The notes under the pieces were generated by a model, which was not told the DNA's origin, did not search any database, and saw nothing but the letters and a program-made list of their open reading frames with translations. A DNA stretch of 64,000 nt from assembly GCA_965248445.1 (NCBI GenBank), contig CBDFJG010000004.1, positions 1,408,001 to 1,472,000 on the forward strand, given 5' to 3'. The position numbers were made by a program, and so were the translations under genes. Shown here one piece after another: positions 1 to 64,000 of the stretch. Each line of letters starts with the position of its first letter. Positions within the stretch are counted from its first letter, which is position 1. The DNA comes from Planctomycetota bacterium (GTDB taxonomy: Bacteria > Planctomycetota > JAJSAM01 > JAJVHW01).

Positions 1-91
1 TGATGACTACCAGCGCGACGAGGATGGACCCGACCATCGCCGGCCGGTGGTGCCGCACGAACGTCCACGTCCAGCGCAGGACGCGGGTCAC
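1..91 (-). CDS. dppC: ABC transporter permease (DppC/OppC-like), 5' part only, runs off window
   Basis: GTG start overlaps the dppB stop (GTGA); reads MTRVLRWTWTFVRHHRPAMVGSILVALVVI; position in operon. Confidence 0.7.
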   Translation of the reverse strand, partial: MTRVLRWTWTFVRHHRPAMVGSILVALVVI

Positions 92-1155
92 GAACGGCTT
101 CCGGTCGCCCGGACCCGCGGGTCCAGGTAGGCATAGCTGACGTCGACGAGCAGGTTCACGATCACGAAGCCGACGGCGATGATCAGCACGCACGCCTGGA
201 GCGGCTTGATGTCGAGGTTCTTGATGGCATGGACGATGTAGGTGCCCATGCCGGGCCACTGGAAGATCGTCTCCGTGAGCACCGCACCGCCGAGCAGGTA
301 ACCCAACTGCGTGCCGACCGAGGTGACGATCGGGATCGCGGCGTTGCGCAGCGCGTGCTTCGTCACGACCGTGCGCGCGCGCAGACCCTTCGCGCGGGCC
401 GTCCGGATGTAGTCCTGGAGCAGCACCTCGCCGACCGATGCCCGCGTGATTCGCGCGATCACGGCCATCGGTACGCTCGACAGGATCACGGCGGGAAGGA
501 GCAGGTGCTTCGCGACGTGCTTGAAGACCTGCATGTCGCCCGCGACGAACAGCGTGTCCCAGAGGAAGAACCCCGTGGCACCCGGTGTCTCATGAACCCA
601 CTGCCCGAGACTGAACTCCGCCGGAGAGAACCTGCCGCCGAGGGGCAGCCCCTTCACGCCGAGCGACGTCGCCGCCGTCCCGCCCTCGCCGAACGTCTGC
701 ACCGCCAGGAACGCGAGCCAGAAGATGGGGAGCGAGACACCGGCCAGCGCGGTGATGAGACCGGCGACGTCCCACCAGCTGCGCGGGCGCAGTGACGTGA
801 GCACGCCGAGCGTGACGCCAAGTAGCGTCGCGAGGATCAGCGCGAGCACGCTCAGTTCGATCGTCGCGGGGAGGACACGCTTTAGTTCCTCCGAGACGAG
901 GTCGTTCGTGACGTGCGAGCGGCCCAGCTCACCCCGTGAGACCTCGCCGACGTAGCGCACGAACTGCTCGGGCAACGGATCGTTCAACCCCAGTTGCTCT
1001 CGCAGTTCGTGCGCGCCTTCGGCGGTGTACTGCTTGCCGAGAACAGCGGCGGCAGGATCACCGGGCAGCAAGTGGTGCAGCGCGAACGTCGCCGCCACGA
1101 CGACTGCCAGGAGGAGCGCCGACAACCCGAGGCGGCGGAGGATGTAGGCGAGCAT
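88..1155 (-). CDS. dppB: Dipeptide/oligopeptide ABC transporter permease
   Basis: PGDPA N-terminus, DYIRTARAKGL EAA motif, ETIFQWPGMG, C-terminal LDPRVR. Confidence 0.93.
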   Translation of the reverse strand: MLAYILRRLGLSALLLAVVVAATFALHHLLPGDPAAAVLGKQYTAEGAHELREQLGLNDPLPEQFVRYVGEVSRGELGRSHVTNDLVSEELKRVLPATIELSVLALILATLLGVTLGVLTSLRPRSWWDVAGLITALAGVSLPIFWLAFLAVQTFGEGGTAATSLGVKGLPLGGRFSPAEFSLGQWVHETPGATGFFLWDTLFVAGDMQVFKHVAKHLLLPAVILSSVPMAVIARITRASVGEVLLQDYIRTARAKGLRARTVVTKHALRNAAIPIVTSVGTQLGYLLGGAVLTETIFQWPGMGTYIVHAIKNLDIKPLQACVLIIAVGFVIVNLLVDVSYAYLDPRVRATGSRS

Positions 1156-1164
1156 GCGGGTGCG

Positions 1165-2808
1165 CTACTTCAGCGTCGCCTCGTCGAAGCGGTACTGCCC
1201 GAAGCCGTCGATGACGAACCCGGCGATGTTGTTCGAGACCGCTACCGCTTGCTTCGTGTTCACGAGCGGTACGTACCCACCGACCTCCGACTGCAGGAGC
1301 GCTTCGATCTCGCGGTAGGCGGCGACGCGCTGCGCGGCGTCGGTGAGTTGGCGCGCGGCTGCCAGCTTCTCGTGCACCACCGGATGCATGACGCGGCTGG
1401 TGTTCCCCGACGCCACCTTGCCGTCTGCGCCGTCGGTCAGCGGACCGTAGAAGTTGTCGGGGTCGCCGTTGTCGGTCATCCACCCGATGAGGATCAGCTC
1501 GTACTGGCCCGTCTCCACGCCCGGGAACAGCTTGTTCTTGTCCTCGCCCTGGATGCGCGCGTCGAGCCCTGCTTCGCGTAGCTGCTGCCGCACTGTGTCG
1601 GCGATGTCCTGCGGCCGCGGCAGGTAGGGACGCGCCTGGAGCGGGTAGTAGATCGTGACCTGATGCCCCTCGAGGCCGGCGTCCTGGATCATCTTCTTGG
1701 CGGCCGCCTGTCGCTTCGACGTGTCGTCGTCCCAGCCGTCGACGCGCAGGTCGGGGTCGTACTCGGCCATCGGCTGAGCCACGATGCTGTACGTCGGCCG
1801 CGCAGTGCCCTCGTAGTGCTCGATGATCCCGGCGCGGTCGATCGAGAGCTGGATCGCCTTGCGCACTACCGGGTTGCGCGTCGCGTCGTGGTCCGCGTTC
1901 ACGCCGAGATAGCAGAGGTTCAGCGCCCACCAGTCGATCAGGTCCATCGCATCGGATGCCTCGACCGTCGGCCAGTGCTGGCGGGGCACGTCGTCGACGA
2001 TGAAGTAGCCGCCTGACTTCGTGAGGTACTCGGTACGCGTGCTCTCGTCGGCGACCGGCTTGAAGATCACGGTCTTCACTGCGGGGGCGCCGCCCCAGTG
2101 TTCGTCGTACGCGACCAGTCGCGTGATCTTGGCTGCCGGGTCGAACGCATCGACGCGGTAGGGCCCCGTCCCCGCGGCGTTCTGCGTGACGTAGCTCGAT
2201 GCAGCATCCGCAGCCATGCCGCGCGTCGCCTCGAGGACGGTCGGGCTGACGATGCACGCGCAGAACATCGAGAGGTTGCGGATGGCGACGCGCGCGATGG
2301 GGGCCTCGAGCCGCATCACGAGGGTGTGCCCGTCGGCCTCGTAGGCGGAGACGCCGGCGAACTCACTCGAGTAGGGCGCCTGCTGCAGGTCGAAGCCCTC
2401 TTCGCGCAGCCGGTCGAGACTCAACTTGGCGGCAGCCGCGTCGAACGGCGTCCCGTCGTGGAACGTCACGCCCTTGCGGAGCTGGAACGTGATCGAGAGG
2501 CCGTCCGGTGCGACCGCCCACGACTCGGCGAGGACACCCTCCAGCACATTGACGTCGTTCGCGTCCGGGCGCACCAGCGTCTCGTAGATCTGCCGGATCA
2601 CCTTGGCGTTCCCGCCGTCCTGCGTCTCGTGGGGGTCGAGCACCTTCGCGTCGTCGGCCGTGATGACCGTGATCAGCTTGGAGGTGTCGACCCGGCCGAT
2701 CCCGCCGTTCCCGCTGCCCGACGGGTCGTCGCCGTTGCAGCCGGGCAGAGCGAGGCCGACGGCGATTGTCAGCGTCGTCGCGATGATCCAAGAGCACAGT
2801 CGGCGCAT
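1165..2808 (-). CDS. dppA: Peptide ABC transporter substrate-binding lipoprotein (family 5)
   Basis: LDP..., LRKGVTFHDGTPFDA, GTGPY motifs; lipobox LPGC; ATG at 2808 preceded by AGGAGG. Confidence 0.92.
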   Translation of the reverse strand: MRRLCSWIIATTLTIAVGLALPGCNGDDPSGSGNGGIGRVDTSKLITVITADDAKVLDPHETQDGGNAKVIRQIYETLVRPDANDVNVLEGVLAESWAVAPDGLSITFQLRKGVTFHDGTPFDAAAAKLSLDRLREEGFDLQQAPYSSEFAGVSAYEADGHTLVMRLEAPIARVAIRNLSMFCACIVSPTVLEATRGMAADAASSYVTQNAAGTGPYRVDAFDPAAKITRLVAYDEHWGGAPAVKTVIFKPVADESTRTEYLTKSGGYFIVDDVPRQHWPTVEASDAMDLIDWWALNLCYLGVNADHDATRNPVVRKAIQLSIDRAGIIEHYEGTARPTYSIVAQPMAEYDPDLRVDGWDDDTSKRQAAAKKMIQDAGLEGHQVTIYYPLQARPYLPRPQDIADTVRQQLREAGLDARIQGEDKNKLFPGVETGQYELILIGWMTDNGDPDNFYGPLTDGADGKVASGNTSRVMHPVVHEKLAAARQLTDAAQRVAAYREIEALLQSEVGGYVPLVNTKQAVAVSNNIAGFVIDGFGQYRFDEATLK

Positions 2809-2904
2809 GCTTTCCTCCTGCTGCCGCACGGCAGACGGGCGATCGTATCGGGGCGGCGTCCGGACTCCGCATGCGCGTCCGTGCCTCGGTGAGATCTCGC
2901 GGGC

Positions 2905-3414
2905 TCAGATCTCCTTGGGGCGCACGAGATCCACGAGGTTCGGACCGCCCTCCGAGAGGCCGCTCCACGGACCGGTGAACCGAAACCAGGCCAGCGCGGC
3001 AGTCACCATCAGCTTGCCGTTGGCGGCGCGGGGCGGGGCGAAGCCCGTCAGCCACGTCACGAGTTCGTCCATCCCGGGGTTGTGGCCCACGAGGAGAACG
3101 CGCTCGGCGGCGGCCGGGGCGTTGCGGAGCGAGCCGGTCAGAATCCCCAGACCTCCCAGGTAGAGGCCGTCGGAGGAGTCGACGCTGGGCCGGACGCCCA
3201 GGGTCTCGAGGACCCGCGCGGTGGTCTCCGTGGTGCGGACCGCGGCCGAGTGGAGGATGTGGTCCGGGAACAGGCTGCGCTCGCCCAGCCATTGCGCGAT
3301 GCGCTCGCAGTCGCGACGGCCGCGCTTGGACAACGGACGTGCGAAGTCCGAGTCGGCTCCGGCATCCCAATCCGACTTCGCGTGCCGCATGACGAGCAGC
3401 TCGCGCACGGCCAT
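2905..3414 (-). CDS. sixA: Phosphohistidine phosphatase SixA
   Basis: RHAKSDW, D..RPL..RG, LLVGHNPG motifs. Confidence 0.88.
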   Translation of the reverse strand: MAVRELLVMRHAKSDWDAGADSDFARPLSKRGRRDCERIAQWLGERSLFPDHILHSAAVRTTETTARVLETLGVRPSVDSSDGLYLGGLGILTGSLRNAPAAAERVLLVGHNPGMDELVTWLTGFAPPRAANGKLMVTAALAWFRFTGPWSGLSEGGPNLVDLVRPKEI

Positions 3415-4766
3415 CAGTCGCCGCCCTTCAACTGGTTGAGCGTCTTGCGGTCGCGGCGCCGGAAGTGGAACACCACCGGGACCTCCCGAACGGGGTACCT
3501 ATCGCGGAACCGGTTCGTTAGGTAGCGGCGGTAGGCCGGATCGAACAGGTCGGGGTCGTTCACGAACAGTGCGAAGGTCGGCGGCTGCGTGCCGACCTGC
3601 GTGGAGTAGTAGATGCGCGGTCGTCGGGAGGATCGGATGCGGGGCGACCGGTACTCCAGCGCGTCGTTCAGGAAGCGGTTGAGCTCGCCGGTGCTCAGAG
3701 TGAAGTCCCCCTGCGCGTACAGCTCCTTGGAGACGTTCAGCATCTTCTGGACGTTCATTCGGTCCTTGGCGGAGATGAACGCCAGCGGTGCCCGCACGAG
3801 GTGGGGCAGCGTGCCGCGGAAGTAGTCGTCGAAGTCGCCCGTCGTCGTGTCCTCGACGAGATCCCACTTGTTCGCGACGAGGAGGCATGGCTTGCCCGCC
3901 TCGTCGATCGCGTCGGCCAGCCGTTTCTCGAGACCCGCGATCTTGCGTGTCACGTCGAGCAGCAGGATCACCACGTCGCAGTAGCGGATCGCGCGCATCG
4001 CCCGGTGCTCTCCGTACCACTGGATCGGGTCGCCGCCGTCGCCGCCGCGGCGGGCGAAGCCGGCGGTGTCGATCAGCACCCATGTCTCGCCGTCGCGCTC
4101 GATCCACACGTCGATCGCGTCCCGCGTGGTCCCCGGCTTCTCCGAGACGATCACGCGGTCGCCGCCGGCGAGTGCGTTCACGAGTGTGCTCTTCCCGGCG
4201 TTCCGTCGCCCCACGATCGCGACCTTCAGATGCGCCGTGGGCTGCTCCGTGTCGTCCTCTTCCTCCTCGGGCGGCAGCAGTTCGACCGCGGCGGAGAGCA
4301 CGTCCGAGACGTGCTCCCGGTTCTGCGCGGACAGTTCGATGGGGGCGCCGAAGCCCAGACGCCGGAACTCGTCGATCTCTGCGCGGATCCGGTCGGACTC
4401 CGACTTGTTCGCCGCGAACACGAGTGGCTTCTCGAGACGGCGCAGCCGCCGCGCGATGTCCTTGTCCAGCGGTGTGACGCCGGCCCGCGCATCGACCACG
4501 AAGATGAGGACGTCCGCCGCGTCGATCGCGAACTGGATCTGCCGCTCCACGTCCTCGTCCAGCTCCTGGAGGTCCACGATGCCGATCCCGCCGGTGTCGA
4601 TCAGCTCGAACGCGCGGTCGTCATGGGTCAGGAAGATCCCGACGCGGTCGCGCGTGACGCCCTCCAGGTCGTCCACGACCGAGACTCGCCGGCCCGCCGC
4701 TGCGTTCAGCAGCGTGCTCTTGCCCACGTTCGGGCGGCCGATGATGGCGATGGCCGGGAGCTGCAT
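3414..4766 (-). CDS. der: Ribosome biogenesis GTPase Der (EngA)
   Basis: Two tandem G domains (GRPNVGKS/DTGG/NKSE and GRRNAGKS/DTAG/NKWD) plus KH-like C-terminus (PPTF, YRRYL). Confidence 0.97.
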   Translation of the reverse strand: MQLPAIAIIGRPNVGKSTLLNAAAGRRVSVVDDLEGVTRDRVGIFLTHDDRAFELIDTGGIGIVDLQELDEDVERQIQFAIDAADVLIFVVDARAGVTPLDKDIARRLRRLEKPLVFAANKSESDRIRAEIDEFRRLGFGAPIELSAQNREHVSDVLSAAVELLPPEEEEDDTEQPTAHLKVAIVGRRNAGKSTLVNALAGGDRVIVSEKPGTTRDAIDVWIERDGETWVLIDTAGFARRGGDGGDPIQWYGEHRAMRAIRYCDVVILLLDVTRKIAGLEKRLADAIDEAGKPCLLVANKWDLVEDTTTGDFDDYFRGTLPHLVRAPLAFISAKDRMNVQKMLNVSKELYAQGDFTLSTGELNRFLNDALEYRSPRIRSSRRPRIYYSTQVGTQPPTFALFVNDPDLFDPAYRRYLTNRFRDRYPVREVPVVFHFRRRDRKTLNQLKGGD

Positions 4767-4864
4767 CCCGGGAGGATACGCATGCGCAGGTGGGGCGCGA
4801 CCTCACCCGGGGGGAACGGACGAAAAGACCCTTCAGTGACCTTGTGGCGGCTAGGCTCTCGGCC

Positions 4865-5392
4865 ATGCGATGTCTCCACAGCCCCAGTTTCCAGAGCCCC
4901 AGTTTCCAGAGCCTCTGTGTCGCGGCCCTCGTCCTCGTTGCCGCGCCGGCCCTGACAGCCTGCGAGACGTCGAACCTGCCGTTCACCTCCAATCCCGACT
5001 CGGCGGAGCCGGCGCCTGAGCAGTACACGATCAGCCAACCGATCCGGACGGAGAGCTTCGAGATGCTCTGGGAACGGGCACGCTTGCGCCTCGGTGCGTC
5101 GGGCTACCGCATCGACGAGTCGCGCACGCGTCGCGACGAGCGCAGGATGGTCAGCGTCTGGAAGACCCTCCTGGCGCCGTCCCGCTACAAGGGGCGGCGG
5201 TTCCGTATGTGGGTGGAGTTCGACGAGGCCGGTGAACACACGTATCGCGCCGGCGTGGCGTCGCAGACGCAGCGGAACACCGAGCACTCCGACACGCTGA
5301 ACGAGTACGCCGCCGACTGGGAGGAAGACCCCGAAGCGGACGACACCCGCGCGCGCGTCCTGGCGTACCAACTCGAGCAGGACTTCAAGTAG
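4865..5392 (+). CDS. Hypothetical lipoprotein
   Basis: Hydrophobic signal with lipobox LTAC; ATG at 4865 preceded by TAGGCT-N7. Confidence 0.7.
   Translation: MRCLHSPSFQSPSFQSLCVAALVLVAAPALTACETSNLPFTSNPDSAEPAPEQYTISQPIRTESFEMLWERARLRLGASGYRIDESRTRRDERRMVSVWKTLLAPSRYKGRRFRMWVEFDEAGEHTYRAGVASQTQRNTEHSDTLNEYAADWEEDPEADDTRARVLAYQLEQDFK
4880..4913. repeat. 15-bp tandem duplication (AGCCCCAGTTTCCAG x2) encoding SPSFQ SPSFQ in the signal peptide
   Basis: Read directly from sequence. Confidence 0.85.
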
Positions 5393-5395
5393 CCG

Positions 5396-6454
5396 CTACT
5401 CCGCGTCCTTCTCGTCGTGCTCTTCGATCGCGGGGTCGTCGTTGCCGACTTCGACGTGCCCGTCCTCGATGTTGTTGTCCGTCTCCATCGTCTCGTCGAG
5501 CTCCGTGCCGTCGATCTCGTAGCCGTTGAACGTCACCATGACCGGGTCGACGGAGAATGGCGTGTTCATCGTGATCGACTTGAGCAGCGGCGCGCGGCCC
5601 TCGATCTCGTAGTACTCGTACGCGCCCATGATGTCGCCCATCAGCGTCAGCATGCTGAGCTGCGTGAGGATGTTGCGGTCGCCGACCTTCTCGTAGCCGT
5701 ACGTCGTCTCGATCTCCGCGCCCGCCATCATGGCTTGTGCGGGGTCGGTCGGATCGACCTTGGCGACGAACACGCGGCGCTCGATGAGACCGCCGTCGTC
5801 GAAGTAGAACGTCTGCTGCTCGACCATCGCGTCTTCGGCGAATGGTGTCATCTCGACGACGTCCAGGCCGTCTTCCGAGCGGTGTTCGCAGTGGTAGTCC
5901 AGCGCGTACGCGTTCGGCGACTCGAACACGGGCGAGAGGATCTCGGCAGCCCACCCGCCGAAGATCTTGGTCGCCATCTTGAGTTGCTCCGGCGGCATCA
6001 TCTCGGCGAGCGCCGCGGACGGCTTCCACTCCAGCTCGAGGCCGTTCTCGACGGACCACGTCGGCTGCACCTCGAGATCACCGGGGATGCCGAACGACGA
6101 GAGGTTCGCCGCCGCGGACGCCGACATCTTGTCCTTCACCGAGTGCTGGGGCAGGTGGAGCGCTTCGCCCAACCGCTTGAAGGCGTTCTCGGCGTCCTCC
6201 GATGTGCGCCGCACCGTCGGATCGGGCACTTCTTCGGGGACCTGCTCCGGCACCTCTTCCGGCGGCTCGGGCTTCTCCACGACCGGTGCGGGCGGCGGCG
6301 CCGGTGGCGGTGAGGGCGGCGCAACCGGATCCGGGACCTCCTCCGGGATCTCCGCGGGTGCCGGTGGCGGGGTGGTCGGCTTCTCTCCGTCGCACGCGGC
6401 GAGCGGGAGTGCGAGTGCCAGCGCGAACGGAACGGCCAGTCTGATCAGACGCAT
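5396..6454 (-). CDS. Hypothetical lipoprotein with Pro/Glu-rich linker and acidic beta-rich C-terminal domain
   Basis: Lipobox LAAC; PPPAP linker; GGAG upstream. Confidence 0.75.
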
Positions 6455-6544
6455 CGAGTCGTTTCTCCGATGGATGGGTGCCGCCAGATTGTAGGGGCCC
6501 GGGTGATCCGTCGAGGTTCGCCCGACCCTGCGTAGCCTCAGCGC

Positions 6545-7294
6545 ATGTCACAGGCGCCGCCGCCGCTGCTCTCGATCGTGACGGTCACGTGGAACGCGGC
6601 GCCGTACGTGAGGCGGTTCTACGACTCGATCGCCCGCCACACGAGCGAGCCCTACGAACTGATCGTGGTGGACAACGACTCCGGCGAGGAGACGCGCACG
6701 CTGAACGCGGAGCGGGCCGCGGCCGGCGAGGCGCGGCTCATCCAGAACACGGAGAACAGGCTCTGGGCACCCGCCTCGGTGCAGGGATTGCGGGAGATCG
6801 ATCCGCGGTCGCGATACGTGCTCCTCATCAATCCGGACTGCGAGATCCTCAGGGACGATTGGGTCACGCGGCTCGCGGCCGTGATTGCGGCCGATCCGCG
6901 GGTGGGCGTGACGGGAATCGCGCTCAACTGGAAGCGCATCGGCCCGGTGCTCGGCTGCGTGGACGGGTCGGTGTTCTTCATGCGCCGCGAGGCGTTCGAC
7001 GCGGTCGGTCTCCTGGATGCCGAGCGCTACCCATGGAACGGGGCGCCGTACGACTGGTGCGCGCGGGCGTGGGCCGCCGGCTGGACGTACCGGCGGTGCG
7101 CGAACGACCCGCCGTTCCTCGTGCACCATGGGCACAAGAGCGTCGACGTCTCGGGGCAGGAGCACCCCTGGCGCCGCGTCGACGTCGCGGACATGTACCG
7201 CCGTGCGGGTCTCGTCGCGACGCGTCCGCACCGCTTCACGATCTGGCTGCGAAGGAAGCTCGGCCGGCGATTCTTCTTCGATCCTCTTCCCTGA
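6545..7294 (+). CDS. Glycosyltransferase family 2
   Basis: [21 protein letters not shown] motifs. Confidence 0.88.
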
Positions 7295-7314
7295 CCCGCC
7301 GTAGCGTCGCACGC

Positions 7315-7854
7315 ATGGATCGACCGGGATTTGTGCTGTGGTTCACGGGGTTGTCGGGCGCCGGCAAGAGCACCATCTGTGAGGCGGTGGCCGAGGAACT
7401 CGAGCGCCGCGGCCGAGGGTTCGAAGTTCTGGACGGCGATGTGGTCCGCACGCACCTGTCCAAGGGCCTCGGCTTCACGCGTGAAGACCGCGACATCAAC
7501 GTGCGGCGCATCGGCTGGGTGGCGCAGACGCTCGCCAGGCACGGTGCCGTCGTGGTCGTCGCCGCGATCTCGCCCTACCGCGCCATCCGCGACGAGGTCC
7601 GCCGCGGCACCGACCGATTCGTCGAGGTGTACGTGAAGGTCCCGCTGTCCGTGGCCGAGGAGCGCGATGTGAAGGGCCTGTATCGACGCGCTCGGGCCGG
7701 CGAGATCCCGAACTTCACGGGCATCGACGATCCGTACGAGCCGCCGGACGCTCCCGAGGTGATCTGCGAGACGAGTTCCGAGAGCGTCGCGGAGAGTGCT
7801 CAGCGGGTGCTCGCGGCCTGCGAGGCGCTGGGGTACCTGGCGCCCGGTGAGTGA
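7315..7854 (+). CDS. cysC: Adenylyl-sulfate kinase
   Basis: [40 protein letters not shown]. Confidence 0.97.
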
Positions 7855-7900
7855 GCGCAGTGAGTGAGCGCGGCGAGGTGCGCGCCGTGAGGGGAGCGCG

Positions 7901-9034
7901 GTGACCGAATCGAGAGGGGTGACGCCGCCGCTCTCGTTGCTCGTCGTCAATCCGATGGGCGGCGAGGGTTGGGGCGGCGTCGAACGCTGGCTCGTCGACC
8001 TGTGCCGCGGACTGCGCGAGCGCGGCCACGCGGTCACGATGGCCGGGCGGCCGGACAGCGCCTGGATCCTGCGCACCGCTGAGAGCGGCTTCGACACGAT
8101 CACCGTTCCGCTGCGTTCGGATTTCCACCTCGGTCAGGCCAGGAAGCTGTCGCAGGCGATCAAGGAGCGCGGCATCGACGTCATCGCCACGAAGCTGCAC
8201 CGCGGCATCCGGGCCTCGGGGTTTGCGGCGAAGTTCGCCGGGTCTCCGCCCGTCGTCGCGTTCATGGGACTCGTCGAGGCGAAGCCTGGGCTGCGCTACC
8301 GAATGACCTACGACATGTTCCTGGACGGGGTTGTGACGCTCACCGAGGACATGCGGCAGAAGATCGTCGCGGCTGGAGCGCTCGACGCGGACACCGTGCG
8401 CGCCATCCCGTACGGGGTGATCGTCGACGACTATCGCGTGCCGGACGGGACAGGTGCGGCCGTGCGCGACGAACTCGGCCTGCCGGCGGATGCGCCGGTC
8501 GCGCTCGCGATCGGCCGCCTGAACGAACAGAAGCGATACGACTTGCTGCTCGAGGCGTTCTGCGAGGTGCGGAAACGCCTTCCCAAAGCGCGCCTCGTGA
8601 TCGCGGGCACGGGCTCGTTGATGCAAGCGCTCGTCGCGAAGCGGGACGGGCTCGGACTGGGCGGAGCAGCGGATCTGATCGGGTTCCGGCGCGACGTTGC
8701 TCAGCTGCTCGCTGCCGCCGACACGATGGTGATGAGTTCCGACATCGAGGGACTCCCGATGGTGATCCTCGAAGCCATGGCGTCGGCTCGCCCGGTCGTC
8801 GCCACCACCGTCGGGTCCATCGCGGAGCAGGTCGTTCCCGGCGAGACGGGTGAGCTCCTGCCGCGCCGCGACGTCCCGGCGCTCACCGACGCGCTCACGC
8901 GGATGCTGTCGGACCGGGGGCGTGCCGCTGCGATGGGGCAGGCCGCACGACGGCGCGTGGAGCAGATCTACCCGCTGGACCTCTGCGTGCGGCGCACCGA
9001 GGCGTACCTGGCTTCGCTCCGCCGCGGATCATGA
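7901..9034 (+). CDS. Glycosyltransferase family 4
   Basis: GGVE N-terminus, IGRL..QK, EGLPMVILEAMA (EX7E). Confidence 0.92.
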   Translation: MTESRGVTPPLSLLVVNPMGGEGWGGVERWLVDLCRGLRERGHAVTMAGRPDSAWILRTAESGFDTITVPLRSDFHLGQARKLSQAIKERGIDVIATKLHRGIRASGFAAKFAGSPPVVAFMGLVEAKPGLRYRMTYDMFLDGVVTLTEDMRQKIVAAGALDADTVRAIPYGVIVDDYRVPDGTGAAVRDELGLPADAPVALAIGRLNEQKRYDLLLEAFCEVRKRLPKARLVIAGTGSLMQALVAKRDGLGLGGAADLIGFRRDVAQLLAAADTMVMSSDIEGLPMVILEAMASARPVVATTVGSIAEQVVPGETGELLPRRDVPALTDALTRMLSDRGRAAAMGQAARRRVEQIYPLDLCVRRTEAYLASLRRGS

Positions 9035-9041
9035 AGCCTCT

Positions 9042-9919
9042 CTAGGCGATCCGCCGCTCGCGCCCACGGGCGAGCAGCGCATCCAGCCACGCATCGGGTA
9101 CGCGCATGCGACCGCGTCCGCGACCCACGCGGACACCGGGCTTGAACGTGCCGTGGAAGTCCGAGCCGCCGGAGGGGAGCAGACCCGCCTCATCGGCGAC
9201 CGCGCGCCAGTAGCGCTCCGACTTTCGGTTGTACGTTCCGTAGCGCACCTCGATCGCATCGAGACCCTGCTCGACTCGCTCGGCCAGCCACTCGCGCTGG
9301 CGCTGCTCGTCCTCGGGCAGCCCGGGCGCCCTGAATCCGAGGGTGAACGGATGGCAGAGCACCGTCGCGCCACCCGATCGGCGCGCGGCGAGCACCGCGT
9401 CCTCGAACGACACGCGCTCCCGTTCGACGTACGCCGGAGCGCCGCGGCCCAGATACCGGTCGAACGCGTCCTGCATGTTGCCGGCCGCACCCTTCCGGAC
9501 CAGCACGCGGGCGATGTGCGGCCGCGCCACCATGTTGCCGGGGCCGCCGGCCTCGGCCTGCACTTCGTCGTGTTCGATCTCGACGCCGAGGTCGCGGAGC
9601 TTCTCGAGTATCCCGGCGTTGCGCGGACCGCGTGCATCCCGTAGCCGCGCGGCGACGTCGAGCAGTTCCGGACACTCGGGATCACCCCCGAGCACGATCA
9701 GATGGAACCCGCCGTCGTGGGGCAGCGACAGTTCGACGCCCGCAACAACGCGTACGCCCAGCGCCTCGCCGGCGGCCTGCGCTTCATGCACACACCTTCC
9801 AGCGTGTCGTGATCGGTCAGCGCCAGCGATGCCAATCCCTCACGCTGCGCGAGCTCGACCACCTCGGTCGGCGAGCACGACCCGTCGGAGCACGCCGAGT
9901 GCGTGTGAAGATCGCAGAC
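9042..9919 (-). pseudogene. PHP-domain phosphoesterase (TrpH/YciV-like), frameshifted near 9789-9796; start codon unclear
   Basis: DLHTHS..SDG..SP and LALTDHDT in one frame; GVELS, RPHIA, GGSDFHG in another; junction GGTGTGTGCAT has an extra GT. Confidence 0.8.
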
Positions 9920-9957
9920 CGGTGGGCGGGGAGGAGTAGGGATGAGGGAGTTCGCTC

Positions 9958-11658
9958 TCAGTCGAGTTCCATGACCAGATCGGCCTTGTACTCGTCCTTG
10001 CCCTCGACGATCTCGATCTCGACGTCGTCGGACCAGCCGATGTCGCCCAGCTCCGCGGACACGAGGATCTCGCCCTTCGGCGTGAACGGGAAGTCGTACG
10101 TGCCGTCCGGCCCCGAACGGAGATTGGCGATGTACTCGCCCTCACCGTCCGCATCGTACTCCTCCGCCGGCTCGCACTCGATCAGCACGAGAGCGTCCGG
10201 CACGGGCGTGCCGTCCTCCGAGCGCACCGTTCCGTACACGCGCACCGAGGGCATCGCTGTGACGCGGTATGCCGTGGGCGTGTCGTGGTCCTCCGGATAG
10301 ACGCGAATGATCGAGTAGCCCTTCTTGAAGCCGAAGATCATCGCCCGCGTGCCGTCGAACTCGAATGCGAAGTTGTAGATGCCGCGAGTGTCGGATTCGC
10401 CGGGGAGCTTCTCCGAACGCAGAGAGTCGTACTCCTCGTCGACGTTGGCGGAGTAGAAGACGACGCCGGCGACGGGGTTGCCGCTCGGGTCGACGACTTC
10501 GACGGGCTTCGGAATGGCCGGCTCGAAGTCGACCTGCTGTTCCACCAGCAGCTCTTCCGGCGTGATCGCACGGATCTCCTCGGAGAACGAGATCGCCTCC
10601 TTGCTGCGGCCGTTGATCAGGTACTGGCCCGGAGGCATGTTCGAGAACTCGACGACGCCGTTGCCGTTCGTGGTCCCCGTGACGTACGTGTACGAGTCCA
10701 TCTCCATCGCCACGACCTCGACGCGGGGCAGAGGCCTCTCGCCGAAGTCGTCGTCGAGCATCGCGATCACGCGCAGCGTCGCGCCGCGCGGCAGGCGCAG
10801 CGCGAGCGGGCCGTCTTGTCGCACTTCGACGCTCTGCTCGATGATCGACGGGAAGCCCCGCGCCGCGACGTCGACGGTGTAGCGGCCGGGCGCGACGCCT
10901 TCGATCAGGAACTCGCCTTCCTCGTCGGCGCGGCCGCTGAAGCGCGACTCGCCGTCGTCCAGGACGACGATTGCACCGGAGACCGGCGTGCTGTTGCCGC
11001 CGGAGATCACGGTCCCCTTGACCTGCATAGGCTGGCCCAGCGTGAGCTCGATGTTCGCGCCCGGGCCCACGCCCTGCGCCGACGCCTTGCCCACGCCGTC
11101 CTTCTGCGCGGTCAGGCGGAAGGGTCCGGTGCCCGAGCCGCGCGGAATCTCGAAGTCGAACGACCCGCCCGCGCCGCTGACGGCTGAGACGATCTCCTGC
11201 GCACCCTCGCTCGTGGCCTCGGCCTTATTCTTGAGAGTCTCGGCGTAGGCGTCCATGCGGCGCGGCAGATCGAACTCGTCGTTGTCCAGCACGAGCAGTG
11301 CGTAGACCTTGTGAAGGTCGTCCTCCTCGACGGTCTCCTCCGGCGGAGCCACATTCACCGGCCGGGCCAGCGCGAGGTCGGCGCCTGCGACGCCCTGGCC
11401 CTCGCCGTCGAGCACCCGCCCGCGAATGCGGGGGCGCACGCGGACGGCGCCGGTGTTCGTCGGCTTGACCCGCACCGGGGGCGTGCCGTTCCCGTCGGTG
11501 GTGGCGCCGTCCGTGCCGTCCCCCGGGAGCACGACGGTGTCGCCGTCGTCCGGTGGCCCGTCGCCGTCGTCGCGCTGGATGAGGAAGTACGCCGCGCCGA
11601 AGGTGATCAACGCGACCACCACCAGCCAGGCGCCCAGAAGCAGGTTGGATGACTTCAT
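9958..11658 (-). CDS. Membrane-anchored protein with repeated carboxypeptidase-regulatory-like (Cna-B-type) domains
   Basis: N-terminal TM; repeated G.V.D..G.PV.GA.V and PGRY motifs. Confidence 0.82.
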   Translation of the reverse strand: MKSSNLLLGAWLVVVALITFGAAYFLIQRDDGDGPPDDGDTVVLPGDGTDGATTDGNGTPPVRVKPTNTGAVRVRPRIRGRVLDGEGQGVAGADLALARPVNVAPPEETVEEDDLHKVYALLVLDNDEFDLPRRMDAYAETLKNKAEATSEGAQEIVSAVSGAGGSFDFEIPRGSGTGPFRLTAQKDGVGKASAQGVGPGANIELTLGQPMQVKGTVISGGNSTPVSGAIVVLDDGESRFSGRADEEGEFLIEGVAPGRYTVDVAARGFPSIIEQSVEVRQDGPLALRLPRGATLRVIAMLDDDFGERPLPRVEVVAMEMDSYTYVTGTTNGNGVVEFSNMPPGQYLINGRSKEAISFSEEIRAITPEELLVEQQVDFEPAIPKPVEVVDPSGNPVAGVVFYSANVDEEYDSLRSEKLPGESDTRGIYNFAFEFDGTRAMIFGFKKGYSIIRVYPEDHDTPTAYRVTAMPSVRVYGTVRSEDGTPVPDALVLIECEPAEEYDADGEGEYIANLRSGPDGTYDFPFTPKGEILVSAELGDIGWSDDVEIEIVEGKDEYKADLVMELD

Positions 11659-11779
11659 CTGTTCACATTCCGTGGTCTGCGCCAGGCACCCGCAGCGGGT
11701 ACCTCGGCTGAACCCATCAAGTTAGCGCAGCCGCGCCGCGCAGTCAGGGAAACCGGGGTCGAAGCGCGGCGTGGGAGGG

Positions 11780-14200
11780 TCACTCCGAGCCTCCGTCTCG
11801 ACTCCGGTCGCGGTCAGCTGCCCGCTCGAGCAGCAGCTCCAGTTCCTCGTCCGGAAGGAGGGTCTGGAGGTCCGGATCGTCGCGGATCAGATCCTCGGGA
11901 ACCGGACCCAGCGCCAGCGCAGAGCCCACGGCCCGAACGGCCGCCCGCTTGTCGCCAAGGCGGGCGAGCGCCCGGGCAGAGGTCAGGTAATGGCGCGGGT
12001 CGGGGTCCCGTGGCGCGGCCTGCGTCGCCAGTTCGAGCGCCGCGAGGGTCTGCCCGCGGGCCAGTTCCTGCTCTGCGCGAATGCCGAGGGAGCGGCCGAT
12101 GAACCGGCGGCCTGCCTCGACGTGTTCGGAGCGCAGCAGGATCTTGCCGGCTTCCTCGAGGAACCCTGCGTCCTCTCCGGCGGGCTTGTACGCGACCGCT
12201 GCGGCGATCAACTGTGCCGCGATGCCGGGGTCCTCGCCGACCAGTCGCCGCGCTGTGGAGACGATCGCGGCGAGCAGTGTCGGATCCCGGCGGAGCATCC
12301 GATCCGCCATGCGCGCGACGAACGCGTCGTCGTCCGTCGCAGCGAGGATCTTCAGCACGCCGATTGCATTTTCCTGCGCGCCCGGCGCCCGGGCGGCGAG
12401 CTGCGCTTCAGCCAGCAGTGCGCGCATCCGTGGATCGTGTGCGTGGATTCGTGCAGCGCGGGTCAGGTCGACGACGGCGTCCCGCGGCCGGTTCTGGACG
12501 AGGGCGAGTTGCGCTCCGGCAGACAACAGTTCCGGATGCCACTCGCAGGACGCGCGCGCATCCGCGAGCACGCCGCCGCCCTCATCGAACCTCTTCTGTT
12601 GGAACAGCGCGCGGGCGAGGTCCGCCTGCGTTTCCGGGCTGTGCGGACGGATCAGGAGCGCATCCCGAAGAGCGGCCTCCGCCAGTTCGGACTCATGCAG
12701 ATTGACGTAGAGGGCACCGAGGTCCCGGCGGGGCGCGAACGCCCGTCCGTTCGCGCTCGCGGCGACGTCGAGCAGGCGCAGTGCGTCGTCGACTTCGTTG
12801 CTCGTGAGGGACTGTCGCGCCAGCGCGAAGAACGCTTCGGACCGGAACCGTTGCGTGGCGGGCACGACAGCCGCGAGGAGCAAGATCCCGAGCACCGTAG
12901 CGACGGGTTTGCCCGGCAGGGTTCTCGTGCCGACTGCGGCCGGGACGAGAGCCAGTCCCGCGCCCCACGCGAGCGCTCCCAGGAGTGCTGTCGCGACGTG
13001 GGAGAGCGGTGTCGACGCGAGTCCCGAGACGAACAGCGCTACCAGGGTCCCGCTGACCGCGAATCGGAGCCCGTGGTCCACATCGCGTGCCCGCGCGAGT
13101 CTCAGAATCAGTGCGGCACCAGCGGCAAACGCGATGAGCGCCAGCACCCATCCGAGATGCGTCGTGATGGCGAGGAAGTCGTTGTGCGCCGTCTCGACGG
13201 TCCGGCCCAACGAGATCGTGTACTCCTCCGCGGGCCGCAGCGCGGCGTACCGGTCGGCAAACGCGACGCCGCTCGGCAGGAGGAGTGCGCCGCCTTGGAT
13301 CGCGCCGGACAGCGAGCCGAAGATGTGCGCACGAACCGCGACGGTGTCGCTCCGACCGAGCGCCGGCACATCGACGGCGCCCGTACCGTGCGCCACGAAC
13401 AGGACGGCGGCACCGAGTGCGACAGCGACGCCGGCAAGTCCGAGCGCGCGCGCGATGCGGTGCCGTCCACGGGACGCGAGCCACCACATCGCGAACCACG
13501 TCAGCACCGCCGCCGCCGCGATCAGGTCGATGCGCGAACGCGCCAGCGCGAGGTGGGAGGCTCCACCCAGTGCCGCGACCGCTCCCAGCACGCGGTCGAT
13601 GCGCAAGGCGGGACGCCACACGAGTAAGAGGGCTGCCGGGAGCGCGGCCGCCTGGAACTCGGCGGCGAAACTCGTGTTGCCCAGCGTCGCGACGACGGTC
13701 CGGCGCTCACCCCAGGGCGCCGGGTCCAGTCCGGCTGCCTGCACCAGTGCGTACACCGACGCGCCGAGCGATGCGACCGCAGCGCCGCGCAGCAGCCAAC
13801 GCAGCGCGCTGGTCGAGTCCGTCTCGCGCGACGCCAGGACCGCTGCACCGAGCGCTCCCACCGCGAGCAGCGGACCGGCGAGGGCGCCGGCTCGGCCGGC
13901 GAATAGCGCAGCTGCCAGGGCGACGAGGACGAGCGCGGCCGGGACGATGAGAAGAGGGTCGAGGGTCATCTCCCGGACGCTCTTGCGCGCCGACACCAGC
14001 AGGAGAACACCGGCCCCGGCCAGGAGCAGAGGCAGCTTCACCGAGTCGAAGCTCGGCAGCCCTTTCATCGGAAGGAACGCCCACACGACGGCGACGAACA
14101 GCGCGGCCGTCCACGCCGCGGCGGGGACGGCCCTCGGGCCGTCGGAGGCTCTCGTGGTGGTCACCAGGCTGTCGCTCGTTCGTTGCCCCCGATTCCGCAC
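11780..14200 (-). CDS. O-antigen ligase (Wzy_C) family membrane protein with C-terminal TPR-like repeats; start uncertain
   Basis: Multiple TM segments, TLGN, AHNDFL motif, helical Ala-rich repeats. Confidence 0.78.
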   Translation of the reverse strand: MRNRGQRTSDSLVTTTRASDGPRAVPAAAWTAALFVAVVWAFLPMKGLPSFDSVKLPLLLAGAGVLLLVSARKSVREMTLDPLLIVPAALVLVALAAALFAGRAGALAGPLLAVGALGAAVLASRETDSTSALRWLLRGAAVASLGASVYALVQAAGLDPAPWGERRTVVATLGNTSFAAEFQAAALPAALLLVWRPALRIDRVLGAVAALGGASHLALARSRIDLIAAAAVLTWFAMWWLASRGRHRIARALGLAGVAVALGAAVLFVAHGTGAVDVPALGRSDTVAVRAHIFGSLSGAIQGGALLLPSGVAFADRYAALRPAEEYTISLGRTVETAHNDFLAITTHLGWVLALIAFAAGAALILRLARARDVDHGLRFAVSGTLVALFVSGLASTPLSHVATALLGALAWGAGLALVPAAVGTRTLPGKPVATVLGILLLAAVVPATQRFRSEAFFALARQSLTSNEVDDALRLLDVAASANGRAFAPRRDLGALYVNLHESELAEAALRDALLIRPHSPETQADLARALFQQKRFDEGGGVLADARASCEWHPELLSAGAQLALVQNRPRDAVVDLTRAARIHAHDPRMRALLAEAQLAARAPGAQENAIGVLKILAATDDDAFVARMADRMLRRDPTLLAAIVSTARRLVGEDPGIAAQLIAAAVAYKPAGEDAGFLEEAGKILLRSEHVEAGRRFIGRSLGIRAEQELARGQTLAALELATQAAPRDPDPRHYLTSARALARLGDKRAAVRAVGSALALGPVPEDLIRDDPDLQTLLPDEELELLLERAADRDRSRDGGSE

Positions 14201-14297
14201 TGCGATGGAGGGGGCTGTGTAGGAGGGCGTGGGGTCTTGGACGACCGGCGGGAGCCGGACCTTCAGACTCTCTCAGCGGCGATTGGCTCGGATCCGG

Positions 14298-15212
14298 TCA
14301 CTGGCCCCCGGCGAAGAGGGCGTCCACGAATGCGGCGGGGTCGAAGGGCGCGAAGTCCTCGTGCGACTCGCCCGTGCCCACGAACTTCACCGGCACGTCG
14401 AGCTCGTCCTTGATGGACAGGACGACCCCGCCCTTGGCGGTGCCGTCGAGCTTCGTGACGATCAGACCCGTGACGTTCGCGTGCTCCCGGAAGCGCCGCG
14501 TCTGCGCCAGGCCGTTCTGGCCCGCGGTGCCGTCGAGGACCAGCAGCGTCTCGTGCGGTGCGCCGGGGATCTTGCGCCCGAGCACACGCGTGATCTTCTC
14601 GAGTTCCGCCATCAGGTCCTTCTGCGTGTGCAGGCGGCCGGCCGTGTCGACGATCAGCACGTCCACGCCACGGGCGACCGCCGACTCCGCAGCGTCGAAC
14701 GCCACGGCGGCCGGATCGGCGCGCTGCTGCTGGCGGACGAGCGGAACGTCCAGACGCTCGCACCAGATCGCGAGCTGATCCACGGCGGCCGCACGGAACG
14801 TGTCGCACGCCGCCACCATGCAGCGCGTGCCCCGGCCGGTCAGCCAGTGCACCAGCTTGGCGATCGAGGTGGTCTTGCCCGATCCGTTCACGCCGGCGAT
14901 GAGCACGACCGTCGGTCCGTCCGCGTTGTCCCGCAGCGAGTGGTCGCTGGCCGTGAGCCGTTCCGTGACGCATGTGCGCATCCAGGGCACGACGTCGTCG
15001 CCGGTCAGGATCTCGCCGTGTTTCGCCGCGTCGCGCGCCCCGCTCAGCAGTGCCTCCGACGCCCCGACTCCGACGTCGCTCGTCAGCAGCACCTCTTCGA
15101 CGTCGTCCCAGAGGCTCTGGTCGATCTTCCGGCCCTTGACCAGCGCTTTCAGACGCCCGGCGAGGAGCTGCGAGGTCTTTCGCAGCGAGTTGCGCAGCCT
15201 GTCGAGCGCCAT
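14298..15212 (-). CDS. ftsY: SRP receptor FtsY (NG domain only)
   Basis: GVNGSGKTT, DTFRAAA, DTAGRLH, TKLDGTAKGG. Confidence 0.97.
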   Translation of the reverse strand: MALDRLRNSLRKTSQLLAGRLKALVKGRKIDQSLWDDVEEVLLTSDVGVGASEALLSGARDAAKHGEILTGDDVVPWMRTCVTERLTASDHSLRDNADGPTVVLIAGVNGSGKTTSIAKLVHWLTGRGTRCMVAACDTFRAAAVDQLAIWCERLDVPLVRQQQRADPAAVAFDAAESAVARGVDVLIVDTAGRLHTQKDLMAELEKITRVLGRKIPGAPHETLLVLDGTAGQNGLAQTRRFREHANVTGLIVTKLDGTAKGGVVLSIKDELDVPVKFVGTGESHEDFAPFDPAAFVDALFAGGQ

Positions 15213-15225
15213 CGCAGCCGTTCCT

Positions 15226-15630
15226 TCAGAGTCCGATGTTCTTGCGCACGCGATCGAGCACGCCGTTCACGAACGCGCCGCTCTGCTTGCTGCCGAAACG
15301 CTTGCCCAGTTCGATCGCCTCGTTGATCACGACCTTCACGGGGACGTCGCCGTGTTGCATCTCCCAGACGGCCATGCGCAGGATGTTGCGGTCCACCACG
15401 GCCATCCGGGGCACGCGCCAGTGCTCGGCGGCGTCGGCCAGCAGGAGGTCGATCGCCTCGTGCTCCGCCGCGGCCCCGCGCACGAGCTGACGGACGTGAT
15501 CCGAGATCTCCGGCGTGCGGCGGTCGCGGATCAGAACCTCGTCCATCTCCGGGAGGACCTCGTCGCCGCGCACGTCCCACTGGTAGAGGAACGTCAGCGC
15601 AATCTCGCGGGCCTTGCGCTTCTCTTTCAC
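15226..15630 (-). CDS. nusB: Transcription antitermination factor NusB
   Basis: RKARE, DRNILR, VVINEAIELGKRFG, FVNGVLD. Confidence 0.96.
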   Translation of the reverse strand: MKEKRKAREIALTFLYQWDVRGDEVLPEMDEVLIRDRRTPEISDHVRQLVRGAAAEHEAIDLLLADAAEHWRVPRMAVVDRNILRMAVWEMQHGDVPVKVVINEAIELGKRFGSKQSGAFVNGVLDRVRKNIGL

Positions 15631-16109
15631 GAGCGCCCTCCGGCCGCTCCGATGCGCTGGAGCAGGTCCGCCATGCGGAGGGCGTCGAGCGCGACGTCGG
15701 CGCCCTTGTTCCCGTGGGAGCCGCCGGCCCGGTCGAGCGCCTGCTCCAGCGTGTCACAGGTGAGCACGCCGAAGAGCACCGGCAGGCGATGCTGCAGGCC
15801 GACCGCAACGACGCCCTGCTCGGCGGCCTCGCAGACGTAGTCGTAGTGGCTGGTCTCGCCGCGGATGACCGCGCCGAGCGCCACGATGGCGTGGAGATCG
15901 CCGCGGGCGGCCAGCGCCTCGCATGCCAGGGGCAGTTCGAACGCTCCGGGCACTCGCGCCACGGTGATGTCGTCCTCGCCCACGCCGGCGCCGCGCAGCG
16001 CGTCCAGTGCGCCCTCCAGCAGCGAGGACGTGACGTCGTCGTGCCAGCGCGACACGACGATCCCCACACGGCGTCCCGCGCCAACCGGCCGGCCTTCGAG
16101 TTCCTGCAT
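15627..16109 (-). CDS. ribH: 6,7-dimethyl-8-ribityllumazine synthase
   Basis: IVVSRW, VPGAFELP, LGAVIRGETSHYDY, GNKG; ribH-nusB synteny. Confidence 0.96.
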   Translation of the reverse strand: MQELEGRPVGAGRRVGIVVSRWHDDVTSSLLEGALDALRGAGVGEDDITVARVPGAFELPLACEALAARGDLHAIVALGAVIRGETSHYDYVCEAAEQGVVAVGLQHRLPVLFGVLTCDTLEQALDRAGGSHGNKGADVALDALRMADLLQRIGAAGGRS

Positions 16110-16211
16110 CCCGTCATTCGACGGGAAACGCGGGGTCCGGCACCCTTTTTCGGCGGACGCGTCCACCGCGGAAAGCGAACGCTGGTCTGCGGCTCGCGTA
16201 GCCTGCGGCGC

Positions 16212-17435
16212 ATGCCCGAGCTCCTCTCCGTCGAGGAGGCGCGCGCGCTGGTGCTGGCCCGCGTCCCGCCGCCGCGTGTCGTGCGACTGCCGCTCGCGGG
16301 CGCCGCCGGCCGCGTGCTGGCGCAGGAGATTCGGTCGGATCGCGACCACCCGCCGTTCCGCCGGAGCCGGGTCGACGGTTATGCGGTGCGGTCCGCTGAC
16401 TGCTCCCAGGCAGGCGCCTCGCTGCGAGTCGTCGCCGAGGTGCCGGCGGGTTCGATGCCGGACCGGAGCGTCGGGACCGGCGAAGCGGCTCGCATCTTCA
16501 CCGGCGCCCCGGTGCCGGACGGCGCGGACGCGGTGGTGATGCAGGAGGACTGCGAGCGGGACCAGGACGGCGTTCGCGTCGGCAAGGCCGTGGCCCCAGG
16601 CGCGTGCCTCGTGCCCCGCGGACACGAGTGCGCCGCGGCAGCGACGGTTCTCCGGGCCGGCGACGTCGTCACGCCCTCCGCGATCGGTGTGGCGGCGTCC
16701 GTGGGCGCCTCCGCGGTCGACATCTTCGCCGCCCCGCGAGCCCGTGTTGTCGCTACGGGCGACGAGCTCGTGCCGGTGGAGGCGACGCCGGGGCCCGCCG
16801 AGATCCGAAACGGCAACGGGCCGGTGCTCACCGCCGCGCTCTCGGCCGCGGGGGCGAAGGTGGACGGCGCGCGGCACGCTGCAGACACGCCGGAGTCGCA
16901 CCGCGACGCGTTGTCGTGGGCGCTCAAGGCGGACGTCGTCGTGACGACCGGCGGCGTCAGCGTCGGTGACCACGATCTGGTCCCGAGTGCGCTCGACGAT
17001 CTGGGCGTCGAGAAGGTGCTGCACGGCGTGCGCCAACAGCCGGGCAAGCCCTTCTGGTTCGGCGTGCGCGGTGACACGCTCGTGTTCGGCCTGCCTGGAA
17101 ACCCCGTGTCGGCTCTCGTCACGCACGTGTTGTTCGTGGTGCCCGCGTTGCGCAAGTGGACCGGACGTGAGCCCGGGCCGCGCACCGTTCGCGCCAAGCT
17201 CATGGGTGACCTGGCGAAGGGCAAGTGGCGGAGGCGGCATGATCCCGTGCACCTGGCGTTCGGGTCCGACGGAGGGCTGGAAGCCACACCGGTCCGCTTC
17301 GCCGGCTCGGGCGACATCTTCGGCTTCACGGCTGCGAACGGGTTGGCGGTGGTGCCGGAGAACGCGGGTCAATTCGTCGCGGGCGATGCCGTGGACGTCA
17401 TCGCACTGGGAACTCTGGGAGCCCTCGCGCAGTGA
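16212..17435 (+). CDS. moeA: Molybdopterin molybdenumtransferase
   Basis: PPFRRSRVDGYAV, RIFTGAPVPDGADAVVMQE, TGDEL, GGVSVGD, LPGNPVS. Confidence 0.95.
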   Translation: MPELLSVEEARALVLARVPPPRVVRLPLAGAAGRVLAQEIRSDRDHPPFRRSRVDGYAVRSADCSQAGASLRVVAEVPAGSMPDRSVGTGEAARIFTGAPVPDGADAVVMQEDCERDQDGVRVGKAVAPGACLVPRGHECAAAATVLRAGDVVTPSAIGVAASVGASAVDIFAAPRARVVATGDELVPVEATPGPAEIRNGNGPVLTAALSAAGAKVDGARHAADTPESHRDALSWALKADVVVTTGGVSVGDHDLVPSALDDLGVEKVLHGVRQQPGKPFWFGVRGDTLVFGLPGNPVSALVTHVLFVVPALRKWTGREPGPRTVRAKLMGDLAKGKWRRRHDPVHLAFGSDGGLEATPVRFAGSGDIFGFTAANGLAVVPENAGQFVAGDAVDVIALGTLGALAQ

Positions 17436-19033
17436 GCGGCGTGCTGCGTGGATTTTGGGCGGCGCCGGTTGCCTTCGCGGTGCTGCTCTACCTGGCGTTC
17501 CCGAACGATGTGATGCCGCGGGACGTCGGCTTCCTCGCTGTGCCGGCGTGGGCCGTGCTGTTCCTCTCGCTGCGGCTCCGCAAGGGAGAGCGCGCGTTTC
17601 TCCAGGCGTGGATTGCGGGATTCCTCTTCTTCGTACCGGCCCTGTACTGGATCGCCCCGCTGGTCGGTCTCGGGTGGGTGTTCACGGCGGCGTGGTGCGC
17701 CTGTTTCGAGGCGCTGTACGCCTGGCTGTTGGCGCGCTTCTGGTTGCGCGACGGCCGACGCAACTGGGTCCTGCCCGGCGCCGCACTCCACCTGCTGATC
17801 GACATGCTGCGCACGCACTTCATGACGGGGTTCCCCTGGCTCCTGACGGGATACACGGGATGGGACAACCCGGTCCTGATCGGCTCGGCCGACCTGATCG
17901 GCGTGCATGGCGCCACACTCGCGATCGTGCTGCTGGCCGCCGGCGTCGCGGAGTCGCTCGCGCGCAGGATCGAGGGCGAGGACCGCGCGCTGATCGCGCT
18001 CGTGCCGGGCGTAGCGTTCGTCTTGCTCCTCGGAGTCTGGTCCGCCGTGCGCAGCATCTGGGTCGTCGCGCCCGGCGGTGGCCCGGTCGTCGCGCTGCTA
18101 CAGGGCAACATCCCGCAGTACTTGAAGGAGGACCGCGACGCATCCGGCGAGGAGGCGACGCCCATCGAGATCTGGTGGCAGACGCACATCGATCTGATCG
18201 ACGAGGCGTTCGGAGACGGAGGCCGGCGGATTGACGCGATTGTCTGGCCCGAGACCATGGTGCCGATCCACGCGGACCGTGACTTCTCCGAACAGCGCAC
18301 GCGGGAACTGTTCGAGCGGCTTGCGCGGATGTCACGCGGCGCGCAGACGATGGCCGGCATCCAGACGGTCGAGCGCGACGCCGGCGGGAGGCGTGTCCGC
18401 GCCTGGAACAGCATCGTGATCGTGGACGGCGCCGGCATCCCGGTCTCCGTGCAGGACAAACAGCACCGCACGCCGGGCGGCGAGTACATCCCGCTGATGG
18501 ACATGCTCCCGTTTCGGGAGTGGCTGAGTCAGGTGCTCATGGAGAAGGCGGGGTTCGTGCCCGACCTGGCCGCAGGGCAGGGCAACGTGCTTCTGCCGGT
18601 CCAGCACGAAGGCGGCAGGTCGCACGCCGGCGCCCTCATCTGCTACGAGTCGGTCTTCCCGTCGATCTCCCGCGGAATGGCTCTCGACGGCGCCGACTTC
18701 CTGGTGAATGCGAGCAACTACGGCTGGTTCGTCGGCACCGCGCTGATGGACCAGTGCGTCGCGATGTGCTGCTTCCGCTCGGCCGAGACCGGCCGGCCCA
18801 TGGTGATCACGAGCAACAACGGTGTCTCCGGCGTGATCGACGCCCGCGGGCGTCTCGGCGATGTGTTCGAGGACCCCGCTGGAGCCCGGACTGACGTGAG
18901 GGGGGTCCTCGTGACGGAAGTGCCCTCCGCTACCCGCTGGACGCCCTTCCTGCTGTGGGGCGAATGGGCGGCCTGGCTGCTGGGCCTCGCCGGTCTGGTT
19001 GCCGGGTGGCTGGCACGGCGTAGGTCCCCATAA
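17432..19033 (+). CDS. lnt: Apolipoprotein N-acyltransferase
   Basis: GFPW, QGNI, WPET, K, ICYES (nitrilase E-K-C triad), N..WF, NNGVS. Confidence 0.93.
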   Translation: MSGVLRGFWAAPVAFAVLLYLAFPNDVMPRDVGFLAVPAWAVLFLSLRLRKGERAFLQAWIAGFLFFVPALYWIAPLVGLGWVFTAAWCACFEALYAWLLARFWLRDGRRNWVLPGAALHLLIDMLRTHFMTGFPWLLTGYTGWDNPVLIGSADLIGVHGATLAIVLLAAGVAESLARRIEGEDRALIALVPGVAFVLLLGVWSAVRSIWVVAPGGGPVVALLQGNIPQYLKEDRDASGEEATPIEIWWQTHIDLIDEAFGDGGRRIDAIVWPETMVPIHADRDFSEQRTRELFERLARMSRGAQTMAGIQTVERDAGGRRVRAWNSIVIVDGAGIPVSVQDKQHRTPGGEYIPLMDMLPFREWLSQVLMEKAGFVPDLAAGQGNVLLPVQHEGGRSHAGALICYESVFPSISRGMALDGADFLVNASNYGWFVGTALMDQCVAMCCFRSAETGRPMVITSNNGVSGVIDARGRLGDVFEDPAGARTDVRGVLVTEVPSATRWTPFLLWGEWAAWLLGLAGLVAGWLARRRSP

Positions 19034-19060
19034 GTCGGTTCTTCTCGGGCGCTTCCGGTT

Positions 19061-19136
19061 CTGTCACGGCTTTGTCACGAAAATGGTCAGGGACGCCATT
19101 ATCCTCTTGACGGTGCCTTTGGCCCCTGCCTAGCAT
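19061..19136 (+). promoter_or_regulatory. Putative sigma70 promoter (TTGACG-N18-TAGCAT) with upstream Pho-box-like direct repeat CTGTCAC-N4-TTGTCAC
   Basis: Motifs at 19061-19078, 19107-19112, 19131-19136 in an intergenic gap. Confidence 0.5.
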
Positions 19137-19262
19137 CCCCGCGCGGTCAGGTACCGCTGGGCTAATGAAGAAGTTGGGCGCGCCACGGGCTGGCGTGATT
19201 CCCCGGACTCTCCGGGCTGGAATCACCCCTGTATCGGGCGTGCCGTGGGAGGCGGAAATCAG

Positions 19263-20111
19263 ATGAGTCTCTTCGCGAAGATCATGGTCATCGTGAACCT
19301 GATCCTTGCCGTCGCGTTCCTCGCGGCCGCGGGCACGTTCCTGAACGCCACCCAGAGTTGGAAAGACAAGCACGTCAAGGACACCGCCCGTCTGGCGGAC
19401 GAAGTGTCCAACGTGAGCGCACAGCGCGACGCGCAGCAGGCCGAGAAGGACAACGCTCTCGGCGCGAAGCGCTCCGCTGAGACGCGCGCCGCTGCGAGCG
19501 ACGCCAAGGCGACGACCGCCGGTGAGAGCATGATCGAGCTGCACCAGCTCAACGAGAGTCTGCGTCAGAACCTCGAGTCGCTGACGACGAACCAGGGCGA
19601 CCTGCAGTCGCGCCTCGGCGAGTTGAACACGCAGATCGACGCGTTGCGGTCCGAGCTCGAGACAGCCAGCGCCGAGAAGGGTGCTGCGCTCGATCAGGTC
19701 AAGACGCTCCAGGAGAACGTGGCGCGCCTCGACCAGGGCGTGACGGATGCCGAGGCGATCGCCGCCGCCGGTGAGGCCGCCAACGAGTCGCTGCGCGACC
19801 AGCTCGACCGGATCACGACCGAGAACACGGCGCTCAAGGCGTCCGGCGCCTCGATGAGCGGCGCCATCGCGATGAAGAAGGTCGATGCGAAGGTGCAGGC
19901 TGCGGACAACGGCGTGGACATCTACATCCTGTCCGTCGGCTCGTCCGACGGCGTGACCGAGGGCTACGAGTTCCACGTGTATCGCGGCAACACCTACGTC
20001 GCGACCGTGGTCGTGGACAAGGTGTTCCCGAACCACTGCTCGACCCACGTCAAGGACGGCCTCAAGAAGTCGCCGATCCGCCCCGGAGACAACGCCTCCA
20101 CGTATCTCTGA
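19263..20111 (+). CDS. Membrane-anchored coiled-coil protein with C-terminal beta domain
   Basis: N-terminal TM, about 170-aa heptad region, C-terminal ILSVGSSDGV..G.EFHVYRG. Confidence 0.8.
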   Translation: MSLFAKIMVIVNLILAVAFLAAAGTFLNATQSWKDKHVKDTARLADEVSNVSAQRDAQQAEKDNALGAKRSAETRAAASDAKATTAGESMIELHQLNESLRQNLESLTTNQGDLQSRLGELNTQIDALRSELETASAEKGAALDQVKTLQENVARLDQGVTDAEAIAAAGEAANESLRDQLDRITTENTALKASGASMSGAIAMKKVDAKVQAADNGVDIYILSVGSSDGVTEGYEFHVYRGNTYVATVVVDKVFPNHCSTHVKDGLKKSPIRPGDNASTYL

Positions 20112-20168
20112 TCCGGGATGGATCTGGTACGAGACTGAACGCCTGGAGCGACACGGAGAGTCAACCCA

Positions 20169-20327
20169 ATGTCAGACGACGACTTCTATGACGACGAGCC
20201 CGCCGGTGACGACAGCGTAGGGATCGCGAACGGCATGGTCATCGTGACCGGCCTGATCCTCATCGCGGCGATCTACCTCATGTGGAAGATCTCCGCCGCG
20301 CAGTACGACGTGGGAATGCTGGCCTAG
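20169..20327 (+). CDS. Small (52 aa) single-TM protein, absent from the ORF track
   Basis: GGAGAG RBS; MSDDDFYDDEPAGDDSVGIANGMVIVTGLILIAAIYLMWKISAAQYDVGMLA; GC-rich third positions; followed by terminator. Confidence 0.75.
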   Translation: MSDDDFYDDEPAGDDSVGIANGMVIVTGLILIAAIYLMWKISAAQYDVGMLA

Positions 20328-20355
20328 ACGGTACGGCCACCAAACGGACCTCGAG

Positions 20356-20391
20356 AGGGTCCGACGCGAGCTTTCGCGTCGGACCCTTTTT
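20356..20391 (+). terminator. Intrinsic terminator
   Basis: AGGGTCCGACGCGA-gctt-TCGCGTCGGACCCT followed by a T run. Confidence 0.85.
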
Positions 20392-20718
20392 CTATGATCC
20401 CCTCGCCGGAGTCTGTCCCGCAGACGTGACGCTTCGTGCGTGGCGCGCGTGCGCACGCCACGCACGTGTCTCGACCGTCGCGAACAGCCTCGAATTCGGC
20501 CGGTACCAGGGGCGACGAACATCCGTATTCAGACTCGGGAGCTAGTCCAACTCGGCAGTGTCGGCGTGTGGCGTGCGGTCATGAGGGCGGTTGTGTTGAG
20601 AGAGGCCGGGGTGAGAGGGCGCCGCGTAACAGAGCATGGGGCGAGCGCGATCGCGCCATCCGCGTCGGCGGATGGCCCAGACACGCGGGGCCCAGACGCG
20701 CGGGGCGTGGTCTAGACC

Positions 20719-21777
20719 GTGGCGATCCTCGACTTCTGGGACCGCTTCCTGGGCGCGTTCTCCGTCGACATGGGCATCGACCTCGGGACGGCGAACACGC
20801 TGGTCAGTCTTCGCGGCGAGGGCATCGTGCTCAACGAGCCGTCGGTCGTCGCGGTCAAGAAGGGCACGAACGAGATCGCCGGCGACGGGCAGGCCGTCGG
20901 CTGGGCCGCCAAGGAGATGCTCGGGAAGACCCCCGGGCACATCGACGCCATCCGCCCGCTGAAGGACGGCATGATCGCCGACTTCGAGGTCACCGAGGCG
21001 ATGCTGCGGTACTTCATCAAGAAGGTGCACAACCAGCGGGCCTTCGTCCGGCCGCGAATGGTCATCGCGATCCCCGGCGGTGGGACGCGGATGGACAGGC
21101 GCGCGGTCATCGAGTGTGCGGAGCGCGCCGGCGCTCGGAAGGTCTTCCTCGTCTCGGAGCCCCTGGCCGCAGCGATCGGCGTCGGACTTCCGATCACGGA
21201 GCCCACCGGCTGCATGATCTGCGACATCGGCGGTGGCACGACCGAGGTCGCCGTCATCTCCCTGGCGGGGGTCGTCGGCTCCGCCTCGGTGCGCGTCGCC
21301 GGCGACGAGTGCGACGAGGCGATCATGAAGTTCATGCGCCGACGCTACGACCTGCTGATCGGCGAGCAGAGTGCCGAGCGCATCAAGATCGCGATCGGGA
21401 GCGCGTATCCCCTCCGAAAGGAGATGAGCATGGAGGTCAAGGGCCGCGACCTCCAGAGCGGTCTGCCCCGCAAGACGGTCGTGGAGTCCGAGGAGATCCG
21501 CGAGGCGCTCGCCGAACCGGTCTCGTACATCGTCGGGGCCATCAAGACGACCCTTGAGTCGACTCCTCCAGAGATCTCCGCCGATCTCGTGGACCTCGGC
21601 ATCGTGCTGGCCGGGGGCGGCGCGCTGACCCGCGGCATCGACCGCGTCATCTCGGAGCAGACCGGCCTGCCGGTTCGCGTCGCGAAAGACCCGCTCACTG
21701 CGGTGGCGCGCGGCACGCAGGTGTTCCTCGACGACCTCGACAGATTCCGGTCGCTGATGTCGGCCGCCGGGGAGTGA
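20719..21777 (+). CDS. mreB: Rod shape-determining protein MreB
   Basis: GIDLGTANT, NEPSVVA, RPLKDG.IADF, DIGGGTTE, GGGAL. Confidence 0.97.
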   Translation: MAILDFWDRFLGAFSVDMGIDLGTANTLVSLRGEGIVLNEPSVVAVKKGTNEIAGDGQAVGWAAKEMLGKTPGHIDAIRPLKDGMIADFEVTEAMLRYFIKKVHNQRAFVRPRMVIAIPGGGTRMDRRAVIECAERAGARKVFLVSEPLAAAIGVGLPITEPTGCMICDIGGGTTEVAVISLAGVVGSASVRVAGDECDEAIMKFMRRRYDLLIGEQSAERIKIAIGSAYPLRKEMSMEVKGRDLQSGLPRKTVVESEEIREALAEPVSYIVGAIKTTLESTPPEISADLVDLGIVLAGGGALTRGIDRVISEQTGLPVRVAKDPLTAVARGTQVFLDDLDRFRSLMSAAGE

Positions 21778-21955
21778 TCGTGCCGTCCGGCGTCGTCGGG
21801 TCCCCGCGGCGGTCCGGCGGAACGGCACCGACGCGAACAGCACCGCCGAGAACTGGGGCCGCAACGAAATGCGTCGCCCAAGGCGGCGCGGGCGATGAGA
21901 ATCCACGTTCCCCCAAGGACGTGCGCGCTTCCTGCCAGATTGACGATCCAGGCAG

Positions 21956-22852
21956 ATGAGAGCAGACCCGTCCCGCCGAGCCGTTCTCCTCCTCCTCTGC
22001 TGTCTCGTCGTCGCACTCGTCTTTCCGCGTGCGTGCGGTGAGACGCGTGTCGGGCTCGGGAGCCTCCTTCCCGCGACCGCCGAGTTGACGGCGGGCACCG
22101 AGGCGGATCCCGACACCGATTGGACCGAGGCGCTGGTGCGGCACACCGACCACGTGCGGCGCCTCCGCGAGCGGCTCGCCGCCCGACCGGAGGTGCTTCC
22201 GGCGAGTCTCTCGAACGTCCAGTTCGTCGAGCCCGCGCAGGACGTCGTGCGCGCCGTGCCCGCGCGCCTGCTGCATCGCGACGCGGGCAGCATCCGGCGT
22301 TCGTACGTCATCGATGCGGGCAGCGACCAGGGCGTGTACCGAGGACTGGCCGCCGCGCACGGAGAGTCTCTCGTCGGCGTCATCCACGTCGCCGGCCGCG
22401 GCGCCTCGCGTGTCTTGCGGGTCGACGATCCGGCGAAGACGAACGTGTACCCCGCGGAGATCATCCCACGCGCGCTCTTCGACGCGTTGCGCGGCCGCGC
22501 TGATGCCGGGCCGGAGACTGGGCTCGACTCTGGGCCGGACAGTGGTCCGGAGAACGGGCCGGACACGCGTCCGACGGGAGTCTGTCGTGGCGCAGGCGAC
22601 GGCACCCTGATCGTCGGGCACCTGGCGGCATCGGATGCGCAGCCGGGGGACATCGCCGTGACCGGACCCGGCCGACTCGGAGTGTCGTCCGGACTCGTGC
22701 TCGGTCGGGTCACGCGCGTGCACGACGACGACCGGGACGGTGTGTACGAGGCGACCGTTGAACCGTTGCGCAACCTCGACACGATCGCCGCCGTGCTCGT
22801 GTACGTGCGGCCGCCGCTCGACCCGGCCCTGCGTCCGGCAGGTGCGAAGTGA
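21956..22852 (+). CDS. mreC: Rod shape-determining protein MreC (divergent)
   Basis: IDAGSDQGV, LVG, GD..VTG, GLVLGRV; position after mreB. Confidence 0.85.
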   Translation: MRADPSRRAVLLLLCCLVVALVFPRACGETRVGLGSLLPATAELTAGTEADPDTDWTEALVRHTDHVRRLRERLAARPEVLPASLSNVQFVEPAQDVVRAVPARLLHRDAGSIRRSYVIDAGSDQGVYRGLAAAHGESLVGVIHVAGRGASRVLRVDDPAKTNVYPAEIIPRALFDALRGRADAGPETGLDSGPDSGPENGPDTRPTGVCRGAGDGTLIVGHLAASDAQPGDIAVTGPGRLGVSSGLVLGRVTRVHDDDRDGVYEATVEPLRNLDTIAAVLVYVRPPLDPALRPAGAK

Positions 22853-22862
22853 GGTCGCTCGG

Positions 22863-23360
22863 GTGAAGTGGAGGCGGGCACTGTTGGTTCTCGCGCTTGT
22901 CGCGTGGCTCCCGCTGATCGTCCCCACGGCGTGGCGGCTCTACGGCGCCTACCCGGATCTCGCTTTGCTCGCGGTCCTGTTCGTCGCGCTCCGGCGCGGG
23001 CGCGAGGACGCGGCGTTCACGGGCGTTGTGCTCGGTCTCCTGGGCAGCCCATTCACCGCGAGTGCGCTCGGGCTCGACGCGTTCTTGCTCGGCGGCATTG
23101 GCTTCGTGGTGGGGCACTTGCGCCGTGAACTGCATGGGGACCACTGGCATGTGCAGGCAGTGCTCATCGTCGTGTCTTCGCTCGCCGTACGGCTGATACC
23201 TCTGGCGACGGGCACGGCAGAGGGCGCCCTGCTGAACGCGGCCGTCCCGGCGTTGCTTGCAGCGGTCGGGACGCTGCTCGCCGCTCCGCCGGTGTTCGTG
23301 CTGCTCTCTGCGCTGCGGCTGCTGCGGGGCACGCCGGAGTCGGAGGTGGCGCATGTATGA
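22863..23360 (+). CDS. mreD: Rod shape-determining protein MreD
   Basis: Hydrophobic protein with PDL.LL motif; position between mreC and PBP2. Confidence 0.82.
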   Translation: MKWRRALLVLALVAWLPLIVPTAWRLYGAYPDLALLAVLFVALRRGREDAAFTGVVLGLLGSPFTASALGLDAFLLGGIGFVVGHLRRELHGDHWHVQAVLIVVSSLAVRLIPLATGTAEGALLNAAVPALLAAVGTLLAAPPVFVLLSALRLLRGTPESEVAHV

Positions 23361-25497
23361 GCTGCGCCTGCGCTGGCTGTGCGGCGTGTTCCTGCTCGTC
23401 CTCGGCGTGATCGGCGTGCGCGCGTTCGCTGTACAGGTGGCCGACGCCGGCGATCACGTCACGGCGTTCCGTGACCGTCAACTACGGTCGTTCTCGGTCC
23501 TGCCGCACCGCGGGGACATCCTGTTCGCCGACGGCACGAGGATGGCGTGGAACGTGCCGGGGTTCGCCCTCGAGGTTGCGTTCGAGGACTTCGACGACCG
23601 GTCGCTCCCGACCTCCGCCGTCCTCGACGACTCGTTCCGCAGGCGACTCGACCTCGACCGGCAGGAGGAGCGCGAGCGCCTCGAGCGGTGCGTCACTCCG
23701 GCTGAGCGAGAGCGCGTCGCACGCCAGCTCGTCGCTACTCGCGACGCGCGCGAGAAGCGGCGCGCCGAGATGGTGGCCGACACCGACGGGCTGGCGACGC
23801 GCGTCACGAAGGGCGGACTCGGTCTGCTCTGGGAGTGCGGCCGGTGCGGACGCCGCGTCAAGGACACGCAGGCGCCGAAGGCGAAGTGCCGGCAGTGCGG
23901 AACGCGCGGCGCGTTCGCGCTGTTGCCGCCGCTCGACCTGGACGAGCTGGCACGTGTCCTCGAGACAGACGTGGCGACGGTCAGAGCGAGTCTCGTGCGC
24001 GCGCTCCGCCGGCGGAGTGCCACGCCGACGCATCGCCTGCACGCGTTCATGCTGCGCATCCCGCCGGAGGCCGCCAAGACGATCGCGGCGTTTCCGCAGC
24101 GCTTTCCCGGTCTCGAAGTTCGTGCCCGGAGGGCGCGGGAGACCCACGACGCCGCGCGCTCGATCGCGGGGAGCACTCGCTTGCCCACGCGCGAGGACCT
24201 CGTCCGGCTGACGGGGAAGCGCCGCGCGGACAGCGGTCTTCACGTCTACTCCGCGACGGAGGTCTACCAATCGCTGATGGGCGCGACGTTCCTCGAGCGC
24301 CGCTGGGACGAGCAACTGCGCGGCGTGCCGGGCCGTGCGAGCCGCGTCCTCGAGGAGAGCGGGCGCTACAGCGCCGAGTTCACGAACGTGCAGGATGTCG
24401 TCGACGGCGCCGAACTCCGCACGTCGATCCGGCCGGCGTTGCAGGCGACGGCGTCGGAGATCCTCGAGCAGGCGCCGGACAACGGTCACGGCGCCGCGGT
24501 CGTGCTCGATGTTCGGACGGGCGGCATCCTTGCTCTTGCCTCGACACGGAACGACGGCTACGACCACGCGCGCTCGCACGTCGTCCCGGGATCGGTGTTC
24601 AAGCTCGTCACGGCGTTCGCGTTCCTGCGCGAGGGAGGTGACTCGGACGAGACGCGGTACTGCTCCGGCGACAGCCGCACGCCGCGCGGCCGTAGGACGC
24701 ACTGCGAGTGGGAGCACGGAGAGGTGGCCCTCCAAGAGGCGTTCCAGCGTTCCTGCAACCGCTACTTCTCGACCATGGCCGAGCGCGTGGGTGTGCAGCC
24801 GATGGCTGATGCGTGCCGGATCCTCGGCATGCAGCGCAACCACGACATCGGCATGGAGACGTGGGAGCAGGTCGCGAGCCTGCGCAGCACGGTGGGCGTC
24901 GCGGGACTCGCGTTCTGCGGCCCCAAGCAGCCGAAGGGACCCCGCGGCTGGGAAGCGGCGGACATGTTCTACATCGGGATCGGGCAGGGCAAGGCGTCGT
25001 GCTCGCCGCTGCAGATGGCCGTGGCGTACGCGCGTGCGGCGTCCGGAGGCCGGATGGTGCAGCCCTGGATTGCCCAGCCGATGACCACGAAACGGTCGTT
25101 CGACATCGACCCCGAGCTGGCGGCCGCGGCACCCATGTTGCGCGACGCGGCCCGGCTCGTGGTGACGATCGGTACGGGCAGGAAGGTCGGAGGCCTCGCG
25201 AGGGCTCGCGCCGCGGGCAAGTCGGGCACGGCCGAGGTCGACCTCATGGTCCCGGGCAAGGACGGCACACGGGTGCCCGCGCGGCGCAACAACACATGGT
25301 TCGTCGGTTACGCGCCCCACGATGACCCGCAGTACGTCGCGGTGGTCGTGTTCGAGAGCATGCCGAGTGGCGCACACGGCGCGAGCACGGTCGGCAAGCA
25401 CGTCGCAGCGCTCCTACTCGAGGCTGTTGGCGAGGCAGTGGAGTCATCGGGCGGGGCGGTGGACGAGGCGGCGGGCGAGGACGGCAATGACGACTGA
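23353..25497 (+). CDS. mrdA: Penicillin-binding protein 2 (class B transpeptidase) with N-terminal insertion
   Basis: TM, P.RGDI..ADG, catalytic motifs PGSVFK / SCN / KSG, WFVGYAP. Confidence 0.9.
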   Translation: MYELRLRWLCGVFLLVLGVIGVRAFAVQVADAGDHVTAFRDRQLRSFSVLPHRGDILFADGTRMAWNVPGFALEVAFEDFDDRSLPTSAVLDDSFRRRLDLDRQEERERLERCVTPAERERVARQLVATRDAREKRRAEMVADTDGLATRVTKGGLGLLWECGRCGRRVKDTQAPKAKCRQCGTRGAFALLPPLDLDELARVLETDVATVRASLVRALRRRSATPTHRLHAFMLRIPPEAAKTIAAFPQRFPGLEVRARRARETHDAARSIAGSTRLPTREDLVRLTGKRRADSGLHVYSATEVYQSLMGATFLERRWDEQLRGVPGRASRVLEESGRYSAEFTNVQDVVDGAELRTSIRPALQATASEILEQAPDNGHGAAVVLDVRTGGILALASTRNDGYDHARSHVVPGSVFKLVTAFAFLREGGDSDETRYCSGDSRTPRGRRTHCEWEHGEVALQEAFQRSCNRYFSTMAERVGVQPMADACRILGMQRNHDIGMETWEQVASLRSTVGVAGLAFCGPKQPKGPRGWEAADMFYIGIGQGKASCSPLQMAVAYARAASGGRMVQPWIAQPMTTKRSFDIDPELAAAAPMLRDAARLVVTIGTGRKVGGLARARAAGKSGTAEVDLMVPGKDGTRVPARRNNTWFVGYAPHDDPQYVAVVVFESMPSGAHGASTVGKHVAALLLEAVGEAVESSGGAVDEAAGEDGNDD

Positions 25498-26701
25498 CTC
25501 GCTGCGCGCCGCCGTTCCCTCCCGCGCCCTCTACCTGCTGCGCGCATTCGATGGGCGCGTGCTGCTCCCCGCGATCGTACTGGTGTTCATCGGGCTCGTT
25601 TCGCTCGCGGCGGATCAGCCCGAGCGGCTGGAGACGCAGGCCGGCGGCGCGGTCGTCGGGCTGTGTGCGTTCGTCGCGGTCGTACTGCTGCCGTACCGGC
25701 GGCTGGTTCAGCTCGCGTACCCGTTCTATGCGTTCAGCTTGCTGCTTCTGCTCGCCCTGTTCGTGCCGGGTCTCGGGCGCACGGCCAACAATGCGACGCG
25801 GTGGCTCGAGATCGGCCCCATCGGTCTGCAACCGAGCGAACTCGCGAAGGTCGCCGTGGTCTTTGCGCTCGCGCGCTACATCCGCTTCCGGCAGGACCAC
25901 CGCACCTTCCGTGGCCTGCTGATCCCGTTTCTGCTCACACTGGTTCCGCTCGCGCTGATCGTGAAGCAACCGGACCTCGGCACCGCGCTGATGCTCGTGC
26001 CCGTGCTGTTCCTCATGCTGTGGGCAGCCGGTGCGCGACCGCGGCACCTGTTGACGGTCTGTGCGCTCGGCGTGCTGTCTCTTCCATTGCTGTATGCGGT
26101 TGCGCTCAAGCCGTATCAGCAGAAGCGCGTGCGCACGTTCGCGCAGCCCGTGACGCAGATGGTGGCGAGCGCCGTCTCGTCCGCCGTGCCGATCGCGACG
26201 CCGGTTCCGCTGGTGTTCGTGGACACGCGCAAGAGCAAGGACGGGATCGATGACTTTCACATCAGCATGTCGCTTGCCGCGGTCGCGGGCGGCGGGCTGT
26301 TCGGACAGGGCTTCCGCGACGGGGAGCTCAATCGCGGCGATTTCGTGCCGGAGTCCTGGACCGACTTCATCTTCTCCGTATGGGCGGAGGAGTGGGGGTT
26401 CGTCGGCGTGATGCTGCTGCTCCTCGCGGAGGCCGGCCTGCTGATCGGCCTGGCTGCCGTCGCCCGCGACGTGAAGGAGCCGTCGGCGCGGCTCCTCGCG
26501 GTCGGCGCACTCGTGCTGCTCGGCTTCCAGGCATGCGTGAACCTGGCGATGACGGTGGGGCTCGCGCCCATCACGGGCCTGCCGCTGCCGTTCCTCTCGT
26601 TCGGTCGGACCTCCATGGTCGCGAGCTGGTTCCTGCTCGGGCTGGCCCTCAACGCCCGCCGCAGCCGTCCGATCGTGTTCGGCAACGCTGATTTCGATTG
26701 A
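25487..26701 (+). CDS. rodA: SEDS glycosyltransferase RodA
   Basis: ATRWL, QPSELAK, QPDLGT, PE..TDFIF, EEWGF, PITGLPLPFLSFG. Confidence 0.94.
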   Translation: MTTDSLRAAVPSRALYLLRAFDGRVLLPAIVLVFIGLVSLAADQPERLETQAGGAVVGLCAFVAVVLLPYRRLVQLAYPFYAFSLLLLLALFVPGLGRTANNATRWLEIGPIGLQPSELAKVAVVFALARYIRFRQDHRTFRGLLIPFLLTLVPLALIVKQPDLGTALMLVPVLFLMLWAAGARPRHLLTVCALGVLSLPLLYAVALKPYQQKRVRTFAQPVTQMVASAVSSAVPIATPVPLVFVDTRKSKDGIDDFHISMSLAAVAGGGLFGQGFRDGELNRGDFVPESWTDFIFSVWAEEWGFVGVMLLLLAEAGLLIGLAAVARDVKEPSARLLAVGALVLLGFQACVNLAMTVGLAPITGLPLPFLSFGRTSMVASWFLLGLALNARRSRPIVFGNADFD

Positions 26702-26733
26702 GCGGAGGCCGCCCGTCGTACGTTCACGAGGGT

Positions 26734-27004
26734 GTGAGTAGCAGGGAACTCCTGGACCGTGGCCGCATCCAAGGGAGCAGAGAGCTGAAGACCGGCCGCA
26801 ACGTCGATCTCGAGGCTGTCGGGCAGGTGCTCGCGGGCGACCGCGAGGCCTTCGGCGACCTCGTGAACCGGTGGCAGGACCGGGTCTACGGGACGATCTT
26901 CCGCATGGTGCGGGACCCCGAACTGGCCCGTGATCTGTCGCAGGAGACGTTCCTGAAGGCCTTCGGCAACCTGGCGAAGTTCCGGGGACAGGCGTCCTTC
27001 GGGA
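26734..27004 (+). pseudogene. ECF sigma factor, region 2 truncated by IS66
   Basis: GDREAFGDLV..., A.DLSQETFLKAF..L..FRGQASF stops at the IS end before the conserved W of region 2; region 4 absent. Confidence 0.88.
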
Positions 27005-28504
27005 GTAACCGTTCACCCCTTGACAGCGTGTGAGCCTCAGCGTGCGACGGGCAGCGGGACCATGACGGGCGGGTCGGCGCCGGTGAGGTGCGCGGCGACC
27101 GAGTCGGCGAGGAAGTCGAAGACTTGGTCGCCACGGCGTCGCAGCGTGGCCGCGGCGGTCAACACGCGCTCGGCGAAGCGGAGTCCGCGAGCGGACTGGC
27201 TTCCGAAGGAGCCCTTGCGCCAGAGCACCGCTTTGCGGACCGCGCGCTCGGCGGCGTTGTTGGTCGGACTCACGTCCTGGGTCCGCGCATAGGTGAAGAG
27301 GGCGACCACGCGGGGGCGCAGATGGTTGGCCAGAGCCGAGTCGTCGTTCGCGATCAGTCGCTCGAGCCGTCCGCGCAGCACAGCGGCTTCGCCTTGCAGC
27401 CGGTCACGGTCGCCGTGCTCACCGAAGAGCCGGTAGCTGCGCATGACCGACTGCGCGATCATGACGCCCTTGTTGCCGAAGCGGCGATGTCCTCGCGGGC
27501 CTTCGGCCAGCGCACGGAAGGCGCGCTCGATGTGCGCCCAGCAGAGCTGGCGGCGGGCAAGTGGGTGTGACTCGTAGGCACCCATCCGGTCGCTGATCAC
27601 CGTGCCACCGAAGCGCCGCCCGATCAGCCGCCCTTTCGCCTTGGCACTGCGGCGGCGATCGATCCCGAAGGCTGTGGCGTGCTCGCTCTCCGCCGCCCAC
27701 AGCCAGCACACCCGGCCCCGTTCCTTCCACGACGTCTCGTCCACGTTGGCTCGCAGCGACGTGCGGACTGCCCCGAGGGCTTCGAGGTACGACGAGTGCA
27801 GAGCGTCACTGAGCCGACGCTCACAGTCGCTGATCTTGCCCAGCGACATCTTCACACCGAAGATCTCACCGAGCAGCCGCTGCGTCTCCCGCACGCTCAC
27901 GCGGTACACGCCGCGCAGCGCGCCGGCAAGTGTGGTCAGCCGCGGACCGAAGGCCCCGGTCGGCACGCCATCGGGCAGGACCGCCGTCGTGACCGCACGA
28001 CAGCGCCGGCACCGCGCCTTGTGCAGCCGGTGCTCCCGCACCGTGACGAGCACGCGCGGGAGCACCGTCACCTGGTGCCGGTACGGATCGCCGATGCCCT
28101 GCTCGAGATCGTCGTGTCCGCACGCGTCGCAGAGGTCGGGACGGTGCTCCTTGGTCTCATCGACGTTGGACGGATCCACCAGCTCGCGCGCCGTGCCCTC
28201 ATGGCCCGGCTGTCCGCCCTGCTTGCGACCGCTACGCGGCCTTCGGCCGCGACGGCGCTTGGACCACGCCGGGTCCGACGACGGAGGCCTCGAGCTGTTG
28301 CGGGAGTCACGCTTCAGACGCGACTCGAGCTCGTCGATGCGGCGCAGATGCTTCGCTTCGCGACGCTCCAACTCCTCGATCCAGGCCAGAAGGCCCTCGA
28401 CCATCGCCCGCAGATCCTCGTCCTGCCGCTCGCCCACAACATCTTGATCGACCGATGGCCGAACGATCTGGATCCTGGCTCGCGACGAAGGGGTGAACGG
28501 TTAC
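27005..28504 (-). mobile_element. IS66-family insertion sequence, single-ORF (ISBst12-like), 1500 bp
   Basis: 17-bp perfect terminal inverted repeats GTAACCGTTCACCCCTT; flanks CTTCGGGA and CTTCCTGC are not a duplication. Confidence 0.93.
27037..28437 (-). CDS. IS66-family DDE transposase
   Basis: Coiled coil, NSSRPPSSD, GGQPGH, Zn ribbon, DET...SD...TNNAAERAVR. Confidence 0.95.
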   Translation of the reverse strand: MGERQDEDLRAMVEGLLAWIEELERREAKHLRRIDELESRLKRDSRNSSRPPSSDPAWSKRRRGRRPRSGRKQGGQPGHEGTARELVDPSNVDETKEHRPDLCDACGHDDLEQGIGDPYRHQVTVLPRVLVTVREHRLHKARCRRCRAVTTAVLPDGVPTGAFGPRLTTLAGALRGVYRVSVRETQRLLGEIFGVKMSLGKISDCERRLSDALHSSYLEALGAVRTSLRANVDETSWKERGRVCWLWAAESEHATAFGIDRRRSAKAKGRLIGRRFGGTVISDRMGAYESHPLARRQLCWAHIERAFRALAEGPRGHRRFGNKGVMIAQSVMRSYRLFGEHGDRDRLQGEAAVLRGRLERLIANDDSALANHLRPRVVALFTYARTQDVSPTNNAAERAVRKAVLWRKGSFGSQSARGLRFAERVLTAAATLRRRGDQVFDFLADSVAAHLTGADPPVMVPLPVAR

Positions 28505-28626
28505 CTTCCTGCCAGTCCGTCAGACTGGCACTCGGGGGTTTCAACAGGTTGACACTCTGCCGACAGCGCGTCCATGGCGTCGCTGAGCAGTGCGCGCAAC
28601 GCGACGATCTCGTCTCGGAGCGTCAC
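28505..28626 (-). pseudogene. Phage ORF truncated by IS66
   Basis: GTG overlaps the upstream stop; MTLRDEIVALRALLSDAMDALSAE...; the stop codon is supplied by the IS end (G TAA). Confidence 0.6.
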
Positions 28627-29273
28627 GGCGCGGCCCTTCGGGCAGCACGGCCGAGCATCCTCTCGGTGCTGATGAAGCCGCTCGGGTCCTCGGTCTTGAT
28701 GCGGCGACGCTGGTTTACCCAGTCGATCGAGCGGCTCCCCGATGACTCGGCAGCGCGATCTCGGTGCACGGCCGATGCCAGGTCCTTCAGCCGGCCGTCC
28801 TTCAAGCGGGACCGGGAGCCGGCCCAGGCAAGAGCGAAGCGACGGGCCTCCCCCTCGTTAGGGGGAGGGGGGGGTTCTGTCCCTGTCCCTGTCCCTGTCA
28901 GAGCTACTTCCGAACGATTTTCGTCACGCGCGCTTCCGTGACGTTTCTTGTCCCGCGCCTTCTTCGCTCGAGCCGGAGATCCCGGATCCTTCTGCCACCT
29001 ATCCCATTTCTGGATCACGTAGTTAGGGCCAACCTGTTCCACCCAACCAAGGGCAGTCAGGGCGCGAAAGAACACACCCTGTCTACGCTTGGAGAGCCCC
29101 GCAAACGCCTCCAGTAGGGGGGCGATGACTGTCCCGTTCACGGTCCCGTTCCAGCCCTCTCGTTTCGAAATCGTCAGCAGAACTACCCAGGAATAGCGGT
29201 GTTCTACGGGGAGGGTCAGGGTCTCCAGGTCCATCGGAAACCCGGTGCTGAGGGCTATCCACTGGCGTGTCAC
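28623..29273 (-). CDS. Putative phage replication initiator-like protein
   Basis: N-terminal WI.L, winged-helix-like G.V...W..WQ, basic linker, GTGTGTE repeat then PPPP; GTG at 29273 overlaps the upstream stop. Confidence 0.6.
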   Translation of the reverse strand: MTRQWIALSTGFPMDLETLTLPVEHRYSWVVLLTISKREGWNGTVNGTVIAPLLEAFAGLSKRRQGVFFRALTALGWVEQVGPNYVIQKWDRWQKDPGSPARAKKARDKKRHGSARDENRSEVALTGTGTGTEPPPPPNEGEARRFALAWAGSRSRLKDGRLKDLASAVHRDRAAESSGSRSIDWVNQRRRIKTEDPSGFISTERMLGRAARRAAP

Positions 29274-29854
29274 CCGGCGCGCTCCCTCGCGCGCTCCTGG
29301 TGGTGCCGACGCAGCCACACGAGGAAGGACTCGTAGTCGCGATCGGACAGGCGAGCGACCCGCCCCTGGACCGACTTGAGCCGCTGGGCGCGCACATGCT
29401 CTATCGCTCCGCCCCACGACTCGATCTCGTAGAGGCGGGGGAAGGCGATCTCCAACGGCCTGCGGTGAGCGCATGGAACCGCGCCAGAGGGCGGGTGGTT
29501 CTGCGTGTTCTCGCACGGCGCTAGCGCGTCGATGAGTGCGGCTTCAAGGTAGCGCACGCAGCGGTGGCGGGTCTCGGTGTAGACGTCCACCCAGAGCATC
29601 GCGCCTGCCGCTTCTGCCGCGAGCAATAGCGTCTTGCCCTCCCACCCCTTCCCGATGTGCGCCGAGATCCGCCACCATTGCCGACGGGTCATGCCGACAT
29701 AGCTACAGACGACCCCGCGCTCATCGGGCCACCGCGCCGAGATCACGTACACGAGGTGGCTGTGGAAACCCAGGTCGGTGATCGTGTGGCGCGTCAGGTC
29801 TTCGCGCGCGGGGCCACCGTAGCAGGGCTCAAGAGACGCAAGCGTCGCGCTCAT
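29270..29854 (-). CDS. GIY-YIG-like nuclease
   Basis: LVYVI...YVGMT...R..H...E..LI...N pattern. Confidence 0.72.
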   Translation of the reverse strand: MSATLASLEPCYGGPAREDLTRHTITDLGFHSHLVYVISARWPDERGVVCSYVGMTRRQWWRISAHIGKGWEGKTLLLAAEAAGAMLWVDVYTETRHRCVRYLEAALIDALAPCENTQNHPPSGAVPCAHRRPLEIAFPRLYEIESWGGAIEHVRAQRLKSVQGRVARLSDRDYESFLVWLRRHHQERARERAG

Positions 29855-30081
29855 CGACGGATTCCCCGGCTCTCCATCCCGCCCGCTCTCGACCCCGTGC
29901 TGTGTTCAGCGCGACCCAGAACGGGCACGATGTCACAGGGGAGAACGGACGAGACGGAACGCCGTCGGTCGAAGCGCTGAACACGCCCTCCATTGTCGCC
30001 GACAGACACCCCCACAAGGCTCCGCATGTCGGCGTGTGGAGAACCCGAGGAAGCGGTTGGCCGCATGTGGATCCAGCTCAC
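29851..30081 (-). CDS. Phage hypothetical protein (76 aa)
   Basis: Fills the gap exactly with 4-nt overlaps on both sides. Confidence 0.45.
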   Translation of the reverse strand: MSWIHMRPTASSGSPHADMRSLVGVSVGDNGGRVQRFDRRRSVSSVLPCDIVPVLGRAEHSTGSRAGGMESRGIRR

Positions 30082-30338
30082 GACGCGAGGGCTCCCTTCG
30101 TCTTCGGGGGCCTGTTCCAGTGCGAGATCTTCTTGTCGCGGATCGCGCCCTTGACGTGCCGCAGCTGCCGGGAACACGTGTCGACGCGGCAGTAGTGATA
30201 CGCGTGGAACTCGTCGCCATCGACGCCACCGATGCCGCGCAGCATGTGCGTGTCTTGGGTCGGCCCGTGCACAGGGCATCGCCACCACGTGCCGGGGAGC
30301 GAGTCGATCTTGGGCGCCTTCTTCGGTCGACCGGTCAT
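30078..30338 (-). CDS. Phage hypothetical protein, putative Zn-binding (CPVH...C....C)
   Basis: ATGA overlap with the HNH stop. Confidence 0.6.
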   Translation of the reverse strand: MTGRPKKAPKIDSLPGTWWRCPVHGPTQDTHMLRGIGGVDGDEFHAYHYCRVDTCSRQLRHVKGAIRDKKISHWNRPPKTKGALAS

Positions 30339-30643
30339 CCCGTCCACCCCCAGAGCTGCGCGCGGAGATCGCGGACGTGCTGCCGGGCGCGCGCCCAGTT
30401 CACGTGGACCGGTCCCGCCTCCGACTCGTCGACTCTCATGTAGACGCCACGCAGGATCCGTGATCCCTTCGCTGCGTTGCAGGGCCCGCACGCTGGCACC
30501 CTGTTCTCCCGGCGGTTCGTACCACCCTTCGCGCGCGGGATGATGTGGTCGACGGTCTCGGCCTCGCCGCACCCGCAGTACGCGCAGTCCCGCGGCGTGA
30601 AGCCCGCGAACGCGACGTTGTCGGCCAGGTACGGGTGGTTCAT
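30335..30643 (-). CDS. HNH endonuclease
   Basis: CAYCG..TVDHIIPRAKGG.N...N.VPAC..CN..KG. Confidence 0.92.
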   Translation of the reverse strand: MNHPYLADNVAFAGFTPRDCAYCGCGEAETVDHIIPRAKGGTNRRENRVPACGPCNAAKGSRILRGVYMRVDESEAGPVHVNWARARQHVRDLRAQLWGWTG

Positions 30644-30858
30644 GCGCCGTCCCGTACACGCGCGGCGGGGTCCGTCTTCCCGGCCTTCTCGAACACGCGG
30701 CGGCGGAAGTCGTCGCAGAGCGCCGACAGACCGTCGGCACTCGCACCGGACAGCGGAAGCGACTGGCCGGTGAGCTCTCCGTCTCTCCCCACCATGAGCA
30801 GGAAGTTCGGGATGGCGATCGGCCTGACTTCCGCGCGTACTTGGATCCTCTCACCCAT
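30640..30858 (-). CDS. Phage hypothetical protein (72 aa)
   Basis: GGAG RBS, overlap-coupled. Confidence 0.65.
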   Translation of the reverse strand: MGERIQVRAEVRPIAIPNFLLMVGRDGELTGQSLPLSGASADGLSALCDDFRRRVFEKAGKTDPAARVRDGA

Positions 30859-31015
30859 CGTTCGTCTCCTCTTCCTGCTCCGGGCGCTCGACCGGCTTGC
30901 GCCCGAATGGCAACTGCTTCGGAGGGCACCGCTCGCGGTGGTCCTCGAACTCCTCGAGTGCCGGGTCGCCCTGGCGCTTCCAGCGGATGAGTTCGTCGCA
31001 GATGGTGCAGATCAC
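30851..31015 (-). CDS. Phage hypothetical protein with C2HC-type Zn motif (CTIC...H...C)
   Basis: GTG at 31015 overlaps the upstream stop. Confidence 0.55.
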   Translation of the reverse strand: MICTICDELIRWKRQGDPALEEFEDHRERCPPKQLPFGRKPVERPEQEEETNDG

Positions 31016-31908
31016 GACTCGCCCCGCTTGTCGTAGGCGGCGCCGATGATGCGTCGCATCCAAGACCCCACGGTGAGGGAGGCAGGGCAGTCGTGCGACG
31101 CGAGGTGGTCAGCCGCCTCCCCGATCCACGCTTCGTCGGCTTCGCCCGCACCGCACTCCGGACTCTGGCGGCACCACCAGAGCGTCAAGCGGGATCCGCA
31201 CGTCCCGGAGCACGCCACGCCGCTCCGCGCCCTCGCGTGCAGCGCGTCCTGGACGGCCTCGTCCATAGCCTCGCGGGCTGACCTCCCGCCCTGGATGTGT
31301 CCAAGGAGGGCGTGGCACTCTGCGGCCCGTGCTCCGGCGATTGCGCGAGCGTGAGAGTCGTCGGCCTCTTCGGACGCCTGAATCGCGTGTCGGCGGCTGC
31401 GTTGCGCGATGACGGCGTAGACCCGCTGCTGCTCGTCGCGGGCGGTCGCGGAGTTCGCCTTCGCGAGCGCGTTGCGGAGGCCCTCGACCATCTTGTCCAG
31501 CTTGCGGAGTTCGGCCGTCTGTCGCGCGATGCGATTATCGCGGTCGGATACACGCGTCTTGCCCTGCACCAACTCCTCGCGTAGCTGATCGACGCCGTCC
31601 TGCTGCGCCGCGTTCCGGTGGTCGGCCACCTCTCGACAGAGGTTCCCCACAGACGGGGGGTGGTGCTTCAACCGGTCCTGTGGGCATTGCGGATCAGCGA
31701 CGCCCCGGAATTCCTGCCACACGCTCTCCGCGGTCCACACCGGCGGATGTGCCGCGGCGTACTGGCGCTCAACGTCTGCCAGCACGACGCGGCCACCGAT
31801 GGCCACACAGCCTTTCGCGATGCGGAGCATCCGCTGCTCCTTGGCGTACCACTCCAACTTGTCTCCAAGCGTGACCTCGCTCTCGCTGACCATGCTGTCG
31901 TTCTTCAC
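31012..31908 (-). CDS. Phage hypothetical coiled-coil protein
   Basis: 298-aa ORF, overlap-coupled, central heptads, Cys-rich C-terminus. Confidence 0.65.
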   Translation of the reverse strand: MKNDSMVSESEVTLGDKLEWYAKEQRMLRIAKGCVAIGGRVVLADVERQYAAAHPPVWTAESVWQEFRGVADPQCPQDRLKHHPPSVGNLCREVADHRNAAQQDGVDQLREELVQGKTRVSDRDNRIARQTAELRKLDKMVEGLRNALAKANSATARDEQQRVYAVIAQRSRRHAIQASEEADDSHARAIAGARAAECHALLGHIQGGRSAREAMDEAVQDALHARARSGVACSGTCGSRLTLWWCRQSPECGAGEADEAWIGEAADHLASHDCPASLTVGSWMRRIIGAAYDKRGES

Positions 31909-32213
31909 CGGTTCCTCCCGTTCGCCGCGGCCTGTAGCGCGCGGATACGCGCTTCCAGGTTGGCGATGTGCAGCCGTTGGTCCCGGCAGTCCGCATGCGC
32001 CCCGATCTGCGCGCGCACGAAGTCCGCCGGCTTCTCGTCGCCCGGCTCGAAACCCATGTCGGCGAGCAGCTTCCCGAAGTTGGCGATGTGCTGCTCGGCG
32101 TCGTCGCGTTCGCCCTCGGCCTTCTCGCGTCGGCCGCGCTCGTCGTCGAGTGCGCGATTGGCGGCGCGGAGTTCGGCGCGCAAGGTGTCGATCTGCTTGT
32201 CGGTCGTCGTCAT
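31905..32213 (-). CDS. Phage hypothetical coiled-coil protein
   Basis: 102 aa, GGAGG RBS, overlap-coupled. Confidence 0.65.
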   Translation of the reverse strand: MTTTDKQIDTLRAELRAANRALDDERGRREKAEGERDDAEQHIANFGKLLADMGFEPGDEKPADFVRAQIGAHADCRDQRLHIANLEARIRALQAAANGRNR

Positions 32214-32632
32214 GCGCGCCCCTCCGGAATCCTGACGCCGTCAGGTAGTGGCCGAAACCACATGAAGTCGGTGACGCGCGTCAGCCCCGCCCGACTCGGG
32301 TGCGGGTCGTGGACCATCTCGGTGCCGATGCCGACGACAGCGTGCGACCGACCGCGAGGTCCGTCACCCCCGATGATCGTCGCAACGTCGGCAGGGACGG
32401 CGTGCGCGTTCTCCCCGTCGCAGAGGTAGACGCGTAGTCTCCAGTTCTCGCGCGCGAGATCGACGGTGATGTTGAACCAGTGCCGCTCTACGTCTTCGTT
32501 GCTGTGGAACTCCAAGATGTGGGGCACCTGCTCGGCATCAACTCCGAGGATTGACGCGATGCAACAGCGATAGCAGTCGCCGCCGTCTCCGAGAATCGTC
32601 TGGTCGACGGGCCAGATGGCCGGCGCGGTCAC
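32210..32632 (-). CDS. Phage protein with papain-like (C39-type) Cys-His-Asp signature
   Basis: DQT..GDC..CCIASIL, SHAVV, VHDP; GTG at 32632 overlaps the upstream stop. Confidence 0.65.
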   Translation of the reverse strand: MTAPAIWPVDQTILGDGGDCYRCCIASILGVDAEQVPHILEFHSNEDVERHWFNITVDLARENWRLRVYLCDGENAHAVPADVATIIGGDGPRGRSHAVVGIGTEMVHDPHPSRAGLTRVTDFMWFRPLPDGVRIPEGRA

Positions 32633-32925
32633 GGTTGCACCGCCGGGAACTCCCGGACGCGCAAGTCCTGGGGCCACTCGGCGGGATCGCCGCCCTTGCG
32701 GTCGCGGAGACGGACGACAGTCCGCACCTCCTCGGGAGTGAAGCGCCGGCACTCGCAACGGAACCTCGACGAGCTGAACAGTCGATTCGCGCCCCGGGCA
32801 CCGCAGCACCGTGACCGGGTGAAGTAGTGCGCGAGGCGCGGGTGCCCGCAGGCGCAGGGCGCGTAGGGATTGGGACGCCGCGCGTCCGTCTTCGCCATGC
32901 CGCGGGAGAGCTTTGTGCCGTTCAT
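32629..32925 (-). CDS. Phage Cys/His-rich protein (CACGH...H...C...CEC..F)
   Basis: Overlap-coupled; C-terminal DPAEWPQDLRVREFP. Confidence 0.6.
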   Translation of the reverse strand: MNGTKLSRGMAKTDARRPNPYAPCACGHPRLAHYFTRSRCCGARGANRLFSSSRFRCECRRFTPEEVRTVVRLRDRKGGDPAEWPQDLRVREFPAVQP

Positions 32926-33065
32926 CGCCCGACACCCCGGGGACCGCCTCGGGGAACGGTACGCACCGCACAGGGGGCGACGGAGTGCAGCGGAGGCGGT
33001 GAATTCGAGCCCACGGAGGCCCTCGCGCGGGTCCCGGGGTCATTGCAAATCCGTGGCCCCCTCAT
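32922..33065 (-). CDS. Phage small ORF (47 aa)
   Basis: ATGA overlaps at both ends; absent from the ORF track. Confidence 0.4.
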   Translation of the reverse strand: MRGPRICNDPGTRARASVGSNSPPPLHSVAPCAVRTVPRGGPRGVGR

Positions 33066-33484
33066 GCGGACGCCTCGGCGACGACGCCGTCGGGCCACGC
33101 GCTGTCAGGCCACGGGTCGGCGTAGTGTCGGTCGCGCAACTTGGGCGGGACGGAGCGGGTTGCGGCTGCGAGGCGGGCGGTCGCGCGCCGCCTCCACTTC
33201 ACCGCGGACTCGTGCATCCGCTGCCGGCGCTTGCACGGGGCGCACCAATCCTCCGGCTCCCGCGTGCCCCACTCCTGGTGGTAGTCGCCGTAGAAGTCCA
33301 TCGACTCGGACGTGACTCGATGGCGCCAGCACGGCGGGTCGTCGCCCTCGACCTTGTCGCCCTTGCGGGTGGCCCAGCCGCGGCTATCCTTCTCCTCGAG
33401 TTCGCACACGACCTGGGCGCGCAGCACCTTCCAGAACTGCGCGAAGCGGCGCGCGCGACCGAGGGCGCGGATCGCACGGCTCAT
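33062..33484 (-). CDS. Phage hypothetical protein (C...C...C..C)
   Basis: 140 aa, first complete gene of the coupled chain. Confidence 0.6.
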   Translation of the reverse strand: MSRAIRALGRARRFAQFWKVLRAQVVCELEEKDSRGWATRKGDKVEGDDPPCWRHRVTSESMDFYGDYHQEWGTREPEDWCAPCKRRQRMHESAVKWRRRATARLAAATRSVPPKLRDRHYADPWPDSAWPDGVVAEASA

Positions 33485-33532
33485 GCCGCCACCGCCAGGT
33501 CTTCAGCTACACCGGGACGCGTAGCGTGAGCG

Positions 33533-33604
33533 TGGGACACATCCTGGGACACATCTTGGGACACTCGCGAACTCGCGCGAGGTCGTGCCAGGGGGTGGGC
33601 TTGA
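33533..33604 (-). other. Putative prophage att junction: tRNA 3' fragment plus three 12-bp-period TGGGACAC repeats
   Basis: Minus strand TCAAGC-CCACC-CCCTGGC-A fits T-loop/T-stem/acceptor/discriminator geometry; repeats at 33533, 33545, 33557. Confidence 0.55.
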
Positions 33605-33646
33605 GGCTGTGAGGGCTCGCGGGGCCGGGGCGGAGTTAGGCTCCAG

Positions 33647-35107
33647 CTACCGGATGTGGAAGTGCTCGAGGAAGCCCTTGTTCGTGCTGGTGGTTTCCAG
33701 CTTGTCGACGAGCAGTTCCATCGCCTCTTCGGGCTTCAGCTTGTTGAGCACGCGGCGGAGGGTCCACGTGAGCTTGAGGACCTCCGCGGGGACGATCTTC
33801 TCCTCCTTGCGCGTGCCGGACTTGCTGATGTCGAGAGCGGGCCAGATGCGCAGTTCGGCGAGCTTCCTGTTGAGGACGATCTCGGCGTTGCCGGTGCCCT
33901 TGAACTCCTCGAAGATCACCTGGTCCATGCGGCTGCCGGTGTCGACGAGCGCCGTTGCGATGACGGTGAGTGAACCGCCGCCCTCGACGTTGCGCGCGGA
34001 ACCGAAGTGTCTCTTGGGGTGCTCCATCGCGCGGCTGTCGAGGCCGCCCGAGAGAGTGCGGGATCCGGAGCCCGTCTCCATGTTGTAGGCGCGTGCCATG
34101 CGGGTGAGCGAGTCGACCAGCATGACGACATCCTCGCCGGCTTCGACGAGCCGCTGCGCGCGGGCGAAGGCCATCTCGGCGACGGCGACGTGGCACGGGG
34201 CCAGGTCGTCGAGCGAGCTCGCGATGATGTCGCCCTTGATGGTGCGGCGGATGTCGGTGACTTCCTCGGGGCGCTCGTTGATGAGCAGGACGAGGACGTG
34301 CACGTCGGGGTAGTAGGTGTTGAGCGCGTTGCCGAGCTTCTGAAGGATGACCGTCTTGCCCGCGCGGGGCGGGGCGACGATCAGGCAGCGCTGCCCGAAT
34401 CCGACGGGAGCCAGCAGGTCGATCACGCGGGTCGTGACGTCCTTCCCGTCGCCTTCGAGCTGCATCCACCGCTCGGGGTCGATGGTCGTCAGGTGCTTGA
34501 ACGGGACCCGGAACTTGTACTCGTCGGGATACTGACCATCGAGCGTTCCGATCTCGTGGCACGTCGGGCGGTGCCCGTTGCGGCCGGGGATCTCGACCTT
34601 GCCCATCACCCGCGTGCCGCTGGCGATGTTGTACTTCTTGACGAGCGCTGCGGGCAGGTAGACGTCGTCGTGTTCGGCGATCAGGTTCTTGTGGATGCGC
34701 CGCAGGTACGCGAAGCCCTCGGGCATGACCTCGGCGATGCCGTCGGCGGTCTCGGGGAGCTCTCCGCCCGGCATGTACGGGGGCTGCTTCTGGTGCCAGC
34801 GCTGCGGACGTGCGCCGCCGCTGCCGCCGCCACGCCGGCCACCGCCGCCACCACCGCCGCGCCGCGCGCGGTTGCCTCCGCGCTTCTGCTGGCGCTTGCC
34901 GCCGCCGCCACCACCGCGGCGTCCGCGGGTCTTCTTGGGCTGGGTGGCGCGGGCGTTGCCGCCGCCACCACCGCCGCCTTGGCCGCCGCCTGCGCCGCGT
35001 CGGCCGCGTCGGCCGCGCCGTTTGCGCCGGCCGCCGCCTGGGCCGCCGCCGGATCCGCCGCCACCACCGCCGCCCGCTGGGGGGCCGCTTGAGTCACTGG
35101 GAGTCAT
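33647..35107 (-). CDS. rho: Transcription termination factor Rho with Gly/Arg-rich N-terminal extension
   Basis: G.GQRCLIVAPPRAGKT, ERPEEVTD, DSLTR.ARAYN, LSGG, FEEFKGTGN, SGTRKEE. Confidence 0.97.
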   Translation of the reverse strand: MTPSDSSGPPAGGGGGGGSGGGPGGGRRKRRGRRGRRGAGGGQGGGGGGGNARATQPKKTRGRRGGGGGGKRQQKRGGNRARRGGGGGGGRRGGGSGGARPQRWHQKQPPYMPGGELPETADGIAEVMPEGFAYLRRIHKNLIAEHDDVYLPAALVKKYNIASGTRVMGKVEIPGRNGHRPTCHEIGTLDGQYPDEYKFRVPFKHLTTIDPERWMQLEGDGKDVTTRVIDLLAPVGFGQRCLIVAPPRAGKTVILQKLGNALNTYYPDVHVLVLLINERPEEVTDIRRTIKGDIIASSLDDLAPCHVAVAEMAFARAQRLVEAGEDVVMLVDSLTRMARAYNMETGSGSRTLSGGLDSRAMEHPKRHFGSARNVEGGGSLTVIATALVDTGSRMDQVIFEEFKGTGNAEIVLNRKLAELRIWPALDISKSGTRKEEKIVPAEVLKLTWTLRRVLNKLKPEEAMELLVDKLETTSTNKGFLEHFHIR

Positions 35108-35622
35108 ACGTCTTGCACCCCATACGGGGAGCCTCTCTCTTCCGGACCCGCTGGTCGCGGGTCTCACTCGAACCGGCATCTCGGCCGCTGGCGTGCTTCC
35201 CCGGTCTCACGGAGACACAGCACACCCGGACGCCCTGCCGGCGGATCGTCGATCTGGCGCTGTGGCGCAGTCGCGGCGATCGGCCGGACGGGACAAAGTT
35301 GCATCGGGGGAGGGAACCGATCCGGCTACAGGCTGCCCGATAGGGTCGGGCCGACCTGAGAGGCCGTCATGGGCTTCTTCCTCGTCCGGCACGCCTGCCA
35401 GTCCTGGCGGGTGCGCGGGCGGTTCCGATGTCCTTTTCTACATCGGCAAGACCGGGTCCTCCCATGGAAATCAACTCGGGCCCCGGGAACTTCCCGAGCC
35501 TGGACAGCCTCGATTGTGTGCCTGACGTCGTCTCTCGCCCCTGCGTGGGGGGCCGCGTAGGCCGCCCCTGCGGTTGAGCCGAGAACCGCCTCAACGGCGT
35601 CAACCGTTGAGCCAAACATGAA

Positions 35623-36032
35623 TGCCGGAGCGGCCCGTAAGCCGGATCCTGTGACCCACCCCCGAAGGGGCGGGCGACGACCATTTCTCTGGGACGACCG
35701 TTGCCGGCCGCCTCGAACGCCCTACCCGGGAGTCATGACGAGACGGGCAGCCTCGCAGAGGGCCGAAGCCCTCATCCCCCCCTATGTGGGCTTTCTCCGG
35801 ACGGGGTTTACCGTGCCGCTGACGTCACCGTCAGCGCGGTGGGCTCTTACCCCACCGTTTCACCCTTGCCTCCTCCCCGGCCCTCGCGGACCGAGGCGAT
35901 CGGCGGTCTGTTCTCTGTGGCACTTTCCCTGGGCTTGCGCCCGGTGGGCGTTACCCACCGTCGTGCCCTGTGGAGCCCGGACTTTCCTCGGCGCCCGCGA
36001 AGGACGCCGCGGCCGTCCGTGCCGCTCCGGCA
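35623..36032 (-). ncRNA. rnpB: RNase P RNA (bacterial type A)
   Basis: GAGGAAAGTCCGGGCTC, AGTGCCACAGA, GGGTGAAACGGTG, GGTAAACCCC, ACAGGATCCGGCTTA; terminal P1 pairing TGCCGGAGCGGC/GCCGCTCCGGCA. Confidence 0.97.
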
Positions 36033-36038
36033 ACTCTG

Positions 36039-36047
36039 ATTCTAGCA
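36039..36047 (-). promoter_or_regulatory. Extended -10 promoter of rnpB (TGcTAGAAT)
   Basis: 6 nt upstream of the P1 start. Confidence 0.65.
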
Positions 36048-36075
36048 CTCCGCGGTCTTTGGCTACGATCTCGGC

Positions 36076-37143
36076 ATGCGGGAGGGGTTGCCGCCGGAAG
36101 TTCCGGCGATCGTATTGGAGCGCGCCGAGGCGCTTGCCGAGGCGGTCGCACTGAGCGCATCGGAGCTGTCGGGACAGCTCGAATTCTCGACGTACAACTG
36201 CGCGGCGGTCGTGCCGCCCGCGTTGGTGGGCGAACTGGGTGTCGAGAAGGACCTCGTGAAGGCGGTCGTGCGGCGGGCGCTGCGCACGCGGCTGAAGTCC
36301 GCTTGGCCGGAGCGCCGCTACGAACCAGAGCGGCCCGAGGTCATCGTGACCGCGCGGTGTGGCGAGGCGCCGGTGGCCGAACTCGCGGCGCTGCCTGTCT
36401 ACGTGGCGGGGCGGTACATGAAGCACGCGCGTGGGCTGTCGCAGACGGTCTTCTACTGCCGGCGTTGTCGCGGTAAGGGACGACTGCGCGGTGCAACGTG
36501 CAGTCGATGCCGCGGCAGCGGGCGGTTCGTGGAGGAGTCGGTGGAGGACTTCGTGCGCCCCGTGATCGAGCGCGCGATGCAGGGGCGCGGCTCGTCGTTC
36601 CACGGAGCGGGGCGCGAGGACGTGGACGTGCGCATGCTCGGCACCGGGCGGCCGTTCGTCGTGACGGTCGAGAGTCCCCGGTTGCGCAGCGTGGATGCAG
36701 CTGCGGTGATCGCGGCCGTCGCAGAGGCGAGCGGCGGACGTGTGACGGTCGCTGATCTGGTGGTGGTCGACCGAGCCGTGCGCCGGCAGATCACCTCGGA
36801 GCACGGCGAGAAGGTGTACATGGTCGAGGTGCGTGCGGTCGGCGGAGCGTTGCCCGAGGGCGCCGCAGCGCTGCTCGCTCCCCTGTCCGGCGCGACGCTC
36901 TCGCAGCGGACTCCTCAGCGGGTCGAGGCGCGGCGTGCAGACAAGGTGCGGGAGCGCCGCGTGCGCGAACTCGAAGTGATCGAGTCGAGTGCGGATCGGC
37001 TGCTGCTGCGGCTGACGACGGATCCCGGGCTCTACGTTAAGGAGTTCGTGTCGGGGGACGACGGGCGGACCGTGCCGTCCGTGGCGGGGGCGCTCGGCAT
37101 TGCGTGCCTCTGCACGGAGTTGGACGTGGTGGCGGTTCGCTGA
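36076..37143 (+). CDS. pus10: tRNA pseudouridine(54/55) synthase, Pus10 family
   Basis: GRYMK..RGLSQT, FHGAGREDVDVRMLGTGRPF, K.Y, QRTPQRV..RR, GLYVKEFVSGDDGRT.PS, LDV. Confidence 0.9.
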   Translation: MREGLPPEVPAIVLERAEALAEAVALSASELSGQLEFSTYNCAAVVPPALVGELGVEKDLVKAVVRRALRTRLKSAWPERRYEPERPEVIVTARCGEAPVAELAALPVYVAGRYMKHARGLSQTVFYCRRCRGKGRLRGATCSRCRGSGRFVEESVEDFVRPVIERAMQGRGSSFHGAGREDVDVRMLGTGRPFVVTVESPRLRSVDAAAVIAAVAEASGGRVTVADLVVVDRAVRRQITSEHGEKVYMVEVRAVGGALPEGAAALLAPLSGATLSQRTPQRVEARRADKVRERRVRELEVIESSADRLLLRLTTDPGLYVKEFVSGDDGRTVPSVAGALGIACLCTELDVVAVR

Positions 37144-37149
37144 GGAGCG

Positions 37150-37470
37150 TCGCGGTGTGGTGGGGGCGTAGCGGGAGGCGAGGCGCGTCCATGCCGCTGC
37201 AGAAGCGGTTGTTGACCGCTTCTGCCCTCCGCTCCGGCGCTCCGCGTTCGCTCCTGCCCTACCGTCCACCGGACGCTGGGCTGCCGCTGTGCGGCACCGT
37301 CGCTCACCCCTCGCGCGCTGACGCGCGTGCTCGGGTCGCGGCCGTTCGCTCGGACCGGCGGGCGTGCGCTCTTCGCCGCGATCGCGCCTGCTCGAACTGA
37401 GTCCGCGCTGGCTGCCGGCGCGAGACCGCAGCGCCGGTCCTCGCTCACCCATCCCAAACCCCCGCCCACC
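37150..37470. repeat. Hairpin-rich intergenic element between convergent genes (possible degenerate MITE)
   Basis: Perfect stem GCAGAAGCGGT/ACCGCTTCTGC at 37199-37225; loosely complementary G-rich and C-rich ends. Confidence 0.35.
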
Positions 37471-37513
37471 CACTTGGGGGAGGACGCACGGGAAGTGGCT
37501 CTGGTTACGTGCG

Positions 37514-38285
37514 CTACTTGATCGTGTAGCTGCGCAGGCTGGCGGCCTTGTGGAAGCCGACCTTGCGCGCGAGCATCTCGCCGGCGCCGTCGCGGTTCGG
37601 GACGATGGCGCAGGCGAGGCGACCCTGGCCGTGGTGGGCCTTGACCAGGCGGCGCATGCAGGCGGTGGCGTAGCCCTGTCGACGGCTCTCGTCCTTTGTC
37701 GCTACGACCAGGCGTGCGTGATTGACCGACGTGTCAGCCGTCAGCGCGGCGCAGACGACTTCGTCGTTGATCACGATGCCGTAGCCGCCGCCGGCCATCA
37801 GCAGTTCGTTCACGGACTCGTAGGTGCGCAGAAGGCCCGGGATGCCGAGCGCCACGACGGAGTCGGCGTCGGCCAGACGCAGACGGCGGAGTCCCTCGAC
37901 GCGATCCATCTCCGGCGTGTCCTCGATGTCGGAGAACCAGACGACGGAGTGGCTGTCGGCCGACACACCGGCGTGGTGCTCCTCGAAGAGGGGCGCGAGC
38001 TCATCGCTGCAGAGCACCTCGACGGGCCCCGTGAGCGCGGCGAGGTACGTCGCGAGCGGGCCGTTCTCGACGTGACCGAACGCCCAGATCTGGTCCGGTA
38101 CTCCGGGCTCGCTCGGGACGCGAATCGCCACGGCGCCCGGCGCGCTCGGCGAGTCCACGTCGACAGTGCCGCACCTTGCGCTCCAGGGCGTGGAGCGGCG
38201 TGGTCGTCCACGGCGTGTCCGGCATGAACGGCCGCAGCGCGGGGAGCTGCTCCGTCTCGAGGGTCTTGAGAGTTGCTTCGCTCAT
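37514..38285 (-). pseudogene. GNAT-family acetyltransferase, apparent +1 frameshift near 38174-38177
   Basis: MSEATLKTL...ALERK in one frame continues as CGTVDVDSP...; C-terminal RRQGYAT...N....LARKVGF. Confidence 0.72.
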
Positions 38286-38289
38286 GGTT

Positions 38290-41200
38290 TCAGTCCTGAC
38301 TGGCGGGAGACCCCGCCTCATTCCGATCGGGGCCTACGCCGCTGCGCTTGAGGATGAAGTCGAGGGCAGCCACGGTGTGCTCGTCGATGTAGACGTTGTC
38401 GTCCCGGCCGTGGCGGCGGGGCCGGGCGCTGCGTTCGGCGAACGCTGCCAGGGTCGCCGGGAGCTCCTCCGCGGCCTCTCGGCTCCGATCCGGGTCGTCC
38501 CAGGCGTCGAACGTGTCGTCGGCGTCCAGGATGACCTCGGTGGTGGTCCCCTCTTGCAGAGCTGCGACGCGGGTGTCGCCCAGCGCGGAGATGACCACGC
38601 TGTGAACGTCATCGATGTCGAACGGTCGTGTCAGCACCCGGTCGATGCCGGCGTGACGCGCCGGCGTGTCGTCGATGCCGTGACCCGGCTCGGCGAGCAG
38701 CACGATCCGGAGAGCCGGCCGGCTGCGACGGGCGAGCCGGCAGAGTTGCCAGCCGCTGTCGCGCCCGAGCGCGAGCTCCGTGATCAGTACGTTCAGCGAG
38801 TTGTTCGTCGTCGTGCCGAGGATCTTCGCCGCCTCCCCGTACGTGCCCACTCCGATCAACTCGACGCCGCGGCTCTCGAGGCCGCACCGCAGACGCTCCG
38901 CAATCCGTCCGTGCGCCGACACGTGCAGGATGCGCGGCGACGGTGGGAGCGCCGCGGAGCCGACGGTGTCCCCGGTCGAGTCGCTGCGCGCGTTGTATGC
39001 CGGCAGCACGATCGTGAACGTGGTGCCGTCCTTCGACGTCCGGACGTCGATGCGGCCGTCGTGCGCGCGCACGATGCCGTAGCAGATCGACAGCCCCAGA
39101 CCTGAACTCGGCCCGGCGGGCTTCGTGGAGAAGAACGGGTCGAAGATCTTGTCGCGCACTTCGGGGTCGATCCCCGTGCCGGTGTCGGTGACCCGCAGGC
39201 CGACCGAGTCCTCGCCGCGGTCGAACGACTCGACGGTGACGGTGCCACCGAGCGGCATCGCGTCGAGCGCGTTGAGCACCAGATTGAGCATCGTCTCGCG
39301 CAGTTCCGACGGGTTGCCGTGGATCTCGCGGCGGGCGTTCTTGCGGCCGACCACGGTGATCGAGATCCCGTGCTCCTGCTCGATCTCGTCGACGCGCTGT
39401 TTCACGAACGCCACGACGTCCTTCACGATCGCGTTGGCGTCCACCGCCTCGGACTCGAGCAGGCCCGAGCGGGGCCGCGTGAACTCGCGGATGCGGCGCA
39501 CGGTCTCCGTGCCGTCGAGCGCCGCGCGCTCGATGACCCGCGCCGCCTCCGCCGCTTCGCCCGTGAGGCCTTCCATGAGGAGGAACTGGGCGTTGCCGAG
39601 GATCGCAGCGAGCACGTTGTTGAAGTCGTGCGCCACGCCGCCGGCCATCTCGCCGAGCGCGCGGAGCTTCTCCGAGCGCGCCGTCTCTCGCTGCGCCTCC
39701 GTGCGCTTGGTGACATCGGTCACCACGCCGCATGCGCCGATGACCCGGCCCTCCTCGTCCATGAGCGGCATGGCCGAGACGATCGTGCGCGCCTTGCGGC
39801 CGTCGGAAACGATCCACGAGACCTCGTAGCGGCCGTTCTCCCCCGCGTGCCGCAGCGCCAGTTCACGCCGGTAGATCGCGATGGAATCGGCCGTGAGCAT
39901 CTCGGGGATGGTGCGGCCGATCACGTCGTCCAGCGATCGCTTGAGCAGGGATGCAAAACGATCGTTGGCGAACGAAATCCGGTCCTCGGAGTCGGTGATC
40001 ACGAATCCCTCGGTCATCGACTGGATGAGCACGGCGATCCGCCGCTGGCTCTCCTGCAGCCGCGCGAGAGTCGACTGGAGCCGTACACGCGACGTGTTGA
40101 GTGCGATTGCCACCGACGCGATCTCGTCTTGCCCGCGCACAGGGATGTGCTTCGACAGATCACCGCTCGCCATCGCAACTGCGGAGTCCTGCAGCGGCGC
40201 GAGGCGTTTTTGAAGCCAGGCTGCGAAGCGCACACCGGCAAACACGGCCATACCACCAAACAGCACGGAGAGCACGAGCATCGCGGCGCCGATCCGCTCG
40301 GCAACGTCGCGGCTCCTGCGCGACGCGTCGAAGGCAGTGTCCACGGCGGTGTATCGCGGCAGAGCCGACACGACGCACCAATCGGAGTTCGGGACGCTGC
40401 ACGCGGCGGAGACCGCCTGCTCGCTCATGAGCGTCATGCCGTTCTCGCTCGCCGGCAGACGGTCCGAGTCCCCGAGCAGCTGAGTCAGCTCGTCGTCGAG
40501 CCGGAGAGCGCGGTTGTCCGTGTCCGGCGCGATTCCGAGCGCGTCGAACGCGGCCTGCGGCACGTGCAGCGGCGTGCGGTCGCGCGCGAGCAGAAGCGTC
40601 GCTGCATGCGGTCGGATTCCACCGCCGGCCTCGAGGACTTCCGCGATCTCGTCGAAGTCGAGCACGACGCGGACCCATGCGTATTCGCTCCCGGCCGCAT
40701 CGGTGATCGCGGTCTGGTACGAAATCGCACGTCCACTCGTCGTCTCGTACGGGCCGTGCCAGCCGTCCGTCGCGGCCGCCTCAACGCGGGACATTTCGAT
40801 CGGCATGGCTCGGAGGAGATCCGACGCCGCGCTCTCGTACCGTCCGGGCGAGGACGGGGGCTCGGCGAGGAGGACGCCTTCGCCCTCGATCCACACGGAC
40901 ACGCTCTGGATCGGGGTGTCGCCGCGGGTGACGACCCGCACGACGTCGCCCAGGTCGGCGGCACGCTCGCAGAGCGAAGCCAGGTGCGCGTCGTCCGTGG
41001 TGGACGCCCGCGCGGCAGCGGTGACGGCGGGAACGCCGGCCTCGATGAAGGCGACGTCACGCTCCTCGAACACGATTCGCTCGACACTGCGGTCCCCGGC
41101 GTCCAACGGTCCCGGCCCGCGACGGCGCACGACGTCGGCGACGGCCGCGGCGGCGAGCTCGACGCGTTCGCGGCGTTCGGCGGCCGCGCGTGCGGCGTGC

Positions 41201-41400
41201 CGCGCCTCGAGCAGTGTGTGGCGGCGCAGCCACGAGAGCGAGTGATCGCGGGTTTCGCGCTGAATGGTGGTGTCGAGTTGCTGCGTCCCGACGAGTGTCA
41301 GCCCGACTCCCGCCGCGAGCATCAGCAGCGCGCACGCCAACGTCACCCAGAGGACCGGCCTCCGGATGCTGTGTCGGTTGTCGTGGCGCGTCCTGAACAC
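38290..41400 (-). CDS. Hybrid sensor histidine kinase (periplasmic sensor, HAMP, PAS, HisKA, HATPase, degenerate receiver)
   Basis: GVAHDFNN, NLVLNALDAM, DTGTGI, FDPFFSTK, GLGLS. Confidence 0.93.
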   Translation of the reverse strand: MFRTRHDNRHSIRRPVLWVTLACALLMLAAGVGLTLVGTQQLDTTIQRETRDHSLSWLRRHTLLEARHAARAAAERRERVELAAAAVADVVRRRGPGPLDAGDRSVERIVFEERDVAFIEAGVPAVTAAARASTTDDAHLASLCERAADLGDVVRVVTRGDTPIQSVSVWIEGEGVLLAEPPSSPGRYESAASDLLRAMPIEMSRVEAAATDGWHGPYETTSGRAISYQTAITDAAGSEYAWVRVVLDFDEIAEVLEAGGGIRPHAATLLLARDRTPLHVPQAAFDALGIAPDTDNRALRLDDELTQLLGDSDRLPASENGMTLMSEQAVSAACSVPNSDWCVVSALPRYTAVDTAFDASRRSRDVAERIGAAMLVLSVLFGGMAVFAGVRFAAWLQKRLAPLQDSAVAMASGDLSKHIPVRGQDEIASVAIALNTSRVRLQSTLARLQESQRRIAVLIQSMTEGFVITDSEDRISFANDRFASLLKRSLDDVIGRTIPEMLTADSIAIYRRELALRHAGENGRYEVSWIVSDGRKARTIVSAMPLMDEEGRVIGACGVVTDVTKRTEAQRETARSEKLRALGEMAGGVAHDFNNVLAAILGNAQFLLMEGLTGEAAEAARVIERAALDGTETVRRIREFTRPRSGLLESEAVDANAIVKDVVAFVKQRVDEIEQEHGISITVVGRKNARREIHGNPSELRETMLNLVLNALDAMPLGGTVTVESFDRGEDSVGLRVTDTGTGIDPEVRDKIFDPFFSTKPAGPSSGLGLSICYGIVRAHDGRIDVRTSKDGTTFTIVLPAYNARSDSTGDTVGSAALPPSPRILHVSAHGRIAERLRCGLESRGVELIGVGTYGEAAKILGTTTNNSLNVLITELALGRDSGWQLCRLARRSRPALRIVLLAEPGHGIDDTPARHAGIDRVLTRPFDIDDVHSVVISALGDTRVAALQEGTTTEVILDADDTFDAWDDPDRSREAAEELPATLAAFAERSARPRRHGRDDNVYIDEHTVAALDFILKRSGVGPDRNEAGSPASQD

Positions 41401-41555
41401 GTAGAGAATCCCCCGCGGCCCACCGGCGAGCCACTCCGGTGCGAACAGGGACTCATCGGGCGGCGCCCGCCCGGAACTGGATCACGAGCCTGAGCGAGCG
41501 TGATCCACGGGCCGGATTCGAGCCTGGAACGAGGTCTCGGCGCGGAGTTGGCGCT

Positions 41556-42725
41556 CTAGTCGGCGCCGAGAGCGTTCAGGCCGGTCAGGTCCATTCCCAC
41601 GATCAGCATGTGGATGTCGTGGGTGCCCTCGTACGTGATCACGGATTCGAGGTTGGCCATGTGGCGTCCGCAGACGTACTCGTCGGTGATGCCGCTCGCG
41701 CCCAGGATGTCGCGCGTCGTGCGGGCGCAGTCCAGGGCCATTGCGACGTTGTTGCGCTTGGCCAGCGAGACCTGCACGTGACGCAGCTTGCCTGACTCCT
41801 TCAATCGACCGAGTCGCCAGGCCAGGAGCTGCGCGCGGGTGATCTCCGAGGCCATCGTCACGAGCTTGTTCTGCACCATCTGGAAGCGGCCGATCGGCTT
41901 GCCGTAGATGATCCGGGTCTTGGCGTGCGTGAGTGCTTCGTCGTAGCAAGCCTGTGCCGCGCCCACCGCGCCCCACGCGATGCCGTAGCGCGCGCTGTTC
42001 AAACACAGGAGTGCGCTCTTCAGACCGGTCGTGCCGGGGAGCAGCGCGTCCTCGGGGACGTGGCAGTCGTCGAAGATCAGCTCGCTGGTGATGCTGGCGC
42101 GCAGCGACCACTTCCCGTCGATGTCCGGCGCGGTGAAGCCCTGCGTGCCCTTCTCGACGAGGAATCCGCGGATGCCCTCGGTGGTCTTGGCCCAGACCAG
42201 CGCGACGTCCGCGATGGAGCCGTTGGTGATCCACATCTTGGCGCCGTTCAGCACCCAGCCGTCACTCGTGCGCTTCGCATTCGTGATCATGCCACCCGGG
42301 TCGCTGCCGAAGTCCGGCTCGGTCAGTCCGAAGCAGCCGATCGCGTCGCCAGTCGCGAGCCGGGGCAGCCACTTCTGCTTCTGCTCCTCGGAGCCGAACG
42401 CGTGGATCGGGTACATGACGAGCGACCCCTGCACCGAGCAGAACGAACGCACGCCGCTGTCGCCGCGCTCGAGTTCCTGGCAGATCAGGCCGTACACGAC
42501 GTCACCGAGTCCCGCGCAGCCGTAGCCCTCGAGGCTTGCACCGAGCAGGCCGAGCTCGCCCATCTCGCGCGCCATCTGCCGCGGGAACGTGCCGTCCTTG
42601 AAGTGTTTGGCGATGCCGGGCACGACGCGCTGCTCGACCCAGTCGCGCACCGTGTCGCGGATCATCTGCTCCTCCTCGGTGAGGAGGTCGTCGACGTCGT
42701 AGAGGTCGATCGCGTCGTAGGCCAT
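41556..42725 (-). CDS. Acyl-CoA dehydrogenase (glutaryl-CoA dehydrogenase-like)
   Basis: ELERGDSG.RSF.SVQ, GCFGLTEPDFGSDP, KMWITNG, TYEGTHDIH; GGAG RBS. Confidence 0.9.
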   Translation of the reverse strand: MAYDAIDLYDVDDLLTEEEQMIRDTVRDWVEQRVVPGIAKHFKDGTFPRQMAREMGELGLLGASLEGYGCAGLGDVVYGLICQELERGDSGVRSFCSVQGSLVMYPIHAFGSEEQKQKWLPRLATGDAIGCFGLTEPDFGSDPGGMITNAKRTSDGWVLNGAKMWITNGSIADVALVWAKTTEGIRGFLVEKGTQGFTAPDIDGKWSLRASITSELIFDDCHVPEDALLPGTTGLKSALLCLNSARYGIAWGAVGAAQACYDEALTHAKTRIIYGKPIGRFQMVQNKLVTMASEITRAQLLAWRLGRLKESGKLRHVQVSLAKRNNVAMALDCARTTRDILGASGITDEYVCGRHMANLESVITYEGTHDIHMLIVGMDLTGLNALGAD

Positions 42726-42751
42726 GGGGAGATCTCCTGAGTCGGGTGAGT

Positions 42752-44587
42752 CTACGCGGCGAACTGCAAGCGGTGGAGCGTCGCGTAGATGCCGTCCTGC
42801 TCGACGAGTTCCGCGTGCGTCCCCTGCTCGCGCAGACGGCCGTGATGGAAGACCAGTATCCGGTCTGCCTTGCGGATGGTGGAGAGGCGGTGGGCGATGA
42901 TGAGCGTCGTGCGTCCCTCTTGGAGACGGTCGAGCGCCATCTGGATCAGATGCTCGGTCTCGGAGTCCACGCTGCTCGTGGCCTCGTCGAGGACGAGCAC
43001 CGCCGGGTCCTGGGCGAGCGCCCGCGCCAGCGCCAGGAGCTGTCTCTCCCCGACCGAGAGGCGGCCTCCCCGCTCGCCGACCTGGCTGTCCAGGCCATCC
43101 GGAAGACGCGCGATGCAGCGGTCGGCGCCCACGGCTGTGCACGCGGCCTCGAGCTGCTCCCGCGTCAGCGACGGATCTCCCATGCGGAGGTTCTCGGCGA
43201 TCGTCCCCGCGAACAGGAACACGTCCTGAGGCACGACGATGATGCCCCCGCGCAGCGAACGCAGGTCGTAGCGCCGCGCGTCCTCGCCATCGATCCGCAC
43301 GACGCCCGCATCGACGTCGTAGAGCCGCGTCACGAGGCTCGCTACCGTCGTCTTCCCCGCGCCGGTTGCGCCCACAAGGGCGACGGTTTCGCCCGGCTCG
43401 ACGTGGAAGGTGATGTCCTCGAGCACCGATTGCTCCGGCAGGTAGCCGAACGTCACGTCCTCGAACGCGACCTCTCCGCGCAGCCGGTCGGGGACGAGCG
43501 GATTCTCCGGTGTCTTGAGTTCGGCCTCGCGGTCGAGCAGGCGGAACAGCCGCTCCGCCGAGGCCATCGAGCCCTGCAAAATGTTGAACTTCTCCGCCAC
43601 GTCGCGGATGGGGCGGAAGAAGATCTCGAGGTAGAACAGGAACTGCGTCAGCTCGCCGAACGAGAGCTGGTCGCCGATGATCCGTTTGGCGCCGAACCAG
43701 ATGACGATCGACTTCCCGATCGCCGAGAGGAGCTCGACGAGGGGGAAGAACACCGCGAAGTTCCGCACCGTCGAGAGGTGCGCGTCGGCGAGTTCGCGAT
43801 CCTGCGCGCGGAAACGGCGTCCGCACTTCTCTTCCTGCACGAACGCCTGCACGACCCGGACGCCTGAGACCGACTCCTGGATGGTCGAGTTCACGACCGC
43901 CAGCTTCTCTCGCACCAATCGGAACGCGCGGCGGGACCAGACCCGGAAGAAGTGCGTCGCGATCATCAGCGGAGGCACCACGACAAGCGCAGTCAGTGCA
44001 AGCCGCGCATTGACCGCCGACATCCAGATGACGATGCCCACGAGCAAGAAGATGTCGTGGAATATGGCGTCGAGTCCCGATGTCAGCAGGTCAGAGAGCG
44101 CCTCGACGTCGTTGACCACGCGGGTCACCAGGCGCCCTACGGGGTTGCGGTCGAAGAACCGCAGCGACTGATGCTGGACGTGCCGGAATGCCTGCACGCG
44201 GAGGTCGCGCATGGCCCGCTGGGCCACGCGGTTGATCCAGCGCACCTGGAACACCCGCAACGTTGCGGAGAGCAGCGCGATCGCGGCGATGCCGCCGGAC
44301 CAGAGCGCCACCGTCCCGGCGACCTCCTCCCACGCAGCCATGCCGCGCCCGCTCGAAACGGCCTCGCGGAGCGGCCCGTCGAGCACCTGCTTGAGCAGCT
44401 CGCCCTGCAGAAGATCCAGGAACACGACGATCGTGACGGCCACGATCGACGTGGCGAACAACGAGCGGTACGGCGTGACGTACCCGAGCATGCGGCGCAC
44501 GAGGGAGACGTCGAACGCCTTGCCCGTGACCTGGTCGGCGTCGTGCTGGAACGAGCTGGAGCCGGAGCCGGAGGCGCGGACGCTCAT
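42752..44587 (-). CDS. ABC exporter half-transporter (canonical Walker B)
   Basis: TM domain plus GATGAGKT, LSVGERQ, LDEATS, AHRLST. Confidence 0.94.
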   Translation of the reverse strand: MSVRASGSGSSSFQHDADQVTGKAFDVSLVRRMLGYVTPYRSLFATSIVAVTIVVFLDLLQGELLKQVLDGPLREAVSSGRGMAAWEEVAGTVALWSGGIAAIALLSATLRVFQVRWINRVAQRAMRDLRVQAFRHVQHQSLRFFDRNPVGRLVTRVVNDVEALSDLLTSGLDAIFHDIFLLVGIVIWMSAVNARLALTALVVVPPLMIATHFFRVWSRRAFRLVREKLAVVNSTIQESVSGVRVVQAFVQEEKCGRRFRAQDRELADAHLSTVRNFAVFFPLVELLSAIGKSIVIWFGAKRIIGDQLSFGELTQFLFYLEIFFRPIRDVAEKFNILQGSMASAERLFRLLDREAELKTPENPLVPDRLRGEVAFEDVTFGYLPEQSVLEDITFHVEPGETVALVGATGAGKTTVASLVTRLYDVDAGVVRIDGEDARRYDLRSLRGGIIVVPQDVFLFAGTIAENLRMGDPSLTREQLEAACTAVGADRCIARLPDGLDSQVGERGGRLSVGERQLLALARALAQDPAVLVLDEATSSVDSETEHLIQMALDRLQEGRTTLIIAHRLSTIRKADRILVFHHGRLREQGTHAELVEQDGIYATLHRLQFAA

Positions 44588-46347
44588 GCCGCTTCGAGCC
44601 GCGCTTCGAGCGACTGCCTCTTCGAGAGCCGGGCGTAGAAGCCGCCTCCCGCGACGAGTTCCTCGTGCGTGCCGACGGCGGTTACGCGACCGTTCTCAAG
44701 CACCACGATGCGATCGGCGAGACGCGCCGCCGACACGCGATGCGTCACGAGCATGGTCGTCCGGCCGCGGAGCACCTCGCGCAGGTTGGCGAGGATCTCC
44801 GTCTCCGTCCGCGCATCGACGGCCGAGAGACAGTCGTCGAGGAGGAGCACCGGCGGATCCACGGCCAGCGCCCGCGCGATCGCCGTGCGCTGCCGCTGCC
44901 CGCCGGAGAGGTTGACGCCGCGCTCCCCCAGCAGGCTGTCCAGACCCTGCGGAAGCCGCTCGATCTCGGGGAGCACGCGGGCGCTCGCGGCGGCCGCACG
45001 AATGACCGGTTCGATGGCGTCCGCGCGCTCTGCCGAGTCATCGAACCCGAACGCGAGGTTGCCGCGGATGGTCGTGCTGAACAGGAACGTCTCCTGGGGC
45101 ACGTAGCCGATCGCGGCGCGGAGTTCCGCGAGGCGGAGTCGATCCACGGGCACACCATCGACCAGCACCGTTCCCGCCGGTGAGCCCAGGAGCCGCGGCA
45201 CCAATGACAGGAGTGTGCTCTTCCCGCAGCCGGTCGGCCCCACCACCGCGACGGTCGTTCCCGCCTCGACGTCGAACGTGACGTTCTCGAGGGATGGTGC
45301 GGACGCGCCGTCGTACGTGAACGTCAGATCGCGGAACGCCAAGGCGCCACAGAACGGCTCGATCGTGACGGGTTGCTCGGGATCGCGGATCGCCGGCGGC
45401 TCACCGAGCAAACTCTCCAAGCGCTCGAGCGCGACCGCGCCGCGCTGCCAGATCGAGATGACCCAGCCGAGCGAGATCATCGGCCACATCAGCATCTGTG
45501 CGTACAGGTGGAACGCCAGGAAGTCGCCGAGCAGCAGTTCTCCGCGCGCCATCATCCGCCCGCCGACACCCAGCGTCAGCGCCAGCGCGACGCCCTTCAT
45601 CAGTCCGATGACGGGTCGGAACAGCGCGCGTGTGTCGGCAAGTCGCACGTTCGCGTCGAGCGATCGCTCAGCGCTCTTCGCGAACGCGTCCACCTCTTCG
45701 TTCTCGCGTGCGAACGACTTGACGACGCGCACGCCGGCGAAGCTCTCCTGCGCCTTGGTCGAGAGCGCGGCCTGGCTCTCCTGCACGTCCACCGACGCCG
45801 TGTGGATGCGCGGCGCGAGGAACCGCGTCGCGACGGCGATGCCCGCGAGCGGGATCAGATTGAGCACGGTCAGCAGGGGACTCATCCCCCACATCAGCCA
45901 GAACGCGATCGGCACGAGGATCGCCGTGCTCGCGACGTACATCATCCCCGGGCCGAGACTCATGCGGACCGCCTCGACGTCGGCCGTGAGCCGGCTCATC
46001 ACGTCGCCTGTGTGGTGCCGCGCGAGCCAGGCCGGACTGCGCCGCAGAAGGCTCTCGTAGAGACGGTCGCGCAGGCTCCGCTCGACTTCGCGAGATGTGG
46101 CGACCAGCGTTCGGCGCATGAGGAAGCGGAAGATGCCGCCGAGCCCGGTCAGCGCGAGCGCAGCGAGGGCCCAACCGCCGACGACCTCGAGCGTGCGCCC
46201 TTCGCCCTGGAGCGCGTTCACGGCGTTGCCGAACGCCCGCGGCACGAAGCTCGAGGCAACGACCGACAGCAGGACAGCCAGGAAGCCGACCACGACGATG
46301 GCCCGGTAGGGGCGGAAGAGGGGCAGGACGAGCCTGAGTCGGCGCAT
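44584..46347 (-). CDS. ABC exporter half-transporter (degenerate Walker B), heterodimer partner
   Basis: GPTGCGKS, LSGGQRQ, LDDCLSAVD. Confidence 0.94.
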   Translation of the reverse strand: MRRLRLVLPLFRPYRAIVVVGFLAVLLSVVASSFVPRAFGNAVNALQGEGRTLEVVGGWALAALALTGLGGIFRFLMRRTLVATSREVERSLRDRLYESLLRRSPAWLARHHTGDVMSRLTADVEAVRMSLGPGMMYVASTAILVPIAFWLMWGMSPLLTVLNLIPLAGIAVATRFLAPRIHTASVDVQESQAALSTKAQESFAGVRVVKSFARENEEVDAFAKSAERSLDANVRLADTRALFRPVIGLMKGVALALTLGVGGRMMARGELLLGDFLAFHLYAQMLMWPMISLGWVISIWQRGAVALERLESLLGEPPAIRDPEQPVTIEPFCGALAFRDLTFTYDGASAPSLENVTFDVEAGTTVAVVGPTGCGKSTLLSLVPRLLGSPAGTVLVDGVPVDRLRLAELRAAIGYVPQETFLFSTTIRGNLAFGFDDSAERADAIEPVIRAAAASARVLPEIERLPQGLDSLLGERGVNLSGGQRQRTAIARALAVDPPVLLLDDCLSAVDARTETEILANLREVLRGRTTMLVTHRVSAARLADRIVVLENGRVTAVGTHEELVAGGGFYARLSKRQSLEARLEAA

Positions 46348-46597
46348 GGGAGAGGGGGGAGGCGCGACCGCCTCCTCCGGTTCTTCTACACGTCAGCGCG
46401 TGGGCAGGGCGGCGTCTTCCCGGGGCGGCAGGGGTGAGGGGGCCTAGTCCGGACACACTTCCAAGTGCGCCGGGCGCTCGCGCCCGTGCGAATTCGCTCT
46501 CTCGGGGGCTCCGCGCTGGATCGTCGGTTTCCATCAGAGAGCGTAAACTATTTTTGACAAAGAGTTTACGCTGTCTCGACGCTCGGGCCGCCAAGTC

Positions 46598-46612
46598 TGG
46601 CCCGCCCCTTGC
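46598..46612 (+). promoter_or_regulatory. Putative sigma54 -24/-12 promoter TGGCCCG-CCCC-TTGC
   Basis: GG-N10-GC spacing, one mismatch to TGGCACG-N4-TTGC; AT-rich palindrome upstream. Confidence 0.55.
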
Positions 46613-46772
46613 GCTTGTCCGTGCGACCGGCGGAGGCTACGAGCCGAAGCGGGTCATGACAGGCAGGGCCTGGAACCAGACACGGACAATTAGGAACGTT
46701 TTACGACCCTGATATCCCTGATCTATAGCCCCAACCAACCCCGACCAACTTCAGGTACCTGCCATCGCAATC

Positions 46773-46806
46773 AAGAAGCCCGGCGCGTAAGCGCCGGGCT
46801 TCGTTT
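46773..46806. terminator. Intrinsic terminator, possibly bidirectional
   Basis: GAAGCCCGGCGC-gtaa-GCGCCGGGCTTC flanked by AA and GTTT. Confidence 0.75.
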
Positions 46807-46859
46807 GCTTCCGGCCCCGACGGCCGCGGAGCGTCCGTCGGGGCCGGAAGCAACTCAGA

Positions 46860-46903
46860 TGTCTCCCTCCTACGCGTCCTCCGGACGCTACGGAGGGCTG
46901 CGG
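46860..46903. repeat. REP-like palindrome, copy 1
   Basis: 39/44 identical to 63655-63698; two GTAG motifs on the minus strand. Confidence 0.8.
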
Positions 46904-47082
46904 GCGCACCGGCACCACGGGGCGCTGCGCGCCCCGCCGAACCACTCTGGGGACGCCGCTGGGGGTCGAGCTACTTTCCCGCTGCGAATGCCATTACCTG
47001 TGGCATTCGCCCCCTGTCCGCTGACACGCGGACTCGGGTCGCGGGCGTTCGGTCGCGCCCCTCGGCGGGGCACTCCCATCCC

Positions 47083-49272
47083 TCACTCGTCGAACGTGGC
47101 CTTGACGTGGAGGGTCAGCGCGACGCCCTTCGTGCCCGACTTGACGGCGCCCCTGTCGGTGAGCGGGGGGATGACGGTGGTCATCTCGAAGACCCCGCCG
47201 TTCTTGGTGCTCGTGACGCCCGCGTCCTTCATCTCGACCATCGCGTGTGACCACGCGGGAACCGCCGGTTTGTCTTCGGTCGCGTCCACGCGGTTGGGGA
47301 GGTATCCGAGGGGCTCGCGGCCCCAGTCCATGTGCTTTCCGAACGTACCGATCGAGGAGCCGTTCGGCGCATAGACGGCCACGCGATCACCGCGCAGCAC
47401 GACGAACCCGCCGAGCGGGTACTCGTAGCCGACCTTCTCCTCCGTGTACTGCAGGCGCGGGTCGCTGAACGAGAGCGTTACGGGCTCAGCACCCAGGTTC
47501 TCGAGTTGCAACGTGGCGTTCGCCGTGCCGATGAGCAGGCCGACGAAGCAGATCTGCTTGTCGTCCTCGGTTGACGTCTTGAAGGCCGCCGTGTTTCTGA
47601 TCGCTGCCGCCTGCATGCCCTTGACCGGGATGAACCCGATGCCCTGGGCAGGACCCGTGATGTACACGTGGTCGCCGCCGCTGTCGTCCGGCGTCTGCCG
47701 CTTCAGCCAGCCCGTCGTGCGGCCGGCGTTGACACCGATGAGAGGCTGGCGCTTCTTCTTCGCGTCCGTCTTCGTCCAGTTGGTCGGCTCCTTGCGCGCG
47801 CTCTCCGAAAGACCGACCGGCGGTGGGACGAACTTCCACGGCCCCTGGCCCGAGAAGTCGTTGAAGTTCATCGCGATAAGGACGCCGTAGTCCTTCATTG
47901 GCTGCGCGTACGCGGCGGGGCGGAAGCCCCAGCCCTCGACGCGCGACCTCGAACCCAGCGCGCGCCCGGCGTCCCAGATGCGGTCCGCCGCGAACATCGT
48001 GTAGTCCGCCGCGCCGTAGTACCCGCCGCGCGCAGAGACACTGTGCCCGGCCTGCTTGAAGGGACGTGCTTTCTTGGCGTGCCCCGCATACAGGCGGAAC
48101 GGCTCGAGCACCCACTCGTTGACGTTTCCGGCGAGGTGCCGCAGGCCCTCGGGGGACTCCATCCCATCGCCGGCGTCGACGAGTAGCGGCTCTCGGTAGT
48201 TGCCGGAGTTCTTGAACGCCGCCTTGTCGGTGCTCCACTCGTTGCCCCACGCGAAGCGCCGGCCCTCGGGTCCGCGGGCGGCGTGCTCCCACTCCGCCTC
48301 GGTGGGGATGTGGAGGCCGGCCCATAGGCAAAAGCGCAGACAGTCCTCCCAGGAGACGTAGTTGACGGGCGCCTTGGCGCGACCGTCCTTGATGGCGCCG
48401 TTGTCCGCGAAGCCCACCTCGGGGATCGGGATGCGGTACAGACGGATCGACGTGCCCTTCGGGATCGTGATCTCGTCAGCGCGGGCGAAGAGGGGATCCC
48501 ACTTGGGTCCCTCCTCCGCTTCCGGCTTCTCCGGGTCGTCACCACCGGGCTCCTCCTCACCGTCCCCTTCGTCGCCCGCGCCCTCGTCGCCGGCCGGGTC
48601 GTCTCCGCCGTCCTGGGCGAGCATCTCGGACTTCTTGTCGGTGTCGGCAGGCTTGTCGGTGTCAGCAGGCTTGTCGGTGTCAGCAGGCCTCTCGATCAGT
48701 TGAGGCTTGTCGGCGTCGTCGTCGCCGCCGCCGGCTGCTTCTTCGTCCTTCTTGTCCGGGTTGAAGATGGGCCGGAGGAGTTCCTCGTTCGAGTAGTAGG
48801 TCGTCAGCCACGCGTGCTGGTACGCCGTACCGGCTTCCTCCGGGTCGATCGCGTACTCGTACGTGATGACGTCTTTCAGCGTGCCGGCCGCCGGCAGTTC
48901 GAACACGTAGCTGTTGCGTTCGCTGTTCAGGAAGACGAACCACTGCGCGTTCGTCATCTCGTGGCGCGCCATCGAGTACGGCGACACGGAAACGGTGTGC
49001 GCCGGGGTGGCGTACAGCAGGCCCTGAGGCCACAGCGAGTCCTTGAAGTCGTTGATCTTGCGGGGCTTCTTCTCGAGGTCCACGTCGATGAACTTGTTGA
49101 GGTCCGTTTCGCTCATGCCCATGGGCTGCTCGTCCGCGCCGTCGAACTGGACGTAGCCGAGGAGTCGCTCCTGCGCGTCCGTGGCGTGCGCCTGTCGGGG
49201 CGCGGTGGTGGGGACGACGAACGCCAGGGCCAAGCCGAGCAGAGCGGCCTTGCTGGGTGCGTGTGGACGCAT
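47083..49272 (-). CDS. Exported FGE-sulfatase (SUMF1)-domain protein with acidic insertion
   Basis: Signal peptide; PAH.V, HEMTNAQW, PVNYVSW, PTEAEWEHAARG, LAGNVNEW, RGG, GFR; PADTDK x3 repeat at 48634-48687. Confidence 0.85.
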   Translation of the reverse strand: MRPHAPSKAALLGLALAFVVPTTAPRQAHATDAQERLLGYVQFDGADEQPMGMSETDLNKFIDVDLEKKPRKINDFKDSLWPQGLLYATPAHTVSVSPYSMARHEMTNAQWFVFLNSERNSYVFELPAAGTLKDVITYEYAIDPEEAGTAYQHAWLTTYYSNEELLRPIFNPDKKDEEAAGGGDDDADKPQLIERPADTDKPADTDKPADTDKKSEMLAQDGGDDPAGDEGAGDEGDGEEEPGGDDPEKPEAEEGPKWDPLFARADEITIPKGTSIRLYRIPIPEVGFADNGAIKDGRAKAPVNYVSWEDCLRFCLWAGLHIPTEAEWEHAARGPEGRRFAWGNEWSTDKAAFKNSGNYREPLLVDAGDGMESPEGLRHLAGNVNEWVLEPFRLYAGHAKKARPFKQAGHSVSARGGYYGAADYTMFAADRIWDAGRALGSRSRVEGWGFRPAAYAQPMKDYGVLIAMNFNDFSGQGPWKFVPPPVGLSESARKEPTNWTKTDAKKKRQPLIGVNAGRTTGWLKRQTPDDSGGDHVYITGPAQGIGFIPVKGMQAAAIRNTAAFKTSTEDDKQICFVGLLIGTANATLQLENLGAEPVTLSFSDPRLQYTEEKVGYEYPLGGFVVLRGDRVAVYAPNGSSIGTFGKHMDWGREPLGYLPNRVDATEDKPAVPAWSHAMVEMKDAGVTSTKNGGVFEMTTVIPPLTDRGAVKSGTKGVALTLHVKATFDE

Positions 49273-49475
49273 GGGAACCTCCGGAGGCTGTTGCGTGGCG
49301 ACCCGGAGACACGCGGAGCCCAAACGTGCCGGGGGCGACACGCCAAGGCCGACCGCCCCCGGCACCAGAACGAACGTAGCACGCGCCGTACCGCAGGGGC
49401 CGCGAAACGGCGGTGGCGGCGGGGGGCGGCAGCGGCGTCCGGGGGCTGACGGCGGGGCTCCATTGCGTCAGGCTG

Positions 49476-49522
49476 ATGCGACATCTAGTGGTATACCGAC
49501 ACAAAATCGCAGTATGTAGTGA
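49476..49522. promoter_or_regulatory. Tandem NrdR-box-like sites 31 bp apart
   Basis: ATGCGACATCTAGTGG and TCGCAGTATGTAGTGA versus consensus acaCwAtATaTwGtgt. Confidence 0.6.
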
Positions 49523-49680
49523 CTTACGGCTTGCAGCAGCGAACGTCCTCGCTAAATTCCCATGCTGGTCGGACTGTCTCTGGTGCCGTCGCGTCCCCCC
49601 CCGGCGATCGCGTGACGTGGTGGCTCTCTAGTGCTTCGGAAGTGCGCGCCCGGCAGAGCGCGAGTAGGGGACGTAGCGGT

Positions 49681-50808
49681 ATGGCCAACGACAGCATGGG
49701 CAACCTTGAGAAACTCGGCATCCTCGTCATCGTGATCCTGGTGGTCGTGGTGGGGGTCGTGGCGATCACGCCGTCGGAGACGCTGTTCGACGCGGACCCC
49801 GAGCCGGCCAAACTCGAGGACGGGCTGCGCGATGGTGAGTTCGCGCCGTCTCCGGACACCCTCCCGAGCGGGTTGGAAGCCAACACCGCCTGGCCCGATC
49901 TCTCAGATCCGGACCCGCTCGCCGAGTGGCTCGTCAAGGGAGAGACCGAGACAGTCGAGATCGGGGAGACCCGCCAGACCGCCGACCTCCCGGACGCCGT
50001 CCCGCACCGCAGCGGCGGCGCGCCGCTCCCGCCTCCGACGAACACCAACGGCACGGACCGTGCGCAGCGGAGGCACGTCGGTTCGACGCCGATAGCGCTG
50101 CGCCCCGTCCCTCCTGCCACGGTTACGCGGCAGCCCGCTCACCCGGCAGTGCGGCCCGCTGCGGTACCGGCGTTCTCCGAGTACGTGATTCGCGACGGCG
50201 ATACTCTGTCAGGCATCGCCAAGCGGCTCACACCGGGGCGTTCTTGGACGCACATCGCGCGCGCCAACCCGGACATCGATCCCAACCTGATCAAGGCCAA
50301 CACGGTCCTGCGCATCCCGGTCGCGGCAGCCAACGTGGCAGTGCCCACCGTGCACGGCTCAGGTGCCCGGACGATCCCCGTCATCAGGCCAGTGACACCT
50401 CCCGTCACGCCGGACGGCGGCATCACGACGTACGTCGTGCGCAAGGGAGACTCGCTCAGCAGGATCGCCGCTCACACGCTGGGGAGCGGCAATCACTGGC
50501 GGAAGGTCTTCGATGCCAACCGCAATCTGCTCTCCGACCCGAACCACGTCCGCGAGGGCATGACGCTGCGCATCCCGTCGACGTCGCGTCCGAGCACCGG
50601 CACGACGCTGACTCCGCTGCCGAAGTTCGGCGTGGTGGGTCGCGAAGGGGATCAGACATACGTCGTCCGAGGGGGCGACACGCTCTCGGGGATCGCGCAG
50701 CGCTTCCTGGGCTCGGCCGCCCGGTGGCGTGAGATTCTCGACCTCAATCGCGACCAGGTGCCCACGCCGGAGAAACTCCGGTCCGGCATCACGATCCGCC
50801 TCCCGTAG
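49681..50808 (+). CDS. Membrane-anchored protein with three LysM domains
   Basis: N-terminal TM, Pro-rich linker, three Y.V/I..GD.LS.IA...W..I/V...N...LRIP-type repeats. Confidence 0.92.
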   Translation: MANDSMGNLEKLGILVIVILVVVVGVVAITPSETLFDADPEPAKLEDGLRDGEFAPSPDTLPSGLEANTAWPDLSDPDPLAEWLVKGETETVEIGETRQTADLPDAVPHRSGGAPLPPPTNTNGTDRAQRRHVGSTPIALRPVPPATVTRQPAHPAVRPAAVPAFSEYVIRDGDTLSGIAKRLTPGRSWTHIARANPDIDPNLIKANTVLRIPVAAANVAVPTVHGSGARTIPVIRPVTPPVTPDGGITTYVVRKGDSLSRIAAHTLGSGNHWRKVFDANRNLLSDPNHVREGMTLRIPSTSRPSTGTTLTPLPKFGVVGREGDQTYVVRGGDTLSGIAQRFLGSAARWREILDLNRDQVPTPEKLRSGITIRLP

Positions 50809-51008
50809 GCTCGCCCGGTCGTCCACCGACCTTCCTCTCAGGCTCGGATTCAGCGTGGGAGCGGTCTCCGCGCCGCGCCAATCTGACTCCGGTCTCAGCG
50901 CAGTCTCGGAAGGGATCGCCAATCAGGCGTCAAGTCGGAGCCTCGTACCTCCCGATGGGGAACGGAGCAGTCGCCAGAGGGCCACTGCAAATGGGGAGGC
51001 TGCCAAAG

Positions 51009-51845
51009 ATGTCCCGAAGCATCGCGCTCGCGCTCGCGCTGCTCCTCACGGTGCCGGCTTTGGCCGAGGATCACGAGGTGGAGAAACCGGCCGACGCGCG
51101 GATCGTCGGCGTGCGCTACTCGCTCCTGATGCGCACCGGTCGGGAGATCGGGGGCATCGTCCGGGTGCGCGGCGTCTTCGAGCGCCGCGTCCGGGGTGTC
51201 TGGGAGGAGTGCGACCCCGAGGACAAGGGCGCCGGCGTCCGCCTCTGGTACCCCAAGAAGCAGGACGGCTACACGTTCCACCCGATCATCCAGATCAAGA
51301 AGCTCGACGAGCTCGGCGCGGTCACCGCGGACGAGAGCGCCTCGATCCACCGCGCCCGCCATGCGGCGCAGAGGCGCGCCGACGGCGAGCGCGCCGAGTT
51401 GAAGCGCAAGAGGGAAGAGGCAGCCCGCCGCAGGGCCGAGGCCGAGGCGGCGGAGAAGGGCGAGGACAAGCCCGCCGCCGAAGAGAAGCCGGCCGAAGAC
51501 AAGCCCGCCGACAAGCCGTCTGCGAGCGATGAGGAGAAGAAGCGCGACGAGCGGTTCGAAGAGCTCCTCCTCCAGTATCCGCCGACGGACTGGAAGCCCG
51601 ACCGCCCGAAGAAGATCGAGCGTCGCCGCGTGGTGCTCGGTCTGTTCCCCTCCGACGAGGAGAAGGCGTTCCTCGAGGTCTACGACGAGTGGAACGCAGC
51701 CTACGAATGGTGGGCGGCCAAGATCGCTGACTCGAGCAAGACGGACGGCGAAGAGCCCACCGACGGCGAGGCCGACGGTGAGGGCTCCGAGGACTCCGAA
51801 GCCGGCGCCGCGGACGAGTCCGCCGAGACCGCCGACTCCCGCTAG
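51009..51845 (+). CDS. Exported hypothetical protein with charged low-complexity segments
   Basis: Signal peptide ending ALA; EDKPA repeats; acidic tail. Confidence 0.7.
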   Translation: MSRSIALALALLLTVPALAEDHEVEKPADARIVGVRYSLLMRTGREIGGIVRVRGVFERRVRGVWEECDPEDKGAGVRLWYPKKQDGYTFHPIIQIKKLDELGAVTADESASIHRARHAAQRRADGERAELKRKREEAARRRAEAEAAEKGEDKPAAEEKPAEDKPADKPSASDEEKKRDERFEELLLQYPPTDWKPDRPKKIERRRVVLGLFPSDEEKAFLEVYDEWNAAYEWWAAKIADSSKTDGEEPTDGEADGEGSEDSEAGAADESAETADSR

Positions 51846-51925
51846 CGCAGACGCTCCGCGAAGCCCGTCCCCCTGCCCGCCGGAAAGCCACCGGGCCCCC
51901 TCTCTCCGGGCGTAGACTCCGCGCG

Positions 51926-52984
51926 ATGACATGCTGCACGACGTACCGCCGCATTCAGAGTGGTGAGGCCGCCGGCCTCGGAGCCGGGCTCGCGCGGGGA
52001 GCCCTGAGCGTGCTGGCCGTCCCGTACCGGCTGACCTCAGCGCTCCTCGAGATCGTGAAGACGGGCCAGGGCGGCGTCGACACCGGCGTACCGACCATCT
52101 CCGTCGGCAACATCACCTGCGGCGGCACGGGGAAGACGCCTGTCGTGGAGCTCATCGTCAAGACGCTCCAAGCGAAGGGGCGCCGGCCGGTGATCCTCTC
52201 CCGCGGCTACAAGGCCGAGGACGACGGGGTCAACGACGAGGCGCGCATGCTCGCGCGCAAGTTCCCGGGTGTGATCCACCTGCAGGGGAAGGACCGCGTC
52301 GAGCTGGCGAAGCACGCGTCCGGCGCTCAGCTCGGTGACTCGATCGTGCTCGACGACGGCTTCCAGTACCACGGTGTCGCGCGCGATCTGAACGTGTGCT
52401 GCATCGACGTCACCAATCCGTTCGGGTACGGGGAGGTGCTGCCGCGCGGCCTGCTGCGCGAGCCGCTCTCGTCGCTCTACCGTGCGCGACCCGTGCTGCT
52501 CACGCGCACGGAACTCGCCACGCCCGGACAGATCGCGGAGATCCGCGCCGAGGTGCTGCGTCACAACGAGCACGCGCTGATCGTGGAGTCGGAGATGCGA
52601 ACGACGTCGGTCACGGACGTGAACGGCGACAGCGGCGCTGGACCGTCGTCGATCGCAGGCAAGCGCGTGCTGCTCGCGAGCGGCGTCGGCAGTCCCGACT
52701 CGTTCGAGCGGACGGTGCGCCGAACCGGTGCCCGCGTCGTCGGCCACGACGAGCGTGGCGACCATCACGCGTGGGACGCCGATGACGTGACGAGGCTCGT
52801 CAGCGCAGCGACCGCGGGGCACGCGGAGTACGTCCTCACCACCGAGAAGGATGCGGTCAAGCTGGCCCGCCTCTCCTGGCCGGACGGGGCGCCTCCGCTC
52901 CGAGTGCTCGCGATCGAGGCGGTCGTCACCGAGGGCACCGAGCTCTGGAACGACCTGATCGACGAGGCCCTGAAGCGAGGCTAG
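51926..52984 (+). CDS. lpxK: Tetraacyldisaccharide 4'-kinase
   Basis: SVGNITCGGTGKTP, ILSRGY, DE, LDDGFQ, LPRGLLREP, DHH, TTEKDAVK. Confidence 0.96.
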   Translation: MTCCTTYRRIQSGEAAGLGAGLARGALSVLAVPYRLTSALLEIVKTGQGGVDTGVPTISVGNITCGGTGKTPVVELIVKTLQAKGRRPVILSRGYKAEDDGVNDEARMLARKFPGVIHLQGKDRVELAKHASGAQLGDSIVLDDGFQYHGVARDLNVCCIDVTNPFGYGEVLPRGLLREPLSSLYRARPVLLTRTELATPGQIAEIRAEVLRHNEHALIVESEMRTTSVTDVNGDSGAGPSSIAGKRVLLASGVGSPDSFERTVRRTGARVVGHDERGDHHAWDADDVTRLVSAATAGHAEYVLTTEKDAVKLARLSWPDGAPPLRVLAIEAVVTEGTELWNDLIDEALKRG

Positions 52985-53257
52985 CAGCGGGTTGAATGAC
53001 TCGGCGGGCCACGATCTCGCAACCTGCGGCTTCGGGCTGCGCCCGCGTCGGCAGCCTGGGCTCTGCGCTCACGCGCGGCGCCCAGGCCACCTGCGAGCAG
53101 CCGCAAGTCGCTCGACCGCAAGCGGTTGCGCCCGCCAGCACCGCCTGCTCCGTTGCCGGCACTCAGCGACGCTTCGGCGTCGCATTCGTGCCTCTACGCC
53201 TTGCATCCGGCACCGCCGGACGCAATCGTGGCTCACGCCGACTCCTTCAACCCACAG
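52985..53257. mobile_element. Degenerate MITE-like element
   Basis: Imperfect terminal inverted repeats GGGTTGAAtGAcTCGGCG..GCCACGAT / ATCGTGGC..CGCCGAcTCcTTCAACCC; begins immediately after CTAG at the lpxK stop. Confidence 0.6.
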
Positions 53258-53325
53258 CTGACCTCGCCGCTCCCCGCACTCGCGGGGTTGGAACCGGGCA
53301 GCCGAGCAGGCATGATCCCCTCTCC

Positions 53326-54300
53326 GTGAGCGACACCGGCCCCACGCCCGCCGACCCAAATCGCCCGTTCGACCTCTCGAATGTGCGCACGCGGCCCCTC
53401 GCGGGGCGGCCGACGCTCGTGGACGTGAGCCGATTCGGCAGCCTGCCGCCGGCGGACGCAAGGGTCGGCGAGTTCCTCTCCTCGCTGCCCGACTTCCTCG
53501 GCGCACGCAGCCTGCGTGCGCTGGCAGGACACATCGCCCGGGCGAGCCGCGGCGACCACGGAGTTGCCGCTGCGATGGGTGGCCACGTCGTCAAGACAGG
53601 CTGCTCGCCGATCGTGCTCGACCTGATGGAACGAGGGATCGTGACGTCGCTTCACATGGCCGGCAGCACGGCCATCCACGACTACGAGATCGCCTGCGTC
53701 GGCGAGACGTCCGAGGACGTGGCGGCGGGCCTCGGCGAAGGGCTCTACGGGATGGCCGACGAAACGGGACGCGCGTTCGCCGTTGCGTCCACGCGTGCAC
53801 GGGCAGAGGGTGTCGGTCTCGGCCGCGCGCTCGGCCTCGGCGTGCTGGAGAATGCGCTGCCGCACGCGGACGTTTCACTCCTCGCCGCCGCGGCGAAGCG
53901 CGAGTTGCCCTGCACGGTCCACGTCGCGATCGGCACCGACACCGTGCACATGCACCCGGATGTCGATGGCGCGGACGCCGGTGCGGCGACGCAGCTCGAC
54001 TTCGAGATCGCGTGCAGCGTCGTGGCGGGCCTCGACCACGGCGTGTGGCTGAACATCGGTTCCGCCGTGATCTTGCCCGAGGTGTTCCTGAAGTGCGTGA
54101 CCGTCGCACGCAACACCGGCCATCCAGTGGAGGACCTGACGACGGCGAACTTCGACATGCTCCGGCACTACCGGCCGATCACGAACGTCGTGAAGCGCCC
54201 GCCCGCGCGCGGATACGACATCGCCGGGCATCACGAGATCATGCTTCCGTTGCTCCGCATGGCGGTGCTCGCCGCTCTCGCCGATGGGAGCGGCTCGTGA
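53326..54300 (+). CDS. Conserved hypothetical protein, deoxyhypusine-synthase-like fold
   Basis: GGHVVKTG, IHDYE, GETSEDV, HVAIGTDTVH.HP, GSAVILPEVFLK, GHHEIMLP. Confidence 0.7.
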   Translation: MSDTGPTPADPNRPFDLSNVRTRPLAGRPTLVDVSRFGSLPPADARVGEFLSSLPDFLGARSLRALAGHIARASRGDHGVAAAMGGHVVKTGCSPIVLDLMERGIVTSLHMAGSTAIHDYEIACVGETSEDVAAGLGEGLYGMADETGRAFAVASTRARAEGVGLGRALGLGVLENALPHADVSLLAAAAKRELPCTVHVAIGTDTVHMHPDVDGADAGAATQLDFEIACSVVAGLDHGVWLNIGSAVILPEVFLKCVTVARNTGHPVEDLTTANFDMLRHYRPITNVVKRPPARGYDIAGHHEIMLPLLRMAVLAALADGSGS

Positions 54301-55775
54301 AGGACCTCATCGCACGGCTCGCCGAGATGGGCACGCCGACGATCGTCGTGGTCGGCGACGTCATGCTCGATCACTACGTGTTCGGGCGCGTCGAGCGCAT
54401 CTCGCCGGAGGCGCCGATCCAGGTGTTGCGCGCGAACCGCGAGGAGGAGCGGCCGGGCGGTGCTGCGAGCGTGGCGACCAACCTCGTGGCCCTCGGCGCT
54501 GACGCCCGCATCGTCGGGTACATCGGCGACGACGCGGTCGCGACGGCGCTGCGCTGGCTGCTCGAGGAGCATGGCGTCGACTCTGCCGGCCTCGTCGCGG
54601 TCGCCGACCGAGGCACGACGCTCAAGACGCGCATGATCGCCGGCCGCGCGGGTGGCAATCAGCAGGTGTTGCGCGTGGACCGCGAGGATGTCTCGCCGTT
54701 CGAACCGGGACACGAGGAGCAGCTACTCGCTGCGTTCGAGACGGCGCTCGACGGAGCCGCGTGCGTCGTCATATCGGACTACGCGAAGGGAGTGCTGAGC
54801 TGGAACGTGTCGCAGGGCGTCGTCAAGCGCGCCCGCGCGGCCGGCGTGCCGGTGGTCGTGGACCCCAAGGGCAAGGACTTCGCACGCTACGAAGGCGCGA
54901 CGGTCGTCACGCCGAACCGCAAGGAGACGATCGAGGCGACCGGTGTCCAGCTGATCGACCGGGCTGCGATCCTGGATGCGGGGCGCAAACTGCTCGACAT
55001 CGCCGGCGTGGACGCCGCGGTCGTCACTCTCGACAAGGACGGCATCGCGCTGGTCACGCGGGACGGCGACGCCCGCGTAGTCCCGACGACTCCGCGCAGC
55101 GTCCACGACCCCACGGGCGCAGGCGACGTCGTCGTGGCGGCGCTTGGGCTGGGACTCGCCGAGGGGCTGGGCCTCTACGAGGCCGTCCTTCTCGCGAACG
55201 CCGCCGGAGGGGTCGAGGTCTCGAAGGTCGGCGCCGTTCCGGTGACGCGAGAAGAGGTGTCGATCGCACTGGGCTCGCGACCCGTCGGCTCGCACCGCGT
55301 GGTGACCGTGGGCGAGTTGAGCGAGGCGTTGCAGCGCGAACGCGCGGCGGGCCGCGTGATCGTGTTCACGAACGGGTGTTTCGACATCCTGCACGCGGGC
55401 CACGTCCGCTACCTCGACGCCGCGCGCAGCGAGGGCGACGTGCTGGTGGTCGGTCTCAACTCCGACGCGTCGGTGACCCGCCTGAAGGGCGCGGGCCGGC
55501 CGGTCAACTCCCAGGCGGATCGCGCGGAGATGCTCTCGTCGCTCGCGAGCGTCGACTACGTGGTTCCGTTCGAGGAGGACACGCCCGCCGCACTGGTGGA
55601 AGCGGTGCAGCCGGACGTGCTCGTCAAGGGCGAGGATTACCGCGACAAGGTCGTCGTCGGTTCGGACTTCGTCGAGGCCCGTGGCGGCCGCGTCGTGCTG
55701 GTGCCGCTCCTCGCCGGTCGCTCCACTTCCGATCTTGTCGATCGCATTCGGAACGCGGGCGGGAACGCAGACTGA
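54297..55775 (+). CDS. hldE: Bifunctional heptose 7-phosphate kinase / heptose 1-phosphate adenylyltransferase
   Basis: GDVMLD..RISPEAP, SDYAKG, DPK, TPN, D.TGAGD; FTNGCFDILHAGH, KG..RPVN. Confidence 0.96.
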   Translation: MKDLIARLAEMGTPTIVVVGDVMLDHYVFGRVERISPEAPIQVLRANREEERPGGAASVATNLVALGADARIVGYIGDDAVATALRWLLEEHGVDSAGLVAVADRGTTLKTRMIAGRAGGNQQVLRVDREDVSPFEPGHEEQLLAAFETALDGAACVVISDYAKGVLSWNVSQGVVKRARAAGVPVVVDPKGKDFARYEGATVVTPNRKETIEATGVQLIDRAAILDAGRKLLDIAGVDAAVVTLDKDGIALVTRDGDARVVPTTPRSVHDPTGAGDVVVAALGLGLAEGLGLYEAVLLANAAGGVEVSKVGAVPVTREEVSIALGSRPVGSHRVVTVGELSEALQRERAAGRVIVFTNGCFDILHAGHVRYLDAARSEGDVLVVGLNSDASVTRLKGAGRPVNSQADRAEMLSSLASVDYVVPFEEDTPAALVEAVQPDVLVKGEDYRDKVVVGSDFVEARGGRVVLVPLLAGRSTSDLVDRIRNAGGNAD

Positions 55776-56842
55776 TGCGCGGCCGTCCGGCCGTGTTCCT
55801 GGACCGCGACGGCACGCTGATCGACCAGGACGGATACCTGGGCGATCCCGACGGCGTGGTCGCGTTCCCCGGAGCCGCCGAGGCGATGCGACTACTGTCC
55901 GAGAAGGGCTGGCAGCGCCTGGTCGTCACCAACCAGAGCGGTGTCGCCCGCGGAATGTTCACCGTCGCGCAGTATCGACAGGTCGAGCAAGCGGTCGCCG
56001 ACGCCGTGGGGGAGCCGGACGGCTCGTTCGCCTGCTTCCACCTGGCTGCCGACGACGGTGGGGCGGTCGAGCCGTGGAACACGGCGTGCACGTGCCGCAA
56101 GCCCGCGCCGGGATTGCTCCTGCGCGCCGCGGAGGAGCGCGCCGTGGATCTGGCGCGGAGCGTCCTGCTCGGCGACGACTTGCGCGACCTGCTTGCAGCG
56201 AAGGCGGCGGGAGTGGAGCCCGTGCTCGTGCGCACGGGCAAGGGCCGGGACAACGAAGCGCGCCTTGCAGAGCACGGACTCGGCGAGGCGTGGGTCGTGG
56301 ATGGAGTGCTCGAGTTCGCGCAGTCGTTGCCGGTGGCCGGGTCAGCGAACGCGCGCGTCACCGGGGCGCCCATCGTGTTGGACCGCGCGCGACTCGGGAC
56401 GCTCCTGTCCCTCGAGCGCTCTCGCGGACGGCAGATCGTGTTCGCGAACGGGTGCTTCGACGTCCTGCATGCCGGGCACGTGCGGTACCTGCAAGGGGCG
56501 GCAGCCGAGGGCGACGTCCTCGTGGTCGCGCTGAACTCGGACGAGAGCGTGCGTCGCAACAAGGGCGAGGGCCGACCGGTTCAGCCCGCGCTCGACCGGG
56601 CCGAGATCATCGCCGCGATCGCGGGCGTCGACTACGTGACGATCTTTGGGGAGGCCACAGCGGACGAGATCCTGCGTGCGCTCCGCCCGCATGTGCACGC
56701 CAAGGGAACCGACTGGCGTGCCGAGGACGTCCCCGAGGCGGCCACCGTGAGCGAGATCGGCGGGCGCGTCGCGATCGTCGGTGACGCGAAGACACGTTCA
56801 TCGACACAGGTGCTCGACCGGGTTCGGGACGGCGGGAACTGA
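55775..56842 (+). CDS. gmhB: Heptose 1,7-bisphosphate phosphatase GmhB fused to a second RfaE-II/HldC-type nucleotidyltransferase domain
   Basis: FLDRDGTL, TNQSG, CTCRKP.PG, then in frame FANGCFDVLHAGH...KG.GRP...KGTDW. Confidence 0.88.
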   Translation: MRGRPAVFLDRDGTLIDQDGYLGDPDGVVAFPGAAEAMRLLSEKGWQRLVVTNQSGVARGMFTVAQYRQVEQAVADAVGEPDGSFACFHLAADDGGAVEPWNTACTCRKPAPGLLLRAAEERAVDLARSVLLGDDLRDLLAAKAAGVEPVLVRTGKGRDNEARLAEHGLGEAWVVDGVLEFAQSLPVAGSANARVTGAPIVLDRARLGTLLSLERSRGRQIVFANGCFDVLHAGHVRYLQGAAAEGDVLVVALNSDESVRRNKGEGRPVQPALDRAEIIAAIAGVDYVTIFGEATADEILRALRPHVHAKGTDWRAEDVPEAATVSEIGGRVAIVGDAKTRSSTQVLDRVRDGGN

Positions 56843-56844
56843 GG

Positions 56845-58311
56845 ATGCTCAGCCTTGCCGACGTGCCGTTCCCGACGCCCGAGCGCTGGACGGCCGGTCT
56901 GCTCGATGGGACCCGCGGCACCCTCGTACACGCCAAGCGCGAACGCCGCGTCTGGCGCGTCGAGGAAGGTGATCTGACGTTCTTTGCGAAGCGCGGCACC
57001 GGAAGCAAGGTGCGCGAAGTCGCTCGAGAGGCGGAGATCCACGAGGCGCTCCGGCTGTCGGGCCTGCCCGTGGTGCCACTACTCGGCGCGGGCCGCGCCG
57101 ACGACGGGTTCTGGCTGATCACCGCCGGAGCGCCCGGAGTCACGCTCGGGGCGGCGGTGGACACGGCCATCGACGCTCGGGATGATGCGGCCGTGCGCGG
57201 ATCGCTCGGGCGTGCAGCGGCTGCGCTCGCCGCGCTGCACGTCGACGGCTACCGGTGGCCGGACGCGACGGCGTCGCACTTCTTCGTCGATCCGGCAACG
57301 CCTGCGCCGGGAGGTGTGACGCTGATCGACGTGGCCCGTGCCGAGAAACCGCGGGGCGGCGTGACCGGCGCGCACCGGGCCGAGGACCTGGCGAGCCTGC
57401 TCTTCTCCGTCCCGCTCGCCGTCGGGCGGATCGCGCGGGCTCGGATCGTGCGCGACGTACTCGGCCGCGGGGACGCCGCGCGCCCCCTCCTTCGCCGTCT
57501 GCACCGCGAACTGCGCGCGCGCGCTCGCCGTACGCGGTGGCGCCATGGACATGCGGAGGCGGCTCCCGAGGTCGTGGCGGCGCTCGCCGCGCTCCGCGGC
57601 GATGCCGAGATCGCGGTGCGTGCCGGCCTGTTCGACGCACTGATGTCGACGGAACGCGTCGAACGCGTTCGCACGCTGCCCGACCGCGAGAACCGGCGTT
57701 TTGCCGCTCCGCGTGGCCGCACTTACTTCGCGAAGTGGTATCCCGCGGCGGAGAGCGGCTTCTCCCCGGCGATGCAGGAAGTGCGGGGAGCGCTGCTTCT
57801 CGCCCGCGCCGGCGTACCGACGTGCCGCGTGGTCGCGTACGCGGAGGACCTCGAACAGGGGTCGCTCGTCGTGACACGGGGCTGCGAGGGCGTGCCGCTC
57901 GATGACCTGCTGCGTGACGGAACCACGCCTGGTGAGCGTCGGACCCTGGCTCACGAAGCGGGTGTGCTCTATGGACGGCTGCGAGCCGCGCGGCTGCGGC
58001 ACCGCGATGCGTATCCGTGCCACGTGTTCGCCGACCGGGACACGGACAGGTTCGGGTTGCGGTTCATCGACCTGACGCGCTCCGGGCGCGCGCCGGCTCC
58101 GCGCGAGCGCTGGCACGTCAAGGACGTCGCACAGCTCTGGCACGGCTTGCCCGCGGGGTCCGTCAGTGCGACCGACGCGGTGCGTTTCCTGCGGGCATAC
58201 TTCGCCATCCCGCGGCTGGACGCCCGAGCCAAACGGTTCGCCGCCCGCGTGTTGCGAAAGGAGCGGCGCATCAGCGCCCGGCAGGAGCGCCGCGCGCGCG
58301 CCGCGCGGTGA
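56845..58311 (+). CDS. LPS core kinase (Kdo/WaaP family) with two tandem kinase domains
   Basis: Domain 1 FFAK..LH..G.RWPD...H..LID..DL; domain 2 YFAK..HRDAYPCH..FIDL.R..RWHVKD. Confidence 0.8.
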   Translation: MLSLADVPFPTPERWTAGLLDGTRGTLVHAKRERRVWRVEEGDLTFFAKRGTGSKVREVAREAEIHEALRLSGLPVVPLLGAGRADDGFWLITAGAPGVTLGAAVDTAIDARDDAAVRGSLGRAAAALAALHVDGYRWPDATASHFFVDPATPAPGGVTLIDVARAEKPRGGVTGAHRAEDLASLLFSVPLAVGRIARARIVRDVLGRGDAARPLLRRLHRELRARARRTRWRHGHAEAAPEVVAALAALRGDAEIAVRAGLFDALMSTERVERVRTLPDRENRRFAAPRGRTYFAKWYPAAESGFSPAMQEVRGALLLARAGVPTCRVVAYAEDLEQGSLVVTRGCEGVPLDDLLRDGTTPGERRTLAHEAGVLYGRLRAARLRHRDAYPCHVFADRDTDRFGLRFIDLTRSGRAPAPRERWHVKDVAQLWHGLPAGSVSATDAVRFLRAYFAIPRLDARAKRFAARVLRKERRISARQERRARAAR

Positions 58312-58318
58312 ATCCGCC

Positions 58319-59455
58319 GTGCGGGTCGGCTTCCTGATCGACCGGTGGGATCCGCAGAAGGGCGGACTGGAGGCGGCGCTCGCCGCACTCGTGATCCGAC
58401 TCGCTGAGCGTGGCGACACGCCGCTCGTGTTCGCACTCTCCGCGGCGCCGGGTGCACCGGGGGAGTTCGTCGCCCTCGAGGTGTCGACGTCGCGCCGCGG
58501 AACCATGGAAGCGGAGCTCGCGGCGAAGTTCCCGCACTCGGCGCGACTCGCCGACTGCGACGTCACGGTCGCGGTCCGGCACGCGCCGCGCGCTGACGTT
58601 TACTGGCCGCACGGCGGGCTCCACGCGGCGACGCTACGGGCCGGGGAGTCCGCCAAGAGCGGGCTCGCGGGTCCGGTTGCCCGGTTCTTGCATGCGGTGT
58701 CGCCGCGGCACCGGGCGTTCCGCGCCGTCGAGCGTGAGGCGCTGGGGGGCGGAGCACGCCGCATCTGGTGCGTGTCGAAACTGGTGCGCGACGAGATCGT
58801 CGCCGCTCACCCGGATGCGGCTCCGCGAATCGAGGTGCACGCGAACGGCGTCGACCGCCAGCGCTTCCGGCCGGAGTTGCGCGCGGAGCATCGGGACGCG
58901 CTGCGTGCCGAGGTGGGGGTGCCGGCCGGCGTGCCGATCCTGTTGTTCGCGGGAACGAATTGGCGCCTGAAGGGCTGGCCGGACGCGGTGTCGGCGCTCA
59001 CCGATCTGCCCGATCCGTGGACGTGCATGCTGGCAGGCGGCCGCTCGCAAGAGGCCGCTGACTACGCGCGCAGCCGCGGTATCGCTGATCGCGTCGTCGT
59101 CGCACGGACGTCCGACATGGAACGACTGCTCGGTGCGGCTGACGTGTTCGTGCAGCCGACGTATCGCGACCCGTGTTCGCTCACGACGCTGGAGGCTCTT
59201 GCGGCCGGTGTGCCGGTGATCACGACGACCGCCGACGGTGCGGCAGCGGCGGTCACCGCGCCGGTCGCCGGTGCGATCGTGCCCACCGGAGACGTCCCGG
59301 CGCTGCGGCGCGCGTTAGCGGAGCGGCTCGCGATCGCCGGCGATCCGGAGCGTGCCGGATCAGCGCGGGCAGCCGCACGAGAGTCGACTGTCGGGCGTCA
59401 GAAGGACCAGTGGCTCGACGGCCTGTGCGCGTCGCTCGAGGCTCAGTCGGTGTGA
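58319..59455 (+). CDS. Glycosyltransferase family 4 (WaaG-like)
   Basis: KGGLE, NGVD..RF, W.LKG, PTYRDPCSLTTLEALAAG. Confidence 0.88.
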   Translation: MRVGFLIDRWDPQKGGLEAALAALVIRLAERGDTPLVFALSAAPGAPGEFVALEVSTSRRGTMEAELAAKFPHSARLADCDVTVAVRHAPRADVYWPHGGLHAATLRAGESAKSGLAGPVARFLHAVSPRHRAFRAVEREALGGGARRIWCVSKLVRDEIVAAHPDAAPRIEVHANGVDRQRFRPELRAEHRDALRAEVGVPAGVPILLFAGTNWRLKGWPDAVSALTDLPDPWTCMLAGGRSQEAADYARSRGIADRVVVARTSDMERLLGAADVFVQPTYRDPCSLTTLEALAAGVPVITTTADGAAAAVTAPVAGAIVPTGDVPALRRALAERLAIAGDPERAGSARAAARESTVGRQKDQWLDGLCASLEAQSV

Positions 59456-59478
59456 CGGGCGGGGGTGGAACCCCGCCC

Positions 59479-60762
59479 CTACTTCCACTTGGAGGTCTCG
59501 ATGATTCGCCAGAAGCCGGCCTTGATGTCGTCTTCGGCGCCGAGGCGCACGGTGATCTCGAAGCGCATGAGGATGTGGTCGACCTTCGTCAGATAGACGC
59601 GCGTCTCGGCCGCGCCCCACGTGCTCCAGATGCCCTTGTTCTCGCCGATCGCCGTGATGACGGTGAATTCGCGGCCGCCGAACTTGGTCTCCTCGACGCC
59701 CGGCTCACCACCCTTTATCTGCGAGAAGCGGTCCTCGTTGAACTGCTTCAGGTAGTAGTCGACGCCGTTCTTCATGGACTTGATGTCGCCGCGAGTCATG
59801 TTCGTCTGCCAGGCGTCGAAACGGCCCCAGCTGTTGTCCTCGTCGTCGCGATTGGCGATGCGCGAGCGCAACTCGCCGTGATCCGGCTCGATGAACGACC
59901 AGCCCGCGCCTTCGGGGAGCGTGAGCGTGTAGCCGTACGCGACGTCCGACCAGTCCTTCAGAGCGGCCCAGTCCGTCGGCGGCGCATCCGGGTCGGGGAA
60001 CTTGAAGCCCTTCTCGTTCTCGTCCCAGAACTCCTTCCACTTGGCCCCGTCGCCGATGTCCACGCCGGTCAGCTCGGCGAGCGTCTCGGTGATCGCGCCC
60101 TTTGCTGCGTCGTACGCCGCGCGCTGCTCCGTGCTCATCTTCGCCGCGCCGCCGCCGCCTCCGCCGGTCGACTCGGTCATCTGCAACCACTTGACGAGGT
60201 TCTCGACCACCTCGCCCTTCGGGACGGTGCCGTACGCGCGGATGGCCTTCGTCGAGAACTGCGGCTTCATCGGCAGGTACTTCTTCACGGCCTTCTCGAG
60301 GGCGCCGCCCATCTTCGGGTCGCGGTAGTGCTTCGCGGCGGTCAGGTACGCCTCGTAGAGCTTCGGCTTGTCCTTCGGCATCTTCTTGTCGCCGATCTTG
60401 GACTTGACCGTCTTCTGGAACTTCGGGTCGTGCCGCCGCGCGACTTCCACGATGCACCACGCGGCGAGCTTGTGGTGCTTGCTCTTCGTCAACTTGATGA
60501 ACGCGGCGGTGACGCGCTGATCGATGTTTTCCTTCAGGCCGACAGCGGCCTTCATCCCGTCCGATTCGCCGTCCTTCGGCTTCGCGGTCGCGAGGAGGCT
60601 TGCGACCTCATCGTCGATCTCGTCGGCGTTCGCGGCCGACGTGACCGGCGGCAGGAGAGGCGTGGACGGGGCGATCGCCAGCGCGGTGAACGCGGCGAGG
60701 GCGCCGAACGCCGCTGCGGCGGCCGTCGCGGCCAGGATGGGGGTGCGCCTGTTCGGGCTCAT
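59479..60762 (-). CDS. Exported hypothetical protein with helical (HEAT-like) N-terminal domain and a C-terminal alpha/beta domain
   Basis: GGAGG RBS, signal peptide, L.ELTG.D.G....W..FW motif. Confidence 0.75.
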   Translation of the reverse strand: MSPNRRTPILAATAAAAAFGALAAFTALAIAPSTPLLPPVTSAANADEIDDEVASLLATAKPKDGESDGMKAAVGLKENIDQRVTAAFIKLTKSKHHKLAAWCIVEVARRHDPKFQKTVKSKIGDKKMPKDKPKLYEAYLTAAKHYRDPKMGGALEKAVKKYLPMKPQFSTKAIRAYGTVPKGEVVENLVKWLQMTESTGGGGGGAAKMSTEQRAAYDAAKGAITETLAELTGVDIGDGAKWKEFWDENEKGFKFPDPDAPPTDWAALKDWSDVAYGYTLTLPEGAGWSFIEPDHGELRSRIANRDDEDNSWGRFDAWQTNMTRGDIKSMKNGVDYYLKQFNEDRFSQIKGGEPGVEETKFGGREFTVITAIGENKGIWSTWGAAETRVYLTKVDHILMRFEITVRLGAEDDIKAGFWRIIETSKWK

Positions 60763-60945
60763 TCTGTGGTCCTCCGACGGGGCAGAAGGGTGCCCCGTTC
60801 CCAACACGCAAGGAGCATACCAGCGGGAGCCTGCCGCGCGAACGGCCAGGGCGAGACACCCGGGCGGGTTGGACCGGAGAGGGTGAGCCTGCTCTACTGC
60901 CGCCCCCGCAAGCACTTGCGACGATTCTCTCGGCTCCCCCTCACC

Positions 60946-61671
60946 GTGCGACTGCGTTCCCTCCTGCCGCGATCGTTACGCGATCGCCTCGACCTACATC
61001 GCTCCGCGGTGACGCGATTCGTGGAACGGGTGTCCTCCGAGCTGCCCGCCGGGACAAGCGTTCTGGACGCGGGGGCGGGGGAGGGGCCGTACCGCGAGCT
61101 CTTCGCCGAGACGCGCTACGTCGCCGTGGACGACGGGCGCGGAGACGAGCGCTGGGACTACCGGGGACTTCACGTGTCTGGGGATCTCCTTCGGCTGCCG
61201 ATCGGCGACGGCGCGTTCGACGCAGTCCTCGCGACCGAGACGCTCGAGCACCTGACCGACCCCGGCGCGTTCGTGGCGGAGGCCGCGAGGGTGCTGCGTC
61301 CCGGCGGACAGCTGTTCATGACTGCGCCGCTCTCGTTCAAGGAACACCAGCAGCCGCACGACTACTTCCGGTTCACGCGCTACGGACTGCAGCTCTTGCT
61401 CGAGCGCGCCGGCCTGGAGGCGACGTCGGTCGAGCCGGAGGGCGGGTACTTCCGTTTCCTGGGCGACAAGATCCAGCCGGCGCACCGCTACCTGTTCTCG
61501 AAGGACCGCGCACTCGTTTGGCGCATCCTGTTCCTGATCTTGCAGCCGTTCTCGATGATCTTCTTCACGGTCTTGGTGCCGGGCCTTTGTGCGCTGCTGG
61601 ATCCGCTCGACAGGAAACGCGTGCACACAACCGGGTTCCTCGTCACCGCCACCAAGCCCGGAGAGGCCTGA
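60946..61671 (+). CDS. Class I SAM-dependent methyltransferase
   Basis: VLDAGAGEGPY, FD.VL..E.LEH, RVLRPGG, H..PHDYFRFT. Confidence 0.9.
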   Translation: MRLRSLLPRSLRDRLDLHRSAVTRFVERVSSELPAGTSVLDAGAGEGPYRELFAETRYVAVDDGRGDERWDYRGLHVSGDLLRLPIGDGAFDAVLATETLEHLTDPGAFVAEAARVLRPGGQLFMTAPLSFKEHQQPHDYFRFTRYGLQLLLERAGLEATSVEPEGGYFRFLGDKIQPAHRYLFSKDRALVWRILFLILQPFSMIFFTVLVPGLCALLDPLDRKRVHTTGFLVTATKPGEA

Positions 61672-61672
61672 C

Positions 61673-62662
61673 ATGCGTCTGGCCGTTCTGACGCAGGACC
61701 CGGCGGGGCCGGTAACTCGCCACCGTGTGCGCGCGCTCGAGCCGCACCTGCGTGCGGCGGGATTCGACGTGGACGTGCACGCGATCCCCAAGCGCATCCA
61801 CGACCGGATGGTGCTCTTCCGGGCGCTGCGCGATGCCGATGTCGTGCTTCTCCAACGCAAGCTGTTCACGGTCGCCGAGCTGAGGATGCTGCGCCGCGCC
61901 GCGAAGCGGATCGTTTACGACTTCGACGACGCGGTGATGTACCGCGACCCGTTCCGTGGACGGCCGAAATCGCTGGTGCGCGCCCGTCGCTTCCGTGCCG
62001 TCGTGCGGACGGCGGATCTCGTGTTGGCCGGCAACGACTACCTGGCGGAACATGCGCGGGCGGTGGGCGACACCGCGGTGCACGTCGCGCCCACGGCGAT
62101 CGACACCGAGCGATACGTGCCGGGTCCGCAACGCGCTACGAACGGCGTCCGCGTCGGATGGATTGGCTCGCGCAGCACGCGGCCGTATCTGGGCCTGATT
62201 GACGGTGCGCTGTCCCACGCGGCGACCGCCACGAAAGATCTCACGTTCGCGGTCATGGCGGACCGGCCGCCGAACATGTCGTTCCCCGTCGACTTCACGC
62301 CGTGGAGCGAGGAAGCCGAGGTGCCGTTCCTGCAGTCGCTGGACGTGGGCGTTATGCCGCTCAGCGACGACGACTGGAGCCGCGGAAAGTGCGGCTTCAA
62401 GCTGCTCCAGTACATGGCGTGCGCCGTGCCGGCGGTGGCGAGCCGTGTCGGTGTGAACGTCGAGATAGCGCGCGGTGGCGGCTGCGTCGTCGTCGGTCCG
62501 GAGGAGTTCGCCTGGGCCGGCGCGCTGTGCGCGCTGGCGGAGAACGACGAGCAGTGGCTACCCGCAAGGGAGTACGTGGAGTCCACCTACTCCACCCGAG
62601 TGATCGGCCCGAGCGTCGCGGCGTCGCTACAGGAGTTGGTCGCTGCAGGGGCCGCGTCATGA
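61673..62662 (+). CDS. Glycosyltransferase family 4-like
   Basis: LQRKL, YDFDDA, AGN.YL, GWIGS, GKCGFKLLQYMA. Confidence 0.88.
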   Translation: MRLAVLTQDPAGPVTRHRVRALEPHLRAAGFDVDVHAIPKRIHDRMVLFRALRDADVVLLQRKLFTVAELRMLRRAAKRIVYDFDDAVMYRDPFRGRPKSLVRARRFRAVVRTADLVLAGNDYLAEHARAVGDTAVHVAPTAIDTERYVPGPQRATNGVRVGWIGSRSTRPYLGLIDGALSHAATATKDLTFAVMADRPPNMSFPVDFTPWSEEAEVPFLQSLDVGVMPLSDDDWSRGKCGFKLLQYMACAVPAVASRVGVNVEIARGGGCVVVGPEEFAWAGALCALAENDEQWLPAREYVESTYSTRVIGPSVAASLQELVAAGAAS

Positions 62663-63591
62663 TCGGCGTCGTGATCGTCTCGTACCGGACGCGGGACAGG
62701 ACCGTCCGCGCTGCCGAGAGCGCGCTCGCGGAGGGCACCGATCGCGTTGTGGTGGTGGACAACGCTTCCGACGACGGCACGGTGGGCACCCTCCGCGGGA
62801 TCGCCGATGAGCGCCTGACGGTTTTCGAGAACCCGCGCAATGCCGGCTTCGGGGCGGCGTGCAATCAGGGGGCGGCGGCCTGCGGCGACGTCCGCCACCT
62901 ACTCTTCCTGAACGGTGACACGGTCGTGCTGCCCGGTGCGCTGTCCGCTCTCGTGCAGGCGCTCGACGACGACCCGGACGTCGGGATCGCGGGCCCGGCG
63001 CTCATCGATGACGGGGGCGCACATCAGGCCTCACGCCGCGGAGACCCGACCCCGCTCGCGCTGCTGCATCAGCACACGGCGCTGCGCTTCGTCCGGGTCG
63101 GGTCGGCGGCGTACCGCCGCTACAAGTCACCGAACCCGAAGGCAGCTGTCGAGGTGCTCATGGGCGCCGCACTCGCCGTGCGGGCCAGTGTGTTCCGCGC
63201 AGCGGGCGGTTTCGATCCGCGCTACTTCCTCTACTTCGAGGAGGCCGACCTTTGTCGCCGGGTCCGCGCGGCGGGCCACACGATCCGGCTCGTCGACTAC
63301 GCGGTCATTCAGCACGCCGGCGGAGTGAGCGCAGCGCGGGAGCCCGAGCGGGCGCTCGTGCTCTATCTGCAGAGTCTGTTCACGTACGTGGATCGCTTCC
63401 ACGGCCGCGGCGTCGGACTTGCCTATCGAGCCGTGTTCAAGCCGCTGTTCCTCGTGCGTATGGTGACCGACGCAGTCCGGGATGCGCTGACCCTCGTGTT
63501 CCGGCCGGCCAAACGTGTCGAGAAGCTGTCCGAACTGCGGCTGGCCGCGGGCTTCTTCCTGCGAGGGGTCTGGCGCTTCGCCGTCGCGTGA
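62659..63591 (+). CDS. Glycosyltransferase family 2 (WbbL-like)
   Basis: VVVDNAS.D, NAGFGAACNQG, LFLNGD, GFDPRYFLYFEEADLC. Confidence 0.92.
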   Translation: MIGVVIVSYRTRDRTVRAAESALAEGTDRVVVVDNASDDGTVGTLRGIADERLTVFENPRNAGFGAACNQGAAACGDVRHLLFLNGDTVVLPGALSALVQALDDDPDVGIAGPALIDDGGAHQASRRGDPTPLALLHQHTALRFVRVGSAAYRRYKSPNPKAAVEVLMGAALAVRASVFRAAGGFDPRYFLYFEEADLCRRVRAAGHTIRLVDYAVIQHAGGVSAAREPERALVLYLQSLFTYVDRFHGRGVGLAYRAVFKPLFLVRMVTDAVRDALTLVFRPAKRVEKLSELRLAAGFFLRGVWRFAVA

Positions 63592-63654
63592 CGGCGCAGC
63601 CCTCGCGCGTGGCCCGCGGATCGCGCAGCGATTCTCGGCCACGCTTCGGGCGGG

Positions 63655-63698
63655 TGTCTCCCTCCTACGCGGTCTCCGACCGCTACGGAGGGCCGCGG
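63655..63698. repeat. REP-like palindrome, copy 2
   Basis: 39/44 identical to 46860-46903. Confidence 0.8.
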
Positions 63699-63775
63699 TC
63701 ACGGCGATTGCCCTGCAACTGCCGCGCCCTGCGCGATTTGGACTCCGGCTGCAGTCCCCCGCTTACCGTTCGGCG

Positions 63776-64000
63776 ATGGAGGCCTTCGAGCGCATTCTCG
63801 TGTTCCTTCCGACGTGGCTCGGCGACGTCGTGATGGCCACGCCGCTGGTGCGGGCGCTGCGGGAAGCGCAGCCCCGCTCGCGGCTGGATGTGCTCGTGCC
63901 GCCGGGCGGCGCGCGCGTCCTCGAGGGCGTGCCGTACGTGGATCAGGTGATCGTCTACGACAAGAACGGCGCTCATGCGGGACTCGGCGGGATGTGGCGG
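63776..64000 (+). CDS. waaF: LPS heptosyltransferase (GT9), 5' part
   Basis: MEAFERILVFLPTWLGDVVMATPLVRALR; LPS core context. Confidence 0.85.
   Translation, partial: MEAFERILVFLPTWLGDVVMATPLVRALREAQPRSRLDVLVPPGGARVLEGVPYVDQVIVYDKNGAHAGLGGMWR

Follow-up and report, generated by a model that had tools for sequence, protein, structure and literature searches.

An att junction at the 3′ end of rho in a Planctomycetota genome, and a possible relay frame antisense to the integrase that excision would complete

Why does an open reading frame that crosses the att junction of an integrated element end on the very start codon of the first phage gene behind it? The question is raised by a window of 64,000 nucleotides (G000:C4:1408001-1472000, where G000 is the genome, 5.4 Mb and 92% complete, and C4 one of its contigs). 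An earlier note, made from the letters of this stretch, had read the locus as a tyrosine-integrase att junction with a tRNA-type core, at which integration strips a degron from the tail of an integrase or repressor and excision switches on the replication operon of a single phage. Here, we found that the locus is an att junction, on the rho side, of a tyrosine-integrase prophage that has decayed; the copy in the window is a non-functional remnant. The features at the junction are, in window coordinates:

33647..35179, minus strand: host rho (transcription termination factor; start codon uncertain), Pfam Rho_RNA_bind and ATP-synt_ab
33653..33659, minus strand: putative 7-bp overlap (crossover) CCACATC, at the same position as the duplicated cores of the relatives G005 and G004
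33565..33652, minus strand: C-rich phage arm between core and arm repeats, containing a 19-mer at 33586-33604
33533..33564, minus strand: three arm-type integrase sites GTGTCCCA (TGGGACAC on the plus strand) with period 12, matching the arms at an integrase on contig C3
33481..33652, minus strand: distal, phage-side part of the att-crossing relay frame, ending LAVAA* and open after rejoining to the C3 end
33062..33484, minus strand: first gene beyond att, 140 aa, GC3 0.91, ATGA-coupled at both ends

The crossover sits within the last codons of rho (33653-33659), the 3′ end of which is attB. The rho-end att pattern has exactly three matches in the genome (window 33659, C3:256288 and C3:255523), with a further copy at C3:252198, and the overlap at C3:256282-256288 shares 6 of its 7 bases with that of the window, plus GTAGC beyond. 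The window rho ends HIR*, the att copies on C3 and the relative G006 read HIK*, and the last codon and stop of the window rho are probably phage-supplied. Four same-family relatives have a rho paralog of the window type, and two of them (G005, G004) carry a tyrosine-integrase element at the rho end: the integrase begins 70-80 nt past the rho stop, and the final rho codons are duplicated at the far end of the element, 5.7 and 5.2 kb off, with a duplicated core of 13 bp in G005. The 3′ end of rho is repeatedly used as an integration site in Planctomycetota, looks like an accretion hotspot and could be used for integration vectors. The tRNA-3′-like core of 20 nt that the earlier note had proposed is not the core of this junction: the piece is 19 nt long (33586-33604), occurs just once in the genome even with 3 mismatches allowed and ends none of the ARAGORN tRNAs of the genome, in which all 20 amino acids are covered. 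A tRNA-type core is present only at a second junction further on, at 33042-33055, whereas here the core is the rho 3′ end.

The three repeats at period 12 were read correctly, with GTGTCCCA at 33557-33564, 33545-33552 and 33533-33540. A period-12 pair of this 8-mer occurs at one place besides the window in the 5.4-Mb genome, namely on C3, where it ends at the start codon of a tyrosine integrase (C3:256338-257450; 370 aa, PF00589) that is followed by a convergent HTH_17 excisionase and then an IS. Across the genome, 16 loci carry some 8-mer three times at period 12 with no fewer than 3 A/T, and apart from the window they are mostly simple codon repeats. We did not take the GTGTCCCA repeats for replication iterons, since the arms they match stand at the start of an integrase. 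The proposal of arm-type sites at a tyrosine-integrase att junction is thus borne out by the shared rho-end core, the arm repeats and the integrase itself.

Where is the other end of the element? At C3:256288, a rho-type core lies 30 nt upstream of two GTGTCCCA copies at period 12, and the arm copies common to both ends (three in the window, two on C3) are of one 8-mer and lie only at these loci. From the same arms and the rho-type core we infer, rather than observe, that the window junction is paired with C3:256288, because the two ends sit on different contigs. They were most likely separated by an IS-driven rearrangement; insertion sequences are abundant throughout the genome. The paired overlaps differ at 1 of 7 bases, and such one-base differences between paired ends, here and near the core in G004, together with related integrases that sit at short cores inside host genes, hint at relaxed homology needs. 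The other two rho-type att copies were rejected as partner: they have unlike arms, and joined to them the frame stays open for only 58 and 121 nt upstream of the core, versus 805 nt at the C3 integrase end. Close to the C3 integrase, 15 nt match tRNA-Gln, but this stretch was rejected as core as well; it overlaps a dispersed short repeat, and the rho-type core lies nearer the arms. Short-read contigs (three runs of one sample, which may be the window's own) span 30103-33902 with zero differences and bridge the junction unchanged, which shows that the junction did not arise from misassembly of the long contig. Among the short-read contigs listed there is no joint at att, and contigs drop rare forms. 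Viral contigs contained no relatives of the integrase, hence no intact attP to inspect; a protein search gave 1 outside homologue, a phage collection 7 distant integrases (the layouts of 3 were uninformative) and a metagenome scan 6 weak, short loci that were left out of the analysis.

As to the target gene, the genome has two rho paralogs, 48% identical, and the att target was seen only at the window copy. At C3:252186-256290, three tandem rho-type att copies are found with cargo genes in between, and two of the three have arms resembling those of the G005 rho element. In G005, a long series of short cassette-like genes lies beyond the rho element.

From the rho stop at 33647, a chain of small phage-like genes begins 165 nt later and runs on the minus strand from 33484 to 28505; its first gene, of 140 aa, has no match in Pfam, PHROGs or Atlas. 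The open frame ending LAVAA* stands as originally described, its stop (TGA 33481-33483) overlapping the ATG of this gene (33482-33484). In the integrated state, its only starts back to the stop at 33738 are the GTGs at 33564, 33552, 33540 and 33492. Taken alone, the frame is unremarkable: it has 56 open codons with a P(open) of 0.20 in 3000 dinucleotide shuffles, and with a GC3 of 0.61 its tail is not codon-adapted. When attP was rejoined in silico from the rho and C3 ends, however, the frame was open over 326 codons, in register with the antisense strand of int. The int gene begins at the other arm and points outward from att, on the opposite strand; xis is convergent to it, and the xis stop overlaps the GTG start of the relay frame. 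This geometry agrees with the earlier suggestion that integration cuts a frame which is coupled to the first gene beyond att. The relay is broken once, by a stop that coincides with a TTA Leu codon of int and lies 805 nt ahead of the core. Of the 103,835 Leu codons in the genome only 230 are TTA, and this rarity suggests that the relay-breaking stop is possibly decay; in a 63% identical paralog on C2, the relay is open throughout.

Is such a frame a common feature of related elements? To answer this question, we considered 11 Planctomycetota elements of which both ends could be rejoined. We observed an att-crossing frame ending in an overlap with the first gene in 9/11, and the genes beyond att were co-directional with the xis operon after rejoining in 9/11 elements. 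All five rejoined elements of G000 have a frame that stays open over attP and overlaps the first gene by ATGA or GTGA; they were rejoined at shared cores in rho, tRNA-Cys (three sister arms), element D (two cores), tRNA-Phe and tRNA-Arg, and of nine joins made, one (D1 with C3:1678) was dropped with only a 6-nt match. Among the relatives, eight integrase loci had long flanks, two of them (G016:C64 and G010:C1) without a far att, and four of the six with both ends showed the frame across attP and the first-gene overlap. In a 58-kb prophage at G006:C9, the last residues of the frame are AVAA and the operon behind it includes DUF5131, a DnaB-N/AAA helicase and a portal gene; in three small elements the frame ends on a Rep initiator (Rep_trans by Pfam in G005, by visible similarity in the other two), twice after 190-197 codons. 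The gene types beyond att among the relay elements comprise Rep_trans, DUF5131, DnaB-N/AAA helicase, portal and DnaB. Both misses are in relatives: the second element at G006:C56, with tandem att, crosses the core without an overlap, and at G005:C111 the frame is closed and the far-end genes face att.

The frame can also be fixed beforehand by the start codon of int. In the 10 elements in which int adjoins att, the int-start-codon frame ends in the first-gene overlap in 8; the two other reading frames of an element hold 1-5 stops each. The shuffle P(open) per element was 0.17, 0.21, 0.06, 0.18, 0.07, 0.02, 0.02 and 0.08. Divergent sister arms point in the same direction, as all three tRNA-Cys arms keep the relay frame open where the other frames gain stops, and both sister arms of element D keep it open despite a length change. 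Element D departs from the simple layout, in that its relay through int ends on the next gene, after which three genes and then an SD-ATG frame across attP follow.

Two kinds of locus met in this survey deserve mention. At G000:C4:1381650-1383294, an excisionase without its own stop is fused in frame to the antisense relay, with 558 open codons after rejoining. Integrated elements of about 5 kb with an integrase, xis and a Rep_trans rolling-circle initiator sit at rho or tRNA-Gln (G005:C97:49090-54805, G004:C434 and G006:C56 near 152000-157100), and no capsid gene was seen in them.

Where does the frame start? We sorted 45 integrase loci with a small xis profile and found a convergent xis-like HTH gene at 15, an upstream same-strand one at 15 and neither at 15. 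At one of the 15 convergent-xis loci, xis is fused in frame to the relay; at 10 of the other 14, an in-register start lies within -8..+4 nt of the xis stop, a range picked after a first look at the data and with an xis profile seeded from 13 of the same loci. Near other antisense stops, such a start was found in 84/424 (0.20), which gives a binomial p of 4e-5, kin not being independent; three of the xis-coupled matches are related Rep_trans elements. Six of the 10 starts are direct GTGA/ATGA overlaps, and 7 of the 10 have an SD-like match of 4-6 nt. A phylum search added 13 loci without a further convergent-xis case. The openness of the path from xis to the int start is less telling: with equal trimming it is open in 11/15 convergent-xis integrases versus 7/15 controls, and since the controls are also often open, openness across int alone is weak. 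It is moreover favoured in two Rep_trans intervals, which include an opposite-strand gene. In-register antisense frames are open in 162 of 655 genes of the GC-rich genome, and in 33-51% when counted by GC3 bin. Depletion of the codons CTA and TCA in convergent-xis integrases is suggestive only: they make up 5 of 518 CTN/TCN codons versus 121 of 1973 for other four-fold NNA, and in the controls 13/551 versus 78/1773. The relay pattern is absent in 2 of the 11 rejoined elements and in 3 of the 15 convergent-xis loci.

Based on this geometry, we consider it on balance probable that the frame is a translational relay, which leads from xis over antisense int and attP to the downstream genes and is complete only after excision. 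The elements would form a family with a lone opposite-strand int starting at att and an early operon in the order xis, antisense int, attP and further genes, in which the relay frame would start at the xis stop, keep the antisense-int register, cross attP and stop on the start of the first distal gene. Upon induction, the early message would yield xis, int would be made from its own start at att, and Int and Xis would excise the element. On the excised circle, the early message would run on past xis, crossing int in antisense and then attP, and ribosomes that finish xis would restart on the relay and reach the first distal gene, the translation of which would thereby be coupled; relay translation would also keep Rho away from some 1.3 kb of RNA that would otherwise go untranslated. 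While the element is integrated, its distal genes would have neither the early promoter nor the ribosome supply of the relay. Since the chain is cut at att, the genes beyond it, which in intact relatives are a Rep initiator, a helicase and head genes, would stay off until xis acts. Provided that transcription crosses attP and that relay translation, coupling and protection from Rho (anti-polarity) occur as the geometry suggests, excision would act as the on-switch, and we count this part of the earlier note as right. HTH genes upstream of the xis-side operons in elements E, F and G006:C9 indicate that repressors seem to exist separately.

A wider formulation, to which we give somewhat short of an even chance, takes the frame antisense to int as an overprinted, information-free ribosome bridge of inverted-int phages and small integrating replicons in Planctomycetota. 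Recombination would make or break the coupling and place excision before replication, read-through would silence int, and some of the junk products would be Ala-Ala-tagged for disposal. The damage to the host and the amount of host DNA carried off depend on whether a prophage replicates before excision or after it. If the reading is true, a gate of the type ‘excise first’ would be hard-wired in a reading frame with no extra regulator needed, and a rare long bacterial antisense ORF would have a clear, testable job independent of its protein. Because the relay is whole only on the excised circle, it would be invisible to annotation. It recurs among these elements and is probably a functional, new form of excision-gated expression.

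Does the junction itself contain further signals? In the interval 32800-33900 neither an intrinsic terminator nor a sigma70-like promoter was found (sigma70 consensus scan, for which zero promoters are expected by chance too), and the RNA fold of the junction region is not unusual (z -0.41). With no terminator between rho and the first gene, read-through from rho could reach that gene in the lysogen. The first 80 nt past the rho stop hold 40 C and 19 G, which places them in the top 0.2% of genome windows. As a general feature, a C-rich, rut-like arm of the Rho-loading type is unsupported, with 3 of 12 arms in the top 5%.

The chain of genes behind the junction is itself composite, and its features are:

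33042..33055, minus strand: core of another att site, that of a second element; its 14 nt run antisense to the anticodon arm of tRNA-Cys, 430 nt beyond the first junction
32922..33065, minus strand: 47-codon frame, the ATG of which overlaps the stop of the 140-aa gene and the stop of which overlaps the ATG at 32925
28505..32925, minus strand: small phage genes of the second element, overlapping in a chain; they include a phrog_5845 protein, an HNH endonuclease and others without family
27005..28504, minus strand: IS66-family element (Pfam DDE_Tnp_IS66) truncating the prophage remnant; its flanks differ and there is no target duplication
26698..27004, plus strand: N-terminal fragment of an ECF-type sigma factor (Pfam Sigma70_r2), cut by IS66

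The single replication operon of one phage that the earlier note had seen here therefore dissolves: a second att junction follows 430 nt on, most of the operon genes belong to the element joined there, and 12 phage-like window ORFs tested against Pfam and PHROGs gave no match to a replication family. Sister junctions of the second element are found at C2:559605-559650 (a 45-nt tRNA-Cys copy) and C2:697060, and its cognate integrase, with matching arms, lies behind tRNA-Cys at C3:1389245. It may have joined at a secondary site or by module exchange. The 47-codon frame is in register with the relay tail of the second element (arms 32939-32958), so that the nested junction keeps an unbroken ATGA chain 33484 > 33065 > 32925; this fits a relay, but has a one-in-three chance. 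Parts of 28505..32925 are 93-100% identical to C2:352897-356352, C3:1682957-1683513 and C4:1916044-1917272, with 100% identity to the last over the 1.2 kb adjoining the IS66 end. The IS66-family element has dozens of copies of >99% identity in the genome, and on its other side (window 26698-28560) about 50 nt resemble the end of another IS.

Could the junction simply be an ordinary one? In that case the frame would go without translation and owe its openness to chance or to side effects of GC-rich DNA, of the period-12 arms and of the RBS plus ATGA of the next gene, and excision may gate transcription as in Tn916. We regard this as rather unlikely, yet several observations fit it: the P(open) of 0.20 for the 56 codons, the tail GC3 of 0.61, the frequency of open antisense frames in general, the one break in the relay of the window element, and a phage methyltransferase gene at C4:1954346 that terminates with the same AVAA/ATGA sequence. 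What an ordinary junction leaves unexplained are the 8 of 10 int-fixed frames that end on the start of the first gene with unrelated arms, twice after 190-197 codons, and the coupling at the xis stop in 10/14.

Less likely still, and in our view improbable, is an att-crossing frame that is real but short, i.e. a leader ORF starting in the int-side arm from a promoter near the int start, with the antisense stretch incidental. Candidate starts for it exist in the window element (an ATG 10 nt ahead of the core, and GTGs at 37 and 49 nt), in B, C, E, F and G004, and in element D, where an ATG with a good SD lies 80 nt before the core, and such a leader would bypass the stop at -805. The proximal starts, however, have neither a consistent position nor a consistent SD, the tRNA-Gln element at G006:C56 has no start within 270 nt, and the coupling at the xis stop is not accounted for.

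The original reading, the severed C-terminal tail of an integrase or repressor with a ClpXP tag as in the integration-dependent immunity of BPs, started from the Ala-Ala ending, which resembles that of the host tmRNA tag (SLAA) in a genome with clpX. Indeed, AA ends 3/9 relay frames versus 15 of 218 coupled genes. The other six relays end otherwise, with R, S, VA or SA as endings, and among the 218 ATGA-coupled genes of the genome no ending is more frequent than AA (15), with Ala as last residue in 63, so that a degron stripped by integration is unsupported. Disposal of the relay product by ClpXP is possible, though not needed as an explanation. Since the rejoined attP puts a whole int on the opposite strand, starting at the other arm and reading away from att, and the frame upstream of the core is antisense to int with no repressor N-terminus in it and no tRNA core beside it, the model fails, no BPs-like protein loses a tag, and this reading is very improbable, being contradicted unless the true partner is another, unassembled locus of a genome that is 92% complete.

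How does the favoured translational relay compare with known systems? In the lambda pL operon, int is in sense and is retroregulated at sib via RNA structure, and the b-region genes beyond attP are dispensable. There, too, the early operon crosses attP and is split by integration; unlike in lambda, the genes beyond attP here are replication or head genes in relatives. According to the reports on Tn916 (PMC6540685, PMC5812530), once the element has been excised, read-through that begins in the xis region passes over the joined att and arrives at the transfer genes. The likeness to our elements lies in the tyrosine integrase and in end genes that are cut off from the other-end promoter while integrated, but xis and int of Tn916 have the same sense and the gate described there is transcriptional (PMC6540685, PMC5812530). 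Our elements are phages or of the Rep_trans kind and have int on the opposite strand; the message would have to traverse it in antisense, and xis is connected with the first gene by a coupled frame.

In the lambdoid phage Phi24B, as far as the accessible text goes, int is inverted with its own promoter and xis is lambda-oriented at the end of a repressor-controlled early operon, so that, as here, int reads away from att and xis is convergent (PMC3064807); in the same text, ‘antisense’ and ‘overlap’ occur 0 times, with no mention of an antisense frame or of an operon beyond attP. In BPs, attP is located within the gene for the repressor and int comes next in the same orientation; an ssrA-like tag is present on the viral form, and the truncated, integrated form of the repressor is the active product (PMC4557955). 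Shared with BPs are an attP within an open frame, the removal of its 3′ end by integration and an end that can read Ala-Ala (PMC4557955); different are the frame, which here is the antisense of int, the ending, which is not conserved, and the lack of any involvement of a repressor. No paper on rho as a target, or on an antisense frame that links xis with attP, came up in a literature search in which subscription papers were thinly covered, so that novelty is unproven.

Further att-related sequences were seen in the genome. With 1 mismatch allowed, a dispersed 14-mer repeat has 25 matches; many lie between genes, some form inverted pairs, and the repeat is REP-like (examples at C4:862047-862139, C1:355322 and C3:252913). 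Related integrases lie inside host genes with short cores at C2:809595, C1:214023, C4:390660 and C4:1948430. Six copies of the 3′ half of tRNA-Pro(cgg) point to another much-used att site.

Follow-up and report, generated by a model that had tools for sequence, protein, structure and literature searches.

In bacteria, the pseudouridine at position 55 of tRNA (Psi55) is formed by TruB (COG0130). Pus10, an enzyme of a different family, is stated to be absent from bacteria in passages of three articles published between 2021 and 2025 (PMC7912444, PMC12710931 and PMC12716993), and our literature search, which worked by title and abstract with most subscription papers and supplementary tables outside its scope, returned no report of a bacterial Pus10; some homologues have already been annotated "tRNA pseudouridine synthase 10" by database pipelines. 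The Pus10 of M. jannaschii (TIGR01213, COG1258) is of the dual type, making both Psi54 and Psi55. According to passages of PMC3753934, loss of its forefinger segment ffl2, of R273 or of Y339 abolished Psi54 in vivo; neither Psi54 nor Psi55 was lost in vivo from the H376A/R377A and C106A/C109A mutants, whose Psi54 formation was reduced in vitro; and archaeal Pus10 complements E. coli truB. The same passages describe the Pus10 of Pyrococcus furiosus as making Psi55 only.

The window, a stretch of 64,000 nucleotides from a Planctomycetota genome, contains an intact open reading frame of 355 amino acids with an ATG start, pus10, at positions 36076 to 37143 of the forward strand. Its product exceeded the cutoffs of both Pfam Pus10_C (184.8 bits, cutoff 27) and TIGR01213 (286.6 bits, cutoff 200), had no match to Pfam TruB_N, and remained below the cutoffs of the Cbf5 models (19.6 to 23.4 bits, cutoffs near 240). 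A PDB sequence search gave human PUS10 (2V9K) as the sole match (E 1e-22), and Foldseek returned the same entry as the top match (TMq 0.75) to an AlphaFold2 model built from an alignment of 44 sequences (pLDDT 94.8). The model aligned with 2V9K over residues 1-355 (Z 24.5, rmsd 3.9, 322 residues aligned; next entry Z 13.4), and in it a Pus10 fold is predicted with both the forefinger and the thumb loops present. Human PUS10 is thus the best fold match over the whole length of the protein, but it has no Cys-rich forefinger segment and a longer, zinc-binding N-terminus. TruB, which shares the predicted product and target and a pseudouridine synthase core (Z about 12), matches structurally only within residues 106-355. 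Profile, sequence and fold together confirm the original prediction that this open reading frame belongs to the Pus10 family. Among the best 120 of 2095 homologues, 45 proteins without a precomputed PF22023 domain were 48-59% identical to the window protein, and beyond these the identity fell to about 37-45% for archaeal-type proteins.

The catalytic motif FHGAGREDVDVRMLG, residues 175-189 (36598..36642, + strand), contains R180, the catalytic D182 and D184, is invariant in 44 of 44 clade proteins and aligns with the human PUS10 motif. The forefinger region, C128-V156 (36457..36543, + strand), has two CxxC pairs in the arrangement C128xxC131xGxG...C142xxC145xGxG, with all four cysteines and V156 invariant (44/44), and corresponds to ffl1 plus ffl2 of M. 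jannaschii Pus10 by the residue numbers in passages of PMC3753934. The intact motifs and the CxxCxGxG...CxxCxGxG forefinger noticed originally were therefore both recovered. The M. jannaschii numbers in those passages were transferred by constant offsets, not by sequence alignment: with an offset of 93, R273, D275, D277, C238 and V249 become R180, D182, D184, C145 and V156, and with an offset of 91, Y339, H376, R377, I412, K413 and L440 become Y248, A285, R286, V321, K322 and L349. On this numbering, R180, D182, D184, Y248, K322 and L349 are conserved in 44 of 44 clade proteins and V321 in 43. In the thumb loop, Q277-D289 (36904..36942, + strand), sequence comparison showed that the archaeal His is replaced by Ala285, with Arg286 retained; His is found at column 285 in none of 44 clade members and Arg286 in 41, whereas the His-Arg pair is present in 67 of 69 scored archaeal-type Pus10 matches.

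The N-terminus appears to be a reduced THUMP-like domain of approximately residues 1-107 (36076..36396, + strand) with an alpha/beta fold of high pLDDT; the median length in the clade is 106 aa. Matches to PF22023 were weak in 20 of 44 clade members and lacking in the window protein, which was matched weakly by an archaeal N-terminal profile (E 0.01 among 46). No CxxC precedes the catalytic domain in any of 45 scored clade proteins, whereas 61 of 72 scored others have two pairs there. The original description of a short N-terminus without a Cys pair was thus correct as to length but understated the loss, since both zinc CxxC pairs of the archaeal enzymes are missing, and with them the four-Cys zinc site of archaeal- and human-type Pus10.

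The window protein shares with dual-type archaeal Pus10 the catalytic domain, seven core residues (Ile as Val), the Cys-rich forefinger with ffl1 and ffl2, and the thumb Arg, but differs in its bacterial host, an N-terminus about 60 aa shorter and devoid of zinc CxxC pairs, a lost thumb His, a 6-residue insertion in the forefinger and no TrmY partner found. With P. furiosus Pus10, as described in passages of PMC3753934, it shares the replacement of the thumb His, but the ffl1/ffl2 segments and the thumb Arg, all present in the window protein, are lacking in the P. furiosus enzyme, and P. furiosus has an m5U54 methylase, none of which was found in the window's genome. On the offset numbering, the equivalents of the dual-specificity determinants ffl2, Arg273 and Tyr339 are present (C145-V156, R180 and Y248), whereas the complete thumb His-Arg hook is absent. 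Because most of the Psi54 determinants are kept, and because the His/Arg pair and the zinc cysteines were dispensable in vivo in the mutants described in those passages, the sequence permits dual activity, which is compatibility rather than proof.

The genome carrying the window (G000; 5.4 Mb, 4 contigs, 92.1% complete) is bacterial, as predicted: its named relatives are Planctomycetota, and a bacterial class A RNase P RNA gene and rho lie alongside pus10. TruB was not found in it by a Pfam search in which 14 of 14 controls were positive, by a profile of 26 TruB proteins of the phylum (best E 1.1) or by tblastn with the TruB of a sister family, and PF05958 (TrmA/RlmD), TrmFO and TrmY had no match. 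None of truB, trmA, trmFO and trmY, the genes that the original prediction proposed to look for, was therefore detected. The genome does have TruA, five RluA/RsuA-type synthases, RnpA and RbfA; a search for TrmI (m1A58) gave only a marginal GCD14 match. ARAGORN made 56 calls, six of which look spurious, and the T-loop starts with TTC in 50 (49 by script tally plus tRNA-Lys(ctt) read from the printed sequence). With no U54 methylase found, U54 would stay free and Psi54 would be a real possibility. The GC content (0.71) and GC3 (0.85) of pus10 fall between the 5th and 95th percentiles of the genome's genes (3738, crudely called), which fits an old, ameliorated acquisition. A scar of truB was sought by synteny and none was located, the neighbours not being conserved. 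The absence of truB after rbfA was considered as evidence and dropped, since no rbfA was detected next to truB in four sister-family loci (crude gene caller). In addition, PF13932 (MnmG/GidA C-terminal) matched in 0 of the 17 genomes of the order (controls 9/14), with no GidA cross-match in families f1 and f2, and the wobble U34 MnmEG pathway may be absent from the whole order.

The order in question comprises 17 genomes (G000-G016) in three families, f1, f2 and f3. TruB is present in 4/4 and Pus10 in 0/4 genomes of f3, whereas in f1 and f2 TruB is found in 0/13 and full Pus10 in 11/13; G014 has only an N-terminal fragment at a contig end, and in G003 (76% complete) neither gene was found. A search of 11 f1/f2 genomes gave no TrmFO match. 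In one f3 genome, G009, truB is split across two frames (L168:1431-2134). Across 351 Planctomycetota genomes, each at least 90% complete, we found Pus10 in 59, a TruB_N match in 186, both in one (G271) and neither in 107; the Pus10 count omits three weak Pus10_C matches (G334, G339 and G367) and one in G026, whose protein is Cbf5-like, and the TruB_N count retains six weak matches in families f82 and f95, which may be Cbf5-like proteins. TruB_N was thus found in 1 of 59 Pus10 genomes against 185 of 292 others, an exclusion for which Fisher p values are overstated, since kin are not independent; by a count from the survey listings, TruB was unmatched in 15 of the 16 families that have Pus10. 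In a set of 61 genomes, the window protein was matched in 19 and TruB_N in 28, and G057 alone had both. These data support the proposal that Pus10 has replaced TruB, which was not detected in the host genome and hardly ever co-occurs with Pus10 in the phylum. Neither gene was found in about 25 of 86 families (in f35, 0/26 for both); TruB is thus often lost without replacement, and its loss may have come before Pus10. TrmFO exceeded its cutoff in 6 of 66 Pus10-bearing genomes, none in f1 or f2, and the weak PF05958 matches (85 bits or less) in 50 of the 66 are read as probable RlmD-type proteins, not TrmA. In G271 (one contig; loci L161 and L162), a diverged Pus10, with His in place of the first forefinger Cys, accompanies an intact TruB; G271 is possibly a transition state. 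An archaeal-type Cbf5 (255 against an NCBIfam cutoff of 242) was observed at L148:1225-2193 in G026, a Planctomycetota bin that also has TruB; it may be a contaminant.

Head-to-head with pus10 lies rnpB, a single-copy class A RNase P RNA gene on the reverse strand (35622..36032; RF00010 259.3 bits over 35622-36029, plus an extension of P1). Helix P1 reaches 36032, three bases past the Rfam end, by a 12-bp complement, so that the gap to the ATG is 43 bp (46 bp by the Rfam ends), the distance given originally. Both -10 elements that had been placed in this gap were located as hexamers: a predicted extended -10 of rnpB, TG-n-TAGAAT (36039..36044, - strand), with a TAnnnT hexamer at offset 9-11 in 9/9 loci, and a predicted -10 of pus10, TACGAT (36064..36069, + strand), 6 nt before the ATG, as for a leaderless start. 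A scan for the full sigma70 consensus found no -35/-10 pairs, and the two predictions therefore follow position and conservation, not a full consensus. A TAnnnT hexamer precedes an in-frame start by 6-8 nt in 10 of the 11 full clade loci as well as in G014 and is rare in other bacterial pus10 loci. In the window's genome, 390 of 3561 genes (11%) carry this signature, compared with 59 (1.7%) when a control spacing is used, and the peak lies at spacers of 6-9, which makes leaderless starts look frequent in this lineage. Judging from these sequence signatures, pus10 is probably transcribed as a leaderless mRNA. Six RNA runs had shares of 0.05-0.07; in the three that were examined, the coverage came almost entirely from conserved parts of the rnpB of other organisms, and they speak neither for nor against transcription of the locus. 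A DNA run that bridges rnpB and pus10, which may be the source sample, was left out of this assessment.

The synteny with rnpB, proposed originally as a check in relatives, holds within the order: pus10 and rnpB are head-to-head in 9 of 19 loci scanned, all from f1 and f2, and with G014 in 10 of the 13 f1/f2 genomes. Downstream of rnpB lies rho (33647..35179, - strand; NF006886 above cutoff), which adjoins rnpB in f1, f2 and three of four f3 genomes; since the rho-rnpB link is shared with f3, pus10 appears to have joined an older block. At its N-terminus, the rho product is extended by a long Gly/Arg-rich segment that also occurs in relatives. Downstream of rho, the window (27037-33500) contains a transposase-like ORF (27037-28437), perhaps IS66-like, and a run of small phage-like ORFs, among them an HNH-like ORF (30335-30643); in L054, an integrase-like ORF follows rho. 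On the other side, downstream of pus10, a GNAT gene (37514-38321, - strand) appears split over two frames, with ORF 38001-38321 resembling the N-terminus of intact relatives and 37514-38158 the remainder, which suggests a frameshift or an assembly error.

Two unrooted trees were built, a quick one of 93 rows and a careful one of 51 rows chosen from those plus four database proteins; the archaeal rows were the best matches to the window clade, without Thermococci, Methanococci, Crenarchaea or eukaryotes. In both, the Pus10 proteins of f1 and f2 formed a single clade (100/99) within which each family was a sub-clade of its own, as expected under vertical inheritance. The Planctomycetota proteins consisting of the catalytic domain only (THUMP-less) formed another clade (100/96), whose sister group (99/95) was made up of short-N-terminus proteins of the Iainarchaeota type, and seven further Planctomycetota rows were scattered, some near Thermoplasmatota, with weak support. 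The THUMP-less proteins share the phylum and a near-absence of TruB with the window protein but most have only 10-17 aa ahead of the catalytic domain, and their genes do not adjoin rnpB; the window clade appears separate from them. AU tests, on groups named only after a first tree had been seen, rejected the grouping of all 25 bacterial rows into a single clade (p=0.008) and, narrowly, that of the window clade with the THUMP-less clade (p=0.034); owing to skewed composition and long branches in several rows, both results are provisional. Several origins of bacterial Pus10 are likely. From its patchy distribution in bacteria and broad distribution in archaea, we infer a transfer from archaea to bacteria, and horizontal acquisition from archaea is supported as the simplest origin. 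The phylogeny with archaeal rows that the original prediction had proposed thus recovered one clade for f1 and f2 but did not identify the donor. A euryarchaeal donor, suggested originally from the HGAGRED motif and the Cys-rich forefinger, is not upheld: both features also occur in Bathyarchaeia and Iainarchaeota, the Cys forefinger occurs in Asgard archaea, and the sister of the window clade had no supported placement in either tree. A search for a mobile vehicle found nothing in phages; a haloarchaeal megaplasmid gave a single match, weak and partial. Iainarchaeota-type archaeal Pus10 with short N-termini (about 85-95 aa) were observed at L061, L068, L072, L075, L128 and L131. In a record labelled Paracoccaceae (L116), Pus10 is nested within the Planctomycetota THUMP-less clade, which suggests a mislabel, a misbin or onward transfer.

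We consider it likely that an old transfer from archaea gave rise to this gene and that its product now serves as the tRNA Psi55 synthase, either displacing TruB or filling a gap left by its loss; G271 and G057, which carry both genes, together with the lost thumb His (44/44) and zinc site, are among the counterpoints to this reading. That the enzyme makes Psi54 as well may be true, at somewhat less than an even chance. The narrower form, in which it resembles the P. furiosus enzyme, makes only Psi55 in place of TruB and leaves U54 unmodified, is about as plausible and perhaps marginally more so. The invariable absence of the thumb His from the clade and the missing zinc cysteines point to this form, as changes at both sites reduced Psi54 in vitro in the M. 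jannaschii mutants described in passages of PMC3753934, and the six genomes of other clades that keep TrmFO have an enzyme that would claim U54; but the same passages report both products from these mutants in vivo, the equivalents of the ffl2, R273 and Y339 needed there for Psi54 are invariant in the clade, and no TrmFO matched in the f1/f2 genomes searched. It is improbable that Pus10 has instead been repurposed for another RNA or site (rRNA, tmRNA or RNase P RNA) or that its main role is that of an RNA chaperone, with TruB missing through the background loss frequent in the phylum. The 107 genomes with neither gene, the reduced and diverged N-terminal domain and the two genomes with both genes would be in keeping with such a role, but Pus10 and TruB exclude each other across several separate Pus10 clades as well as within one order, the loops that grip the T-arm and the catalytic residues are invariant, and the TIGR01213 equivalog cutoff is exceeded.

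The head-to-head arrangement raises the further question of whether 5' processing and T-loop modification are co-regulated under selection through a shared bidirectional promoter, as had been suggested. The linkage in 10 of 13 f1/f2 genomes would agree with this, as would three of nine full loci (L003, L006 and L007) in which the two predicted -10 hexamers overlap on a shared TA with a predicted start spacing of 23 bp, a value among the common start spacings of bidirectional promoters in passages of PMC12825309. In the other six loci, however, the hexamers are separate and the predicted start spacing ranges from about 32 to 113 bp (about 44 in the window); the link is broken in three of 13 genomes (five ORFs intervene in G012, the genes are on separate contigs in G016, and an RCC1-repeat gene occupies the pus10 slot in G003); and rnpB was found near pus10 in 0/8 loci of other families (1.5-kb flanks) and 0/15 named Planctomycetota loci outside the order (flanks up to 5 kb), 23 bacterial loci in all. 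Plain inheritance of gene order would suffice, the rho, GNAT and kinase neighbours being conserved too, and because linkage is conserved but geometry variable, co-regulation remains a minority reading that we regard as rather unlikely. That the gene is an artefact of binning, with archaeal DNA (a contig or a fragment) assigned to a bacterial genome, has a negligible probability: pus10 lies on a 2.04-Mb contig next to bacterial class A rnpB and rho, its composition matches the genome, and the same arrangement in nine other genomes rules out a misbinned fragment by synteny.

For the preferred reading, an archaeal Pus10 now acting as Psi55 synthase, the following path may be envisaged. A stand-alone, active Pus10 would have passed long ago from an archaeon to the ancestor shared by f1 and f2 and been inserted upstream of the pre-existing rnpB-rho block, where its own -10 element would drive a leaderless mRNA. 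By homology, the reduced THUMP-like domain would hold the tRNA acceptor arm, and the T stem-loop would be clasped by the forefinger and thumb loops; R180 would assist the flipping out of U55, and D182, in a salt bridge to K322 and within a pocket lined by Y248, V321 and L349, would isomerise U55 to Psi55. U54 would be left free and then possibly converted to Psi54. In its fullest form, which we regard as less likely than not, one captured zinc-less Pus10 would make both Psi54 and Psi55 in a cell with neither TruB nor a T54 methylase, leaving tRNAs without ribothymidine; it would be one of several independent captures from archaea by Planctomycetota, each without TruB, and expressed from a leaderless gene back to back with that of RNase P RNA.

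The enzyme family and its chemistry are known; what we rate as new are the bacterial occurrence, the zinc-less architecture and a displacement that can be tested. Two bacterial families have Pus10 as a fixed gene, and in the phylum sample it occurs in 59 of 351 genomes, hardly ever together with TruB. It seems to have been gained more than once and would thus offer a naturally recurring example of a tRNA-modifying family being displaced by another. The full archaeal enzymes, those with a zinc-less reduced THUMP-like domain and those with the catalytic domain only form a natural truncation series, which could help to define the role of the Pus10 N-terminus and the specificity for Psi54 versus Psi55. 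If Psi54 is indeed made, the tRNAs of these bacteria would be in a modification state new relative to the passages of the literature consulted.
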